64,000 bases of DNA from Longimicrobiales bacterium (GTDB lineage Bacteria; Gemmatimonadota; Gemmatimonadetes; Longimicrobiales; Gaopeijiaceae), in contig CBDANQ010000040.1 in the NCBI GenBank assembly GCA_965197725.1, forward strand, positions 1 to 64,000. Direction: 5' to 3'. Below the pieces are notes generated by a model. It searched no databases, was not told the DNA's origin, and worked only from the letters and a program-made list of their open reading frames with translations. Position 1 is the first letter of the stretch; each line of letters starts with the position of its first letter. Positions 1 through 64,000 of this stretch are shown here, piece after piece. Made by a program: the position numbers and the translations under genes.

Positions 1-11310: not shown

Positions 11311-13305
11311 TCAGGCGGGCTGCGTGATCCGCTCTGATTCCCCTTTTCGGATGTCATTCAACGTGTAACCGGTGACGAAGAGAGCTCCAAGGCCCCCCAC
11401 CAAAAAGGACGGGAAGAAAGCGGTGGAGGCACCTGCCAGAAGCAGGATCCGCCCTCCTGCGGTAACACGGCCCACCAACTGTCCCTCCAGCACCGCAGCG
11501 AAGGCGGCTAGCGCCACCATGGACATCGTCGCCTTCCCGAGCACTACCGGCCACGCACCCCCCAGAGCGAGCTCAGGATGCACCACCATCAGAACCGGAA
11601 TGAGATAGAGGCCCTTTGCGTACTTCCACGCCTGGAGTCCGGTGCGCATAGGGTCGGATCCCGCCACCCCGGCAGCTGCGTACGCGGCGAGGCAGACAGG
11701 AGGCGTGACGTTGGAGTCCTGGGAGTACCAGAACACGAGCAAGTGAGCGATCAGGACCGGCAGGCCGAAATCGTTGATCAGTACCGGGCCGGCGAGGACA
11801 ATGAGAACGACGTAGCTGGCGGTAACCGGAAGTCCCATCCCGAGCACCAGACTCGCCAGCAGCAACAAGACCAGGGCGAGAAAGAGATTTCCCTGGGAAA
11901 GAGACAGCATGAGAGATGAGAACTTGAGACCGAGACCGGTGAGTCCGACGATGCCCACGATGATTCCCGCCACGGCGCAAGCCAAGCTCACCGGAAGGGC
12001 ATTTCGGCCCGCAACGACGGAGGCATCCACAAGGCGGACGATCCCTGCGCCTATCCAGCCGGCAAGGGACCCGTGAACCGCTTCTCTCGGGTTCGAACTA
12101 CTTTTGCCACCCGGCATGGTCTGGTCCCATACGGCTCGCAGAGCTGCCAGTACCGCGATGGCTACACAGGCTAGGAATCCGACCCGGGCCACCGAAAAAT
12201 CCATGAGTAGCGCGGCCATCAGGATCACCAAGGCCCCGAGAAAGTGCCAGCCTCTGGCCAACGTGTTCCCGAACCGCGGAAGCTCGGAGGCGGGCATGCC
12301 TTGCAGATTCCTCTTGAGCGCCACCAGATGTACGAAGACGAATACGGTTCCCACGTAGAGAATCGCGGGAACGAGTGCTGCCTTGACCACCTCGAGATAC
12401 GGCAGACCGGTATACTCGGCGATCAGGAAGGCTCCGGCCCCCATGATCGGGGGAAGGATTTGACCTCCGGTACTTGCCGCGGCCTCGATACCCCCGGCCT
12501 CCTCGGCGCGGTAGCCGACCTTCTTCATCAGGGGAATGGTGAACGCCCCGCTGGTGACGACGTTCGCGATGGCACTCCCCGACACGGATCCCATCGCGGC
12601 CGAGGCCAGAACCGCAGCCTTCGCGGGCCCTCCCCTCTGTCTTCCGGTGACCGCATACGCAAGGTCGATGAAGAACTGACCCGCACCCGTGACCTCCAGG
12701 AGCGCCCCGAACAAGATGAAGATGAAGACGAAGGAAGCGGCCACGCCCAACGGGATTCCAAAGATTCCCTCCTGGCCCAGGTAGAGCTGCCCCACGAGCC
12801 GTCCGGTACCATAGCCCCCATGCCGAAGCACGCCTGGGAGAAAGGAGCCGGCGTATCCGTAGCCGATGAAGCAGGCGGCAATGAACGAAATAGGCCAACC
12901 CAGCGCCCTTCGGCTTGCCTCGAGTAGCGTGACCACCGCCACCACTCCAGCGACAACGTCGGTTCCGTTCCACGCCCCTGCACGGCCCACGATGGCGTCC
13001 AGGTTGAGCGTGAGATAGAGGGCCGCGAAGATGGAGCCAGCAATAAGAGCGGCGTCCAGCGCCCATGCGATTCCGCTTTGGCCTTTCGGCTTTCCTCGTC
13101 CCCCGGTCGGAAAGAGGAGAAAGGCCAAGACCTGAATGACGGAGAGATGGAACGCCCTCTCGTAGAAGAGCCCGAGCGGCCGCACTCCGGATATGTAGAG
13201 CTGGAAGAGTGAGAGGACGATCGCTAGAACGACAAAGGTCGTAGCGGAAACGGTAGGGAGACCCAGGTCCCTCCTCGGGATCGAGGCGCCACCCGTGGAA
13301 CTCAC
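11311..13305 (-). CDS. TRAP transporter fused (4TM/12TM) permease, TAXI type
   Basis: 664 aa hydrophobic; GGPAKAAV, SGSAIANV, ASTGGQILPPIMGAGAF, TPPVCLAAY. Confidence 0.92.
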   Translation of the reverse strand: MSSTGGASIPRRDLGLPTVSATTFVVLAIVLSLFQLYISGVRPLGLFYERAFHLSVIQVLAFLLFPTGGRGKPKGQSGIAWALDAALIAGSIFAALYLTLNLDAIVGRAGAWNGTDVVAGVVAVVTLLEASRRALGWPISFIAACFIGYGYAGSFLPGVLRHGGYGTGRLVGQLYLGQEGIFGIPLGVAASFVFIFILFGALLEVTGAGQFFIDLAYAVTGRQRGGPAKAAVLASAAMGSVSGSAIANVVTSGAFTIPLMKKVGYRAEEAGGIEAAASTGGQILPPIMGAGAFLIAEYTGLPYLEVVKAALVPAILYVGTVFVFVHLVALKRNLQGMPASELPRFGNTLARGWHFLGALVILMAALLMDFSVARVGFLACVAIAVLAALRAVWDQTMPGGKSSSNPREAVHGSLAGWIGAGIVRLVDASVVAGRNALPVSLACAVAGIIVGIVGLTGLGLKFSSLMLSLSQGNLFLALVLLLLASLVLGMGLPVTASYVVLIVLAGPVLINDFGLPVLIAHLLVFWYSQDSNVTPPVCLAAYAAAGVAGSDPMRTGLQAWKYAKGLYLIPVLMVVHPELALGGAWPVVLGKATMSMVALAAFAAVLEGQLVGRVTAGGRILLLAGASTAFFPSFLVGGLGALFVTGYTLNDIRKGESERITQPA

Positions 13306-13334
13306 CGTTCTTTACGGGCGGATATCGGGACGCC

Positions 13335-14330
13335 TCACGGAGAAACAATCAAACGATCAGGCACCTCGTATCCGGCTTCCTGGAAGTAGCGCACGGAACC
13401 GGGGTGAAGTGGAATGGGAGAGACTTCCAAGGTGTACTCCGCCGAAATGTGGCTAGCAGCGGGGTGCACGGCAGCTAACTCCGTCCGCACCGCGTACAGC
13501 GCCTGAGTCAGATCGTAGACGAGCTCCTCCGACATATCTGCGCGTACCACCAGCACGTTCGGTGTACTCAGCGTCTCCACCTCGGCTTCCAGTCCCGGGT
13601 ACATCCCTGGAAGGAATAAATCACGAGTCACGGTAGGGTCGAGCGCTGCAGTGTTTGCCAGTTCTGCCGCTCTGATGGGGACGAGCCGCACGGGGCGTGT
13701 GGTCGCCAAGTCCACGATGGCGCTCGTGGGCGGGCCGACACTCAAGAATCCTGCGTCGATGTTTCCGTCCCGGAGTGCCGAAGCAGTCTCGTTGAAGTTG
13801 AGACGCTGAGGCCGGAAATCGTCGTAGTCGATCCCGTTCCCCTCCAGGAGGGTCCGGGCCGCCACCTCGGTCCCACTCCCCGGGGCGCCCACCGAGACCG
13901 GTCGACCCACGAGGTCACTGACGCTCTCGACGCCCGTCCCCTCCACCGTGACCAGATGAAGCACGTTGGGATAAAGCACCGTGATAGCGAGAACCTGAGC
14001 GGGCTCCCGCCCCGAAAACGAGCCGGTCCCGTTAAACACCTCGTGCGCGTTGGTACCCATGGAGAAGGCTACGTCAACCTCGTCGCCCAGGAGTAGGCTG
14101 ATGTTTTCTACCGAGCCGCCGGTGACCTCGGCCACTAAGTCGTATTCGGGCAATTCGCGGCTCCAAAGCTCAGCAATCGATCCCCCCAGCACGTAGTAGA
14201 CACCTCCTGTGCCTCCCGTCGCCACGGCGAGGATGTCAGGGCGGTCCCCTGGGGCGCATCCGGGCGCAATCAGGACGGCAAGAAGGAGAACCAACGAGAC
14301 GCGTGAGCCCGCTTTCCATGTGCTAGTCAT
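13335..14330 (-). CDS. TAXI-family TRAP solute-binding lipoprotein
   Basis: ATGGTGGVYY, TGGSVENI, GAPGSGTE, IPLHPG; lipobox-like IAPGC. Confidence 0.92.
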   Translation of the reverse strand: MTSTWKAGSRVSLVLLLAVLIAPGCAPGDRPDILAVATGGTGGVYYVLGGSIAELWSRELPEYDLVAEVTGGSVENISLLLGDEVDVAFSMGTNAHEVFNGTGSFSGREPAQVLAITVLYPNVLHLVTVEGTGVESVSDLVGRPVSVGAPGSGTEVAARTLLEGNGIDYDDFRPQRLNFNETASALRDGNIDAGFLSVGPPTSAIVDLATTRPVRLVPIRAAELANTAALDPTVTRDLFLPGMYPGLEAEVETLSTPNVLVVRADMSEELVYDLTQALYAVRTELAAVHPAASHISAEYTLEVSPIPLHPGSVRYFQEAGYEVPDRLIVSP

Positions 14331-14487
14331 CTTGATCCCCTTAATAGTAGGCTCTCGAAGAAGTACGATGGGTCTCCACTTACCTGCCCCCGCAGGGGTA
14401 CCACTACGTGCTCGCGCACGGGTACCCGGATACCACGGCCTCGGATCCTACGAGCGAGGAAACAGCGGGGCAAGGAGCTTTCGACCG

Positions 14488-14643
14488 CGCTTCATCGCAG
14501 CTCTGCAGCTTATCGATCGAGGTGCGCCGAGATCTCACCTTTGGACGGTAGCGAAGTGGATGGGACATGGGGGGCGGTCACTCGTCGATAGGATTTACGG
14601 GCAACTCGGGGACCTGCGGCACCGCTCCGAGGTCGTCGAGTAC
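14488..14643 (+). pseudogene. C-terminal remnant of a tyrosine recombinase/integrase
   Basis: LWTVAKWMGHGGRSLVDRIYGQLG matches the box II LGH...Y catalytic region. Confidence 0.65.
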
Positions 14644-14969
14644 AGCAGTTGCTCGCTCCATCGATACCTCTCTCCCATGAGCTCGTCAGCTTCTACCAGG
14701 CCGACGTTCGCGTTCGCATGGCTGGGCCGCTCGCTCAATTCCGCTTCCAGGAGAGCGAGTGGAAGTGTCAGGCCGTCGGTGACGGGTCGAGTATCAACCT
14801 GCGGACCTGGGGCGGTGATTTGGACCAGCTGGTCATCGAGGCCGAACTCGCGATCCTCCGCCGCCATCAGCCCTTCAAGGAGGCCCAATAAATGCTAGCG
14901 ATAAAGGCCGAGGTGTGGCAGGACATGTTAGAACGCGTTGAGTTGATTCGAGTCCCCGGCGAGGCTCTG

Positions 14970-16427
14970 GAAGCTGACCCAGCCGTAGTTGAAGGTCCCT
15001 GAAGAGGGAAAAGAAAAGTGGTGGCTCCGAGGGTGCCCGATCCGATAGGATCGGGTGCGCTAAAAACCCAAAAACGGAGCCACCACGATGAAGAGAACGT
15101 ACGAAGTAGCGAGTGACACGGACAGGCGTGCGATGGCTGAGTTCGTGAAGCGAGAAGGCCAGTTCCTGCTGCCGATGGTCGAGCTCGTAGAGCACACGGA
15201 GCTCGCGATCGACGAAGTCGTCCAGGTGATGGGCCGAGCGACGATCGAGGCGGTACTCGAGATGAGCGCCGAAGGTGTGGCGGGCCCGAAGCAATCGGGC
15301 AAGGCACGCGAGGAGGGGGCGACCGGTCTGGTACGGCCGCCAGGGCGGTCAGGTCTACCTGTCGGACCGAAAGGTCCGTATCCAGCGGCCTCGGCTGCGT
15401 GAGCGGACTGGCGGCCAGGGCGGCGAGGTCGAGGTGCCAGCGTACGAGGCGATGCGCAGGCCGGGCGCCATGGCGGACCGAATGTTGGAGATCCTGATGG
15501 CAGGTGTGAGCACCCGGAAATACGGCCAGGTGATCGGCGAGATGGCCGACACGGTGGGGGTGAGCAAGTCGTCGGTGAGCCGCGAGACGATCGAAGCGTC
15601 GGAGCGCGTGCTGAAGGAGCTGATGGAGCGGCGGCTGGACGCATGGGATCTGTTGGTGATCTACCTGGACGGTATCCAACTCGGTGCGCACCACGTACTT
15701 GCGGCTGTGGGCGTGGACACGGACGGCAAGAAGCATGTGCTGGGGATGCGGCAGGGAGCGAGTGAGAACACCGAAGTGACGACGGCCCTGCTGCAGGATC
15801 TGGTCGAGCGGGGTCTGGACCCCGAGTGTCGACGCCTGTTCGTGATCGATGGCTCGAAGGCGTTACGGAAGGCGATTGTTCAGGTGTTCGGCGCGGGCCA
15901 CTCGGTCCAGAGATGCCGAAATCACAAGCTCAGAAACGTGCTCGCTCACCTACCGAAGGATCAGCACCCGCAGGTGAAGGCCGTGATCCGCGCGGCCTGG
16001 AAGCTCGACGCGAGGGACGGCGTGCAGAAACTCGAGCAGCTCGCGCGGTGGCTTGAACGAGATCAGCCGTCGGCCGCAGCGAGCCTGAGGGAGGGGCTGG
16101 GTGAGATGTTCACAATCAACCGGCTTGGGCTACCGCCTCGGCTGAGGAAGTGCCTCGGCACCACGAACCTGATCGACAGCACCCACGCAGGCGTGAGGCA
16201 GAAGACCTATAGGGTGACGAACTGGAAGAACGGAGCGATGGCACTGAGATGGGCCGCTGCCTCCTTCGTCGAGACCGAGAAGAACTACCGACGCATCGTC
16301 GGCTTCGACCAACTCTGGATGCTCAAAGCTCACCTCGATGACCGCGAGCCGGTTGCCGAAATGAAGATGGCAGGTTAATCACGAAAGCCTCGGAGTCACC
16401 ACCTTCAACTGAGCCGGGGACACCTTC
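14970..16427 (+). mobile_element. IS256-family element (variant A) with 8-bp target duplication
   Basis: Imperfect IRs GAAGCTGACCCAGCCGTAGTTGAAGGT / GAAGGTGTCCCCGGCTCAGTTGAAGGT; AGGCTCTG on both sides (14962-14969, 16428-16435). Confidence 0.92.
15088..16378 (+). pseudogene. IS256 (Mutator-type DDE) transposase with a +1 frameshift in a G run near 15315
   Basis: Two overlapping ORFs together match the intact paralogue at 31592-32881; YLDG, VIDG, QRCRNHK motifs. Confidence 0.85.
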
Positions 16428-16510
16428 AGGCTCTGGCCGAGCGGAAACACCTCGATGGCTCCGAAGTGGAAGCTCTTTTGTCACCGCCATTGTCACCGTA
16501 GCCAATTCCG

Positions 16511-17969
16511 GATGGTGTCCCGCTGACAGTTGAAGGTGGTGGCGCCGGAGAGTCTCTTGGTTAGCCTGTCTTTCTCATTTCGGCAACCGGTTCATGGTCG
16601 TCGAGGTGGGCCCTGAGCATCCAGAGCTGGTCGTAGCCGATGATCCTCCGGTAGCTCTTCTCGGTTTCCACGAACGAGGCCGCAGCCCAGCGCAAGGCCA
16701 TCGCTCCGTTCTTCCAGTTAGTCACCCTGCGGGTCTTCCGTCTTACGCCCGAGTGGGTGCTGTCGATCAGGTTGGTCGAGCCCAGGCACTTCCTCAGCCG
16801 CGGTGGGAGGCCGAGCCGGTTTATGGTGAACATCTCGCTGAGGCCTTCGCGCAGGCTGGCTGCGGCCGAGGGGTGGTCGCGCTCGAGCCATCGGGCGAGC
16901 TGCTCGAGCTTCTGCTCGCCCTGCTTCGCGTCCAGCTTCATCGCCGCCCGGAACGCCGCCTTCACCTGAGGATGCTGATCCTTCGGCAGATGACCCAGCA
17001 CGTTGCGGAGCTTGTGGTTGCGGCAGCGCTGGATGGGGTGACGTTGGCCGAACACCTTCTCGATCGCCTTCCTGAGCGCTTTCGAGCCATCGATCACGAA
17101 CAGCCGCCGCCTGCCCGGGTCCAGGCCGCGCTCGACCAGATCCTCTAGGAGCGCGCTGGTCACCTCGGCGTTCTCACTCGCTCCTTCCCTCACGCCCAGC
17201 ACGTGCTTCTTTCCGTCTGAGTCCACGCCTACCGCAGCAAGCACGTGGTGCGAGCCCATCTGGATCCCGTCCAGGTAGATCACCAGGAGGTCCCACGCAT
17301 CCAGCCGGCGCTCCATCAGCTCCTTCAGCACGCGCTCCGAGGCCTCGACCGTCTCACGGCTCACCGCCGACTTGCTCACCCCGACCGGGTCGGCCATCTC
17401 ACCGATCACACGGCCGTACTTTCGCGTGCTCACCCCCGCCATCAGGACCTCGAGCATCCGATCCGCCACGGCGCCCGGTCTCCGCATCGCTGCGTACGCC
17501 GGCACCTCGACCTCGCCACCCTCCCCGGCGCGCCCCGGCGCCTGAGCCGTGGCCGCTCCACACGCACCTTCCGGTCCGACAGGTAAACCACACCACCCTG
17601 CCGGCCATACCACACCGTGTCGTCTTCCGCTCGTGACCGACCTGCCTGCTTCACGCCTGCCACACCCTCGGCGCTCATCTCCAGCACCGCTTCGATCGTC
17701 GCTCGTCCCATCACCTGGATGACTTCGTCGATCGCGACCTCCGTCTGCTCCACGAGCTCAAGCATCGGAAGCAGAAACTGCCCCTCCCGCTTCAGGAACT
17801 CCCTGATCGCGCGCTTGTCCGCCCGATCCCTTACCTCGTACGTTCTCTTCATCGTGGTGGCTCCGTGTTGGGGTTTTTGCCTACCCGAGCCTATCGGCCC
17901 GGGACCCCCGGAGCCACCACTTTTCTTTCTCCCCTATCAGGAACCTTCAACTACGGTTGGGACAGCTTC
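16511..17969 (-). mobile_element. IS256-family element (variant B, copy 1)
   Basis: Ends GATGGTGTCCCGCTGACAGTTGAAGG...CCTTCAACTACGGTTGGGACAGCTTC; flanked by AATTCCG duplication; near-identical to 31542-32998. Confidence 0.92.
16561..17852 (-). pseudogene. IS256 transposase with a 2-bp (CG) insertion near 17530
   Basis: Direct comparison with the intact copy: CCCCGGCGCGCCCC here versus CCCCGGCGCCCC. Confidence 0.85.
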
Positions 17970-18188
17970 AATTCCGGCCTCCCAACGCGGAGGCCCCGCA
18001 ACCGCCTAAACGGTTACGGGGCTTCCCCTTGTTAGCGGCCTTCCAATATTGCACACATGTGGCCATCGAAAATTGCACACTTGGCGCTTTGACCTAGCGG
18101 GCGGGAGAGTGGGGATGTAGGCACCACCCCGAGCGATCTTCCGGCCGATCCACTCACTTGGCGCCTCCACCGAGAACGTGGAGGTGCA

Positions 18189-19217
18189 ATGATCGGAAGG
18201 GAGAAGCGCGTGCTGCTCCGTCATTACCTCGAGCAGGGGATGAACAAGGCGGTGATCGCCCGGGATCTGGGGGTCAGTCGCCGTACCGTGTACCACTGGA
18301 TAGAGACCGGTCAACTGGACCGGGAGTTGGACGAAGAGCGTGTCGGGTACGGTCCGAGATGTCTGATGCCGTCGAAGCTGGATCCGTACAAGCCGTTGAT
18401 CGACACGCGTCTCAAGGAGTACCCGAAGCTCACGGCTGTACGGCTCTTCAAGGAGGTCCGGGCCGCTGGCTACCCGGGCAGTTACAACCAAGTGAAGCGC
18501 TATGTACGCAAGGTCCGGCCTCGACCCCCAGAGGAGCCGGTCGTGCGCTTCGAGACGGCGCCTGGGCGTCAGGGCCAGGTGGACTTCGCCCACTTCCGGC
18601 TACCGTGGGGCAAGCGTTACGCACTAATCGTCGTGCTGGGCTACTCGAGGCTGCTGTGGGTTCAGTTCTACACCCGGCAGACCATGAAGGCCCTGATGCA
18701 TGGCCTGGAGTCTTCGTTTTCCTACTTCGGCGGCGTGCCCTCAGAGCTTCTGTTCGACCAAATGAAGGCGGTCGTCATCGAGGACGGTCGATACGACGAT
18801 GGTGCCCTCGTCGAGAACCCGGAGTTCATGCGCTACGCCTACCACTGGAACTTCAGGATCCGCGCGTGCCGACCCTATCGGGCTCAGACCAAGGGCAAGG
18901 TGGAGCGGCCGATCCGCTACCTCAGGGAGAGCTTCTTCTACGGGCGCACCTTCACGTCGGACGACGATCTCAACGCGCAGGCCCTTCATTGGCTTGAGAC
19001 GGAAGCCAATGTGCGCAGCCACGGAACGCTGAAGGAGCGGCCCCTCGATCGCTTCGAGCGTGAACGACTGCTCCTCGAGCCCTTGGCGACTCGCCCGTAT
19101 CACCCCCTCGTCCTGCCTCCGGATCGCTCCTCACCCGGCACGACGTCCTTGCCGGCCATCCACGTCGAGCGACGTCCCCTCACGGCCTATGCCCAGATCG
19201 CGGGAGGGGACCGATGA
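18189..19217 (+). CDS. istA: IS21 transposase IstA
   Basis: N-terminal HTH, RFETAPGRQGQVDF, FDQMK, TKGKVER. Confidence 0.93.
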   Translation: MIGREKRVLLRHYLEQGMNKAVIARDLGVSRRTVYHWIETGQLDRELDEERVGYGPRCLMPSKLDPYKPLIDTRLKEYPKLTAVRLFKEVRAAGYPGSYNQVKRYVRKVRPRPPEEPVVRFETAPGRQGQVDFAHFRLPWGKRYALIVVLGYSRLLWVQFYTRQTMKALMHGLESSFSYFGGVPSELLFDQMKAVVIEDGRYDDGALVENPEFMRYAYHWNFRIRACRPYRAQTKGKVERPIRYLRESFFYGRTFTSDDDLNAQALHWLETEANVRSHGTLKERPLDRFERERLLLEPLATRPYHPLVLPPDRSSPGTTSLPAIHVERRPLTAYAQIAGGDR

Positions 19218-20056
19218 AGGCTGCCGCTCGCTCTCGCCGTGACCGGATCCGAGCCCAGCTCGCCGATCTCAAGATGCCCGGTGCGCTGGAGGCCATCGAC
19301 GACGTCCTCACCGGGGTCGATGGCGGAGGCGTGACGGCCTCGGAGGCCATCGAGCAACTCCTCGGTGCCCAGATCACGCTGCGCAACAACCGCCGCCTTC
19401 AGGCTGCGATGCGCTCGAGCCGGCTACCGGGCATCAAGACCCTCGACGACTTCGACTTCAGCTTCCAGCCCTCGATCAAGCGCGAGCAGATCGACTCGCT
19501 CCACGAGCTCGGCTTCTTGGAGCGTAAGGAGAACGTGATCTTCCTCGGCCCTCCGGGCGTCGGCAAGACGCATCTCGCGATCAGCCTCGCCATTGCCGCG
19601 GCTCAGAGCGGGCGCAGAGTCTACTACGGCGCTCTGGCCGACCTCATCACCTCGCTCGAAGAAGCCAAGACCACCGGCCAGCTGGGACGCCGCCTCAAGA
19701 TCCTCACCTATCCTTCGCTCCTGGTCATCGACGAGATCGGCTACCTGCCGGTCAGCCAGACCGGCGCAATGCTCTTCTTCCAACTCATCAACCGGCGCTA
19801 TGAGCGCGCATCCACTGTGCTGACCTCCAATAAAGGCTTCGAGGAGTGGGGCCAGATCTTGGGCGACGAGGTCATGGCCGCTGCGCTCATCGATCGCCTG
19901 CTGCATCACTGCCATATCGTCAACATCCGCGGCAGCAGCTACCGGATGCGCAAGCACACCGACCTCTCCAAGATCCTCCACTCGCCTCCTGCGGAGTCGA
20001 GCCCTTCACCCCCGAAGAGAAAGAGAGCAAGAGCAAAGGAGAAAACGACGAACTAG
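19214..20056 (+). CDS. istB: IS21 helper AAA+ ATPase IstB
   Basis: Walker A GPPGVGKT, Walker B LLVIDEIG, DRLLHH; ATGA overlap with istA. Confidence 0.95.
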   Translation: MKAAARSRRDRIRAQLADLKMPGALEAIDDVLTGVDGGGVTASEAIEQLLGAQITLRNNRRLQAAMRSSRLPGIKTLDDFDFSFQPSIKREQIDSLHELGFLERKENVIFLGPPGVGKTHLAISLAIAAAQSGRRVYYGALADLITSLEEAKTTGQLGRRLKILTYPSLLVIDEIGYLPVSQTGAMLFFQLINRRYERASTVLTSNKGFEEWGQILGDEVMAAALIDRLLHHCHIVNIRGSSYRMRKHTDLSKILHSPPAESSPSPPKRKRARAKEKTTN

Positions 20057-20778
20057 AGGCTCGTCATCTCCGCCAAGTGTGCAATTTTCGATGGCCAGAC
20101 CTGTGCAGCTTTCGATGGCCGTTGACACTCCGACGCATCGGTATCGGCGTCACGACAGCCTCTTAGGGCGCTCAGGACTCCCGGCCTGCGTCGTGTTCTC
20201 CGTGGACCTGAGCTATCTAACACTTATCAGGCCCCCGGAGTCAAGAGCGCGCATGTCCCCCGGCGCGTCGCGGAGCGGCGCGTAATGAAGTGAGCGTCGG
20301 TCGTCGAGTCCTCTGACTTGGTTTCCGTCAACAGGTGCGAGCACTTCCGAGCTCTGCACCAAACACTTATCGAGGTTCAACCGCCGGGTGCCCTTCGAGG
20401 CGAGCTCGAAGGAGCGGCGGAGCAGGAGCCTGCTGTGGGCTCCTACGACCTAGAAATTCATCTGTGCCCTCGTGCCGTCCGACTCCATTCAAGGTGAGCA
20501 GGCTCGGGCCGTGAGGCGCCGGACCAGTTAGCTCCGGGCTCGGGTGAGGGGCAGAGTCCTGAGTTAGACCGACTTCGATGTGTGGGGAGCGGGAGGAGGC
20601 GTCCAATCAAGCGAGGCGGCTGTCAGGCATCCGGTGCCCGCTCGAGTTAGAAATCGGGGCTCGCGACCTCCCCTCCCCGTCAGGTGCGTGTATAGAAGCG
20701 TTCGGTGTCGAATGCCTGGCCAAGGTGCGCGCTTGCCGTCGGGCCATGTGGCCGATGGTGTCGTCGTTGGGCGCCGAG

Positions 20779-20812
20779 TTCAGGGACCTTCAACTACGGC
20801 CGGGTCAGCTTC
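20779..20812 (-). repeat. Solo left end of IS256 variant A
   Basis: TTCAGGGACCTTCAACTACGGCCGGGTCAGCTTC is the reverse complement of 14970-15003 with one mismatch. Confidence 0.8.
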
Positions 20813-21295
20813 CGAACGACTGGACCTTGAGCTACGTGTGGGCCAGCGACGATGTCTATGCTGTCGTACTGGAGGGCGAAGGAGCGTGTGCGGGCGCTTA
20901 GGTCGTGCCGGTGGGTGACGGCTACGAGGCGACGGAGGTGACTGGATGGTGAGTAGACGGCACCCCGCTGGCCTGGAGTCCGTGTCCGGGACTTTACCTG
21001 GGGACCTGTCGCGCTAACTCTTGCCACTCTCGACGGTCCTCGATCATGGGAGCCCGACTTAGACGGCTCCGTACAATTCGGTGCACAAGCTTCGTGCCGC
21101 CGTCATCACCGTCTGTAGGACCGCGACCGAACCACCCGACGTCCAGCGCCCGAGCCCAACGAGCCCGGCACCAAGTCGGCAGCACTCGGTCCATACCGAA
21201 CCGCCTCGGCCCACAAGACCGGCCCGCATCTGATGGGTCGTGCTCCTCGCCCGGACCTACTCCTTCTCACCTCGACGGCTCCCGCAGGGCTCGAT

Positions 21296-21457
21296 CTACC
21301 TCGAGATCGGCTCCGGAATCGGGACAGAGGGTGCCTCGCTGCCACTGGAATAGAACGGAGGAAATACGTGTCCGGGGTGGTGGTGGTCGACTAGGAGGCA
21401 CCCGGTAAGCATTGGGAGCGAAAGTGCGAGGACCAACCAAAAGATCATCCTTCTCAT
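21296..21457 (-). CDS. Small hypothetical lipoprotein (53 aa)
   Basis: GAGGTG RBS; MRRMIFWLVLALSLPMLTGC signal with lipobox; HHHPGH in the mature part. Confidence 0.5.
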   Translation of the reverse strand: MRRMIFWLVLALSLPMLTGCLLVDHHHPGHVFPPFYSSGSEAPSVPIPEPISR

Positions 21458-21666
21458 ATCTATCACCTCAATGATGGTGTTTGTCGTGCCGGAAGATGTG
21501 TGAGGCGTCCCCCTGGCTCTGTACGTAGGCTGACGTAGGCGCGGATGACGTATAATACGTACTCGGGGGATTGCAGGAGCAGCCCCAACGCGAGAGTGGG
21601 CCCACGAGACCATCGAGGGGCTATTTTGTAGACTCCTGTGACTGTGTCCCGAAATGCGGCGGAAAG

Positions 21667-21908
21667 CTCCTTCGACCCCTGAGTCTCCCGCGTCCAGTCG
21701 GCCGTCGGATTCATTGCCCACCTCTATCCCTGCCCATCCACGCATCCCTGCGGCGCATTCCGACTGACTGAGCCCCTCCTCCCGTTCAGCCGGCCTCGCT
21801 TCGCGTGGAGCGCCCGCACCGCTTCCGCCCGGCACCCCCGAAGCCCGCCACCATTCCCCTTCCCGCCTCACCTCCTGCCACGGCACCCCTTTTAGACCTC
21901 CTATCCTT
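21667..21908 (+). mobile_element. IS91/ISCR-like oriIS-end remnant, copy 1 (about 240 bp)
   Basis: Near-identical to the 3' end of 46971-48376; ends CCCCTTTTAGACCTCCTATCCTT. Confidence 0.8.
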
Positions 21909-22279
21909 TCCGATGGCTGATCCCCCGGTATCTCGACCACCCAGATGACCAGCGCGCGCTCGCCGACCTGATGGCGTCGAAGAGCCACATACGCGGTCAG
22001 GCGCGCGTCGGCGCAGCGTTCGGCGCCACACTCGGGCGCTTCCGCGAAGTAGTGAACCCCCCCGTCCCAACGATCGTAATCAGTCGGGGCAGGCGCGACT
22101 TGGCCGAGCCGTGGACCACGACGGAGCGTGAGCACGACTGGCGATACGGCCATGAATCACTGCTGGACGGGGTCCCCGACGGGCACCTGTGGGTCGCCGA
22201 GCAGAGCGGTCACATGATCCAACTCGAGCAGCCGGAGATCGTGCGAGACGCGGTTCGGGTGATCCTGGAAGGGGGTTAG
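21909..22279 (+). pseudogene. C-terminal part of an alpha/beta hydrolase
   Basis: PTIVISRG...SGHMIQLEQPEIVRDAV (catalytic His region); begins at the oriIS end. Confidence 0.75.
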
Positions 22280-22344
22280 CTTCTGCGCTGGGGGACTGGT
22301 CCGTGTCGGGTAGGTGGATCAGGGTTCAGCCAGACAGAGATGGC

Positions 22345-23262
22345 CTAATGCTCAGGTATGGAGTGCGCCGGCTGAGTGGCAATCCCCCTGTACACCTCGA
22401 AGTCGATCGTCTCGATGGGCTCAGTCCGAAGCGACACGCCCACGCCAAGGATAAGGCAGAGCTGTATGTAGAGGCTCACCAGCGGCGGGTCGAAGACTTC
22501 GAGTCCGTACTGGTCCACGGCCTGGGTGAGCATCATAAACAGGCTGATCAGGATGCTGGAGAGCACGAGCACCTTCACGAGGGCCGCGATCTGCTTCAGC
22601 TGGTCGGCGTTCGCCTTGTACGGATCCAGCTTGCGGCCGGATATGAAGCGGAAGACGATGCCGGCGTAGGCCAGGTTCATGCCAGTGATAAGAGTCAGGC
22701 TGACGTAGACCTCCAACTCCCACGAGCCGACGGGCCTGCCAGACAAGTAGAACACGAGCCAGGCCAAGTAGAGCAGGACGGCCGCGGCCACGTAGCCGGG
22801 AGCGATGAAGTCGAACAAGCGGCGGGGCCGAAGCTCGGCAGTACGCCTGGTGCTCCTGAAGGCCTGCCGCATCAGCCGGTAGTGCGCGTACTCCTTAATG
22901 GACAGGTAGACGAACGGGGCTAGCTGCAGCGCGAAGTACATCACCACGAAGACCTCGTCGCCGCCGAGCGGATCCGGCCGATAGCCGGTGAAGGCCATCG
23001 CCGCGAGAATCGCGAGGCCGATCGCGGCGATTGCCCGGTTCACGACCCTATAGAGGTGGAGCTTTCTGCGCGCCTCGCCGGACTGACCGGCGGACGAGAC
23101 GGGGTACAGCTTCGGGTACTGCTCCGGGGGAAAGTTGTCCAACACGTAGGCGCAGCGGCGGGCAAGCTTCCCCGGATAGTAGAGAGACAGGAGGCCGATC
23201 TGGATCAGGAATGTGAGGTAGAACACGGCCAGGATGGCTGGGGTGGATACGGCGTCGGGCAT
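22345..23262 (-). CDS. Hypothetical multi-pass membrane protein, co-transcribed with the GntR regulator
   Basis: 305 aa with about 7 hydrophobic segments; starts 1 nt after the gntR stop. Confidence 0.8.
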   Translation of the reverse strand: MPDAVSTPAILAVFYLTFLIQIGLLSLYYPGKLARRCAYVLDNFPPEQYPKLYPVSSAGQSGEARRKLHLYRVVNRAIAAIGLAILAAMAFTGYRPDPLGGDEVFVVMYFALQLAPFVYLSIKEYAHYRLMRQAFRSTRRTAELRPRRLFDFIAPGYVAAAVLLYLAWLVFYLSGRPVGSWELEVYVSLTLITGMNLAYAGIVFRFISGRKLDPYKANADQLKQIAALVKVLVLSSILISLFMMLTQAVDQYGLEVFDPPLVSLYIQLCLILGVGVSLRTEPIETIDFEVYRGIATQPAHSIPEH

Positions 23263-23263
23263 C

Positions 23264-23653
23264 TTACGCTCCTTTGTTCAGTCGGTTCTGCATGACGTTT
23301 GAGAACGCGATTCGGATTTCGCTGTCCGTCGCTCCTTCGGCACGGCAGGCGGCTACGGTCTCGCTGACTCTCGAGTGGACCCACGCGGTCAAGTCCCGAG
23401 TGCTGTTCTTGACGGCATCCGGGTGCACGAACGTGCCCCTGTAGCCCTTCGTCTGGATGACGCTGTCACGCTCGAGCAGGCGGTACACCTTGGCGACGGT
23501 CTTGTTGTTGAGATCCAGGTCGTTGGCCAGCTGCCGGATCGAGGGGAGAGGGTCTCCCGGCTTCAACTGGGCCCTCTGCACGGCTCCTTTTATCTGCTCC
23601 ATGAGCTGGGCGAACAGAGGCTGGGCTCCTTCTATGTCAACGGTGATCTGCAT
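23264..23653 (-). CDS. GntR-family (YtrA-like) transcriptional regulator
   Basis: AGGAG RBS; LKPGDPLPSIRQLA...TVAKVYRLLE...GYRGTFV wHTH with a short C-terminus. Confidence 0.9.
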   Translation of the reverse strand: MQITVDIEGAQPLFAQLMEQIKGAVQRAQLKPGDPLPSIRQLANDLDLNNKTVAKVYRLLERDSVIQTKGYRGTFVHPDAVKNSTRDLTAWVHSRVSETVAACRAEGATDSEIRIAFSNVMQNRLNKGA

Positions 23654-23694
23654 GATTCTCCTGGGCTCTTGCTCGCCGTTGCAGGTGATCCATA

Positions 23695-23727
23695 TGTACC
23701 ATTCATATATATGGTACAACTGGTACA
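23695..23727. promoter_or_regulatory. Putative autoregulatory GntR/YtrA operator
   Basis: TGTACCAT-N8-ATGGTACA palindrome plus an extra TGGTACA half-site in an AT-rich patch just upstream of the regulator. Confidence 0.65.
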
Positions 23728-23905
23728 CGAAAGAAGCAAGAGGAAAATCCCCATGAGTTCGCCGCCATCATGTTCAGCGGCGTCCCCTGCTCCCTCGTCA
23801 GGTGATGCTGGTGCACCCGCTCCTGTCGGAGCTCATGCCATGGGTGCTGGACGGTCTGACGGCAGTGACGTAAACGTTCCCCCGCACTCGAGGGCCGGTT
23901 GAATC

Positions 23906-24187
23906 GTGGGAATCTTTCAGATTGCAATGCTCGTGGCGACGTTTCTGTGCTCCCTGGTGGCAGGCTTCCTGTTTGCGTTTGCGGTCATGGTAATGCCGGG
24001 CATAGGAACCCCGAATGACCGGGAGTTCATCCGCGCTTTTCAGGTGATCGACGGCGTCATCCAGAACAATCAGCCGCTTTTTCTCCTGGTATGGGGCGGT
24101 TCGGCCTTGGCTTTGGTGGCGGCGGTTGCGCTTCGCGTCGGTGCCCTCGACTTCGACCAGTCCGTGCCCGACTCCTTCGACCCCTGA
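23906..24187 (+). pseudogene. DUF1772 (anthrone oxygenase-like) membrane protein 5' part fused in frame to the IS91 transposase tail
   Basis: LVAGFLFAFAVMVMPG...FQVIDGVIQNNQPLF then LRVGALDFDQSVPDSFDP* from the IS remnant. Confidence 0.7.
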
Positions 24188-24413
24188 GTCTCCCGCGTCC
24201 AGTCGGCCGTCGGATTCATTGCCCACCTCTATCCCTGCCCATCCACGCATCCCTGCGGCGCGTTCCGACTGACTGAGCCCCTCCTCCCGTTCAGCCGGCC
24301 TCGCTTCGCGTGGAGCGCCCGCACCGCTTCCGCCCGGCACCCCCGAAGCCCGCCACCATTCCCCTTCCCGCCTCACCTCCTGCCACGGCACCCCTTTTAG
24401 ACCTCCTATCCTT
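24129..24413 (+). mobile_element. IS91/ISCR-like oriIS-end remnant, copy 2 (about 285 bp)
   Basis: Same 3' end as the other copies; left breakpoint lies inside a hairpin micro-element. Confidence 0.8.
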
Positions 24414-24418
24414 TCCTT

Positions 24419-24529
24419 ACCTACGAGGAGATCGCCGACATCACCGGCTGCAACCTCGGCACCGTGAAGAGCCGGCTGAACCGCGCTCGTAACAACTTCG
24501 CGCAAATCATCGCGCCGATGCTCGACTAA
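24419..24529 (+). pseudogene. C-terminal region-4 fragment of an ECF (RpoE-like) sigma factor
   Basis: TYEEIADITGCNLGTVKSRLNRARNNFAQIIAPMLD*. Confidence 0.8.
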
Positions 24530-24590
24530 TGGATACGGTCCACTGACGTAGAAGACTCGCGAAGAGCGAGGGGGGATGGGTTTGGGGGGA

Positions 24591-24618
24591 GGCCCCGCCG
24601 GGGTGACTCGGCGGGGCC
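24591..24618. terminator. GC-rich hairpin between convergent genes
   Basis: GGCCCCGCCG...CGGCGGGGCC. Confidence 0.55.
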
Positions 24619-24657
24619 GTCGTGTGTGGACCGACGTCTCGCTCAGTGCCGATCCTG

Positions 24658-26298
24658 TTACTGGAACTCATAGATGTAGATCGAGTGCCCGATCCTTTCG
24701 ATCGGCTCGAACTCGGTCAACCAGTCGATTCCGGGGACGCCATGGACCATGAGCTTTCTGAACCCGACGAGGTGGTGCACGCTGATCGCGTAAACACCGG
24801 GGCGTGGTCTCGCCATGTCGGCTGCGTCGAACGCGACGGCGCGCACCCCGTAGGCCCGGCCGTCCGCCGTGCCGAAGTACCGCACGCGCAACTCCTCATC
24901 CGGCGGACGGGTGCTCTGCCACTCGGCGAGCGCGGGTAGATCCTGGCCCCAGTCGATGTTGCTGTCGTCGAGCAGGTATGGCGCCTGGTCCGGCCCACCC
25001 GACACTACGTTGAAAAACGACAGATGGTGGGGGTAGATCCAGACACCGGCCCCGACCGCCCACGCGAGTAACGCCGCCACGATCGCCCGCGTTCCACGCG
25101 ATTCCGCCGCGCGCACAGCGTATCCAGCGAAGAGCAGCAGGAAGGGGAAGGCGGGCAGAATGCGCCTAAGCCCGATATTCACCTGATCCAGGAAAGAGGC
25201 TCCGACCATCACCGCCGCGGGGACCAGGAGGAAGAGCACGTTCTCCAGGTCGACCCGCTCGTGGATCGCCGATCCGGAATCCGCCTCGGCCGCACGTCCG
25301 ACCTGATTCCGCACTCTGCCGACCCAGCCGACCGTGGCAAGTAACAGCAGTACCAAGACGGCGGTCGGCACCTTGAGCAGGTACGCGACGATGTTGTAGT
25401 ACCAGAATGGTGTTTGCGACGGGACACCGAGCAGATAGTTGTAACGGTCCGGGCTGAGGTCGGAGTAAATGCGCGCGACACCTTCTCGGTAGAGCGACAG
25501 ATCGAGATCGAAGCCGTACGCGATCGCGATGACGAGCCACGACATGAACGAGATCGGAATCGCCGCCCGTGCGACCCACGTCACGCTCCTCGTCTCAGGT
25601 CGAGTGAACCACGCTGTGCCCACCAGGAGGACATAGGTCGGGCCTAGCACCAGAGCGGTGAACTTTGCGGTGAGCGCGAGTCCGGTGACTGCCCCGCACG
25701 CCAACCAGCGTTTCAGGTCTCCGGTTTGGGTCGCCCACCAGAAGGCCGCCACCGCAGTGAACATGAACAGCGTGCACCCCAGGTCTGCGGTCGCGACCCG
25801 TGAGTGTGCGATCAAGTTGGGGCTGAAGGTCGCGAGCAGCGCGACCGCGAGCGCGGCCGGTGACCCCAGCAGTCGGTGCCCCCAGGCATAGATCAGGCCG
25901 ACGAGCAGGGCTCCGAACAACAGGACCGGGAGGCGAGCGTGCCTTGCAACCCGCTCGTGGTCGACTCCGCCCCGAAACAACAGCTCGAGGCCGAGCACTA
26001 CTTTCGGGTTTGCAGTCGCTCGCCATGTAGCCTCGACCGGCTCCGTCGGTTCCGAGCGGTAAAGGCCCCACCCGGACAGCACTTGCATGAGAGGAGGCGA
26101 TCCCAGGTAGACATCGTAATCGCCCCAGGCCAGGATCGCGTACCCACCGCCGATCGAATGTGGCTCATCCCACGTGAGAGCCTTCTGCAAGCTGGAGAAG
26201 TAGCCCTGGGCGAAGAACACCAGCATCAACAGGGCTACTGCCGCGGGGGCGTAGCGCTGGAAAGCGGCGGGTTCGGCTCGGTCGAGAGACTCGATCAT
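24658..26298 (-). CDS. GT39/ArnT-like lipid-carrier-dependent glycosyltransferase
   Basis: TWDEP motif after the first TM, ALTAKFT, IGLRRILP, DSNIDWGQDL; many TMs. Confidence 0.85.
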   Translation of the reverse strand: MIESLDRAEPAAFQRYAPAAVALLMLVFFAQGYFSSLQKALTWDEPHSIGGGYAILAWGDYDVYLGSPPLMQVLSGWGLYRSEPTEPVEATWRATANPKVVLGLELLFRGGVDHERVARHARLPVLLFGALLVGLIYAWGHRLLGSPAALAVALLATFSPNLIAHSRVATADLGCTLFMFTAVAAFWWATQTGDLKRWLACGAVTGLALTAKFTALVLGPTYVLLVGTAWFTRPETRSVTWVARAAIPISFMSWLVIAIAYGFDLDLSLYREGVARIYSDLSPDRYNYLLGVPSQTPFWYYNIVAYLLKVPTAVLVLLLLATVGWVGRVRNQVGRAAEADSGSAIHERVDLENVLFLLVPAAVMVGASFLDQVNIGLRRILPAFPFLLLFAGYAVRAAESRGTRAIVAALLAWAVGAGVWIYPHHLSFFNVVSGGPDQAPYLLDDSNIDWGQDLPALAEWQSTRPPDEELRVRYFGTADGRAYGVRAVAFDAADMARPRPGVYAISVHHLVGFRKLMVHGVPGIDWLTEFEPIERIGHSIYIYEFQ

Positions 26299-26696
26299 CG
26301 GGGCGGACGATGAGCCCCGCCCGACCGATCGGCAAGGATACTGTTGCGGATCCGCGTCCGCCGCCGGGAGTCGAATCCCAGCATTACGCCGAGCAGCGCC
26401 ATTACTCGACGGTTCCTCCGACTTGAACTCAGCATTACGGAGCTGGCTCGGGAGCTCGATCTAGACGCAGCCTGATCCCGTCTTTCAGCGCCGTACCGGG
26501 GCCGGGTCCTCATTCTATCGGCTACCGTCCCACCCGGTCGGAGCGCTGCACCGCGGGCCCCCTATTTGGCCCGAGCGGGGCAGCGCGCGCTCTGCCTGGT
26601 CCAGCGGGGATCGCCTTGTGCAAGCGAGACGGCGCGTTCGACCATGGTGATGGCCGGTGATCGCCTCGAGCCTCCGCCATGGCGATTCCGACCTCG

Positions 26697-26769
26697 CCGG
26701 AGCGCCGCCTGACGCCCAGCTCGGAGCCGTCAGCTTCTTTCATCGCTTCGGCTCGTCCCTCAACGTCCA
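26697..26769 (+). repeat. 73-bp internal fragment of the IS91-like transposase
   Basis: Identical to 46984-47056; ends at the first His codon of the HPHYH motif. Confidence 0.8.
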
Positions 26770-26862
26770 GGGCGGAGCCCGCGCCCGGGGCGCGGCTATC
26801 CAGCGTCGGCAAGATGCGGTATGAGCTTCGAGGAGTCCAGAAAAACCGTGTTGGGAATCGGG

Positions 26863-29228
26863 CTAGCGTGGTAGTCCCATGTGGTCGATCACGGCGTGGA
26901 ACCGCGGGTCGTCGCGGAGGAAATCGAAGGTCGGCTCGACGCTGAGGTAGGGACAATTCGTGTCCCTTGCCTCGAAACACGCGAGCGCCAGGTAGTTGAG
27001 CGCCTCGTCCTTCATGGCAGCCCGGGTATACAGGGTGGCGATACGCCACGGCGCCAGATATTCCACCTGAGACCGTTCGACGTACAGCTCGGCTACGGCC
27101 CGGAGTGCCCCTTCGTAGCCGAGCTCTTCGTACCCTCGATCGAGGGCCACCAGCGCCGTGGGGTCGCCGTCTGCCGTGTACGAGCCTTCGTCAGTGAAAG
27201 ATGCTCGCCAGCTGGCAAGAGCCTCTTCGTGGCGTCCCATGAGATGGTACGTCGTGCGAAGCGTGGACAGGAGGAAAGGAACGCCCCGGTCGAGCTCCAA
27301 CGCCTTCAGGAGCAACGTCTCGGCAGCTTCGTATTCGCCTCGGATGTTGAGGGTCTGGCCGACGAGCCCCTGAACCAGGGTATTGGGTGCCTCGTCCTCG
27401 GCGGCGCGGGCGGCGTGCGCAGCGGTCTCGTCAGCCCTGCCCTGATACAGAAGAAACAGTGCGTAGTAAGCACGCGTAGTGGCGTCGAACTGGTTCTGAT
27501 CCAGAGCAGCATCAAACGCGGCTTCCACCTCCTCCCATGCCCATTCCCCCCACGTTTTTCGAAGGGCGACCGCCGCTTGAACCTGTGAGAGCGTGGGATC
27601 CAGTTCCTCGGCCCGCTGGAGGGCCGGTTCCGCCCTTCTATTCGCCTCTTCGGTGGAGACAAGCCCCTGCTGGGCTCGGAGACCCCACACTTGCCCCAGA
27701 CCGAGCCACGCCTCCGCGGACATCGAATCCCGCTGTAGCGCCACGTCGTACCAGGCGAGCGCCGTCGCGAATCCCTCCTCCGTAAGTGACTCCCAGGCGT
27801 AGCTCGCCTGTGCGAGCGCGTCCTGTACAGCTGGATCGACTTCAGGGGCACCGGAGAGCTGCGCCTCGACCTCTGCGCTGAGCTCGACCCCGATCTCTGC
27901 GGCGATGGCACGCACCATGTCGCCGTACATGGAGAGGATATAGCGTGCTTCTCCTGAGTAGGGTGCGGCCCATACCAGGTCTTCCGATTCACCCTCCGTG
28001 AGACTCAGGCCCATATCCACCCTGCCCCCAACGCGAGCCGCCGAAACTTGAACGATTCCATCCACCCCCAGTGAGTCCGCGATCTCCCCGAGCAGAGCTT
28101 CGCTTCCCACGAACCGAGCTACCGAGGTCGGGCTCTTCACCCGCACACCAGCCCTCGCGAGCTGAGAGGTGAGCTCCCGGTAAACGTCCTGGACGAAGTA
28201 GGCCTGATCCGGGTCGTCCATGTCGCTCGGATCGGGGAGGACGGCGACGCTCTGGATCGCCGGCGCCCCCAGGATCGACGAAGCCCACCGCGCCACCCCA
28301 CCGACGGCGGCAATTGCAACTACCGACACGGCCACCCTCAACGCCCGGGAGCGCCGGCGCCGGCGCGCATCCTGAATTACGGCCTCCTCGGTTGTCGCGA
28401 ACTCGAGCGCCCGCACGAACTCCTCACACGACGAGAACCGATCGGACGGGGAGAGCGCGAGCGCTTTTCACGATCACCTCCGTTACCGTCGCCGGCACGT
28501 CCGGGCGCGAGGACGACAACTCGGGGATCGCGCCCATCAACTTCTTCGCGAGGATCGCCTGCGGCGTGGAGGCCGCGAACGGGGACTCGCCCGACAGCAT
28601 TTCGTGGAACGTGCAGCCTAGCGCGTAGATATCGGCCCGACCGTCGATCGCGACCTCGCCGGATGCCTGCTCCGGACTCATGTAGGCGAACGTCCCAACC
28701 GAGATGCCCGTGTGAGTGAGCTGCACCTGGGCTTCGCTGGCAGCCTTCGCGATGCCTAGGTCGCACAGAAGCGCGTGGCCGGCTTGGAAGAGAATGTTTT
28801 CCGGCTTGACGTCCCGGTGCACGAGCCCCCGGTCGTGCGCGTAGGCAAGGGCGCTGCCGATTTCGCGGACGATCCGTCCGGCGTCTTCGAGCAAGAGCGT
28901 GGCATCCCGATCGAGCCTGTCGCGGAGCGACTCCCCCTCGACGAAGGGCATGACGAAGTAGAGGAGCCCGTCAGCCTCACCCGAATCATGCAGCCCGAGG
29001 ATGTTGGGGTGGTTCAGCTGCGCCGCGACCTCGATCTCGCGCAGAAAGCGCTCAGCACCCATTGCCGCGGCGAGCTCGGGCCGAAGTACCTTGATCGCCA
29101 CGGGCCGACCAGTGTTTCTCGTCGTGCGCCAGGCAAACGACCGCCATCCCGCCCTCACCGAGCTCCCGCTCGATGACGTAGCGGCCCTCGAGGGCGGCGT
29201 TGAGACGTTCTACGGGGTTCCCGTCCAA
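26863..29228 (-). pseudogene. Hanks-type Ser/Thr kinase + TM + TolB-N-like + TPR protein, split by two frameshifts (near 29110 and 28465)
   Basis: ELGEGGMA, VAIKVL, HRDVKPEN, DLG, YMSPEQ, then TPR-like helices in another frame. Confidence 0.8.
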
Positions 29229-29232
29229 GGGG

Positions 29233-30834
29233 CTAGCGCCTCCCTTCGAGCCGAGGCGCCGTCGGCGCTGGCCTTCGGTGATTCGTCGCCTGCTCGAATG
29301 CGTAGCCGAACCCGAGCAGCATCTCCTCGGTGAACGGCCTGCCCAGGAACTCGAGCCCCACCGGCAGGTCGTCGGTCGTGAAGCCGGCCGGAACAGTGAG
29401 CGCCGGGAACCCGATCGCGGGGCTGAGGCCTCTGTTGTCGCCCCAACCGTAGCCGTCCGACGGATTCGGGTTCGTCTCCGCGTCTGATGCGATCAGCGTC
29501 GGCTGGTGGTCGAACGTCGCGTGCACGATCGCGTCGAGCGACTCGTCCGCCATGACGTTGAGAACGCTCCGTCGAAGCGCCTCCCGCTTCTGGATCACGA
29601 CTAGGTAGCCTGGGTCATCCGTGGTCTTGCCGACGGCGCCCATCATGCCGCGCGCCCGCCACGGGATCACGACCCCTGAGAGGAGGATCTCGCTCAGCGT
29701 GCTCACCGGAGAATTGGGGTGCTCGGCCAGATAGTCATCGGTCGCCTGCTCGGTCTCGAAGTTGTTCCCGATTCCCCGCACGAGCTCGAGATCGGGAATG
29801 ACCAGTGGGTCGACGATCTCGGCGCCCAGTGCCGCCAGCTCCTCAATCGCGCGATCGATGACGGCGCGCACCTTCCGGTAGTCGTCGGAGGACGGCTCGG
29901 CCCCGGCGTCCATCGGCTCACGCAGAACCCCGATGTGGGTGCCGCGGAGCCGATTGGCGTCGAGACCCGACGTGTACGTGTCCGGGATGTGTCCCACCGA
30001 ATAGGCGGTGATCGGGTCATTGGGGTCGTAGCCGGCGATCGCATCGAGCAGGATCGCTGCATCCCTGACGGTCCGGGTCATGGGGCCCATCGTGTCCTGC
30101 GTCGGGTTCGCGGGCATCATGCCGTGGCGGCTGACGAGCTGGAGCGTCGGCCTGAGGCCGACCAGGTTCGCCACCGCCGCGGGCCCCCGGACCGACCCCC
30201 CGGTATCTTCGCCGATTCCGACCATTCCGAAGTTCGCTGCGATGCCGGAGCCGGTGCCGCCCGAGGAACCACTCGGGTTCCGGGTGGGGTCGTACGCGTT
30301 TCGGATCACACCGTACGCCGACCCGACGTAACGAGACGCGAACTCGCCCATCGTGGTCTTCGCGAGGATGATGGCGCCCGCGTCCTTCATCCGCGTTGTG
30401 ATCGTCGCGTCACGGCTGGGGACGAAGCCTTCGAAGAGCGCCGACCCGTACATCGTCGGCATGTCGATCGTCTCGACCTGATCCTTCAGGAGGACCGGGA
30501 CGCAGTGCAGTGGGCCGGTCATGCCTCCCGATCGCATCTCCACGTCCATCGCATCCGCCTCTTCGAGCGCATGCTCGTTGAGGTGTTGGATGGTGTTCAG
30601 GTTGGGGCCTGTCTGGTCGTACGCCGCGATCCGGTCCATGTAGCCCTGCACGAGAGCGCGACACGTCAGGTTGCCGCTCTGCATGGCGGCGTGCGTATCG
30701 GCGATCATCGCCTCGACGATGTCGAAGCCCTGCGCCCCCACCGGCGCCGCGGAGAGCGCCGGAAGAAGGGCCGCGAGCGCCATCGCCCGGAGTCGACGGG
30801 CTAACCCTCGCGGGAGCCCCGCACGCGTCAGCAC
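29233..30834 (-). CDS. Secreted amidase (amidase-signature family)
   Basis: LLKD, SGSSGG, DTGGSVRGPA motifs; signal peptide; start may be at 30783. Confidence 0.9.
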   Translation of the reverse strand: MLTRAGLPRGLARRLRAMALAALLPALSAAPVGAQGFDIVEAMIADTHAAMQSGNLTCRALVQGYMDRIAAYDQTGPNLNTIQHLNEHALEEADAMDVEMRSGGMTGPLHCVPVLLKDQVETIDMPTMYGSALFEGFVPSRDATITTRMKDAGAIILAKTTMGEFASRYVGSAYGVIRNAYDPTRNPSGSSGGTGSGIAANFGMVGIGEDTGGSVRGPAAVANLVGLRPTLQLVSRHGMMPANPTQDTMGPMTRTVRDAAILLDAIAGYDPNDPITAYSVGHIPDTYTSGLDANRLRGTHIGVLREPMDAGAEPSSDDYRKVRAVIDRAIEELAALGAEIVDPLVIPDLELVRGIGNNFETEQATDDYLAEHPNSPVSTLSEILLSGVVIPWRARGMMGAVGKTTDDPGYLVVIQKREALRRSVLNVMADESLDAIVHATFDHQPTLIASDAETNPNPSDGYGWGDNRGLSPAIGFPALTVPAGFTTDDLPVGLEFLGRPFTEEMLLGFGYAFEQATNHRRPAPTAPRLEGRR

Positions 30835-31541
30835 CTCACCTCATCAGAGCGATCAATCGGGTCATTTCTCGCCACTCTCCGGGCCAAGATGATGGCTATA
30901 GTCCGTGGCCTCATAGGCATCACGCAAGTGAGCCTTGTGTGTTCAGGCGGGTGATGGAGTCGCTCAAGCGCTCAAGATGCGGCGCAGGTCAGCGGAGCGC
31001 GAGATCCTACAGCAAAACCAGCGGCAGCCCCAGCGCGAACAGCCCGCTCACGATGATGACGCTCACGAAGCCCATTGAGCGAAAGCTTGGCGTTGTTCGC
31101 TTCACACCACCGTCACAGACATCTAGCTAAGACCTAGATCCTTTCGCCGAGCCTCATTCTGCTCTGCGAAAGCCTTGTCCCATTCGGTGCCCGAGAGCGA
31201 TTCCAGGAACCGATTCCACTCCTTGATGAGAATTGATCGAAGCTCGGGCACAGCATCGGCGAGGTTGTTCGTGAAACTCGCGTCGCCGCGCTCCTTGGCC
31301 AGATGTGCCAACTGCTTGTCTATCGGGTCTTTCGTAGCGACGAGGAGAGGCGGCTTGCGCGACTTGAGGTTGCGCCACTTCGGGTTGTAGTGCCCGGCCT
31401 GAACCGAACTCGCTGCAAAGCGCCCTCTCTCGCGCCACTTCTCCCAAAGAAACTCCCGGAGCACTCGAACATATGAACGAGAGCGGCTTCGAGAGCGAAG
31501 CGATTCGCCGCTGTGTAGAGACACTGATAGGTAGCTGTCAA

Positions 31542-32998
31542 GATGGTGTCCCGCTGACAGTTGAAGGTGGTGGCGCCGGAGAGTCTCTTGGTTAGCCTGT
31601 CTTTCTCATTTCGGCAACCGGTTCATGGTCGTCGAGGTGGGCCCTGAGCATCCAGAGCTGGTCGTAGCCGATGATCCTCCGGTAGCTCTTCTCGGTTTCC
31701 ACGAACGAGGCCGCAGCCCAGCGCAAGGCCATCGCTCCGTTCTTCCAGTTAGTCACCCTGCGGGTCTTCCGTCTTACGCCCGAGTGGGTGCTGTCGATCA
31801 GGTTGGTCGAGCCCAGGCACTTCCTCAGCCGCGGTGGGAGGCCGAGCCGGTTTATGGTGAACATCTCGCTGAGGCCTTCGCGCAGGCTGGCTGCGGCCGA
31901 GGGGTGGTCGCGCTCGAGCCATCGGGCGAGCTGCTCGAGCTTCTGCTCGCCCTGCTTCGCGTCCAGCTTCATCGCCGCCCGGAACGCCGCCTTCACCTGA
32001 GGATGCTGATCCTTCGGCAGATGACCCAGCACGTTGCGGAGCTTGTGGTTGCGGCAGCGCTGGATGGGGTGACGTTGGCCGAACACCTTCTCGATCGCCT
32101 TCCTGAGCGCTTTCGAGCCATCGATCACGAACAGCCGCCGCCTGCCCGGGTCCAGGCCGCGCTCGACCAGATCCTCTAGGAGCGCGCTGGTCACCTCGGC
32201 GTTCTCACTCGCTCCTTCCCTCACGCCCAGCACGTGCTTCTTTCCGTCTGAGTCCACGCCTACCGCAGCAAGCACGTGGTGCGAGCCCATCTGGATCCCG
32301 TCCAGGTAGATCACCAGGAGGTCCCACGCATCCAGCCGGCGCTCCATCAGCTCCTTCAGCACGCGCTCCGAGGCCTCGACCGTCTCACGGCTCACCGCCG
32401 ACTTGCTCACCCCGACCGTGTCGGCCATCTCACCGATCACACGGCCGTACTTTCGCGTGCTCACCCCCGCCATCAGGACCTCGAGCATCCGATCCGCCAC
32501 GGCGCCCGGTCTCCGCATCGCTGCGTACGCCGGCACCTCGACCTCGCCACCCTCCCCGGCGCCCCGGCGCCTGAGCCGTGGCCGCTCCACACGCACCTTC
32601 CGGTCCGACAGGTAAACCACACCACCCTGCCGGCCATACCACACCGTGTCGTCTTCCGCTCGTGACCGACCTGCCTGCTTCACGCCTGCCACACCCTCGG
32701 CGCTCATCTCCAGCACCGCTTCGATCGTCGCTCGTCCCATCACCTGGATGACTTCGTCGATCGCGACCTCCGTCTGCTCCACGAGCTCAAGCATCGGAAG
32801 CAGAAACTGCCCCTCCCGCTTCAGGAACTCCCTGATCGCGCGCTTGTCCGCCCGATCCCTTACCTCGTACGTTCTCTTCATCGTGGTGGCTCCGTGTTGG
32901 GGTTTTTGCCTACCCGAGCCTATCGGCCCGGGACCCCCGGAGCCACCACTTTTCTTTCTCCCCTATCAGGGACCTTCAACTACGGTTGGGACAGCTTC
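31542..32998 (-). mobile_element. IS256-family element (variant B, copy 2, intact)
   Basis: Same ends as 16511-17969; flanks GCTGTCAA / GCTGTCAC. Confidence 0.93.
31592..32881 (-). CDS. IS256-family transposase
   Basis: 429 aa uninterrupted; YLDG, VIDG, QRCRNHK, STNLID. Confidence 0.93.
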   Translation of the reverse strand: MKRTYEVRDRADKRAIREFLKREGQFLLPMLELVEQTEVAIDEVIQVMGRATIEAVLEMSAEGVAGVKQAGRSRAEDDTVWYGRQGGVVYLSDRKVRVERPRLRRRGAGEGGEVEVPAYAAMRRPGAVADRMLEVLMAGVSTRKYGRVIGEMADTVGVSKSAVSRETVEASERVLKELMERRLDAWDLLVIYLDGIQMGSHHVLAAVGVDSDGKKHVLGVREGASENAEVTSALLEDLVERGLDPGRRRLFVIDGSKALRKAIEKVFGQRHPIQRCRNHKLRNVLGHLPKDQHPQVKAAFRAAMKLDAKQGEQKLEQLARWLERDHPSAAASLREGLSEMFTINRLGLPPRLRKCLGSTNLIDSTHSGVRRKTRRVTNWKNGAMALRWAAASFVETEKSYRRIIGYDQLWMLRAHLDDHEPVAEMRKTG

Positions 32999-33538
32999 GC
33001 TGTCACCAGCATTTTGATATAGTTCAGTGAAGCCCGCACGCGGAGGATACGGCCTCGCTTGCCACGCGTCCGCCTCCCTACCAGAAGTCTCTAGCAATAA
33101 ACCCACGTCTACGCCCACGTCGGTGAGCACACGGCTGGCAAACGTGTGTCGAGCTGTCAGAAATCCCGCACCGAGGTTCATAGGGTCCATCTCGTGCGGG
33201 ACACTCCAGGCGCCGGTCTCCCACGTTCACCCAAATGCTGCCTCCAGCACATCCCGTGAATCGACATCGAACTCTGCCTCGAGGAAGAGGAGTCGGTCGC
33301 GCCATCCGATCTCATCTTCGGCAAGGCCGAAGAGGCTGAGCTGGATAGTCTGGCTCAGGAGGAGCTCGAGACCCTGCGTGACGAAGTGAAAGCGCTGAAG
33401 CAGGAGGTCAAGAAGGCATCAGAGTTGGACAAACCGAAGATCGCCGAGGAGATCGACGCGCTACGCACTGAGATCGAGATCCTCGAAGCCGAGTTCGAAG
33501 CGCGGGAGGATGACGCGGAAATGGAAGAGGGCGACTAG

Positions 33539-35033
33539 CAGACCGTGGATAAAGTCCGGTCATCGCTGTTGTGTTAAATCAGGAGGACACGAGGGTTTTT
33601 GCAGCGAGGACGGCGATGGCGGTAGGTAAGCGGCCCGAGGCTCGGCAGGGCGAGATGTTCGTGGTGGCGAGCGAGATTCGGGCCTTGGACAACCCGTTCT
33701 ACCGGGCCTTGAACGAGCTTCTGGCGAAAAGCGGGTTTGACGAGTTCGCGGAAGAGGCATGCCGTGAGTTCTACGCGGACAATCGGGGTCGGCCGGGGAT
33801 TGCTCCCGGGGTGTATTTCCGAATGATGATGGTGGGCTACCTGGAAGGGATCGGCTCGGAGCGGGGCATTGCCTGGCGGTGTGGGGACTCGTTGTCGTTG
33901 CGTGAGTTTCTGGGATACGGGTGGGCGAAGAACCCGCCGGAGCATTCGACCCTGTCGAAGACGCGCAAGCGCCTGAGCGTGGAAGCGCACGCGGCGGTGT
34001 TCGGGCGGGTGCTGGAGCTGCTGAAGGGGTCGGGGTTGCTGAGCGGCAAGACGCTGGGCGTCGACTCGACGACGCTGGAGGCGAATGCGGCGATGCGCAC
34101 GATCGTGCGGCGCGACGACGGGTTGGGCTACGATGAATGGCTGCAGCAGGTGGCCCGGGCGTCGGGGATCGAGACGCCGACGCGCAAGGATCTGACGACG
34201 CTGGACCGGAAGCGTCCGAAGAAGGGCTCGAACAAGGACTGGGTGCATCCGCACGACCCGGAGGCGCGGATCACGAAGATGAAGGACGGCAGGACGCGCC
34301 TGGCGCACAAGTTGGAGCAGGCGGTCGACATGGAGACCGGTGCGCTTGTGGCGGTGACGGTGCAGACGATGGACGGGGGAGATGTGGCGTCGCTGCCCAA
34401 CACGCTGGACGAGGCAGAGCGGCAGCTGGAAGTAGTGCAGGTAGAGCCCGAGGAAGTGGTGGCCGACAAAGGCTACCACTCGAACAAGACCATGACGGGC
34501 GTGAAGGAGCGGGAGCTGCGCAGCTATGTGAGCGAGCCCAACCGCGGGCGCCGGAAATGGAAGAACAACCGGGACGCGCAGAAGCCGACCTACGACAACC
34601 GCCGCCGGATCCGCGGCAACCGGGGGATGCGGCTGCTGCGCCAGCGCGGCGAGAAGGTGGAGCGGGGGTTTGCGCACTTGCTTGTGACCGGAGGGCTGCG
34701 TCGCGTCCACATACGGGGCCAGGAGGAGATTCGAAAACGGATGTTGATCCACGCGGCGGCCTTCAACCTCGGCCTTCTCATGCGCAAGCGGTTCGGGGTT
34801 GGAACCCCCCGTGCGTTACAGGGCCTCGCTACCGTACAAGCTGCGCTCGCAACTCAGGTTACAACCCGCGTCTCGCGCTTTTTCCGCCGTATTCGGCGCT
34901 ATTTCGCCTTCCTTGGGCCGAATATCGCCTCGTCAGACCCCAAAACCCGCTTCTTGCACAACAACACAGCCCCCGCGTGTCTGCCTTATCTCCCACCCAT
35001 CATCCGCTGGGAACCTATTTCTTCCACGGACTG
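33539..35033 (+). mobile_element. IS1182/IS5-like element inserted in CTAG
   Basis: IRs CAGACCGTGGA / CAGTCCGTGGA; CTAG duplicated at 33535-33538 and 35034-35037. Confidence 0.87.
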
Positions 35034-35037
35034 CTAG
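33616..35037 (+). CDS. DDE transposase (DUF772 N-terminus, IS1182-like)
   Basis: GRPGIAPGVYF, PEHSTLS, VDSTTLEANA, ADKGY, VERGFAH. Confidence 0.9.
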   Translation: MAVGKRPEARQGEMFVVASEIRALDNPFYRALNELLAKSGFDEFAEEACREFYADNRGRPGIAPGVYFRMMMVGYLEGIGSERGIAWRCGDSLSLREFLGYGWAKNPPEHSTLSKTRKRLSVEAHAAVFGRVLELLKGSGLLSGKTLGVDSTTLEANAAMRTIVRRDDGLGYDEWLQQVARASGIETPTRKDLTTLDRKRPKKGSNKDWVHPHDPEARITKMKDGRTRLAHKLEQAVDMETGALVAVTVQTMDGGDVASLPNTLDEAERQLEVVQVEPEEVVADKGYHSNKTMTGVKERELRSYVSEPNRGRRKWKNNRDAQKPTYDNRRRIRGNRGMRLLRQRGEKVERGFAHLLVTGGLRRVHIRGQEEIRKRMLIHAAAFNLGLLMRKRFGVGTPRALQGLATVQAALATQVTTRVSRFFRRIRRYFAFLGPNIASSDPKTRFLHNNTAPACLPYLPPIIRWEPISSTDC

Positions 35038-35054
35038 GTCCCGCGGGGGGCCGC

Positions 35055-36302
35055 TCATCTCCCCAGCAAGATCCACGTACTCACGGTGAGCCATATCACG
35101 CCGATTAAGCTGAGTAGAATCCACTCCAACACGTTGGTCTGCTGCTTGCCCCTCTCCCCGTGGAACCACGCCATGACCGTCGCCACGGCGACGGAACTGC
35201 CGACGAATGCCAGCGTTAGACTGAATATCATGTCGCCGTACTGGCCTAAGCGATTGCTCTCGACGAGCATCCACACCAGTTGCGTCAGGCCGGCCCCGGC
35301 AGCCACAGCGAATATCACGATCTGCGGCACGCGCCGCTTGATCAGCTGCTGCAGATCCGCCGCCTCTTCCACGCTCCCGCTCGTGGCGATGGCAGGCTGA
35401 GCGGCAGGTGCCGAATCGGCCGCGAGCGCCCGGGCCACAGCCGCCGCGCTCGGCCGGTGCTTCGGCTCACGATTCAGACAGAGACGAAGTAGATCCGCGA
35501 GGTCCGCGTCGACCTCCGGGCGCATCTGCTTCAGGTCCTTCGGATCTTGGTTGAGGTGCGCCGTGATCCACTGCGTATTCGTGCGTGCGTCGTAAGGGCC
35601 CCCGCCCGTGAGTAGCTCGTACCCGAGAACGCCGAACGCGTAGATGTCGGCCAGCTCGGTGAGGTCCTGATCCAGCAGTTGCTCGGGGCTCAGGTATCGG
35701 GGATCTCCGAGCACCTGACCGGTCTTGGTCAGCCGCGTCGCTTCCTCGCCGCTGGTCACCAGCAGTGCGGCGATTCCGAAGTCGGCGAGCAGCGCCTTTT
35801 CACCCTCCTCATCCCAAAGCACGTTGGCCGGGCGGACATCGCGGTGGACGATGCCTGCCGCGTGCGCAGCCGCCAGGGCAGACGCGATGTCGTGAAGGAC
35901 CTCCTTCGCAACCGCCGGAGAGAGGCGGCCTTCGGCCTTGAGCCGCTCCTCCATAGTGCGGCCTTTGACGAAGCGCATCACCAGATACGGCGTTTCGTCG
36001 GGTAGCCGACCGAAGCGGTAGACCTGGACCACGCTCGGATGACCCAGCGATGCCGCGGCCTGGGCTTCACGCTCGAAGCGCTTGAGCGCCGTCTGGTCCT
36101 TCACGTGAGAGGGCGAGAGGACTTTTATCGCGACGAGCCGCCCTAGACCTTTCTCTTTGGCCAAGTACACCGTAGCCATCGAGCCCCTGCCGAGACTCTT
36201 CTTGATATCGAAGTCGTCGCCGAGCGCCGCCTGCAAGGCGTCCGCCGAACGAACCTCGGGATCATCCGGGGCGGCCGTGGAGAGGGGTTCTTGGTCGCTC
36301 AT
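35055..36302 (-). CDS. Hanks-type protein kinase with C-terminal TM segments
   Basis: LGRGSMA, VAIKVL, HRDVRPAN, DFG, YLSPEQ; start taken at MSDQEP. Confidence 0.88.
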   Translation of the reverse strand: MSDQEPLSTAAPDDPEVRSADALQAALGDDFDIKKSLGRGSMATVYLAKEKGLGRLVAIKVLSPSHVKDQTALKRFEREAQAAASLGHPSVVQVYRFGRLPDETPYLVMRFVKGRTMEERLKAEGRLSPAVAKEVLHDIASALAAAHAAGIVHRDVRPANVLWDEEGEKALLADFGIAALLVTSGEEATRLTKTGQVLGDPRYLSPEQLLDQDLTELADIYAFGVLGYELLTGGGPYDARTNTQWITAHLNQDPKDLKQMRPEVDADLADLLRLCLNREPKHRPSAAAVARALAADSAPAAQPAIATSGSVEEAADLQQLIKRRVPQIVIFAVAAGAGLTQLVWMLVESNRLGQYGDMIFSLTLAFVGSSVAVATVMAWFHGERGKQQTNVLEWILLSLIGVIWLTVSTWILLGR

Positions 36303-36646
36303 GGCGACGGCACGATAGACAGGCAAGTTGCCCACGACAAGCGTTCTCCCTCGAGCACTCGAGCTCCCCGTCGGACCCCCTTGTAGCCCCCGACCTGCTG
36401 TCTCCCTCACGCCCAACCGACACAAATCACCGACACAAGAGAGCCCGCTGCCCCCCCTATCACCCTCTCCTTCTCACCTCTCGAGTCGCCCTATGCCCCC
36501 CAAGGGCCCCTAGAGACTCCTTTTTTATACTTATACCCCCACGCGGCAATTTTTTGGGTTGGATTTTACACTCAGTGAGTATAAACAGCGGTGGTGGGTC
36601 CGGCGCCAAGCCGACTACTCGACGCATCCTGTTCGCTGTGAACGCC

Positions 36647-36733
36647 GCCCGCGCTCCACCGCAGACCGAGCTCGGATTCGATCAGTCTTCCGGATTCGAT
36701 CCTACGGATCCGGAGCCGATCCCAGAGTTCGAA
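36647..36733 (+). pseudogene. Tail fragment of a divergent IS91-like transposase
   Basis: ARAPPQTELGFDQSSGFDPTDPEPIPEFE parallels ARGPPQ...DQTPTFDPAEPDPVP of copy 4. Confidence 0.6.
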
Positions 36734-36859
36734 CGACCCAAGCTCGTTCGTTATGACAACCTGGAGAGCTCGCTCGCGGTCTGACAATCGTCCAACCCGC
36801 CCAATCCAGCGATCCCAACGCAGAGCGGCCGACGTCCCCGTGCCGCACGCGATTGTGCC

Positions 36860-37312
36860 CTAATCTCGAGCCGACCCGCTGACCGGACTCCTGGGCACCG
36901 CTTCCTGTAGCGTGACGCGCCAACGGATCTGCTCCGACTCGATCACCAGGTACGCCACGCGTGGGTCGGCCGCTAGGTCCACGGTGTCGGCGCCGGGCTC
37001 CTGGGTGTCGACGATCGTCTGCAGCGGCCGACCGCTGATCGCACTGTAGAGCGAGACGCGGAAGTTGTTCGTGCCCGGAGCGCCCTCTTGGAGCGCTTCC
37101 CACGTGAGCCGCATGGAGCCTGTGGTCACGTCGAAGGACTCAGTCTGACGGTCGCCGCTTCCCGACCAGATGCCGAGCGCATGCCACAGGGTGCTCGCCG
37201 CGGCGACGGGCGGGGCGGGCTCGTCCTGCCGGCTTTCACAGGCTATGAGCAGCAGCAGCGCTACAAGGACGAGCGGCCGGCAGCGCAACCGCCGGCTGAT
37301 CAAGAGTGACAC
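36860..37312 (-). CDS. Hypothetical lipoprotein downstream of the molybdoenzyme operon
   Basis: 150 aa; hydrophobic signal ending LLIAC. Confidence 0.7.
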   Translation of the reverse strand: MSLLISRRLRCRPLVLVALLLLIACESRQDEPAPPVAAASTLWHALGIWSGSGDRQTESFDVTTGSMRLTWEALQEGAPGTNNFRVSLYSAISGRPLQTIVDTQEPGADTVDLAADPRVAYLVIESEQIRWRVTLQEAVPRSPVSGSARD

Positions 37313-37343
37313 GCTCCGAGGGCGCCGTGCCCCGCGGTGCGGT

Positions 37344-38357
37344 CTACGCCGTGGCAGCGAGCGGCCCGCCCCTGACGGCGCGCCGTACCAGATTGCGCAT
37401 CAACGGCACCTTGTAGGCGTTGAAGCGCAGCGGCTCAGCGCCCTCGACGGCCAACTCGCCGGCCCTTGTAGCCGTCTCCTCATTCAGCGGCTGGCCGGCC
37501 AGAGCTTTCTCCACCGCCCGCAGGCGCAGCGGCCGCGCAGCCACGGCACCGACCACCACTCGGGCCTGGTCGATACGGCCGCTGCTCTCCCTGATCGCCG
37601 AAGCGACGTTCACCAAGGGGAAGTCCCACACCTCGCGGTCGCGCACCTTCTCGAAGTAGAACCGCGCACCCGCCCACGTCGCCGGGACACGGATGGCCGT
37701 GAGCAGGTCGCCGGGCCTCAAAACTGTCATGCGCGTGATGTCTACGTCCGGTCCGACGAAGTAGTCGGCCGCGTCGACGACGCGCTCGCGTCCCCCCCGC
37801 CGTATGACCATCTGCGCATCGAGCGCGACGAGCGCGGGGGCCGTGTCCGAGGGGCTCACGGCCACGCAACGGCTCGCATGGAGGATGGCATGCTCGCGGT
37901 TCACTGCCGTCGGTGTATTGGCGTAGCAGGTGTTGCCGCCGGCTCGATAGCAGGTCCAGCCGTCGCGGTAGTAGGTGCAGCGCGTGTCCTGCGACACGTT
38001 GCCGCCGAGGGTGCCTTGATTACGAATCTGGGGCGATGCCACGAGCCCCGCGGCCTTGGCCAGCACCTCGAAGCGCTCGATGACGGCCGGATGCTCGGCC
38101 ACGTCGGTGAGCGTGGTCATGGCCCCGATCTCGAGACCACCGCCGGTCTCGCGGATGCCCTGCAGCTCCTCCACCTGGCTGAGCTCGATGACCACACCGG
38201 TCCGCTTCGTGCGGTCCTTGAGCCAGTCGAACGAGTCCATGCCTCCGGCTATGATCCAAGCCTCGTCGCCGTAGGCGTCAGCGGCCTCTACCGCCTCCTC
38301 GAGGCTGGAAGGCTGGATCAGCTGGAACGGAGGGATTAAGTCGTTCACGATCGCCAT
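37344..38357 (-). CDS. Xanthine dehydrogenase-family FAD subunit (PaoB/YagS-like, with 4Fe-4S cysteines)
   Basis: IAGGMD, ASPQIRNQGTLGGN, RCTYYR...CYRAGGNTCY...C. Confidence 0.9.
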   Translation of the reverse strand: MAIVNDLIPPFQLIQPSSLEEAVEAADAYGDEAWIIAGGMDSFDWLKDRTKRTGVVIELSQVEELQGIRETGGGLEIGAMTTLTDVAEHPAVIERFEVLAKAAGLVASPQIRNQGTLGGNVSQDTRCTYYRDGWTCYRAGGNTCYANTPTAVNREHAILHASRCVAVSPSDTAPALVALDAQMVIRRGGRERVVDAADYFVGPDVDITRMTVLRPGDLLTAIRVPATWAGARFYFEKVRDREVWDFPLVNVASAIRESSGRIDQARVVVGAVAARPLRLRAVEKALAGQPLNEETATRAGELAVEGAEPLRFNAYKVPLMRNLVRRAVRGGPLAATA

Positions 38358-38426
38358 AGCGCTTCTCCTGGACTCCGAGCTACTGAAGCATCGTCTGCTG
38401 ATTCGTCATCTGGATCTCGCCCGGCA

Positions 38427-40895
38427 TCAGATGTGGGCCGTCAACGGCTCCTGCATGGGCCGCCCGTGCTCGAGCGCCATGAGGATGTTGTCGAGCGTCA
38501 CGGGTGTGCGGCGGAACGCCTCATCGCCGAGCGCCGCGGAGAGCGCGTTGAGGACCGCGCACGCCCCAGCGGCAACCGGCGGCTCGCCGATGCCACGCGC
38601 GCCGACCGGGGTCTCGGGATCCGGCAGGTTCACCGCGTCCCACTGCATATTTCGCGGTATGTCCAGTATCGTGGGTGGACGACTCTGGTACATCCGCTTC
38701 GCCAGCGGCAGGCCGTAGTGCTGGTCGTACACGCTCTTCTGCGCGAGCGTGTGCCCCATGCCGAGCACCGAGCGCCCGAGAACCTGCCCGCCGTAGGAGC
38801 GCGGGTGGATGATGGTGCCCGAGTCGCCCACTGCCATGTAGTCGAGTATTCGATAGTCGCCGGTCTCGAGGTCCACCTCGACCTCCGCGAACCCGGCGAC
38901 GAAGGAGAATGTCCGCCCGTCCCGCCCGTAGCTGTCGCGCGCGACGCCCATGAGGCCCTGCCCGGCCAGCGCCGTCGCCGATCTGGTCGTGTACCGGTTG
39001 ATGTCCTCGGGCAGCTCGTGCCCGTCGTACTTGCCGCCCAGCTCGATGGCGCGCTGGGCCACCTCCGCGAGCGTCATGCCGCGGCTGCCGTTCGAGACGC
39101 GCTCGTCGGCCACACGGTAGGACTCGGGGCTCCCGCCGAGCGTTCGGGCCGCGATCTCCTTCACCTTGGCGATGGCGTCCGAAGCCGCCGCGTGGGCCGC
39201 GCGCGACATCGCGTGCGTCGTCTGGCTCCCGCCGGAGACGCACGTCCACGGGAGGTTCTGGGACGTGTCACCCCAGGAGATCTCCACCTTGTCCCACGGC
39301 ACGCCCATCAACTCGGCCGCCACGCGATGGACGTCGGAGTACGATTGTGTGCCCAGATTGCCGACGCCCGACTTGACGTACATACGGCCGTCGGGCTTGA
39401 TCACGAAGAGCCCGTCGAATCCGGTCGAGCCGGCGACGAACGAGCTGACCGCCACGCCAGCCCCACGTACCGTGGAGCCTCGGCGCTGACCGGAGCGTGC
39501 CTTACGCGTCTCCCAGTCGAAGAGCTCGGAGCCCCGATCGAGCGCTTCCCTGAGGAACGCGCTTGTGCAGTACGCTCTCGGAGCGTCGCCAACCTGAGGG
39601 CCGAATGGGGCCTTGCCGACGGGCGCGTTGACGCGGCGGATGTCCACCTGGTCGAGACCGAGCTGGCGCGCGGCCTTGGCGATGACCGGCTCCATCATCA
39701 GGATGCCCTGGAGCCCCCCTGGCTGGCTCTGCGCCCGGCGCGGCGGCGTGTTCGTGAGCACGGTGGTCGCCCGCATCCGCATGGCCTGCGGCTGATAGAG
39801 CAACGACACGATGCTGCCGGAGAACAAGGCGTCGCCTCCCGGCTCGTACGCGCTATTCTCTCCCACCGTGAACATGTCGAGAGCCAGGAGGCGCCCGTCG
39901 CTGGCAAATCCGGCCCTTACGCGGCCGTGGATCGCAGGGCGAATACCGCCGATGAAATGCTCCTCCTCGCGCGAGATGCGGAGCATGACCGGCTGGCCCG
40001 CTTTCTTGGCGAGCAGGGCCGGGACCGTGCTGATGACGGCGCCGGTGGCCCGGCTGCCGTAGCCGCCGCCCGTGTACTCCGTAATGAGCACGACATCGTC
40101 GACGTCGAGCCGCATCCAGCGGGCGAGGGACGCCACCGTCTGCACGGTGCTCTGCGTGCCAGTGTGTACGTACAGCTTGCCGTTGCGCCAGTACGCGAGC
40201 GTGGAGCGCGGCTCGAGCACGTGGTGGTGGTTGTTGGCGACGGAGAACGTCTGGTCCAGCACGAGTGCCGCCTCGGCGAATCTCGCCTCGACGTCGCCGA
40301 ACGACCATTCGTCCCGAGACGTGCCGGTCGGCAATCGACCCTCTTCGTACTCGGCGAAATCGGCGCTCGCCCACTTCATCTCCTGGACCTCGAGGGGGCC
40401 TGTGGGCTCTCCCGCCGGACGGCCCCAGCAGTTGCCCTCGGAACGCGCGTTGGGCCCGTCCGGACGGAGACTCACGAGCGGGTCGACCACGAACGGCAGC
40501 GGCTCGAAGTCGATCTCGATGGCTTCGATGGCTGCGACCGCCGTCTCCTCGTCCACTGCCGCCACGGCCAACACCGGTTCCCCGGCATAGACCGGCTCGT
40601 CGCTGAGCGCGCGCTCGCCCTTGGGATTGGCAGGGATCCTCTCGCCGAGATCGGTCACGATGTCGGCTGGCGCCGGAAGCTCCGACGCCTGGAGAATGGC
40701 GCGCACGCCCGGCATGACCTCGGCGGCGCTCGTGTCGATGCTCCTGACCCGGGCGTGGGGAAGGGGGCTCAGCAAGAGCTTCGCGTAGAGCATTCCGTCA
40801 ACCCGGAAATCCTCCGAGTACTTGGCCCGGCCCGTGACCTTGGCGACCAGGTCGGGCGTGACGTAGTTCTGACCGACCAGCTTGTTCTCAGCCAC
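38427..40895 (-). CDS. Xanthine dehydrogenase-family molybdopterin-binding subunit (PaoC-like)
   Basis: KVTGRAKY, TGGGYGS, GGSQTT, GARGIGEPP; GTG start after GGAGG. Confidence 0.92.
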   Translation of the reverse strand: MAENKLVGQNYVTPDLVAKVTGRAKYSEDFRVDGMLYAKLLLSPLPHARVRSIDTSAAEVMPGVRAILQASELPAPADIVTDLGERIPANPKGERALSDEPVYAGEPVLAVAAVDEETAVAAIEAIEIDFEPLPFVVDPLVSLRPDGPNARSEGNCWGRPAGEPTGPLEVQEMKWASADFAEYEEGRLPTGTSRDEWSFGDVEARFAEAALVLDQTFSVANNHHHVLEPRSTLAYWRNGKLYVHTGTQSTVQTVASLARWMRLDVDDVVLITEYTGGGYGSRATGAVISTVPALLAKKAGQPVMLRISREEEHFIGGIRPAIHGRVRAGFASDGRLLALDMFTVGENSAYEPGGDALFSGSIVSLLYQPQAMRMRATTVLTNTPPRRAQSQPGGLQGILMMEPVIAKAARQLGLDQVDIRRVNAPVGKAPFGPQVGDAPRAYCTSAFLREALDRGSELFDWETRKARSGQRRGSTVRGAGVAVSSFVAGSTGFDGLFVIKPDGRMYVKSGVGNLGTQSYSDVHRVAAELMGVPWDKVEISWGDTSQNLPWTCVSGGSQTTHAMSRAAHAAASDAIAKVKEIAARTLGGSPESYRVADERVSNGSRGMTLAEVAQRAIELGGKYDGHELPEDINRYTTRSATALAGQGLMGVARDSYGRDGRTFSFVAGFAEVEVDLETGDYRILDYMAVGDSGTIIHPRSYGGQVLGRSVLGMGHTLAQKSVYDQHYGLPLAKRMYQSRPPTILDIPRNMQWDAVNLPDPETPVGARGIGEPPVAAGACAVLNALSAALGDEAFRRTPVTLDNILMALEHGRPMQEPLTAHI

Positions 40896-41535
40896 GGGCC
40901 ACCTCCCGCGAAAGCTCCGCGCCCCGTTCCAGGGCCGTGAGGATTTTGTCGTAGTCCTGGCACCGGCACAGGTTGCCGGACACGCCATGAGCCAGCTCTT
41001 CGCGGGTCGGGTTCGGATTCTTCTGTAGGAATCCCACCGCCGCCATGACGAAGCCGGTCATGCAGTAGGCGCATTGGAAGCCCTCCTCCTCGACCACGCC
41101 CCGCTGCACCGGATGGAGCGTACCGTCGGGCGACTCCAGACCCTCGATCGTCCTGATCTCGCGCGACCTGACGGCGTGGGTCAGCACCGAGCACGAGTAG
41201 CGCGGCACGTCATCGACAAGCACCGTGCAGGCACCACACTCCGCCCGGTCGCAGCCGAGCTTGGTGCCGGTGAGCCCGAGCTTGTAGCGGAGCGTCGTGG
41301 CCAGGGTCTCCTGCGGGGCTACGTCGACCCGCCGAGTCTGGCCGTTGACGGTGAGCGTCAGCAGCCGCTCAACGCCGCTCATCCGAGCGGCCCCACCCGT
41401 CAAGAGCGGGCTGTTGCGGAAGAGGTAGGCCGCGGAGGAAACCGCCACGCCTCCGGCGATTACACCCTTGATGAAGGTGCGCCGGGTGAGGTCGGTCGGC
41501 CCGCTGCGGCTGGTTTGAGCGTCGTCACTTGGCAT
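40888..41535 (-). CDS. (2Fe-2S) subunit with Tat signal (PaoA-like)
   Basis: TRRTFIK; GCDRAECGACTV, QCAYC, GNLCRC; GGAGGAG RBS. Confidence 0.92.
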   Translation of the reverse strand: MPSDDAQTSRSGPTDLTRRTFIKGVIAGGVAVSSAAYLFRNSPLLTGGAARMSGVERLLTLTVNGQTRRVDVAPQETLATTLRYKLGLTGTKLGCDRAECGACTVLVDDVPRYSCSVLTHAVRSREIRTIEGLESPDGTLHPVQRGVVEEEGFQCAYCMTGFVMAAVGFLQKNPNPTREELAHGVSGNLCRCQDYDKILTALERGAELSREVARG

Positions 41536-41722
41536 ATCGCCTCTCCTCCACATCGCGAGAATGGCGAGGACGGGGTCCGCTACGATCCCATCGATCGGGT
41601 CTACAATAACGCGCGGCCTGGCCGTACGACACCCCTCCCGCGAGTGGCCCCCCCCGGCCTGTGCATGGACGCGCATGGCGCCTTCGCGCGGTGACGCTGC
41701 GTCATTCTTTGACGCCGGATCT

Positions 41723-42127
41723 ATGGAGTACGATCCCGAGCTAGAGCTGCTGGCGGGTCATGTCATCGATCTGCGGGACGAAATCTATTTCGAGGGCGAG
41801 TCCGTCACGGAGCTCAAGTCGTTCATGCACCGCGCGGTTGACCACTACCTGGCGGTTTGCAACGAGCGCGGTGACACGCCCGACAAGCCGTTCTCTGGGC
41901 AGCTACGGCTTCGAATGAACCCGGAGCTACATCGCTCGCTCGTGATCGCGGCGTCGACGGCCGGAAAGAGTCTCAACACTTGGATCGTCGAAGCGGGGCG
42001 ATCGATGAGGGTGTGCATGTATGTAAGCCATCGTAGGTCCTCCGCGAGTTGGCAAGGTGGGCGTCGCCCCGCAGCGGTTCCGGCACTACATGTTCGCGTT
42101 CGCTATTCCAGCGAAAACCTGGTCTGA
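41723..42127 (+). pseudogene. hicB: HicB-family antitoxin, apparently N-truncated with run-on C-terminus; no hicA adjacent
   Basis: FEGESVTEL...AVDHYLAVCNERG..PDKPFSGQLRLRMNPELHRSL...GKSLNTWI. Confidence 0.75.
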
Positions 42128-42198
42128 GTTTCGCCATTTCAGCGAAAAATACCGCGAAACTTCGGCGTTTTGGCGAAAATGGGGCCTGCTGCCGTATA

Positions 42199-42241
42199 GT
42201 TTGCAACCAGGAGGTCGGCGGTTCGATTCCGCCTAGCTCCA
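42199..42241 (+). other. 3' half of tRNA-Ala(TGC), probable att-site scar of a genomic island
   Basis: GTTTGCAACCAGGAGGTCGGCGGTTCGATTCCGCCTAGCTCCA; D-arm and 5' anticodon stem absent. Confidence 0.8.
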
Positions 42242-42451
42242 CTGACGTAAGCGCTTGATACGCACGACTTACGGTAGACCCATCGCTCCCATGTGGGCGG
42301 GGGGTCTACATGCTGGAGTACATGTTGAGCCGGGAAGCGCGGGCAAGGAACCGGGCGCCTCCGTTCCCGCGTGAGGACTCAGACAAGGGGTGGGCGCTTG
42401 AGGGTCCAGCGGGTGAGGGCGGGGTGAGGGGGAGCTGTGCCGGCCCCCCCC

Positions 42452-44770
42452 TCAGAACCGAACCAACCGCGTGAACTTGACCGCGAAGGAGCGGTTGAGC
42501 ACTCCGGTGAACTCGTCCCGGCCCCCCAGGTTCCCGGCGTCCCCCAGGCCCCCCGTGTCCCGGGCGTCGGTGTACACCACGTAGAGGATCGTCCCCGGCT
42601 GGAGCTCCCACCGCCACCGGAGGTTGGTCTCCACGGCCTCCGTGCTGGAGTTGTACTGCACGAGGGCGCTGACGAAGTTGCGGGGCGTGAGGGTCAGCGT
42701 GGGCCGGGCTCCCAGGAGCGTGACCCGGAAGCTTTCGTCCTCCAGCGTCACCCAGTCCAGGGAGATGCGGGGCTCGACGCTGAACCGCGGGCCGAACTTC
42801 ACCCGTCCGTTGTAGCCGAGCTGGGTGCGGCGTCCCGTGTAGAAGCTCCCGTGGCTGGCGTTGAAGATGCCGCTCACCCACCGGTGGGAGCCCGCCTCGA
42901 AGCGGGCAGACACCTCGTGGAACCGATAGCTGCCCGGGGCCACGAGTCGGCCGCCGGCCACGGCTAACGGATCCTGCAGGAACTCGAATTGCCGGGAATA
43001 GTCCACCGTCAGGTCGTCGCCGCTTTCGAACTCCACCCGGAGGCGCGCCTGCTCCTGCCGGGTCTCCAGGACGTCGGCCTCGTTCACGTAGTGGTCCAGG
43101 CCCGCCTCCAGGCTCACCCGCCGCACCAGGGGCAATGACTCGGGCCGCCGGCTGATCCGCCCTTGAACGTAGGAGCGGAGCAAGCCGCTCCGCCGGAGGA
43201 GGCCCACCCCGGGATCGAACCCTTCATCCACCTTGAGCCGCTCCAGGCGGAGCCCGTACCGGTCGGCGTCGTAACGTGCCTGGGCCAAATAGCTCTCCCC
43301 GTCGGATGCCTCCGCCGCGCCCCGGGTCCGGGCGTAGTAGCCCGTGAGCCAGAGGTCCTGGACGGGGGAGAGGTCAAAGTCCGTGCCCCAGGCCAGGTTG
43401 GAGCCGTCGCCGTCCCGGGACGGCCGCCGGTAGGTGGCCAGAGCGCCGATCCTGCCCCGCTCGAAGACGTCGGACTTGACCCGGGCCACGGTGAAGTTCG
43501 TTCCCGGGGCGCCAGTGCCCTCCCCCCCGTCCGTCTGCATGTTCAGCACCCCCGTGGACACAGGACCCGCCCGCCCCATGAGCCGGCCGCCGCCCTCGAT
43601 GCGGACCGGCTCCCCCGAGGCGAAGCCGATGCGGCGGGTGTAGAAGAGGATGGGCGTGGGGTCGGGGCCGCCCCGGTTGGGCCCGCCGCGGGGGATGCCC
43701 ACGAAATCGAACACGCCCTGCCCCTCAAGGAGGAAGTCCCGCTTCTCGGGAAAGAGCAGGCTGAAGCGGCTGAGGTTGACCTGCTGCTCGTCGATCTCGA
43801 CCTGGGCGAAGTCCGTGTTGTAGGTGAGGTCGAGGGTCATGCTGTTGGTGATGCCGTAGCTCGCGTCCAGGCCGCCGTCGGCGTCCAGCTCCCGGGAGAC
43901 GCCGGTGGGCCGGTCGGTCCGGAGGGTCGAGATGGCGTACGGCCGGAACTCCAGGTCGTGGGAGGCGCTGGGAGCCTCCAGGCCCACCAGGGTCGCGGCC
44001 GAGGCCAGCCGGAAGATCCCGCTCTGGTTGAACGAGCGGGGTACCGGCGACAGCAGGCTGAACTCGTTCTTGGACCGCACCACCCGGAACACGTTGATCC
44101 CCCACACCTGTTCCCGCCCCGGGGCGTAGCGGAGGGACTCGAAGGGGATCGCCATCTCCGCGGTCCACCCCTCCTCCACCCGCCGGCTCCGGACGTCCCA
44201 GACCGTGTTCCAGTCGTAGTTGGTGGTGGTCTCGTCCAGGATCAGGGCGTCCCGCACCCCGCCCAGGGGGTTGGTCTGGAAGAAGAAGGCGCTCCGGCGG
44301 TCGAGAAAGGTGTCGAGGGCGACGATGACGTTGTCGTTCCTCCAGATGTTCCGGTTGTCCCGGCGCATCTCGTTGGCCACGATCCGCTCCGGCCGGCGGT
44401 CCAGGGCCCGGACGGCCACGTAGACGTTCCGGTCGTCGTAGAAGACCCAGATCTGGGTGTCTTCCGTGGCCGGGGCGCCGTTGTCCGGGTTCTGCTGGAT
44501 AAACCCCGACGCCGGCTCTAGCCTCCCGTACACCGCCTCCTCCAGGGCCCCGTCCAGCTCCAGGGGCTCCTCCAGGCGCACGGCCCGGATCGTTATCTCG
44601 CCCTCGTCGTTACGGGCCGCGGTAGCGGGAGGCTCCGGGAGGGCGAGGCCGCCGGTGGCAGCGGACGGGTCGGCGGCCTTCTCCTGCGCGCCCCCAGGAG
44701 CGGCGGCCAGGACGACGGCCAGGACGAGCGGGGCTGCCAGGGGGCACCGGACCAACACACATGCGTTCAT
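42452..44770 (-). CDS. CBM9-like + DUF5916 domain outer-membrane protein
   Basis: LDGALEEAVY, WTAEMAIPFESLRY, YNTDFAQVEID, FPEKRDF; C-terminal Phe; start uncertain. Confidence 0.82.
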   Translation of the reverse strand: MNACVLVRCPLAAPLVLAVVLAAAPGGAQEKAADPSAATGGLALPEPPATAARNDEGEITIRAVRLEEPLELDGALEEAVYGRLEPASGFIQQNPDNGAPATEDTQIWVFYDDRNVYVAVRALDRRPERIVANEMRRDNRNIWRNDNVIVALDTFLDRRSAFFFQTNPLGGVRDALILDETTTNYDWNTVWDVRSRRVEEGWTAEMAIPFESLRYAPGREQVWGINVFRVVRSKNEFSLLSPVPRSFNQSGIFRLASAATLVGLEAPSASHDLEFRPYAISTLRTDRPTGVSRELDADGGLDASYGITNSMTLDLTYNTDFAQVEIDEQQVNLSRFSLLFPEKRDFLLEGQGVFDFVGIPRGGPNRGGPDPTPILFYTRRIGFASGEPVRIEGGGRLMGRAGPVSTGVLNMQTDGGEGTGAPGTNFTVARVKSDVFERGRIGALATYRRPSRDGDGSNLAWGTDFDLSPVQDLWLTGYYARTRGAAEASDGESYLAQARYDADRYGLRLERLKVDEGFDPGVGLLRRSGLLRSYVQGRISRRPESLPLVRRVSLEAGLDHYVNEADVLETRQEQARLRVEFESGDDLTVDYSRQFEFLQDPLAVAGGRLVAPGSYRFHEVSARFEAGSHRWVSGIFNASHGSFYTGRRTQLGYNGRVKFGPRFSVEPRISLDWVTLEDESFRVTLLGARPTLTLTPRNFVSALVQYNSSTEAVETNLRWRWELQPGTILYVVYTDARDTGGLGDAGNLGGRDEFTGVLNRSFAVKFTRLVRF

Positions 44771-44862
44771 GCGTAGGATGATGTATGTCGTGATCCTGGT
44801 CCGAAAGCCCGTGCCCGCCGGCTTCGGCGGATTAGCCGCCGACGTGTCCCCACTCCAGCGCC

Positions 44863-45298
44863 TCGTCTCCGCCATCCTGCTCCACCTCGACCTCCCCCAC
44901 AAACCCCCGCCCCTCTCGCCCGCCCGCGGACCGCCCCAGAGCGATCTCCTCGTCGAGCTCCTCGATCAGACGCCCACCTTCGACCCCGCCGCGCCCGACC
45001 CCGTCCCGACCAACGCTTCGCGTCGGTGCCCTCGACTTCGACCAGTCCGTGCTCGACTCCTTCGACCCCTGAGTCTCCCGCGTCCAGTCGGCCGTCGGAT
45101 TCATTGCCCACCTCTATCCCTGCCCATCCACGCATCCCTGCGGCGCGTTCCGACTGACTGAGCTCCTCCTCCCGTTCAGCCGGCCTCGCTTCGCGTGCAG
45201 CGCCCGCACCGCTTCCGCCCGGCACCCCCGAAGCCCGCCACCATTCCCCTTCCCGCCTCACCTCCTGCCACGGCACCCCTTTTAGACCTCCTATCCTT
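44863..45298 (+). mobile_element. IS91/ISCR-like oriIS-end remnant, copy 3 (about 435 bp)
   Basis: Encodes VSAILLHLDLPHKPP... tail; carries one micro-element (45009-45031); same 3' end. Confidence 0.82.
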
Positions 45299-45409
45299 CC
45301 GAAGAGGGTTTCGAAGCCGTCCGAGCCACACGATCTTTGGCAGATCGCGAGCCGTCGTATTCGACAGCGTGAATTCAAGTCCCGCAGCGACCTCGGAGAG
45401 TGATCGACC

Positions 45410-46058
45410 ATGGCTGAGCCGGTGCGCCGCCACCACTGGATCGTCCGCTTCACCCACTGGTGTGCTTTCATTCTGGTCTTCGCGATGGTGGCGAGCGGTC
45501 TCCAGATCTACCGAGCTTACCCGCGGTTCGGCGAGCGAGGCGGACCGTACCTCGTGAATCCGTTTCACGACAGGGCGTTCCCGGAGTGGTCACGGCTGGG
45601 AGGGTGGCTCGCCGGAGGGCTCAACTGGCGCTTCGCGCTCATGTGGCCTCTATCTCGGCTATCTCGTGTTCTCGGCCGAGTGGAAGAAGCTCCTCTTTGG
45701 GCCGCGCGACGTGAAGCCGGCGATCGAGATGCAGAGGTACTACCTCAGGCTCCGCAAGGAGCACCCGCCACAGGGGAAGCACAACGCACTGCAGAAGGCC
45801 GCGTACACATCAGTCCTGTTTCTCGGCGTGCTGTCTGTGGCGACCGGCGTGGCAATCTGGAAGCCGATCCAGTTCTCGTGGCTTACATGGATCTTCGGCG
45901 GATACCAGTTCGCCCGATACTGGCACTTCTTGACGGTGTGGATCTTCGTTGCGTTCGCGATCGTGCACGTCGTGCTCGTGTTCGCTGTGGACCCTGCATC
46001 GTTCCGCGCGATGATCACCGGATGGTATCGGGGGAGGTACACCAGCGATGAGTCGTAA
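45410..46058 (+). pseudogene. Cytochrome b/b6-domain membrane subunit, frameshifted near 45650
   Basis: IVRFTHW...SGLQIY, GKHNALQK, ARYWHF, IVHV split over two frames; NWRF where a His ligand is expected. Confidence 0.75.
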
Positions 46059-46746
46059 CGTGAATCGGCGTGCGTTCGTCGCGTCGAGTGCTGCAGCGGT
46101 GCTCAGCGCCTGCGGGTGGGATGGTGGGCCGGCGCTCCGGCCGGTGTTCGGCGGGGTCGGTCGATTCAACGACTGGTTCAGCGAACGGTTATTCTCCGCC
46201 GATCGGCTCGCACGGAAGTACGAACCTGAGCAACGCTCGACGAGCTTTCCGAACTACCACATCAGCCGCATGACCCCAACGCTCGCCGACCCGTCGGCAT
46301 GGCGGCTCGAGGTCGGTGGGTTGGTGCGCACCCCTCTCTCGCTGTCGATCGAGGAGATCCAGCAGCTCGGCCGCATCAGCTACACGGTCAAGCACCATTG
46401 CGTGGAGGGATGGTCGGCCATCGCAACCTGGGCGGGCGTCCCGTTCCGGGCTGTCGCCGATCGGGCCGGGGTAATGCCCGGAGCGCGCTATGTGCGTTGC
46501 GACTCGTTTGATGCGGGCTACTACAACGGATGGGACCTGGGGTCGGCCATGCATCCTGAGACGATGCTCGCTTACGGGTTCAACGACGGAGACATCATGC
46601 CAGATCACGGGGCGCCGCTGAGGCTCTACGCGCCGCACAAGCTCGGATACAAGCTCACCAAGTATTTGACACGAATCACGCTGACCGATGAACGTCCCGG
46701 CGGCTACTGGGAGGACCAGGGCTACCCCTGGTTCGGCGGCGTATGA
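46048..46746 (+). CDS. Sulfite-oxidase-family molybdopterin oxidoreductase (MsrP/YedY-like), Tat lipoprotein
   Basis: NRRAFV...LSAC; HHCVEGWS, HGAPLRL, GYKLTKY, GYWEDQGY. Confidence 0.88.
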   Translation: MSRNVNRRAFVASSAAAVLSACGWDGGPALRPVFGGVGRFNDWFSERLFSADRLARKYEPEQRSTSFPNYHISRMTPTLADPSAWRLEVGGLVRTPLSLSIEEIQQLGRISYTVKHHCVEGWSAIATWAGVPFRAVADRAGVMPGARYVRCDSFDAGYYNGWDLGSAMHPETMLAYGFNDGDIMPDHGAPLRLYAPHKLGYKLTKYLTRITLTDERPGGYWEDQGYPWFGGV

Positions 46747-46970
46747 GGCGCCGTTCGATCTGTTTGGGGGCGGTGATCGTCCTGACCGTGTCGGCCTGCG
46801 CCCGCGAGTTGGACATGCCGGAGCGCCTTGAGATGCCGGACACGATGGCCGTCCACCGCGCGATGGAGGATCCCGCGGCGCGGGACTTGATGCTCGATTC
46901 GATGCCCGGCGGTGAGATGGCCCGGGGTGACTCGACCGCCGAGATGGAGCTCCTGAAGAAGAAGATGTAG
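46743..46970 (+). CDS. Small Met-rich hypothetical lipoprotein
   Basis: 75 aa; VSAC lipobox; ATGA overlap with the upstream gene. Confidence 0.65.
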   Translation: MRRRSICLGAVIVLTVSACARELDMPERLEMPDTMAVHRAMEDPAARDLMLDSMPGGEMARGDSTAEMELLKKKM

Positions 46971-48376
46971 CTCCACACGAGCCCCGGAGCGCCGCCTGAC
47001 GCCCAGCTCGGAGCCGTCAGCTTCTTTCATCGCTTCGGCTCGTCCCTCAACGTCCACCCCCACTACCACCTCATCGTCCTCGACGGTGTGTTCGGCGAGG
47101 CTGGCGACGGCGAGATCGAGTTTCACGAGGCCTCCGAGCTGACGCCCGATCACATACGCCAGCTCGAACCCATCCTCCAGCGACGCGTCCTTCGCTACTT
47201 CCGCCGCCACGGGCTCCTGGACGAGCTCGACGCCGCTGGCATGCTCACCTGGCAAGGCTCGGGCGGGTTTAGCGTCGACGCCTCCGTGCGCATCGAGGGT
47301 GAGGACCGCGCGGGCATCGAGCGCCTCGTCCGATACTGTGCCCGGCCGCCCTTCGCGCTCGAACGCCTGCACGCCCTCGACTCCACCCCTGCCCTCGCTT
47401 CAGGGGCACCCACCGAAGGTGGGTCGGCCGCGTTCTCTACCGCTTCCCGAAACCCGACGTCCACGGCCGCACCGAGCTGCTGCTCACACCCCTCGAACTC
47501 CTCGAGGCCCTCGCGACCAACGCTTCGCGTCGGTGCCCTCGTCCCACCCCCGCGCGTCCATCGTCACCGCTACCACGGGGTTCTGGCTCCGAATGCCAGG
47601 CTGCGGCCCTACGTCGTCGCATTCGGTCGGCCCGAGCGCGTGCCCGAGGCGCCTGTGCCCGAAGGCGATGCCACCTCACCTGGCGTGCCCCCCCCCCGAG
47701 CCGACCCCCGCTTCCCGCCCCTCCCCTGCCCGGGGGCACCCACCGCAGGTGGGTCGCTGGGCCGTCCTTCTCGCGCGCATCTACGACGTGCTGCCGCTCC
47801 TGTGTCCCGCAGGGCACCGCGCGAAGCGTGGTCCGCCGAGATGAAGATCCTCGCGTTTGCCTTCGGCGAGCTCCGCTTCGCTCCGGTTCTGACCGATCCG
47901 CCCGTCGTCTCCGCCATCCTCCTCCACCTCGACCTCCCCCACAAACCCCCGCCCCTCTCGCCCGCCCGCGGACCGCCCCAGAGCGATCTCCTCGTCGAGC
48001 TCCTCGATCAGACGCCCACCTTCGACCCCGCCGAGCCCGACCCCCACCAAAGGTGGGGTACCCGTCCCGACCAACGCCTCGCGACCACGCTCCGCGCGGT
48101 GCCCTGCCCTCGACTTCGACCAGTCCGTGCCCGACTCCTTCGACCCCTGAGTCTCCCGCGTCCAGTCGGCCGTCGGATTCATTGCCCACCTCTATCCCTG
48201 CCCATCCACGCATCCCTGCGGCGCGTTCCGACTGACTGAGCCCCTCCTCCCATTCAGCCGGCCTCGCTTCGCGTGGAGCGCCCGCACCGCTTCCGCCCGG
48301 CACCCCCGAAGCCCGCCACCATTCCCCTTCCCGCCTCACCTCCTGCCACGGCACCCCTTTTAGACCTCCTATCCTT
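46971..48376 (+). mobile_element. 5'-truncated IS91/ISCR-like rolling-circle element, copy 4; HUH transposase pseudogene (to 48150) plus oriIS end
   Basis: HRFGSSLNVHPHYH (HUH), RYCARPPF, HRYHGVLAPN, CPA.. motifs spread over frames; terminus resembles ISCR oriIS (...CTTCCTATACC). Confidence 0.85.
47404..48109. repeat. Cluster of seven GGGY-hairpin micro-elements (21-23 nt) plus one unrelated 30-nt insertion
   Basis: 47404-47424(+), 47516-47538(-), 47734-47754(+), 47812-47832(+), 48041-48063(-), 48070-48109(-) containing nested 48084-48104(-); 30-nt insert at 47859-47888. Confidence 0.8.
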
Positions 48377-48445
48377 TAACTGTCGCGTTCGGTTACCGTG
48401 GTGAGGTCGACGCTCGTCACGGCCTGGGCACCAGGGAGGTGAGCC

Positions 48446-50435
48446 ATGATCCCCGTCGCATTGAAACGCACCTTGGTCTTACTCGTCCTGGCAGCCCTTG
48501 CCCTTCCGGTCGCAGCACAGACTCCCCCGGCGACCTCGGAGCAACGGGCAGCTGGAGACCGAGTCGCTTCGGTCGAGTTCAGCGTCGACGAGCTCATCGT
48601 CGAGCGCGAGGCGACCACCTCGCTGGAGGTCCGTCTTCTGGACGGGGATGGCAATCCGGTCGACGAGGCGGTCGCACTTCTCGTGGCCCGGGTGAGTGTG
48701 TCGCCGCAGGTCGTGCCACTTACGGGTACCGTGTCCGCCGAGCTCACCGGGGGAGCACCCGGCGAGGGTGAACTGGCTGTGATCGTAATGAGGTCGGAGG
48801 ACAGCGGGGGCGGCGCATTCAGGATGCGCGGCGCGGCGCTCGTCGGGACGCTGCCAGTGCGCGTCTTGGAATGGCCGGCTGGGTCGATCGAGATCGATGA
48901 GCCCAGGTATGCGGCCTACGTCGGGACGTCGCTGCGACTGGCCGGACGCGTGCTCACCGACCGCGGCACGGAGCACAGCACGGCTGGAATTACGTGGCGC
49001 TCGTCCGATCCCTCGGCCGCCTTGGTGACGGCGGGTGGCGTGCTCATCGGCCTGAACCCGGGCCGGGTCACAGTGACCGCACACACCGAGAACAACGTCG
49101 TCGCCGGCCTGGAGGTGGATGTTGTCACAAACCCCGTGACGGGGCTGTCACTCACCCCACAGATGGCGCGGGCCCGGACGGGCGATGTGGTCGAGTTCGA
49201 GATCATGCTCGCCGATGTCCAAGGGCGGGCAGTTACCGACGCCTCCGTCGACCTCTCCGTTTCGGGCCTCGACGGGACCGCCGGGCGCCTACCGGGTCAT
49301 CGCAACCGTAGGCGGTGTCTCGTCGGCTTCTCTCGTCGAGGTCTCCCAACGTGACGTAGCCACCCCCGTCGAGCTGGTAGCGCACGGCGTGCGATCCGAG
49401 GTCTCCACGAGTGACCTGTGGGTCTTCGAGGGTTTGGACGGTCGCGACTACGCCTACACAGGAACACACGCCCAAGGGGGCGGCCAGCGCATGTTCGTGT
49501 GGGACGTCACGGACCCGGCGAGCGTCGCACTCGTCGATTCGGTTGTCGTCGACGCCCGGGTCGTGAACGACGTCAAGGTCAGTGAGGACGCAAGCTGGGC
49601 CATCATCACGCGTGAAGGTGCTAGCACGCGCCGGAACGGGATCGTCGTCCTGGACCTCCAGGACCCGGCTCATCCCACGATCATGGCGGAGCTGACGGAC
49701 GACCTGACCGCTGGAATCCACAACGTGTGGATCATGGGTGACGTGGTGTACGCGGTGAACGACGGCACCAACGCGATGAACATCATCGACATGAGCGATC
49801 CGTCGAATCCACGTAACGCGGGGCGCTGGGAGCTCCGGCCCGGCGAGACCGGCAAGTCACTCCACGACGTCTGGGCCGAGGACGGGTACGCCTACCTCTC
49901 GTACTGGGACGACGGGCTCGTCATTCTCGACGTGGGTGCCGGGACACACGGTGGCACCCCCTTCGAGCCGGTGTTCGTGTCGAGCATCTCCTACCCGGAA
50001 GGCAACACGCACGTCGCGTGGCGCGACCGGGACTACGTCTTCCTTGGCGATGAGATCGGCACGTCCGACGGCATGCGCGGATTCATCCATGTGATCGACG
50101 TGAGCGACGTCGACAACCCGCGCCAGGTCGCCAAGTACGACCTACCGGAGGCCGGATCCCACAACGTCTGGATCGAGGACGAGACGCTGTACATCGCCTA
50201 CTACCAGGGTGGCCTCCGCATCGTCGACATCAGCGGCACCCTACGTGGTGATCTGTACCGCCAAGGACGCGAGATCGGGTTCTTCCGCACCAGGGCTCAG
50301 GAAGGCCAGGGGCTCGTGCCCAACCGGCCCCAGGCGTGGGGACCCCAGGTCCACAAGGGTCACCTCTTCGTCAGCGACATCAACAGCGGCCTCTGGGTGT
50401 TGAGGCACGAGAGGCCGAGGCCGGCGGTGTTCTAG
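48446..50435 (+). pseudogene. Secreted Ig-like-domain + LVIVD-repeat protein, frameshifted near 49280
   Basis: Signal peptide, WRSSDPSAALV Ig motif, then GLVILDV / GLRIVDIS repeats in a second frame. Confidence 0.75.
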
Positions 50436-51547
50436 TGGCGGTAGCTCGTCATCTACCGGTCGCGGTAGTCCTCGCGGCTGGCCTCGCTGTCACGCACGAC
50501 CTCGAAGCGCAGTCGCGGGAAAGCGCGACGTATTGGGTGTACGTCGCAAACGAGTCCTCGGATCTGGTGTCCCTTGTGCGCTTCGACGGCCGCACGGCGG
50601 TCGAGGAGCGGGTGATCGAGGTGGGATATCACCCCGTCGACCTCGACGGGGCGCAGGGGCTGACCGTGTCACCCGACGGGGCCTTTTGGTACGTGTCCTT
50701 CGCCCATGGCCAGCCGTACGGCCGCGTCTGGAAGATGCGGACGGGCACCGACGAGCTCGTAGACTCGGCGACTGTGGGTCTGTTCCCGGCTACGATGGCG
50801 CTCTCGCCGGACGGCTCCACCCTGTTCGCGGCGAACTTCAATCTGCACGGAGACCCGGTTGCGAGCAGTGTCTCCACGGTCTTCACCCCTTTCATGGCGC
50901 CGACGGGGCAGATCGAAACATGCGTGAGGCCACACGGCAGTCGCGTCAGTCACGACGGGTTGAACCACTACTCGGGCTGTCTCCTCAGCGATCAGCTGGT
51001 CGAGATCTCCACGCGGACCCTCATGGTAACCCGCCGCCTTCGATTGTCTGCGGGGCGTGAGGGACCGGTGAACGTTCCCCCGGGCACCGTCGTCTCGGCC
51101 GACGGCGCGTGTCGCCCCACGTGGGTCGTCGTGTCGCCCGACGATCGCGAGCTGTACGTGACGTGTAACGGACGGGCGGAGATCCTCGCGATCGACCGAG
51201 AGACGTTCGAGATTACTCGGCGCTCGGCGACCGGACTGGGCCCTTACAGCGCGGCGGCAAGCCCCGACGGGTCCCGCCTCGTGGTGACCCTGAAGGGCGA
51301 GCAGGCCGTCGCGATCTTCGACTTGGAGACGGGCGCCGAGCGGCGCGTGGCGACGAGCCGGTCCCTCACCCATGGCGTCGTGATTTCGCCGGATGGGCGG
51401 TACGCCTTCGTCTCGAACGAGGCCGTGGGCGCCACACGTGGAACGGTCGACGTCATCGACATCGCTAGTGCCGAACCGGTTGCGATCGTGGAGGTTCAGT
51501 ACCAGCTGGGCGGAATCGGCTTCTGGAAGATGGAGCCGGCACGCTAG
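50435..51547 (+). CDS. YncE-like beta-propeller protein
   Basis: VYVANE, repeated SPDG motifs, PHG; signal-like N-terminus; GTG start overlapping the upstream stop. Confidence 0.82.
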   Translation: MAVARHLPVAVVLAAGLAVTHDLEAQSRESATYWVYVANESSDLVSLVRFDGRTAVEERVIEVGYHPVDLDGAQGLTVSPDGAFWYVSFAHGQPYGRVWKMRTGTDELVDSATVGLFPATMALSPDGSTLFAANFNLHGDPVASSVSTVFTPFMAPTGQIETCVRPHGSRVSHDGLNHYSGCLLSDQLVEISTRTLMVTRRLRLSAGREGPVNVPPGTVVSADGACRPTWVVVSPDDRELYVTCNGRAEILAIDRETFEITRRSATGLGPYSAAASPDGSRLVVTLKGEQAVAIFDLETGAERRVATSRSLTHGVVISPDGRYAFVSNEAVGATRGTVDVIDIASAEPVAIVEVQYQLGGIGFWKMEPAR

Positions 51548-51658
51548 ACGTCAGCCCAGCGCCCTCGTACGGATCTCCTCAGCCACTCTGTTGATGAACG
51601 CGCCGCGGTCCATGACGTCCTGTCTCTCCTGGCCCGAGCGTCCGCAGCCGACCCCATA

Positions 51659-51681
51659 GTTCTGATGGAGGCGGCGGGAGT
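51659..51681 (-). repeat. 23-bp direct repeat of the tmRNA 3' end
   Basis: GTTCTGATGGAGGCGGCGGGAGT at 51659-51681 and 51874-51896. Confidence 0.85.
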
Positions 51682-51830
51682 GGCGGCGTCCCTTCGGGCC
51701 ACCGTCGGCTCCTCGGTCCGGCAGACAGATCTTCAGTAGACTCGCCTGCTCGTCGGCTCAAACCCGCTAGCGCTCTTCGCTTCGCGAATCCCGGCGGGTT
51801 CGCCTCCCGCCGACCTGGCTAGACGGCGTA

Positions 51831-51879
51831 AAGAACAGAACAGGCCTGAGCACCGTGTAGGGTAGTCGGGCCTGTTCTG
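51831..51879 (-). terminator. Intrinsic terminator after tmRNA
   Basis: CAGAACAGGCC...GGCCTGTTCTG followed by TTCTTT on the minus strand. Confidence 0.6.
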
Positions 51880-51880
51880 A

Positions 51881-52232
51881 TGGAGGCGGCGGGAGTCGAA
51901 CCCGCGTCCGCACTTGGGTCCAGCAGAGTCTCTACGTGCGTAGATCACTGGTTTGTCTCACCTCGGGCGGTCAGTGATCAACCGACCCCGCGGCCAGTCG
52001 CCTGAAAATCTCATCCCCCGGCCCGGCGGCGAAACCGGGGGACCAGCTCGACTTATCGTCGCCTCAAGGACCGCCTCGAGCGGGCGATCAGGGAGACGGG
52101 CACGTAAGAAAGCTTACGCAGCCAGCGCCAGGTTGTCGTTGGCAGCTAAGAGTGTTCCCGAAGATTTACGAGGATCAGGACCTCGGCACGCTACTCCGCG
52201 TTCACCAAACACGTCGAAACCGGGACGCCCCC
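51881..52232 (-). ncRNA. ssrA: tmRNA; tag peptide ANDNLALAA* (52114-52143)
   Basis: 5' GGGGGCG pairs with 3' CGCCTCC-A including G3:U; T-arm GCGGGTTCGACTCCCGC; tag frame ending LAA-stop. Confidence 0.96.
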
Positions 52233-52330
52233 GATGATGCGGATGGTCTGTCAAACAGCCTGTGAGTGAAAACTACGCGAAATGCGGGGGTTCGGTCCAC
52301 CCGCGGGCGCGGCTCCAGTGGTTGCGCGGC

Positions 52331-53329
52331 CTATACCAGAGCTTCGGCCCTATGCTCAGCGAGGTAGCCCTCGAGCAGTATCTCGACGTTCTCGAGCGTG
52401 CTCGCTTGGAAGAGCTCGGTGCGGAGTTGTCTGCCGTCCGGCAGCCCTTTGGTATACCAGCCGAGGTGTTTTCGGAAGTCGATGATCGCCCGTTCGGGGT
52501 TCCGCTCGAAGGCGATCGCGTTCTGCGCGTGTTCGAGGCAGATCTCGAAGCGCTCTTCGATATCCGGATCGCTTGGGATGGGGTCTCCGTCCAGCGCCGC
52601 GCGAGCCTGTGAGAAGAGCCAGGGATCTCCGTGTGACCCCCTGGCGATCATGATTCCGGCGCATTCGGTTTCGTCACGCATGCGTCGAGCGTCGTCGCCT
52701 GTTCGGATATCGCCGTTCCCGATCACCGGGATCTCGAGCGCCTCGGCGACCGCACGGATCTCATCCCAGCGCGCCTCGCCGCTGTACATGTCGGTGCGCG
52801 TCCGCGGGTGAATGCACAACGCCCGTGCGCCGGCGTCCTGACAGCGGAGGCCGATGGCGACGGGATCCCGCGTCCGCTCGTCGAAACCGCTGCGGATCTT
52901 GACCGTCGTGGGCAGTGACGTGGCGTCGTCGACGGCTCGGACCAGAGTCTCGATCAGATCGAGGTCCCTCAAGCAGCCCGAGCCACCGTTTCGCTTCACG
53001 ACCTTCTTCACCGGGCACCCGAAGTTGATGTCGATGAAGTCCGGGCCGTACGTCTCGGCAACGAATGCGGCTGCGTCACGCATCATGGCGGGATCGGAGC
53101 CGAAGATTTGGATCCCGATGGGGCGCTCTTCCTCGTCGAAGCGCAGATAGTCGCGCGACCGCGGGGACCGCATGACGATGCCTGCCGCGCTCACGAACTC
53201 GCTCACCACGACATCCGCCCCGTACCGACGGCAGAGCCGGCGAAACGGGGACTCGCTCACGCCGGCCTGGGGCGCGAGGTATAGGGGCGTGTCGGAGCCG
53301 CTCAGTAGGGCGACAACGTCGGTAGACAT
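52331..53329 (-). CDS. dusB: tRNA-dihydrouridine synthase DusB
   Basis: LAPQAG, IDINFGCP, TVKIRSG, HPRT, GNGDI, RKHLGWY. Confidence 0.9.
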   Translation of the reverse strand: MSTDVVALLSGSDTPLYLAPQAGVSESPFRRLCRRYGADVVVSEFVSAAGIVMRSPRSRDYLRFDEEERPIGIQIFGSDPAMMRDAAAFVAETYGPDFIDINFGCPVKKVVKRNGGSGCLRDLDLIETLVRAVDDATSLPTTVKIRSGFDERTRDPVAIGLRCQDAGARALCIHPRTRTDMYSGEARWDEIRAVAEALEIPVIGNGDIRTGDDARRMRDETECAGIMIARGSHGDPWLFSQARAALDGDPIPSDPDIEERFEICLEHAQNAIAFERNPERAIIDFRKHLGWYTKGLPDGRQLRTELFQASTLENVEILLEGYLAEHRAEALV

Positions 53330-53461
53330 GATTCGAAGCTATCCCTAGCACCGGCCCAGGTGAAGCTGCTGGTCGCTCGGGGATGACGCACCCGCCAGCA
53401 TGCGGTTATTGTCTCGCTCCTCTGTAGGATGCGGCACCGCATCGAGATTCGGAGGCGATGG

Positions 53462-53914
53462 ATGCGTTTGAAGGAGCTCTTCACGTCGGATGTCGTGAAG
53501 CTCGACCTGGAATCCCAGAGCAAGGACGATTTGCTCAAGGAGCTGGTGAGCCTGCTCGCGCTCGACGAGAAGTCCGCGGCGATCTTGTTCAAGACCCTCA
53601 AGCGGCGCGAGAACCTCGGCTCGACGGGCATCGGAAAGGGCATCGCGATTCCCCACTGTCGCACCCTCGTGGTCAATCGCTTACGCCTCGCCTATGGACG
53701 AAAGCCCGGTGGCGTCGACTTCAACGCGATCGACGGCGAGCCGGTCTACAACTTCTTCCTGATCATCGCCCCGCCGCTCGAAGTCTCGAACCAGTACCTA
53801 CCGGTACTCGGGAAGATCGCGCAGTTCGCCAAGGACGCTGCTGTGCCGGGCGACCTTGGAGAGCTCACCGAGCCCGAAGAGTTCCTTGCGCTTCTCGCCG
53901 AAAAGGCATCGTAG
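53462..53914 (+). CDS. PTS EIIA component (fructose/nitrogen type)
   Basis: RENLGSTGIGKGIAIPHC, GVDFNAIDGEPV. Confidence 0.9.
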   Translation: MRLKELFTSDVVKLDLESQSKDDLLKELVSLLALDEKSAAILFKTLKRRENLGSTGIGKGIAIPHCRTLVVNRLRLAYGRKPGGVDFNAIDGEPVYNFFLIIAPPLEVSNQYLPVLGKIAQFAKDAAVPGDLGELTEPEEFLALLAEKAS

Positions 53915-53931
53915 GCGGCAGCCGTTCGTTC

Positions 53932-54378
53932 CTACTTCAGCACGGATATCTTTATAAAATCGCGGATGCCGTTCACCGTGAGCTGTACGAAGTAGATGCC
54001 GGAGGCGACCTGGCGGCCCGACTGATCGGTCCCGTCCCAGAACGCTTCGTAGGTACCGGGAAGAGCGTACTCGAGCTGGATGAGCTCAACGCCTGCGCCC
54101 GAGGAGTGACCGAGAGCGACCGGGGTGGCTACGAGCTGCTCGAGCAGGTTGAAGATGCGTAGGGACACAACGGCGGGACGCCCGTCCACGAACAATCCCT
54201 CCTCTAGAACGAAGGGTATCGTCGTTTCCGGGTTGAACGGATTGGGATAGTTCTGCTGTAGTTCGAAGCCACCCGCCTGACCAGACGACGCGGGAGGCCC
54301 AAGCTCCTGGGCGGATACGGCCTCAGCCGCGACGAAAAAGGAGAGGAGGACGAACAAGACGCCGACAATGCGTCTCAT
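53932..54378 (-). CDS. Small secreted FlgD-Ig/T9SS-CTD-like domain protein
   Basis: Signal peptide; LQQNYPNPFNPETTI, WDGTDQSG, ASGIYF. Confidence 0.8.
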   Translation of the reverse strand: MRRIVGVLFVLLSFFVAAEAVSAQELGPPASSGQAGGFELQQNYPNPFNPETTIPFVLEEGLFVDGRPAVVSLRIFNLLEQLVATPVALGHSSGAGVELIQLEYALPGTYEAFWDGTDQSGRQVASGIYFVQLTVNGIRDFIKISVLK

Positions 54379-54587
54379 GGATTCCTCCGCACGTTAGATG
54401 TGCTGTAGCCTAGGGTCAATCGCACTCCATGCATGGTTCACGAGCCGCGCACACACACGACTCGTATCATACCGTCTCAGGCTCCCGCGGGTCAAGCAAA
54501 ACGCCCGTTTTCCGTGGAATAACCTGAGCAAACCAACTCTGTGTTACCGTGGCGGGCCGTTTTTGTTGCCTACCCGCAGAAACGGCC

Positions 54588-56483
54588 TTAGGCGAGCACG
54601 CTTCGCCCTTCGTCGCTCCTCATTGTGACACCCAGGCCGTCCAAGTGGTTGAGCAACGGAATGAGGTGCTTTCGGGTCACTGGCAGCGCGTTCCGGAAGG
54701 CAGTCGGTCCGAGACCGGCCTGCCCGCCGAGCATCTCGCGCACCGCGGCGATCCCCTTCTCGAGCTCGGTAGTGCTCACGTAGTATCCGTCGGCGACCGG
54801 GCTGACGACCCCCTCTCCCTCGAGGAACTTCAAAAGCGACCACAGGTCGCCTCGGCCCTTGAGTGATGCCGGGAACTCGTCCACGAATGGTGGAGCGAGG
54901 CCTGCCGCCGCGAGCAACGCTCGGACTTCGTTCGCGGCCGCCTCCTGGTCTCGCGTCAGGGTCACCACATGTCCGGGCAAGCGGACGCCGCCATCGGCCG
55001 TTTCCAACACGCTTCGCTCGCAGAGCCTGGCGATCGTGGCATCGGCCAGGCAAGTCGCCGCCCACTCCGGTAGAGCCGTGCGCACGGCGGCGAGTGAGAC
55101 GGCTGGACGCAGCGGGTCCGTGGCCTGCGCAGCGGTGACCGCCGCCACGATACGGTCATCGGCCTGGGCGGCGATTTGTGCGGAGAAGAGGCGGCCACCC
55201 GTTCCCGGATCACCCTGAGTTTCGAGTTCGTCCAAGATCGGGCCCAGCTCGTCGACGGCGAGGCCAGTCGATACGGGGAACTTCGCTACCTCTGCACCGT
55301 GCCACCCGGCCAAGTCCAGAAGTGCACGAACACGCGCCCGCGCGTCGCCCTCCAGCACACTCTCGAGCCCCGCTCGAACGGTGTCGTCGATGTGATTTCT
55401 CTTGGGCGGCGTCGCCTCCGCGATCAGCCCGCCCCCGATCGTAGCAACCGGGGAGTACGCCCGGAGCACGAGCCGGTCGTGTGCTCGGGCGACGACGGGC
55501 TCCTCGAGTCTCAATTGCACCCACCCTGCTCTGCCGGCCCGGATCGTCTCGGCCTCGAGCAACGCGCAGCGGGCCATGACCTCCGCCGTTCCGACGTGAA
55601 CACGGACTCGCTGGTTGTGCTCGAGGCTCCAGGCCGTGTCCGCGAGCATCCTGACGCGAGCGGTGAGCATCCACGTCGGTGACCATGCCGAGTCCGACAC
55701 GAGCGTCGCGCCTCGTCCCACAGCGGTGCGGTCCGCTCCTTCGCCGGTCAACGATATCGCGGTCCGGTCGCCAGCCGTCGCTTGCTCGACTTCCCGACCG
55801 TGCACCTGCACGCCACGGACCCGCGCCTCGAGGTCGTCTGGGAGGATGCGCACCCGGTCCCCCTTGCCCAAAGTGCCGCTCCAGAGCGTTCCGGTAGCTA
55901 CCGTGCCGGTGCCCTGGATGGTGAAGACACGATCCAGCGGCAGTCGGACCAGGTCTCGGCCCGCGGACTTCTGTACTGCCCCCGCGGCGAGCGCCAAGGC
56001 CTCCCTGAGCTCGTCCATTCCGATCGCCGCCCGAGCGGACGTAGGCACTGACAGCGCTCCACGATACGGCGTCGGCTCGAGAAGGTCTTGAACCTCCGAG
56101 CGCACCAATTCCAGCCACTCTTCGTCTACCAGGTCGCACTTCGTGAGTGCGACGACGAGCTGCCGCACGCCCAGAAGCTCCACGATCGCAAGGTGCTCCC
56201 TGGTTTGCGGCATGACTCCTTCATCGGATGCGACGACGAGCAGAACGAGGTCCATGCCCGCCGCTCCGGCGACCATCGCACGTACGAACGCTTCATGTCC
56301 GGGCACGTCAACGACACCCAGGCGGGCTTGCGGCAGAACCCACTCGGCGAAGCCGAGCTCGATCGTGATGCCGCGGGCCTTCTCCTCCTTCAGCCGGTCG
56401 GTATCGACGCCGGTGAGCGCGTGCACGAGCGTGGTCTTGCCGTGGTCGACGTGTCCAGCCGTACCGAGGATGAGCCGCTTCAC
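54588..56483 (-). CDS. selB: Selenocysteine-specific elongation factor SelB
   Basis: GTAGHVDHGKT, RGITIELGF, DVPGHE, TKCD, C-terminal winged helix (TRKHLIPLL). Confidence 0.94.
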   Translation of the reverse strand: MKRLILGTAGHVDHGKTTLVHALTGVDTDRLKEEKARGITIELGFAEWVLPQARLGVVDVPGHEAFVRAMVAGAAGMDLVLLVVASDEGVMPQTREHLAIVELLGVRQLVVALTKCDLVDEEWLELVRSEVQDLLEPTPYRGALSVPTSARAAIGMDELREALALAAGAVQKSAGRDLVRLPLDRVFTIQGTGTVATGTLWSGTLGKGDRVRILPDDLEARVRGVQVHGREVEQATAGDRTAISLTGEGADRTAVGRGATLVSDSAWSPTWMLTARVRMLADTAWSLEHNQRVRVHVGTAEVMARCALLEAETIRAGRAGWVQLRLEEPVVARAHDRLVLRAYSPVATIGGGLIAEATPPKRNHIDDTVRAGLESVLEGDARARVRALLDLAGWHGAEVAKFPVSTGLAVDELGPILDELETQGDPGTGGRLFSAQIAAQADDRIVAAVTAAQATDPLRPAVSLAAVRTALPEWAATCLADATIARLCERSVLETADGGVRLPGHVVTLTRDQEAAANEVRALLAAAGLAPPFVDEFPASLKGRGDLWSLLKFLEGEGVVSPVADGYYVSTTELEKGIAAVREMLGGQAGLGPTAFRNALPVTRKHLIPLLNHLDGLGVTMRSDEGRSVLA

Positions 56484-57241
56484 GCACCGACCCCCTCATC
56501 CGGGGGGAGGAGTCCACCCAGGAAGCGGAGGGACTTGAGCGGTTTGGACACGACGTGATACGCCACGAAGTCGGAAAGCACGCCAAGGTGTCGGCGTGCG
56601 TACGTGAACTCCGTGTCGAGCTCGGACGCGAGCAGGTTCGCGATCTGATCGCGCGCGATGGGTCCGATGCGCGGCCCCGTGGCATCCTCGGCGCATCGGG
56701 CGCAGCGAACTCCACCGGACGCGAAGTCGAAACGCCCCACCTCGTCGTCCCCGAGCGGTGAGCCGCAGCGCACGCACGGATCGAGTTGGGGAGCGAACCC
56801 GAAGGCCTCCGTGATGCGCCAAACAGCAGAGAGCGCCGCTGCCGGCACCTGGGCGGGCTCGATCGATTCCAGAGTGTCGAGTCCCTCTTCGAGCGTACGG
56901 AGCAAATCGGGATTTCGCTCCTGGTCGGCGTGGGCAAGGACCAGCTCGGCAGTCGCGGAAGCCCCGGCAAAGCGCAGCACGTCGAGCCCGAGTCCATCTC
57001 TCATCCGTGTGCAGTCGAAGTCCTTCATTGTCTGCAGGTCACGGTGTGGCTTTATGTATGCCGTGAGGGTTCCGGTCGCGAACGTGGCAAGTGCGGTGGC
57101 GCCCTTTCCGCTGCGGGTACGAACCCCCCGAGCCATCACGCTCAGCAGTCCCTGGGCCTCGGTGTAGAAGCGGAGGATGCGACTGGTGTCACCGTAGTCG
57201 TGGGATCGCAGCAGCACCGCGGGGGTGCTGAGGGGGGCCAC
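56480..57241 (-). CDS. recO: DNA repair protein RecO
   Basis: AVLLRSHDYGDTSRIL..YT...G, CxxC...CxxC zinc motif, PLKSLRFL. Confidence 0.92.
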   Translation of the reverse strand: MAPLSTPAVLLRSHDYGDTSRILRFYTEAQGLLSVMARGVRTRSGKGATALATFATGTLTAYIKPHRDLQTMKDFDCTRMRDGLGLDVLRFAGASATAELVLAHADQERNPDLLRTLEEGLDTLESIEPAQVPAAALSAVWRITEAFGFAPQLDPCVRCGSPLGDDEVGRFDFASGGVRCARCAEDATGPRIGPIARDQIANLLASELDTEFTYARRHLGVLSDFVAYHVVSKPLKSLRFLGGLLPPDEGVGA

Positions 57242-58401
57242 TACGGCGCCCGACGAATGCGGCGAAGCAGCTCCGCGCGACGGCGCTCATACAGCGTGCG
57301 AGCGGCAGCGCTCGGATCCGCCTGGGCCTCGAAATCATCGTCGAGGCGCGCGACCTGGACGAGCAAGCCGTGCCGGTTCACGGCGGGTGAAACCGGTGTC
57401 TCGCCAGCCAAGGACAGACCGGTTCCCCGTAGCGCGAAGAGCCCCATGCCAGCGAGTAAGACCGCGAGCACGACCGCAACCGATTTCACCGGCGGCTGAG
57501 TCGGGGCATCGATCGCGACCAGACGGATCGAAGCTAGATCGACCGATCGGCCGCTGTATCGTCGGTATGTCGAGCCCACCTCCAGCTCTACCCTCGTGAG
57601 GAAGCGCAGACCCTCGACGTCCATGAGCGGAGCGGGCTCTCGGATGAGCACCTCGAACTGGTCGATGACACCGGGAGTGGGTATCGCCGTGAACATGTCG
57701 TCGAGCATGTACCGCACCACGAACATTCGGGAGCCGGGAGACATGGGGGCCCGGAGTACGAGGTCGCCGTCCTCGAGTTCGATGACGTCGGGGGCCACGT
57801 CACCCTCAACAACCGCGAACTCAGCCGCGCCTGATGCGAGCGGGTACCTCCAGACGGCGCCCGTTTCCCGCGTCACCACCGTACGCGCACCGGTGTTGGT
57901 TAGCTGAAAGACATCCGTTATGAGCCAACGGTTCTCGACCGCTTCGAAGAACACCGTCCTGATCTCGATCTGCAGATCGACGCCCTGCTCTGGAGCCAGA
58001 AGCGTATCGTATGTTTGAATCGCGTACACGGAGTCGAGCTGATTCGCCGTGGTCACGATATTGCCGAAGTAGCTCACCCCCTCGCGTCGTATCGACGCGA
58101 AGAAGACGTCTCCACGATCGGGGTCGGGCACGTTCGGTAGGCGGAGCGAGAACGAACCGTCCGGCGCCACCTGGGCGGAGTCCACCTCACTTTGCGTCGT
58201 GTGGGTGAGGTGGTGCAGGACAACCGTGCCGCGTGTGAGCGCGGTATCGCCTAGGAGCGCACGACCGTTCAGGACGGGGTTGGCTTCGACCTGGGCAGAG
58301 ATGGCCGCGGGAGCTGCGGAGGCTGAGAGCGCGACGAGGGAGGCGGCGAATGCGACTCGGAGCCGATTCGTGACCGAACCGTCAGGGCTTGAATCGCCCA
58401 A
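57241..58401 (-). CDS. Hypothetical exported protein with C-terminal TM and helical tail
   Basis: 386 aa in operon; signal-like N-terminus; VARLDDDFE...YERRRAELL tail; start uncertain. Confidence 0.7.
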   Translation of the reverse strand: MGDSSPDGSVTNRLRVAFAASLVALSASAAPAAISAQVEANPVLNGRALLGDTALTRGTVVLHHLTHTTQSEVDSAQVAPDGSFSLRLPNVPDPDRGDVFFASIRREGVSYFGNIVTTANQLDSVYAIQTYDTLLAPEQGVDLQIEIRTVFFEAVENRWLITDVFQLTNTGARTVVTRETGAVWRYPLASGAAEFAVVEGDVAPDVIELEDGDLVLRAPMSPGSRMFVVRYMLDDMFTAIPTPGVIDQFEVLIREPAPLMDVEGLRFLTRVELEVGSTYRRYSGRSVDLASIRLVAIDAPTQPPVKSVAVVLAVLLAGMGLFALRGTGLSLAGETPVSPAVNRHGLLVQVARLDDDFEAQADPSAAARTLYERRRAELLRRIRRAP

Positions 58402-58912
58402 AGTCCTCGGGGTTGAGCCTGCGAAGGCGCTCCTCGAGGTTTTCCGCGCTCGTTTCCTGGACGATGTCGAGGGTGACCTCCCCGAACATCATCTCCCCGG
58501 CGCCCTCTTCTTCGGGGATTTCGAGTGTTGCGGCCTCGAGCAAGTCCTCGTTGGCAAAGATGCCGGCGGTGGCCCGAAGCGCGAGCGCGATGGAATCCGA
58601 AGGGCGCGCGTCCAGACTGAAGATTTCACCGTTCCGTCGGATGAGCAGTTCGGCGTAATAGGTGCGCTCCTCGACCTTTGTGATCACCACCTTCTGAAGA
58701 CTGCCACCCAGGCCATGAAGAACCGAGCAAAGCAGGTCATGGGTCAGCGGTCGGGGAACCACCACCGCCTCCAGTTGCATGGCGATTGCGAGCGCCTCCG
58801 TCTCTCCGATGTAGATGGGGAGGAACCGGTCGCCGTCCGTTTCCTTGAGGATGACCAACGCAATGTTGTCAGAGCGGAACCGCAATTCATCTACCCTGAC
58901 TTCTACGAGCAC
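58382..58912 (-). CDS. Bifunctional nuclease family protein (DUF151)
   Basis: LPIYIGETEALAIA, PRPLTHDL, DARPSDSIALALR. Confidence 0.92.
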   Translation of the reverse strand: MLVEVRVDELRFRSDNIALVILKETDGDRFLPIYIGETEALAIAMQLEAVVVPRPLTHDLLCSVLHGLGGSLQKVVITKVEERTYYAELLIRRNGEIFSLDARPSDSIALALRATAGIFANEDLLEAATLEIPEEEGAGEMMFGEVTLDIVQETSAENLEERLRRLNPEDFGRFKP

Positions 58913-59045
58913 CTAAGATCCTCCGAAGTGAGGAAACCAGCAGGGCGCCCATGCCCGGCGGTTTCCACCAATACTCCAAAGCTCGCCTGGGGTTCTATTC
59001 GGCCGATCCGGCCGTCTGCGCAACGGCCTGCGCGAGTCGGGAGTG

Positions 59046-60224
59046 TCAGCCGCCCAGCGCCGTCCTGAGGTCGTCGGCGCGGTCCGTGATCTCCCACGGG
59101 AAGAACTGCACCTCCGGGCCGCCGGCGTCAGGTAGGCCGAGCTGGGGGTCTCGGCCGAAGTGGCCGTACGAGGCCGTCGCCGTGTAGATCGGCGACCTCA
59201 GCCCGAGTCGGTCGATGATCGCCACGGGCTTGAAATCGAAGACGTCCGAGACTGCGCGGCCCAATTCGGCCTCGGACACTTCGCCGGTACCGAACGTGTG
59301 CACGCGGATCGAAACGGGCTCGGCGACGCCGATGGCGTACGCGAGTTGGATCTCGCAGCGCTGTGCGAGCTTCGCCGCCACCACGTTCTTGGCCGCCCAC
59401 CGGGAGGCATACGCCGCCGAGCGATCGACCTTGGTCGCGTCCTTGCCGGAGAACGCCCCACCGCCGTGTCGTCCGACCCCGCCGTACGTGTCGACGATAA
59501 TCTTCCGGCCGGTGAGACCGGCGTCCCCGTGGGGCCCGCCGATCACGAAACGGCCCGTCGGATTGACGTGCATGATGCAGTCGTCGTCGAGTAGCTCTTC
59601 CGGTAGAACCGGCTTCACGACCTTCGAGATGATCTGCTGCACGAGGTCGTCGTGGGCCACGTCCTCGTCATGCTGCGCGCTGACGACCACCGTGTGGATG
59701 CGAACGGGCGTATCGCCCTCGTACTCGACCGTGACCTGCGACTTGCCGTCGGGCCGGAGCCACGGCAGCTCCCCGTTCCGGCGCATTCGCGCCAACTGCC
59801 GGGTGATCGCATGTGCGTACTGGATCGTCGCCGGCATCAGTTGAGGCGTCTCGTCGGACGCGTAACCGAACATCATGCCCTGGTCACCCGCGCCGCCGGT
59901 ATCTACGCCCATCGTGATATCTGGCGACTGCCGGTCGAGGTTGGTGAGCACCGCGCAGGTGAGGGAGTCGATGCCGAAGTTCGAGTTCGTATAACCGATT
60001 CTGTGCAGCGTGCCGCGCACCACGTCAGGCACGTGCACGTAGCAGTCGGTGGTGACTTCGCCGGCCACCATCGCGAGCCCGGTCGTCACGAGCGTTTCAC
60101 ACGCCACCCGCGACATCGGGTCCTGGACCAGAAGATGGTCCAGTACGGCGTCGGAGATCTGGTCGGCGATCTTGTCCGGGTGACCCTCGGTGACCGATTC
60201 CGACGTGAACAGGGTGCGGCTCAA
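59046..60224 (-). CDS. metK: S-adenosylmethionine synthetase
   Basis: [28 protein letters not shown]. Confidence 0.98.
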
Positions 60225-60286
60225 GGTAGGCGCCTCGTTGGGGTCGCGTAGCGTGGCCCGCTAGCGGGGGTCCCAACGCTAGGCTA

Positions 60287-62065
60287 TCACTCGGGAAGCG
60301 ACAAGCTCCAACGGCCCTGGAAGACCTTGAGATCGACGGAGTCCCCGATCCCCTCGACGAGACAGCGTGTCACGTCCGCGCTGGTCGGCGCCGCGAGCGC
60401 CTTGCGAGCAGCCTCGCGAGCGTCCTCCATGCGCACGGCGCGAATGACCTTCTTGATCTCCGAGAGCGACGGCCACGCCACGGAAAGCGCGGTGATATTG
60501 AGGCCGAGCAGCAGGAACGCCGCGAGCGGATTGGATGCCATCTCACCGCACACGCTGACCTCGATTCCCGCCGCGCGTCCGACCCTCGCGACCTGGTGCA
60601 GTTGTCGAACAACCGCCGGATGGAACGGGTTGTACAGTTTCGCGAGTCGGGTATTGTTGCGGTCCACGGCGAGCGTGTACTGGATGAGATCGTTGGTGCC
60701 GATCGAGAAGAAGTCCGCGTCACGCGCGAGCTCCACGGCTTCGAGCGCAGCCGCGGGAGTCTCGATCATCACACCCAGCTTGTACCCGGCATTGAAGGGG
60801 ATCCCGTCAGCCTCGAGCCGGGCCTCCTCTGCCCGAAGCAGCGCGCGCACCTGACGGATCTCGTCTACGTCGTTCACCAGAGGGAGCATCATGCGCACGT
60901 CGCCGTACGCCGTCGCCCTCAGCAGCGCCCGAAGTTGGGTGCGGAACAGCTCTGGTTCGTCGAGGCAAACGCGGATCGCGCGCCATCCCAGGAACGGGTT
61001 CTCTTCCCGTGGCATGTGCAGGAACATCGGGAACTTGTCCCCCCCGAGATCGAACGTACGGATGTACACGGCACCCTCGGGAAACGCCTGCGCCGTCGCT
61101 TTGTACGCTTGGAATTGTTCTTCCTCCTCGGGCATCGTATTGCGTCCGATGACGAGGAACTCGGTGCGGAACAGCCCTACGCCGTCGGCTCCGTGCAGCC
61201 GCGCCTGCTCGGCTTCGACGGGTAGGTCTAGGTTGGCGCGCAGCTCGACGAACTGACCGTCCTTGGTCACCGATTCTTGCTTGGCGATGACCGCGATCTC
61301 GCCCTCCCACGCTTCCAGCCGTCGCTGCCGCTGCCGGAAACGCTCCTGGTCGTGTTCGTCGGGGTCGAGGATGATCCGCCCGATCCGACCATCGACGATC
61401 GCGTGCTGACCCTCGACGGCTCTCTTGGAAACATCGCCCAAGCCGACGACGGCTGGGATTTCCAAAGAGCGCGCGAGGATGACCCAGTGCGCGGTGCGGG
61501 TCCCCAGATCAGTCGCGATGCCGAGTACCGCTGCCCTGTCGAGATGCACCGTCAGGCTCGGCGTAAGGTTCGGCGCGACGATGATCACGGACTCGTCGAG
61601 GCCTTCGAGATCGGTGGGGTCGTGATTCCCCAGGAGGCGGTGAAGCACCCGGATCATGAGATCTTCGAGGTCGTTCAACCGGTCGAGCACCATCGGATGG
61701 GAAGTGCGACTCCACATCGCCTGCAGCTCGAGCATCCGCCACTCGAACGCCCTCTGCGCGTTCAGCCGATTCCCTCGGATGTATCGAACCGTGTCGTCCA
61801 CCACCGCCGGGTCGTCGAGCATCAGGATCTGCGGATCGAAGATCCGGGCCTCAACCGACCCGAGTCGCGCCTCCGTCCTCTCCTTCATCTCGAATAGCCG
61901 AGCCTTCGCCCACTCCCGGGCCTGGTGGAATCGCTCGACTTCTTGAGGTGCATCGGCCTCTTCGAGGGTCTCGTGCGGCACGACTGGGACCCCCCAGTCG
62001 AGCACGAAGACGCGCCCGGAGCCGATCCCCTCGGACGCGGGGGAGCCGTCCAGGATGATCGACAT
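60287..62065 (-). CDS. ptsI: PEP-protein phosphotransferase (PTS enzyme I)
   Basis: RTAHWVILARSL (phospho-His), GLFRTEF, EENPFLGWRAIR, SIGTNDLIQY, VCGEMA. Confidence 0.95.
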   Translation of the reverse strand: MSIILDGSPASEGIGSGRVFVLDWGVPVVPHETLEEADAPQEVERFHQAREWAKARLFEMKERTEARLGSVEARIFDPQILMLDDPAVVDDTVRYIRGNRLNAQRAFEWRMLELQAMWSRTSHPMVLDRLNDLEDLMIRVLHRLLGNHDPTDLEGLDESVIIVAPNLTPSLTVHLDRAAVLGIATDLGTRTAHWVILARSLEIPAVVGLGDVSKRAVEGQHAIVDGRIGRIILDPDEHDQERFRQRQRRLEAWEGEIAVIAKQESVTKDGQFVELRANLDLPVEAEQARLHGADGVGLFRTEFLVIGRNTMPEEEEQFQAYKATAQAFPEGAVYIRTFDLGGDKFPMFLHMPREENPFLGWRAIRVCLDEPELFRTQLRALLRATAYGDVRMMLPLVNDVDEIRQVRALLRAEEARLEADGIPFNAGYKLGVMIETPAAALEAVELARDADFFSIGTNDLIQYTLAVDRNNTRLAKLYNPFHPAVVRQLHQVARVGRAAGIEVSVCGEMASNPLAAFLLLGLNITALSVAWPSLSEIKKVIRAVRMEDAREAARKALAAPTSADVTRCLVEGIGDSVDLKVFQGRWSLSLPE

Positions 62066-62346
62066 CAGTTCTCCTTGAAGCCGCGTCCGACGAGGTCGGC
62101 CAGAGCCTCGACCGCGTCTCCGGCATCGTCACCGCGGGCGGCGACTCGTAGGGTCGAGCCCTGCTCAGCCGCCAGCATGAGCACGCCCATGATGCTCTTT
62201 CCGTTCACCTCCAGGCCGTCCTTCTCGACGGTGATGCGTGAGGCGAAGCTGCCTGCGAGCTTGACGAACTCGGCGGCGGGACGTGCGTGCATGCCAGCGC
62301 GGTTCACGATCTCGATTGCTTGCTCGGCACGTGGGGCCTCGATCAC
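62065..62346 (-). CDS. ptsH: Phosphocarrier protein HPr
   Basis: GMHARPAA (His15), NGKSIMGV (Ser46); GTG start overlapping the IID stop. Confidence 0.93.
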   Translation of the reverse strand: MIEAPRAEQAIEIVNRAGMHARPAAEFVKLAGSFASRITVEKDGLEVNGKSIMGVLMLAAEQGSTLRVAARGDDAGDAVEALADLVGRGFKEN

Positions 62347-63092
62347 CGCACCACCCCCCACGCGGCGATTGATGCGATCGCGGTAACGGTGGCAATCGCT
62401 GCCGGCCTCCAGACGCGATGCCCGACGAGGAGCCCCGCCACAAAGCAGACGATCGCCGCAACGAGCCAGAGGAGACCGGCGTCGCCCAGTCCCCCCCGGC
62501 CGGCCAGCACCACCCCCGCGAGTACGCCGACGAGCAGCGACGCGATCGACCTGATCCGCTCGCCCAGTTGCGCCAATCGCGCTTCGCTGAGTGTGCGAGC
62601 CACGTCGCGCCCGTCGCGGAGCCCGCTGCGGAAGCCCCAGACGCGCAGCGCCAGGTGGCCCGCGTTGTAGAGGCCGAGAAAGAGCCCCACGACCACCCAG
62701 ACGGGGAGCCCGATCCACCACAGCGTCAAGGCTGTCATGGAGACCGTGGGTAACCAAGCCGCCCAGACGAGGGAATCGCCGAGGCCGCCTAGTGGCCCTC
62801 GAACGGCGGTCTTGAATCGGCGCACCGTCTGTGCATCGGCGCCATCCGCCTCGAGCCTGAGCGCGGCACCTAGTGCGACGTTCGCCAGATACGGGTGCGC
62901 GTTGAAGTGATCCAGGTGACGTCGCACGGAGGCGTCCATGGCCTGTGCATCGTCATCGAATATTCGCCTCAGACCGGGCAGCATCGCAAAGGCGAACCCC
63001 GTACCGAGCATCGTGTGGTAGTTCCACGAGCCCTGGACCAGGAACGAACGCATGAAGGTCGACGTGATGGCGCGACGCGAGAGGGCGCTCAC
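62343..63092 (-). CDS. PTS mannose/fructose/sorbose family IID component
   Basis: QGSWNYHTMLGTGF, HFNAHPY, GPLGGLGDSL. Confidence 0.9.
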   Translation of the reverse strand: MSALSRRAITSTFMRSFLVQGSWNYHTMLGTGFAFAMLPGLRRIFDDDAQAMDASVRRHLDHFNAHPYLANVALGAALRLEADGADAQTVRRFKTAVRGPLGGLGDSLVWAAWLPTVSMTALTLWWIGLPVWVVVGLFLGLYNAGHLALRVWGFRSGLRDGRDVARTLSEARLAQLGERIRSIASLLVGVLAGVVLAGRGGLGDAGLLWLVAAIVCFVAGLLVGHRVWRPAAIATVTAIASIAAWGVVR

Positions 63093-63748
63093 AGGAGCCG
63101 TACCCCCACGATGCCCAAAGCAAGACCCGCGACGAAGAGCACGCGGCGCTCCCGGAAGCCGCCGAGGTCATGGAGCAGAATTCCCGCCGACACCGCGGCG
63201 CCCACGAGCACCAGAGCGAAGGACTCGCGTTCCCCGAGCGGCCACGGCGCGCTGACCCGTGCAACCACCACGCCCCCGATGGCGACACCGGTCCCCGTAA
63301 TCAGGACCCCGCGTATGAAGTCGAGCCCGACCGCGGCGAGGTGAGCGGTCGCTATTCGTGCGGCGCCCGCGCGGGAGTCGGCGGGCTCCGGCACGATGAA
63401 GCCATTCGTTTTTCGCAGCGCAGTGATCGAGAAGCCCCCGACCTGCCCCCACAACAGACCGACCGCGATCGCGACGGGGAACGCCCCCGGTGCGCTGGAC
63501 GCCGACGCGGTCGCCACGGCGACGACCGTCGCGGTCGTGCCTTCCGGGAAACGCGCGCCGCCGCTGGGAAAAGAGACGAGCAGATACAGCTCGAGCAACG
63601 TCCCGACCAAGAGGCCGAGCGCCGGATCCCCGAGCATCCAACCGGTGAGCGCGCCAGCGACGAGGGGCCGGGACAGCATGAATTGCCCGACCGACGTCGC
63701 GTCCAGCGCCAGGCCTCCGCCTAGGAGGGCGATCAGAGCAAGTTCCAT
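63089..63748 (-). CDS. PTS mannose/fructose/sorbose family IIC component
   Basis: QFMLSRPLVAG, GTLLELY, GARFPE. Confidence 0.88.
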   Translation of the reverse strand: MELALIALLGGGLALDATSVGQFMLSRPLVAGALTGWMLGDPALGLLVGTLLELYLLVSFPSGGARFPEGTTATVVAVATASASSAPGAFPVAIAVGLLWGQVGGFSITALRKTNGFIVPEPADSRAGAARIATAHLAAVGLDFIRGVLITGTGVAIGGVVVARVSAPWPLGERESFALVLVGAAVSAGILLHDLGGFRERRVLFVAGLALGIVGVRLL

Positions 63749-64000
63749 CAGCTTTCCAGGAGTGTTTCGAGCGGAACCCGGTGAGAGTCGGGCAGATCGC
63801 GGGCGCTTACCTCCACACCCGCCGCGGCGAGATTCACGAGGTGGTCTACGTCCTCGGGCGTCAAGTGGAGATAGGTGAGCAGCTCACGCCTGCCGGGGCC
63901 GTGGTGGATTCCGCCCAGATTCACTACTTCCCCTGACAGCATCGCACCCGCGCCGAGACGCCACATGGTCGTGACGTCCCGCGTGAGTAGGATGGTCCGC
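63748..64000 (-). CDS. PTS mannose-family IIB component (C-terminal part; runs off the window edge)
   Basis: VNLGGIHHGPGR...GVEVSARDLP. Confidence 0.85.
   Translation of the reverse strand, partial: RTILLTRDVTTMWRLGAGAMLSGEVVNLGGIHHGPGRRELLTYLHLTPEDVDHLVNLAAAGVEVSARDLPDSHRVPLETLLES

What the first reader, a model, noticed from the sequence alone, without database searches (positions are those of the whole stretch)
47404..48109. Family of 21-23 nt 'GGGY + hairpin' micro-elements that riddle a rolling-circle transposase and appear to replace 4 target nucleotides
Seen: seven short inserts within about 710 bp of the IS91-like transposase, in both orientations. They share one design: 5'-GGGY, a 7-8 bp stem starting ACC and ending GGT, a 3-nt loop, then usually CG. 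Examples: GGGC-ACCCACC-GAA-GGTGGGT (47404), GGGC-ACCGACGC-GAA-GCGTTGGT (47516, minus), GGGC-ACCCACC-GCA-GGTGGGT (47734), GGGC-ACCGCGC-GAA-GCGTGGT (47812), GGGC-ACCGCGC-GGA-GCGTGGT (48084, minus), GGGT-ACCCCACC-TTT-GGTGGGGG (48041, minus). Stem sequences differ but stay paired, and the G:T wobbles lie on the GGGY strand, implying a strand-specific fold. Removing the insert and restoring 4 nt rejoins the expected transposase frame at four sites (ALAS-xx-GRVLY, ALA-x-LVPPP, CPA-xx-AEM, PVP-xx-DFDQ). The 47734 site fits only if its G run is counted one base differently. No target duplication is seen. Established: REP elements are a conserved tetranucleotide (GTAG or CGTC classes) plus an imperfect palindrome, and GTAG REPs are processed as ssDNA by HUH RAYT/TnpA-REP enzymes; IS91 elements move through ssDNA. 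Inference: these are a minimal non-autonomous REP-like class written into DNA by cut-and-replace, perhaps favouring ssDNA or structured targets, which would progressively inactivate rolling-circle elements. I saw none in the IS256, IS21, IS1182 or housekeeping genes, and no candidate enzyme other than the dead transposase is in the window.
Basis: partly seen in the sequence, partly recalled or inferred. Interest (0 to 1): 0.9.

Follow-up and report, generated by a model that had tools for sequence, protein, structure and literature searches.

The report
GGGC-tagged mini-hairpin DNA cassettes
A dead rolling-circle transposase gene is peppered with tiny mobile DNA hairpins that each add exactly one hairpin and overwrite four neighbouring bases, and the same hairpins also sit in small transposons of this bacterium and, in frame, inside essential genes of an unrelated phylum.

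Summary
Seven GGGY + ACC…GGT hairpin cassettes (one nested in an older one) lie in window 47404-48109, and an eighth lies at 45009. The genome has 31 strict copies against about 2.5 expected by simulation.

Intact homologues of the IS91-like transposase lack the cassettes. In filled/empty comparisons, 15 events show a net gain equal to the hairpin length (17, 19 or 21 nt).

The cassettes are not specific to rolling-circle elements:
- In this genome most copies are modules inside TIR-type MITEs.
- Within the bacterial family they occur only in 3-4 genera.
- An identical 25-mer occurs in about 50 Solirubrobacterales (Actinomycetota) genomes at 1-2 copies each, mostly in frame (…GTAAEGGG…) in open genes such as dnaK, carB and a uvrD-like gene.

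No Y1/RAYT gene was found in any cassette-bearing genome tested, and no IS91-type gene in the five actinobacterial genomes tested.

Best reading: a REP-like, non-autonomous family of single-strand DNA hairpins with a new tag and a cut-and-replace insertion geometry. The enzyme is unknown.

The parts
46977..48150 (+). 5'-truncated, frame-broken relic of an IS91-family (Y2 HUH) transposase gene; host of the cassettes
   Evidence: PF04986 match at 47010-47384, E 1.8e-18. Aligned to intact 436-527 aa homologues L003, L006 and L010.
47404..47424 (+). Cassette GGGC-ACCCACC-GAA-GGTGGGT (site 1, …ALAS | GRVLY…)
   Evidence: Net +17 against intact homologues and against the empty allele TCA CCC GAG AGT CGC seen in an X20 contig. 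The same site is filled in G001 and G165 copies.
47516..47538 (-). Cassette GGGC-ACCGACGC-GAA-GCGTTGGT (site 2, …EALA | LVPPP…)
   Evidence: Empty allele …CTCGCG AAGT TCGTCCC in X19/X20 contigs. Net +19. G001:C85 carries a different cassette (ACCGCGC) at the same site.
47734..47754 (+). Cassette GGGC-ACCCACC-GCA-GGTGGGT (site 3b, …PAR | RWAVLL…), preceded by one extra G
   Evidence: C10, L077 and L073 are empty with CG CATC CG. The C51:68979 copy is filled with net +17; the window shows +18.
47812..47832 (+). Cassette GGGC-ACCGCGC-GAA-GCGTGGT (site 4, inside the CxxC motif)
   Evidence: Empty C10, C51, L060 and L073 read GCT TGTG GY GGC. Net +17.
48041..48063 (-). Cassette GGGT-ACCCCACC-TTT-GGTGGGGG
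   Evidence: Absent from the near-identical copy at 44863-45298, which reads GACCCCGTC. Net +19. Present in C61:189812.
48070..48109 (-). Older ACCGACGC-type cassette (48070-48083 and 48105-48109) split by the nested cassette GGGC-ACCGCGC-GGA-GCGTGGT (48084-48104)
   Evidence: Copies at 45009 and 24142 keep the older cassette whole. Its CCGA is replaced by 21 nt, net +17. The older cassette itself replaced GACT (plus strand) relative to C10 and to X19-X22 contigs.
45009..45031 (-). Intact ACCGACGC cassette in a second partial relic copy (44863-45298)
48152..48377 (+). 3' non-coding end of the IS91-like element (oriIS-like). Four copies lie in the window: 21667-21909, 24142-24414, 44863-45298 and here.
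   Evidence: The 'oriIS-like' label is an inference from the IS91 organisation described in PMC13181058.
47857..47886 (+). 30-nt in-frame insert (…AFGELRFAPV…), not of the GGGC class and of unknown origin
   Evidence: Absent from C10, L073, L060, L071 and L077.

Best explanation
These are members of a non-autonomous, REP-like family of DNA mini-hairpins. Each has a 5' tag GGGY, a 7-13 bp stem that usually begins ACC and ends GGT, a short loop (mostly GNA) and a 3' C.

Each insertion is a precise cut-and-replace. The hairpin is added, the 4 nt in front of it are overwritten by GGGY, the next base becomes or is C, and nothing is duplicated. Cassettes with 17- or 19-nt hairpins therefore break reading frames and survive only in dead DNA (the IS91-like relic, MITE interiors). 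The 21-nt hairpin version keeps the frame and survives inside working genes.

Shown: the family, its geometry, its restricted but cross-phylum spread, and its absence from intact transposase homologues.

Inferred: the reaction acts on folded single-stranded DNA and is catalysed in trans by a structure-specific enzyme that I could not identify. It is not a RAYT and not the IS91-type transposase. The relic is riddled because it is old, selectively neutral DNA in a host lineage where the family was active.
For: Family and excess:
- 31 strict copies against 2.5 expected.
- 28 of 170 ACC-start hairpins carry GGGC.
- At least 12 different stems stay paired.
- A compensatory variant, ACCGACGCC/GGCGTCGGT, sits at the uvrD-like site of G186.

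Geometry: net gain equals hairpin length in 15 events.
- Window: 47404, 47516, 47812, 48041, the older cassette, and 48084.
- C51 copy of site 3b.
- G001/G165 copies: site 2', L077-1867, site 3a, the nested site-4 insert, and L075/L076.
- dnaK, uvrD-like and carB (+21 each).

Flanks and loops:
- The base after the cassette is C in 63 of 65 loci and in 6 of the 7 intact window cassettes.
- Loops are mostly GAA, GGA or GCA closed by C:G.
- G·T pairs fall on the tag strand only.

Host range:
- The ACCCACC type occurs in 6 of 151 family genomes, with 15 hits and 0 in the reversed control. All 15 lie in IS91-like sequence, at 5 sites.
- The ACCGCCGCC type occurs in 9 of 151 genomes, covering those same three genera (g1, g15, g17) plus g4. 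The IS91-like gene occurs in 81 of 151.
- G001 has 168 pattern matches against 41 in the control.

Intact homologues L003, L006 and L010 carry none.

Single-copy genomes have no resident donor, which argues for a trans-acting process rather than copying from a neighbour.
Against: - No enzyme was identified. PF01797 gave 0 hits in the own genome (88.9% complete), 0 of 4 in the same genus, 1 of 36 in the family, and 0 of 5 in other cassette-bearing genomes.
- Five or six events deviate by ±1 or more: window 47734 (+18), G001/G165 site 1 (+16), L077-1928 (+18), the ARGP site (+16), the PKP site (+18), and the RYFH site (+19/+21). Several abut G runs, where slippage is plausible but not shown.
- No clear target motif emerges from 17 empty sites beyond a weak C(G/A) 3' of the replaced bases.
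- Most copies in this genus ride in MITEs, so their number reflects MITE transposition, not cassette mobility.
- A 4-nt replacement is not what known HUH single-strand transposases produce.
- No ongoing mobility was seen, only fixed differences between copies.
Confidence: 0.55

Rival explanations
1. Templated patch repair or gene conversion. A broken or gapped target copies a cassette from another genomic copy through microhomology (for example the 3' CG/CAG), so flanking bases are converted along with the insert.
For: - The 3' flank of empty sites is C(G/A) in 9 of 17.
- At the ARGP site the empty allele of L060 reads CGCGAA, identical to the cassette core.
- The copy phylogeny is reticulate. 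48041 and 48084 are shared with the 94%-identical C61 copy but absent from the about 97-99%-identical 44863 copy.
Against: - The 5' boundary is always exactly at GGGY, whatever the donor flanks.
- The 4-nt skip is too regular for microhomology-guided return.
- Solirubrobacterales genomes hold only 1-2 copies, so no donor is present.
Confidence: 0.15
2. Cleavage with a 4-nt stagger and loss of the overhang, by a type IIA topoisomerase such as gyrase or by another staggered nuclease, with capture of a cassette as filler. The 4-nt tag would mark the stagger.
For: - Exactly 4 nt are lost or overwritten in 15 events (calls listed above).
- The tag is 4 nt and begins with G and mostly ends with C.
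- From my own knowledge, not from a call: gyrase cuts with a 4-nt stagger and is known to bind and cleave E. coli REP/BIME.
Against: - Worked through on paper, a single staggered exchange gives a net gain of hairpin + 4, not hairpin.
- It does not explain the conserved ACC…GGT stem ends or the source of free cassettes.
- Nothing here tests topoisomerase involvement.
Confidence: 0.1
3. The IS91-type Y2 HUH transposase mobilises the cassettes, acting preferentially in cis on its own gene. This would explain the dense riddling of its relics.
For: - IS91-family ends are a cleavage or target tetranucleotide next to an imperfect subterminal palindrome (PMC13181058, passages). This is the same design as the cassettes.
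- The ACCCACC, ACCGCGC and ACCCCACC types were seen only in IS91-like sequence.
- Ten cassettes lie in at most about 4 kb of relic DNA in this genome.
Against: - 0 of 5 cassette-bearing Solirubrobacterales genomes have a PF04986 match, while the same search does find the window's relic.
- The IS91-like gene is in 81 of 151 family genomes, but cassettes are in only 6-9.
- The ends of this IS family show no GGGC-ACC hairpin.
- Known IS91 insertion neither deletes nor replaces target bases.
Confidence: 0.08
4. The inserts are programmed and harmless to the transposase, for example skipped by the ribosome or removed from the RNA, so the gene is still functional.
For: - In ACCCACC cassettes a GGG at positions 1-3 and another at 18-20 would let a 17-nt hop restore the frame (read from the sequence).
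- In G165:C42 two cassettes together return to the original frame.
Against: - Other stems have no matching landing codon.
- The window copy is 5'-truncated and ends in a different frame.
- The stretch between the two G165 cassettes has 2 TGA stops.
- Intact homologues lack the inserts.
Confidence: 0.02

Closest known systems
REP elements (GTAG- and CGTC-tagged repetitive extragenic palindromes; BIME/REPIN clusters)
   Same: - A tetranucleotide tag at one end of a 20-40 nt imperfect palindrome.
- G·T pairs on one strand.
- Sub-families with compensating stem changes.
- Clusters in alternating orientation with linkers.
- Occasional copies inside ORFs and inside other small palindromes.
- CGTC REPs also lack a dedicated transposase (PMC3733652: abstract and passages).
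   Different: - The tag is GGGY. 'GGGC' has 0 occurrences in the text of PMC3733652.
- No RAYT was found.
- Copy number is low: about 30 here, 1-2 in Solirubrobacterales, about 100 in G001.
- In this genus the clusters are bounded by TIRs with CTAG-like duplications, so they are MITEs.
- The insertion geometry (hairpin added, 4 nt overwritten) is documented here. The REP dissemination mechanism is stated as unresolved in PMC8266576 (abstract and introduction).
Rickettsia palindromic elements (RPE) and intragenic REPs
   Same: Palindromic repeats inserted in frame into genes that stay open and probably functional (cited in PMC3733652, passages). Here these are dnaK, carB, a uvrD-like gene and others.
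   Different: RPEs are far longer (about 100-150 bp, from my own knowledge). The coding cassettes here add only 7 codons (GTAAEGGG or, antisense, TTAFGGGA) and occur in two unrelated phyla with an identical 25-mer.
Ends of IS91-family and IS200/IS605-family HUH transposons
   Same: A cleavage or target tetranucleotide beside a subterminal imperfect palindrome recognised as folded single-stranded DNA, with no target duplication (PMC13181058 passages; PMC8266576).
   Different: Those elements insert next to a fixed target tetranucleotide and delete nothing. The cassettes overwrite 4 variable nucleotides. No matching enzyme is present.
TIR-type MITEs
   Same: In this genome most cassettes lie inside 49-280 bp elements with about 19-27 bp terminal inverted repeats and CTAG-like flanking repeats.
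   Different: The single cassettes in the relic and in actinobacterial genes have no TIRs and no duplication. They are sub-modules that move, or moved, independently of the MITE.

Membership tests
REP (repetitive extragenic palindromes) in the sense of Di Nocera et al. 2013 | Short (20-40 nt) imperfect palindrome able to fold as a stem-loop, G·T pairs allowed | tested here: met
   21-27 nt units with 7-10 bp stems. DNA fold energies are -5.5 to -7.7 kcal/mol.
REP (repetitive extragenic palindromes) in the sense of Di Nocera et al. 2013 | Conserved tetranucleotide GTAG or CGTC at one end | tested here: not met
   The tag is GGGC, rarely GGGT. 'GGGC' has 0 occurrences in the text of that paper.
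REP (repetitive extragenic palindromes) in the sense of Di Nocera et al. 2013 | High copy number, mostly extragenic | tested here: inconclusive
   31 copies in this genome, about 130 above control in G001, and 1-2 in Solirubrobacterales genomes. Copies are extragenic in Gemmatimonadota-type loci and mostly intragenic in Solirubrobacterales.
REPtron (REP + RAYT) | A Y1 HUH transposase gene (PF01797) in the genome, flanked by the repeats | tested here: not met
   0 hits in the own genome, 0 of 4 in the same genus, 1 of 36 in the family, and 0 of 5 in other cassette-bearing genomes. The control genomes did give hits.
IS91-family non-autonomous derivative | Co-occurrence with a Y2 HUH transposase and ends resembling oriIS/terIS of that element | tested here: not met
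   No PF04986 match in 5 cassette-bearing Solirubrobacterales genomes. The ends of this IS family carry no GGGC-ACC hairpin.
MITE (TIR-type) | Terminal inverted repeats and target-site duplication around the unit that moved | tested here: not met
   This holds for the single cassettes: no TIR and no duplication at any of the sites compared. It is met for the larger mosaics that carry cassettes.
Known RNA families (Rfam 15) | Match to a curated covariance model | tested here: not met
   0 matches at E up to 1 in 21 kb holding the mosaics. The window relic itself was not scanned.

The most novel reading that the evidence does not exclude
The cassettes define a new kind of mobile DNA: a 21-27 nt single-strand hairpin that moves by segment swap, exchanging itself for about 5 nt of target. 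The enzyme would be none of the known REP or IS partners, and may not be resident. That would explain several things together:
- one or two copies per genome at different genes in different species
- an identical 25-mer in Gemmatimonadota and Actinomycetota
- odd 5-6-nt fillers (CATCT in the C49 MITE, CGCGAA in the G165 copy) where a cassette is expected

The many natural filled/empty pairs would make the long-open question of how REP-like hairpins spread directly testable.
Probability: 0.25. Interest if true: 0.85.

Novelty: new variant of a known kind. Interest (0 to 1): 0.72.

Why it matters
How REP-type hairpins spread is unresolved, even for the RAYT-associated classes (PMC8266576). A whole class (CGTC) has no known enzyme (PMC3733652).

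This locus and its relatives supply about 20 natural insertion events with empty alleles. They include nested insertions and insertions in essential genes of a second phylum. Together they give a sharp, reproducible signature: hairpin added, 4 nt overwritten by the tag, C next, no duplication. Any proposed mechanism must reproduce that signature.

It also shows that a 7-codon palindromic insert can settle in dnaK, carB and repair-helicase genes. Such inserts are a source of lineage-specific indels in conserved proteins, and they can mislead gene callers and frameshift detectors.

Tried and rejected
- The rival reading that GGGY is a pre-existing target and only the hairpin is inserted. I rejected it because near-identical or conserved empty alleles read CCGA, GGGG, CATC, TGTG, AAGT, GACT, GCAG and so on at that place.
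- Chance or an assembly artefact. Rejected.
- RAYT search: nothing found.
- IS91 ends as cassette look-alikes: none.
- Rfam: no match.
- Earlier notes of this scan: nothing on this genome region, sequence or words.
- Viral contigs: 0 exact matches of the 25-mer.
- Full-text search for the 21-nt hairpin string: 0 papers.
- REPtron-like gene flanked by inverted cassettes in G001: all listed pairs lie within 300 nt clusters (listing truncated). Two fetched regions (L081, L082) were not analysed further.
- A gyrase subunit-exchange model, worked through on paper, predicts hairpin + 4 and so does not fit as it stands.
- Logan contigs from X21 and X22 show related copies without the 3' cassettes (a joint from 48045 to 48110 with 9 other letters). 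They are other copies or organisms, not proof of excision.
- The habitat labels of the small-share runs were not used.
- Pfam on the short in-frame pieces of the relic failed for a size limit and was not repeated.
Full report
**What is in the window**

Window 46977-48150 (+) is a 5'-truncated relic of an IS91-family Y2 transposase gene. It matches PF04986 at E 1.8e-18 and is the only such match in the 3.0 Mb, 61-contig, 64.6% GC genome. Intact homologues of 436-527 aa exist in related genomes (L003, L006, L010).

- 47404 (+)
- 47516 (-)
- 47734 (+)
- 47812 (+)
- 48041 (-, one imperfect end)
- 48084 (-)

The seventh is an older ACCGACGC-type cassette, at 48070-48083 and 48105-48109, into which the 48084 cassette is nested. 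Another whole cassette lies at 45009 (-) in a second partial copy of the relic.

**More than chance**

- The strict definition gives 31 copies in the genome. Twelve second-order Markov simulations gave 0-6, mean 2.5.
- In an unselected scan of all hairpins of 7 bp or more, 28 of the 170 that start with ACC are preceded by GGGC.
- At least 12 different stem sequences keep pairing.
- G·T pairs lie on the tag strand, which folds better than its complement in the ACCG…TGGT types: -5.5 to -6.0 against -3.2 to -3.7 kcal/mol with DNA parameters.
- Loops in the 28 strict members are GAA (11), GGA (3), GCA (2) and others.
- Contigs assembled from public runs X19 and X20 reproduce three cassette-bearing stretches exactly. 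Those runs may be the source sample, so this excludes an artefact of this assembly only.

**Insertion geometry**

Near-identical or conserved empty alleles are available for most events. The overwritten bases below are given in tag orientation, except where marked plus strand.

| Event | Empty allele from | Bases overwritten | Net gain |
|---|---|---|---|
| 48041 | relic copy at 44863-45298 | GGGG | +19 |
| 48084 | same copy, which keeps the older cassette whole | CCGA | +17 |
| Site 3 (47734) | C10 copy | CATC | +17 in the C51 copy; +18 in the window, which has one more G |
| Site 4 (47812) | C10 and C51 copies | TGTG | +17 |
| Older cassette | C10 copy | GACT (plus strand) | +19 |
| Site 2 (47516) | contigs of related copies, …CTCGCG AAGT TCGTCCC | AAGT (plus strand) | +19 |
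| Site 1 (47404) | contigs of related copies, TCA CCC GAG AGT CGC | CCGA | +17 |

Contigs of related copies also show the 3' end without any of its three cassettes.

Copies in a same-genus genome (G001) and in G165 add more events:
- A different cassette (ACCGCGC) at site 2.
- A cassette replacing CCCA before RVHRH.
- Site 3a, shifted by 1 nt from 3b, where ATCC is overwritten and the next G reads C.
- A second nested insertion, where ACCG of an older site-4 cassette is replaced.
- An N-terminal site (L075/L076).

In 15 events the net gain equals the hairpin length. Five or six events deviate:
- window 47734: +18
- G001/G165 site 1: +16
- L077-1928: +18
- the ARGP site: +16
- the PKP site: +18
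- the RYFH site: +19/+21

Several of these abut G runs, or lack close empty alleles. No event shows a target duplication.

The base after GGT is C in nearly all filled sites, even where the empty allele has G, T or A. The overwritten stretch is therefore probably 5 nt.

The alternative that GGGY is a pre-existing target is not tenable, given what the empty alleles read at that position.

**Where else the family lives**

Of the 31 copies in this genome:
- Eight are in IS91-like relics.
- Twenty are in mosaics between housekeeping genes, for example FtsK|MiaB, an oxidoreductase|Lnt, and a glycosyltransferase|RibBA.
- Three are isolated and fall within the chance expectation.

Of the mosaics I examined, eight are complete MITEs of 49-280 bp. 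They have terminal inverted repeats and CTAG-like flanking repeats, and their interiors are built from cassette modules with conserved stems and variable loops. One MITE copy (C49) has CATCT where the others have G + cassette + C. No Rfam family matches these loci.

Across 151 genomes of the bacterial family:
- The IS91-like gene is present in 81.
- The ACCCACC cassette is present in only 6, from three genera. It gave 15 hits against 0 for the reversed control, all inside IS91-like sequence at five sites.
- The ACCGCCGCC cassette is present in 9, covering those same three genera plus one more.
- G001 has 168 pattern matches against 41 for the control.

So the cassettes belong to certain host lineages, not to the IS.

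G165:C42 is an otherwise full-length transposase gene with just two cassettes. Copies in genus g17 also carry a 41-nt insert with a GGGC-tagged 13-bp stem.

**A second phylum**

A scan of one genome per prokaryote species for the exact 25-mer (ACCGCCGCC type, loop GAA) gave 65 loci:
- Ten have Gemmatimonadota-type non-coding flanks.
- One is labelled Sphingomonas.
- 54 are labelled Solirubrobacterales, Solirubrobacteraceae, Conexibacter, Actinomycetes or Actinomycetota.

The genomes tested hold 1-2 copies each.

Of the 65 loci, 37 lie in a fully open 425-nt frame with GC3 of at least 0.80. Twenty-eight of these read xGTAAEGGG on the tag strand and six read TTAFGGGA on the other strand. By sequence, the genes include dnaK, carB, a uvrD-like helicase, a sugar nucleotidyltransferase and a carotenoid-oxygenase-like gene.

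The empty orthologues confirm the geometry:
- **dnaK.** The gene of G180 stays open (657 aa). The relatives listed are 21 or 24 nt shorter, and the 19 whose DNA I read at the site all lack the cassette. GCC GG|CGAG|CAG has become GCC GG|GGGC…GGT|CAG.
- **uvrD-like.** A 98%-identical orthologue reads GC|GCAG|CAG. A more distant orthologue (G186) carries a variant cassette with compensating stem changes at the same site.
- **carB.** The net gain is +21, and two related species carry shortened or decayed versions.

Here the 21-nt hairpin keeps the reading frame, which explains why this type survives inside genes.

**Enzyme**

- PF01797 (Y1/RAYT) gave no hit in the own genome, in the 4 same-genus genomes or in 5 other cassette-bearing genomes, and 1 hit in 36 genomes of the family. 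Control genomes did give hits.
- PF04986 (IS91-type) gave no hit in 5 cassette-bearing Solirubrobacterales genomes.
- The ends of this IS family do not resemble the cassettes.
- The 25-mer is absent from the viral contig collection.

**Comparison with what is in print**

- REPs are defined by a GTAG or CGTC tag plus a palindrome. They can sit in ORFs and inside small palindromes, and the CGTC class lacks a dedicated transposase (PMC3733652: abstract and passages). That text never mentions GGGC.
- The mechanism of REP dissemination is described as unresolved (PMC8266576: abstract and introduction passages).
- IS91-family ends are a tetranucleotide beside a subterminal imperfect palindrome. Insertion is next to a fixed tetranucleotide, without duplication (PMC13181058: passages).
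- A full-text search for the hairpin string found no paper.
- I did not read supplements of any paper.

**Reading**

The family works like a REP: a tagged single-strand hairpin, non-autonomous, tolerated mainly in junk DNA. It fails two membership features, the tag and RAYT.

The riddling of the relic is best explained by neutral accumulation in a host lineage where the family was active. An IS91-driven process remains a minor rival.

The mechanism behind the constant overwriting of 4-5 nt is not explained by any transposase chemistry I know. I commit to a trans-acting, structure-specific cut-and-replace on single-stranded DNA. My confidence is about 0.55 for the family and its geometry as a mobile element, and much lower for the enzyme class. 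The rivals are templated patch repair and a 4-nt staggered cut with filler capture.

Noticed in passing
window 21667-21909, 24142-24414, 44863-45298, 48105-48377: Four copies (99% identical over 243-273 nt) of the 3' non-coding end of the IS91-like element lie in one 27-kb stretch. Three of them have little or no transposase sequence. The homology of the 24142 copy starts inside the older cassette.
   Followed up: partly
window 47857-47886 and about 47992-48000: A 30-nt in-frame insert (AFGELRFAPV) and a 9-nt insert (LVE) relative to all other copies. Neither is of the GGGC class and their origin is unknown.
   Followed up: no
window 47687-47697: A run of 10-11 C in the variable linker, where the reading frame of the relic shifts from 0 to 1 without any cassette.
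   Followed up: partly
G000 C24:38106-38368, C32:28718-28909, C36:506-746, C40:67599-67816, C49:9312-9523, C53:61539-61753, C56:65536-65584, C61:58896-59175: A MITE family with about 19-27 bp terminal inverted repeats and CTAG-like flanking repeats. It includes a 49-bp minimal copy that is TIR to TIR only. A second mosaic type ends in …ACTTCTTCAACAGCCTTCTAG.
   Followed up: partly
G000, many contigs (e.g. C18:1017-2056, C8:20305-21344, C61:265166-266206): A dispersed element of 1 kb or more at about 40 copies, seen as sets of identical hairpins. It often lies near contig ends and is probably an active insertion sequence. Its family was not determined.
   Followed up: no
L062/L063/L033 (genus g17 copies of the transposase), about position 1300-1345 of L062: A 41-nt insert between …SIDA and SVRIEG… holding a GGGC-tagged hairpin with a 13-bp stem (CCCCGCGCGATGC / GCATCGCGTGGGG, one G·T). 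This suggests the tag is shared by hairpins that do not start with ACC.
   Followed up: partly
L102, L140, L133, L115 (Solirubrobacterales loci): The 25-mer is immediately preceded by …CCGATC-N3-6-GATCGG. This looks like another small hairpin (ACCGATC-GAA/GGA-GATCGG in two of them) whose 3' end the cassette has overwritten.
   Followed up: no
L060 (G165:C42) versus L071 (G001:C38), ARGP site: Where L071 and L077 carry a cassette, the otherwise near-identical L060 reads CGCGAA. That is the core of the cassette, while other copies read CCCCAA or CCGCAG. It is unexplained and could be a remnant, a seed or a coincidence.
   Followed up: partly
G002:C3 (listing): ACCGCCGCC cassettes are on the minus strand at 0.63-0.86 Mb and mostly on the plus strand at 1.03-1.66 Mb. 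This may be an orientation switch tied to replication direction.
   Followed up: no
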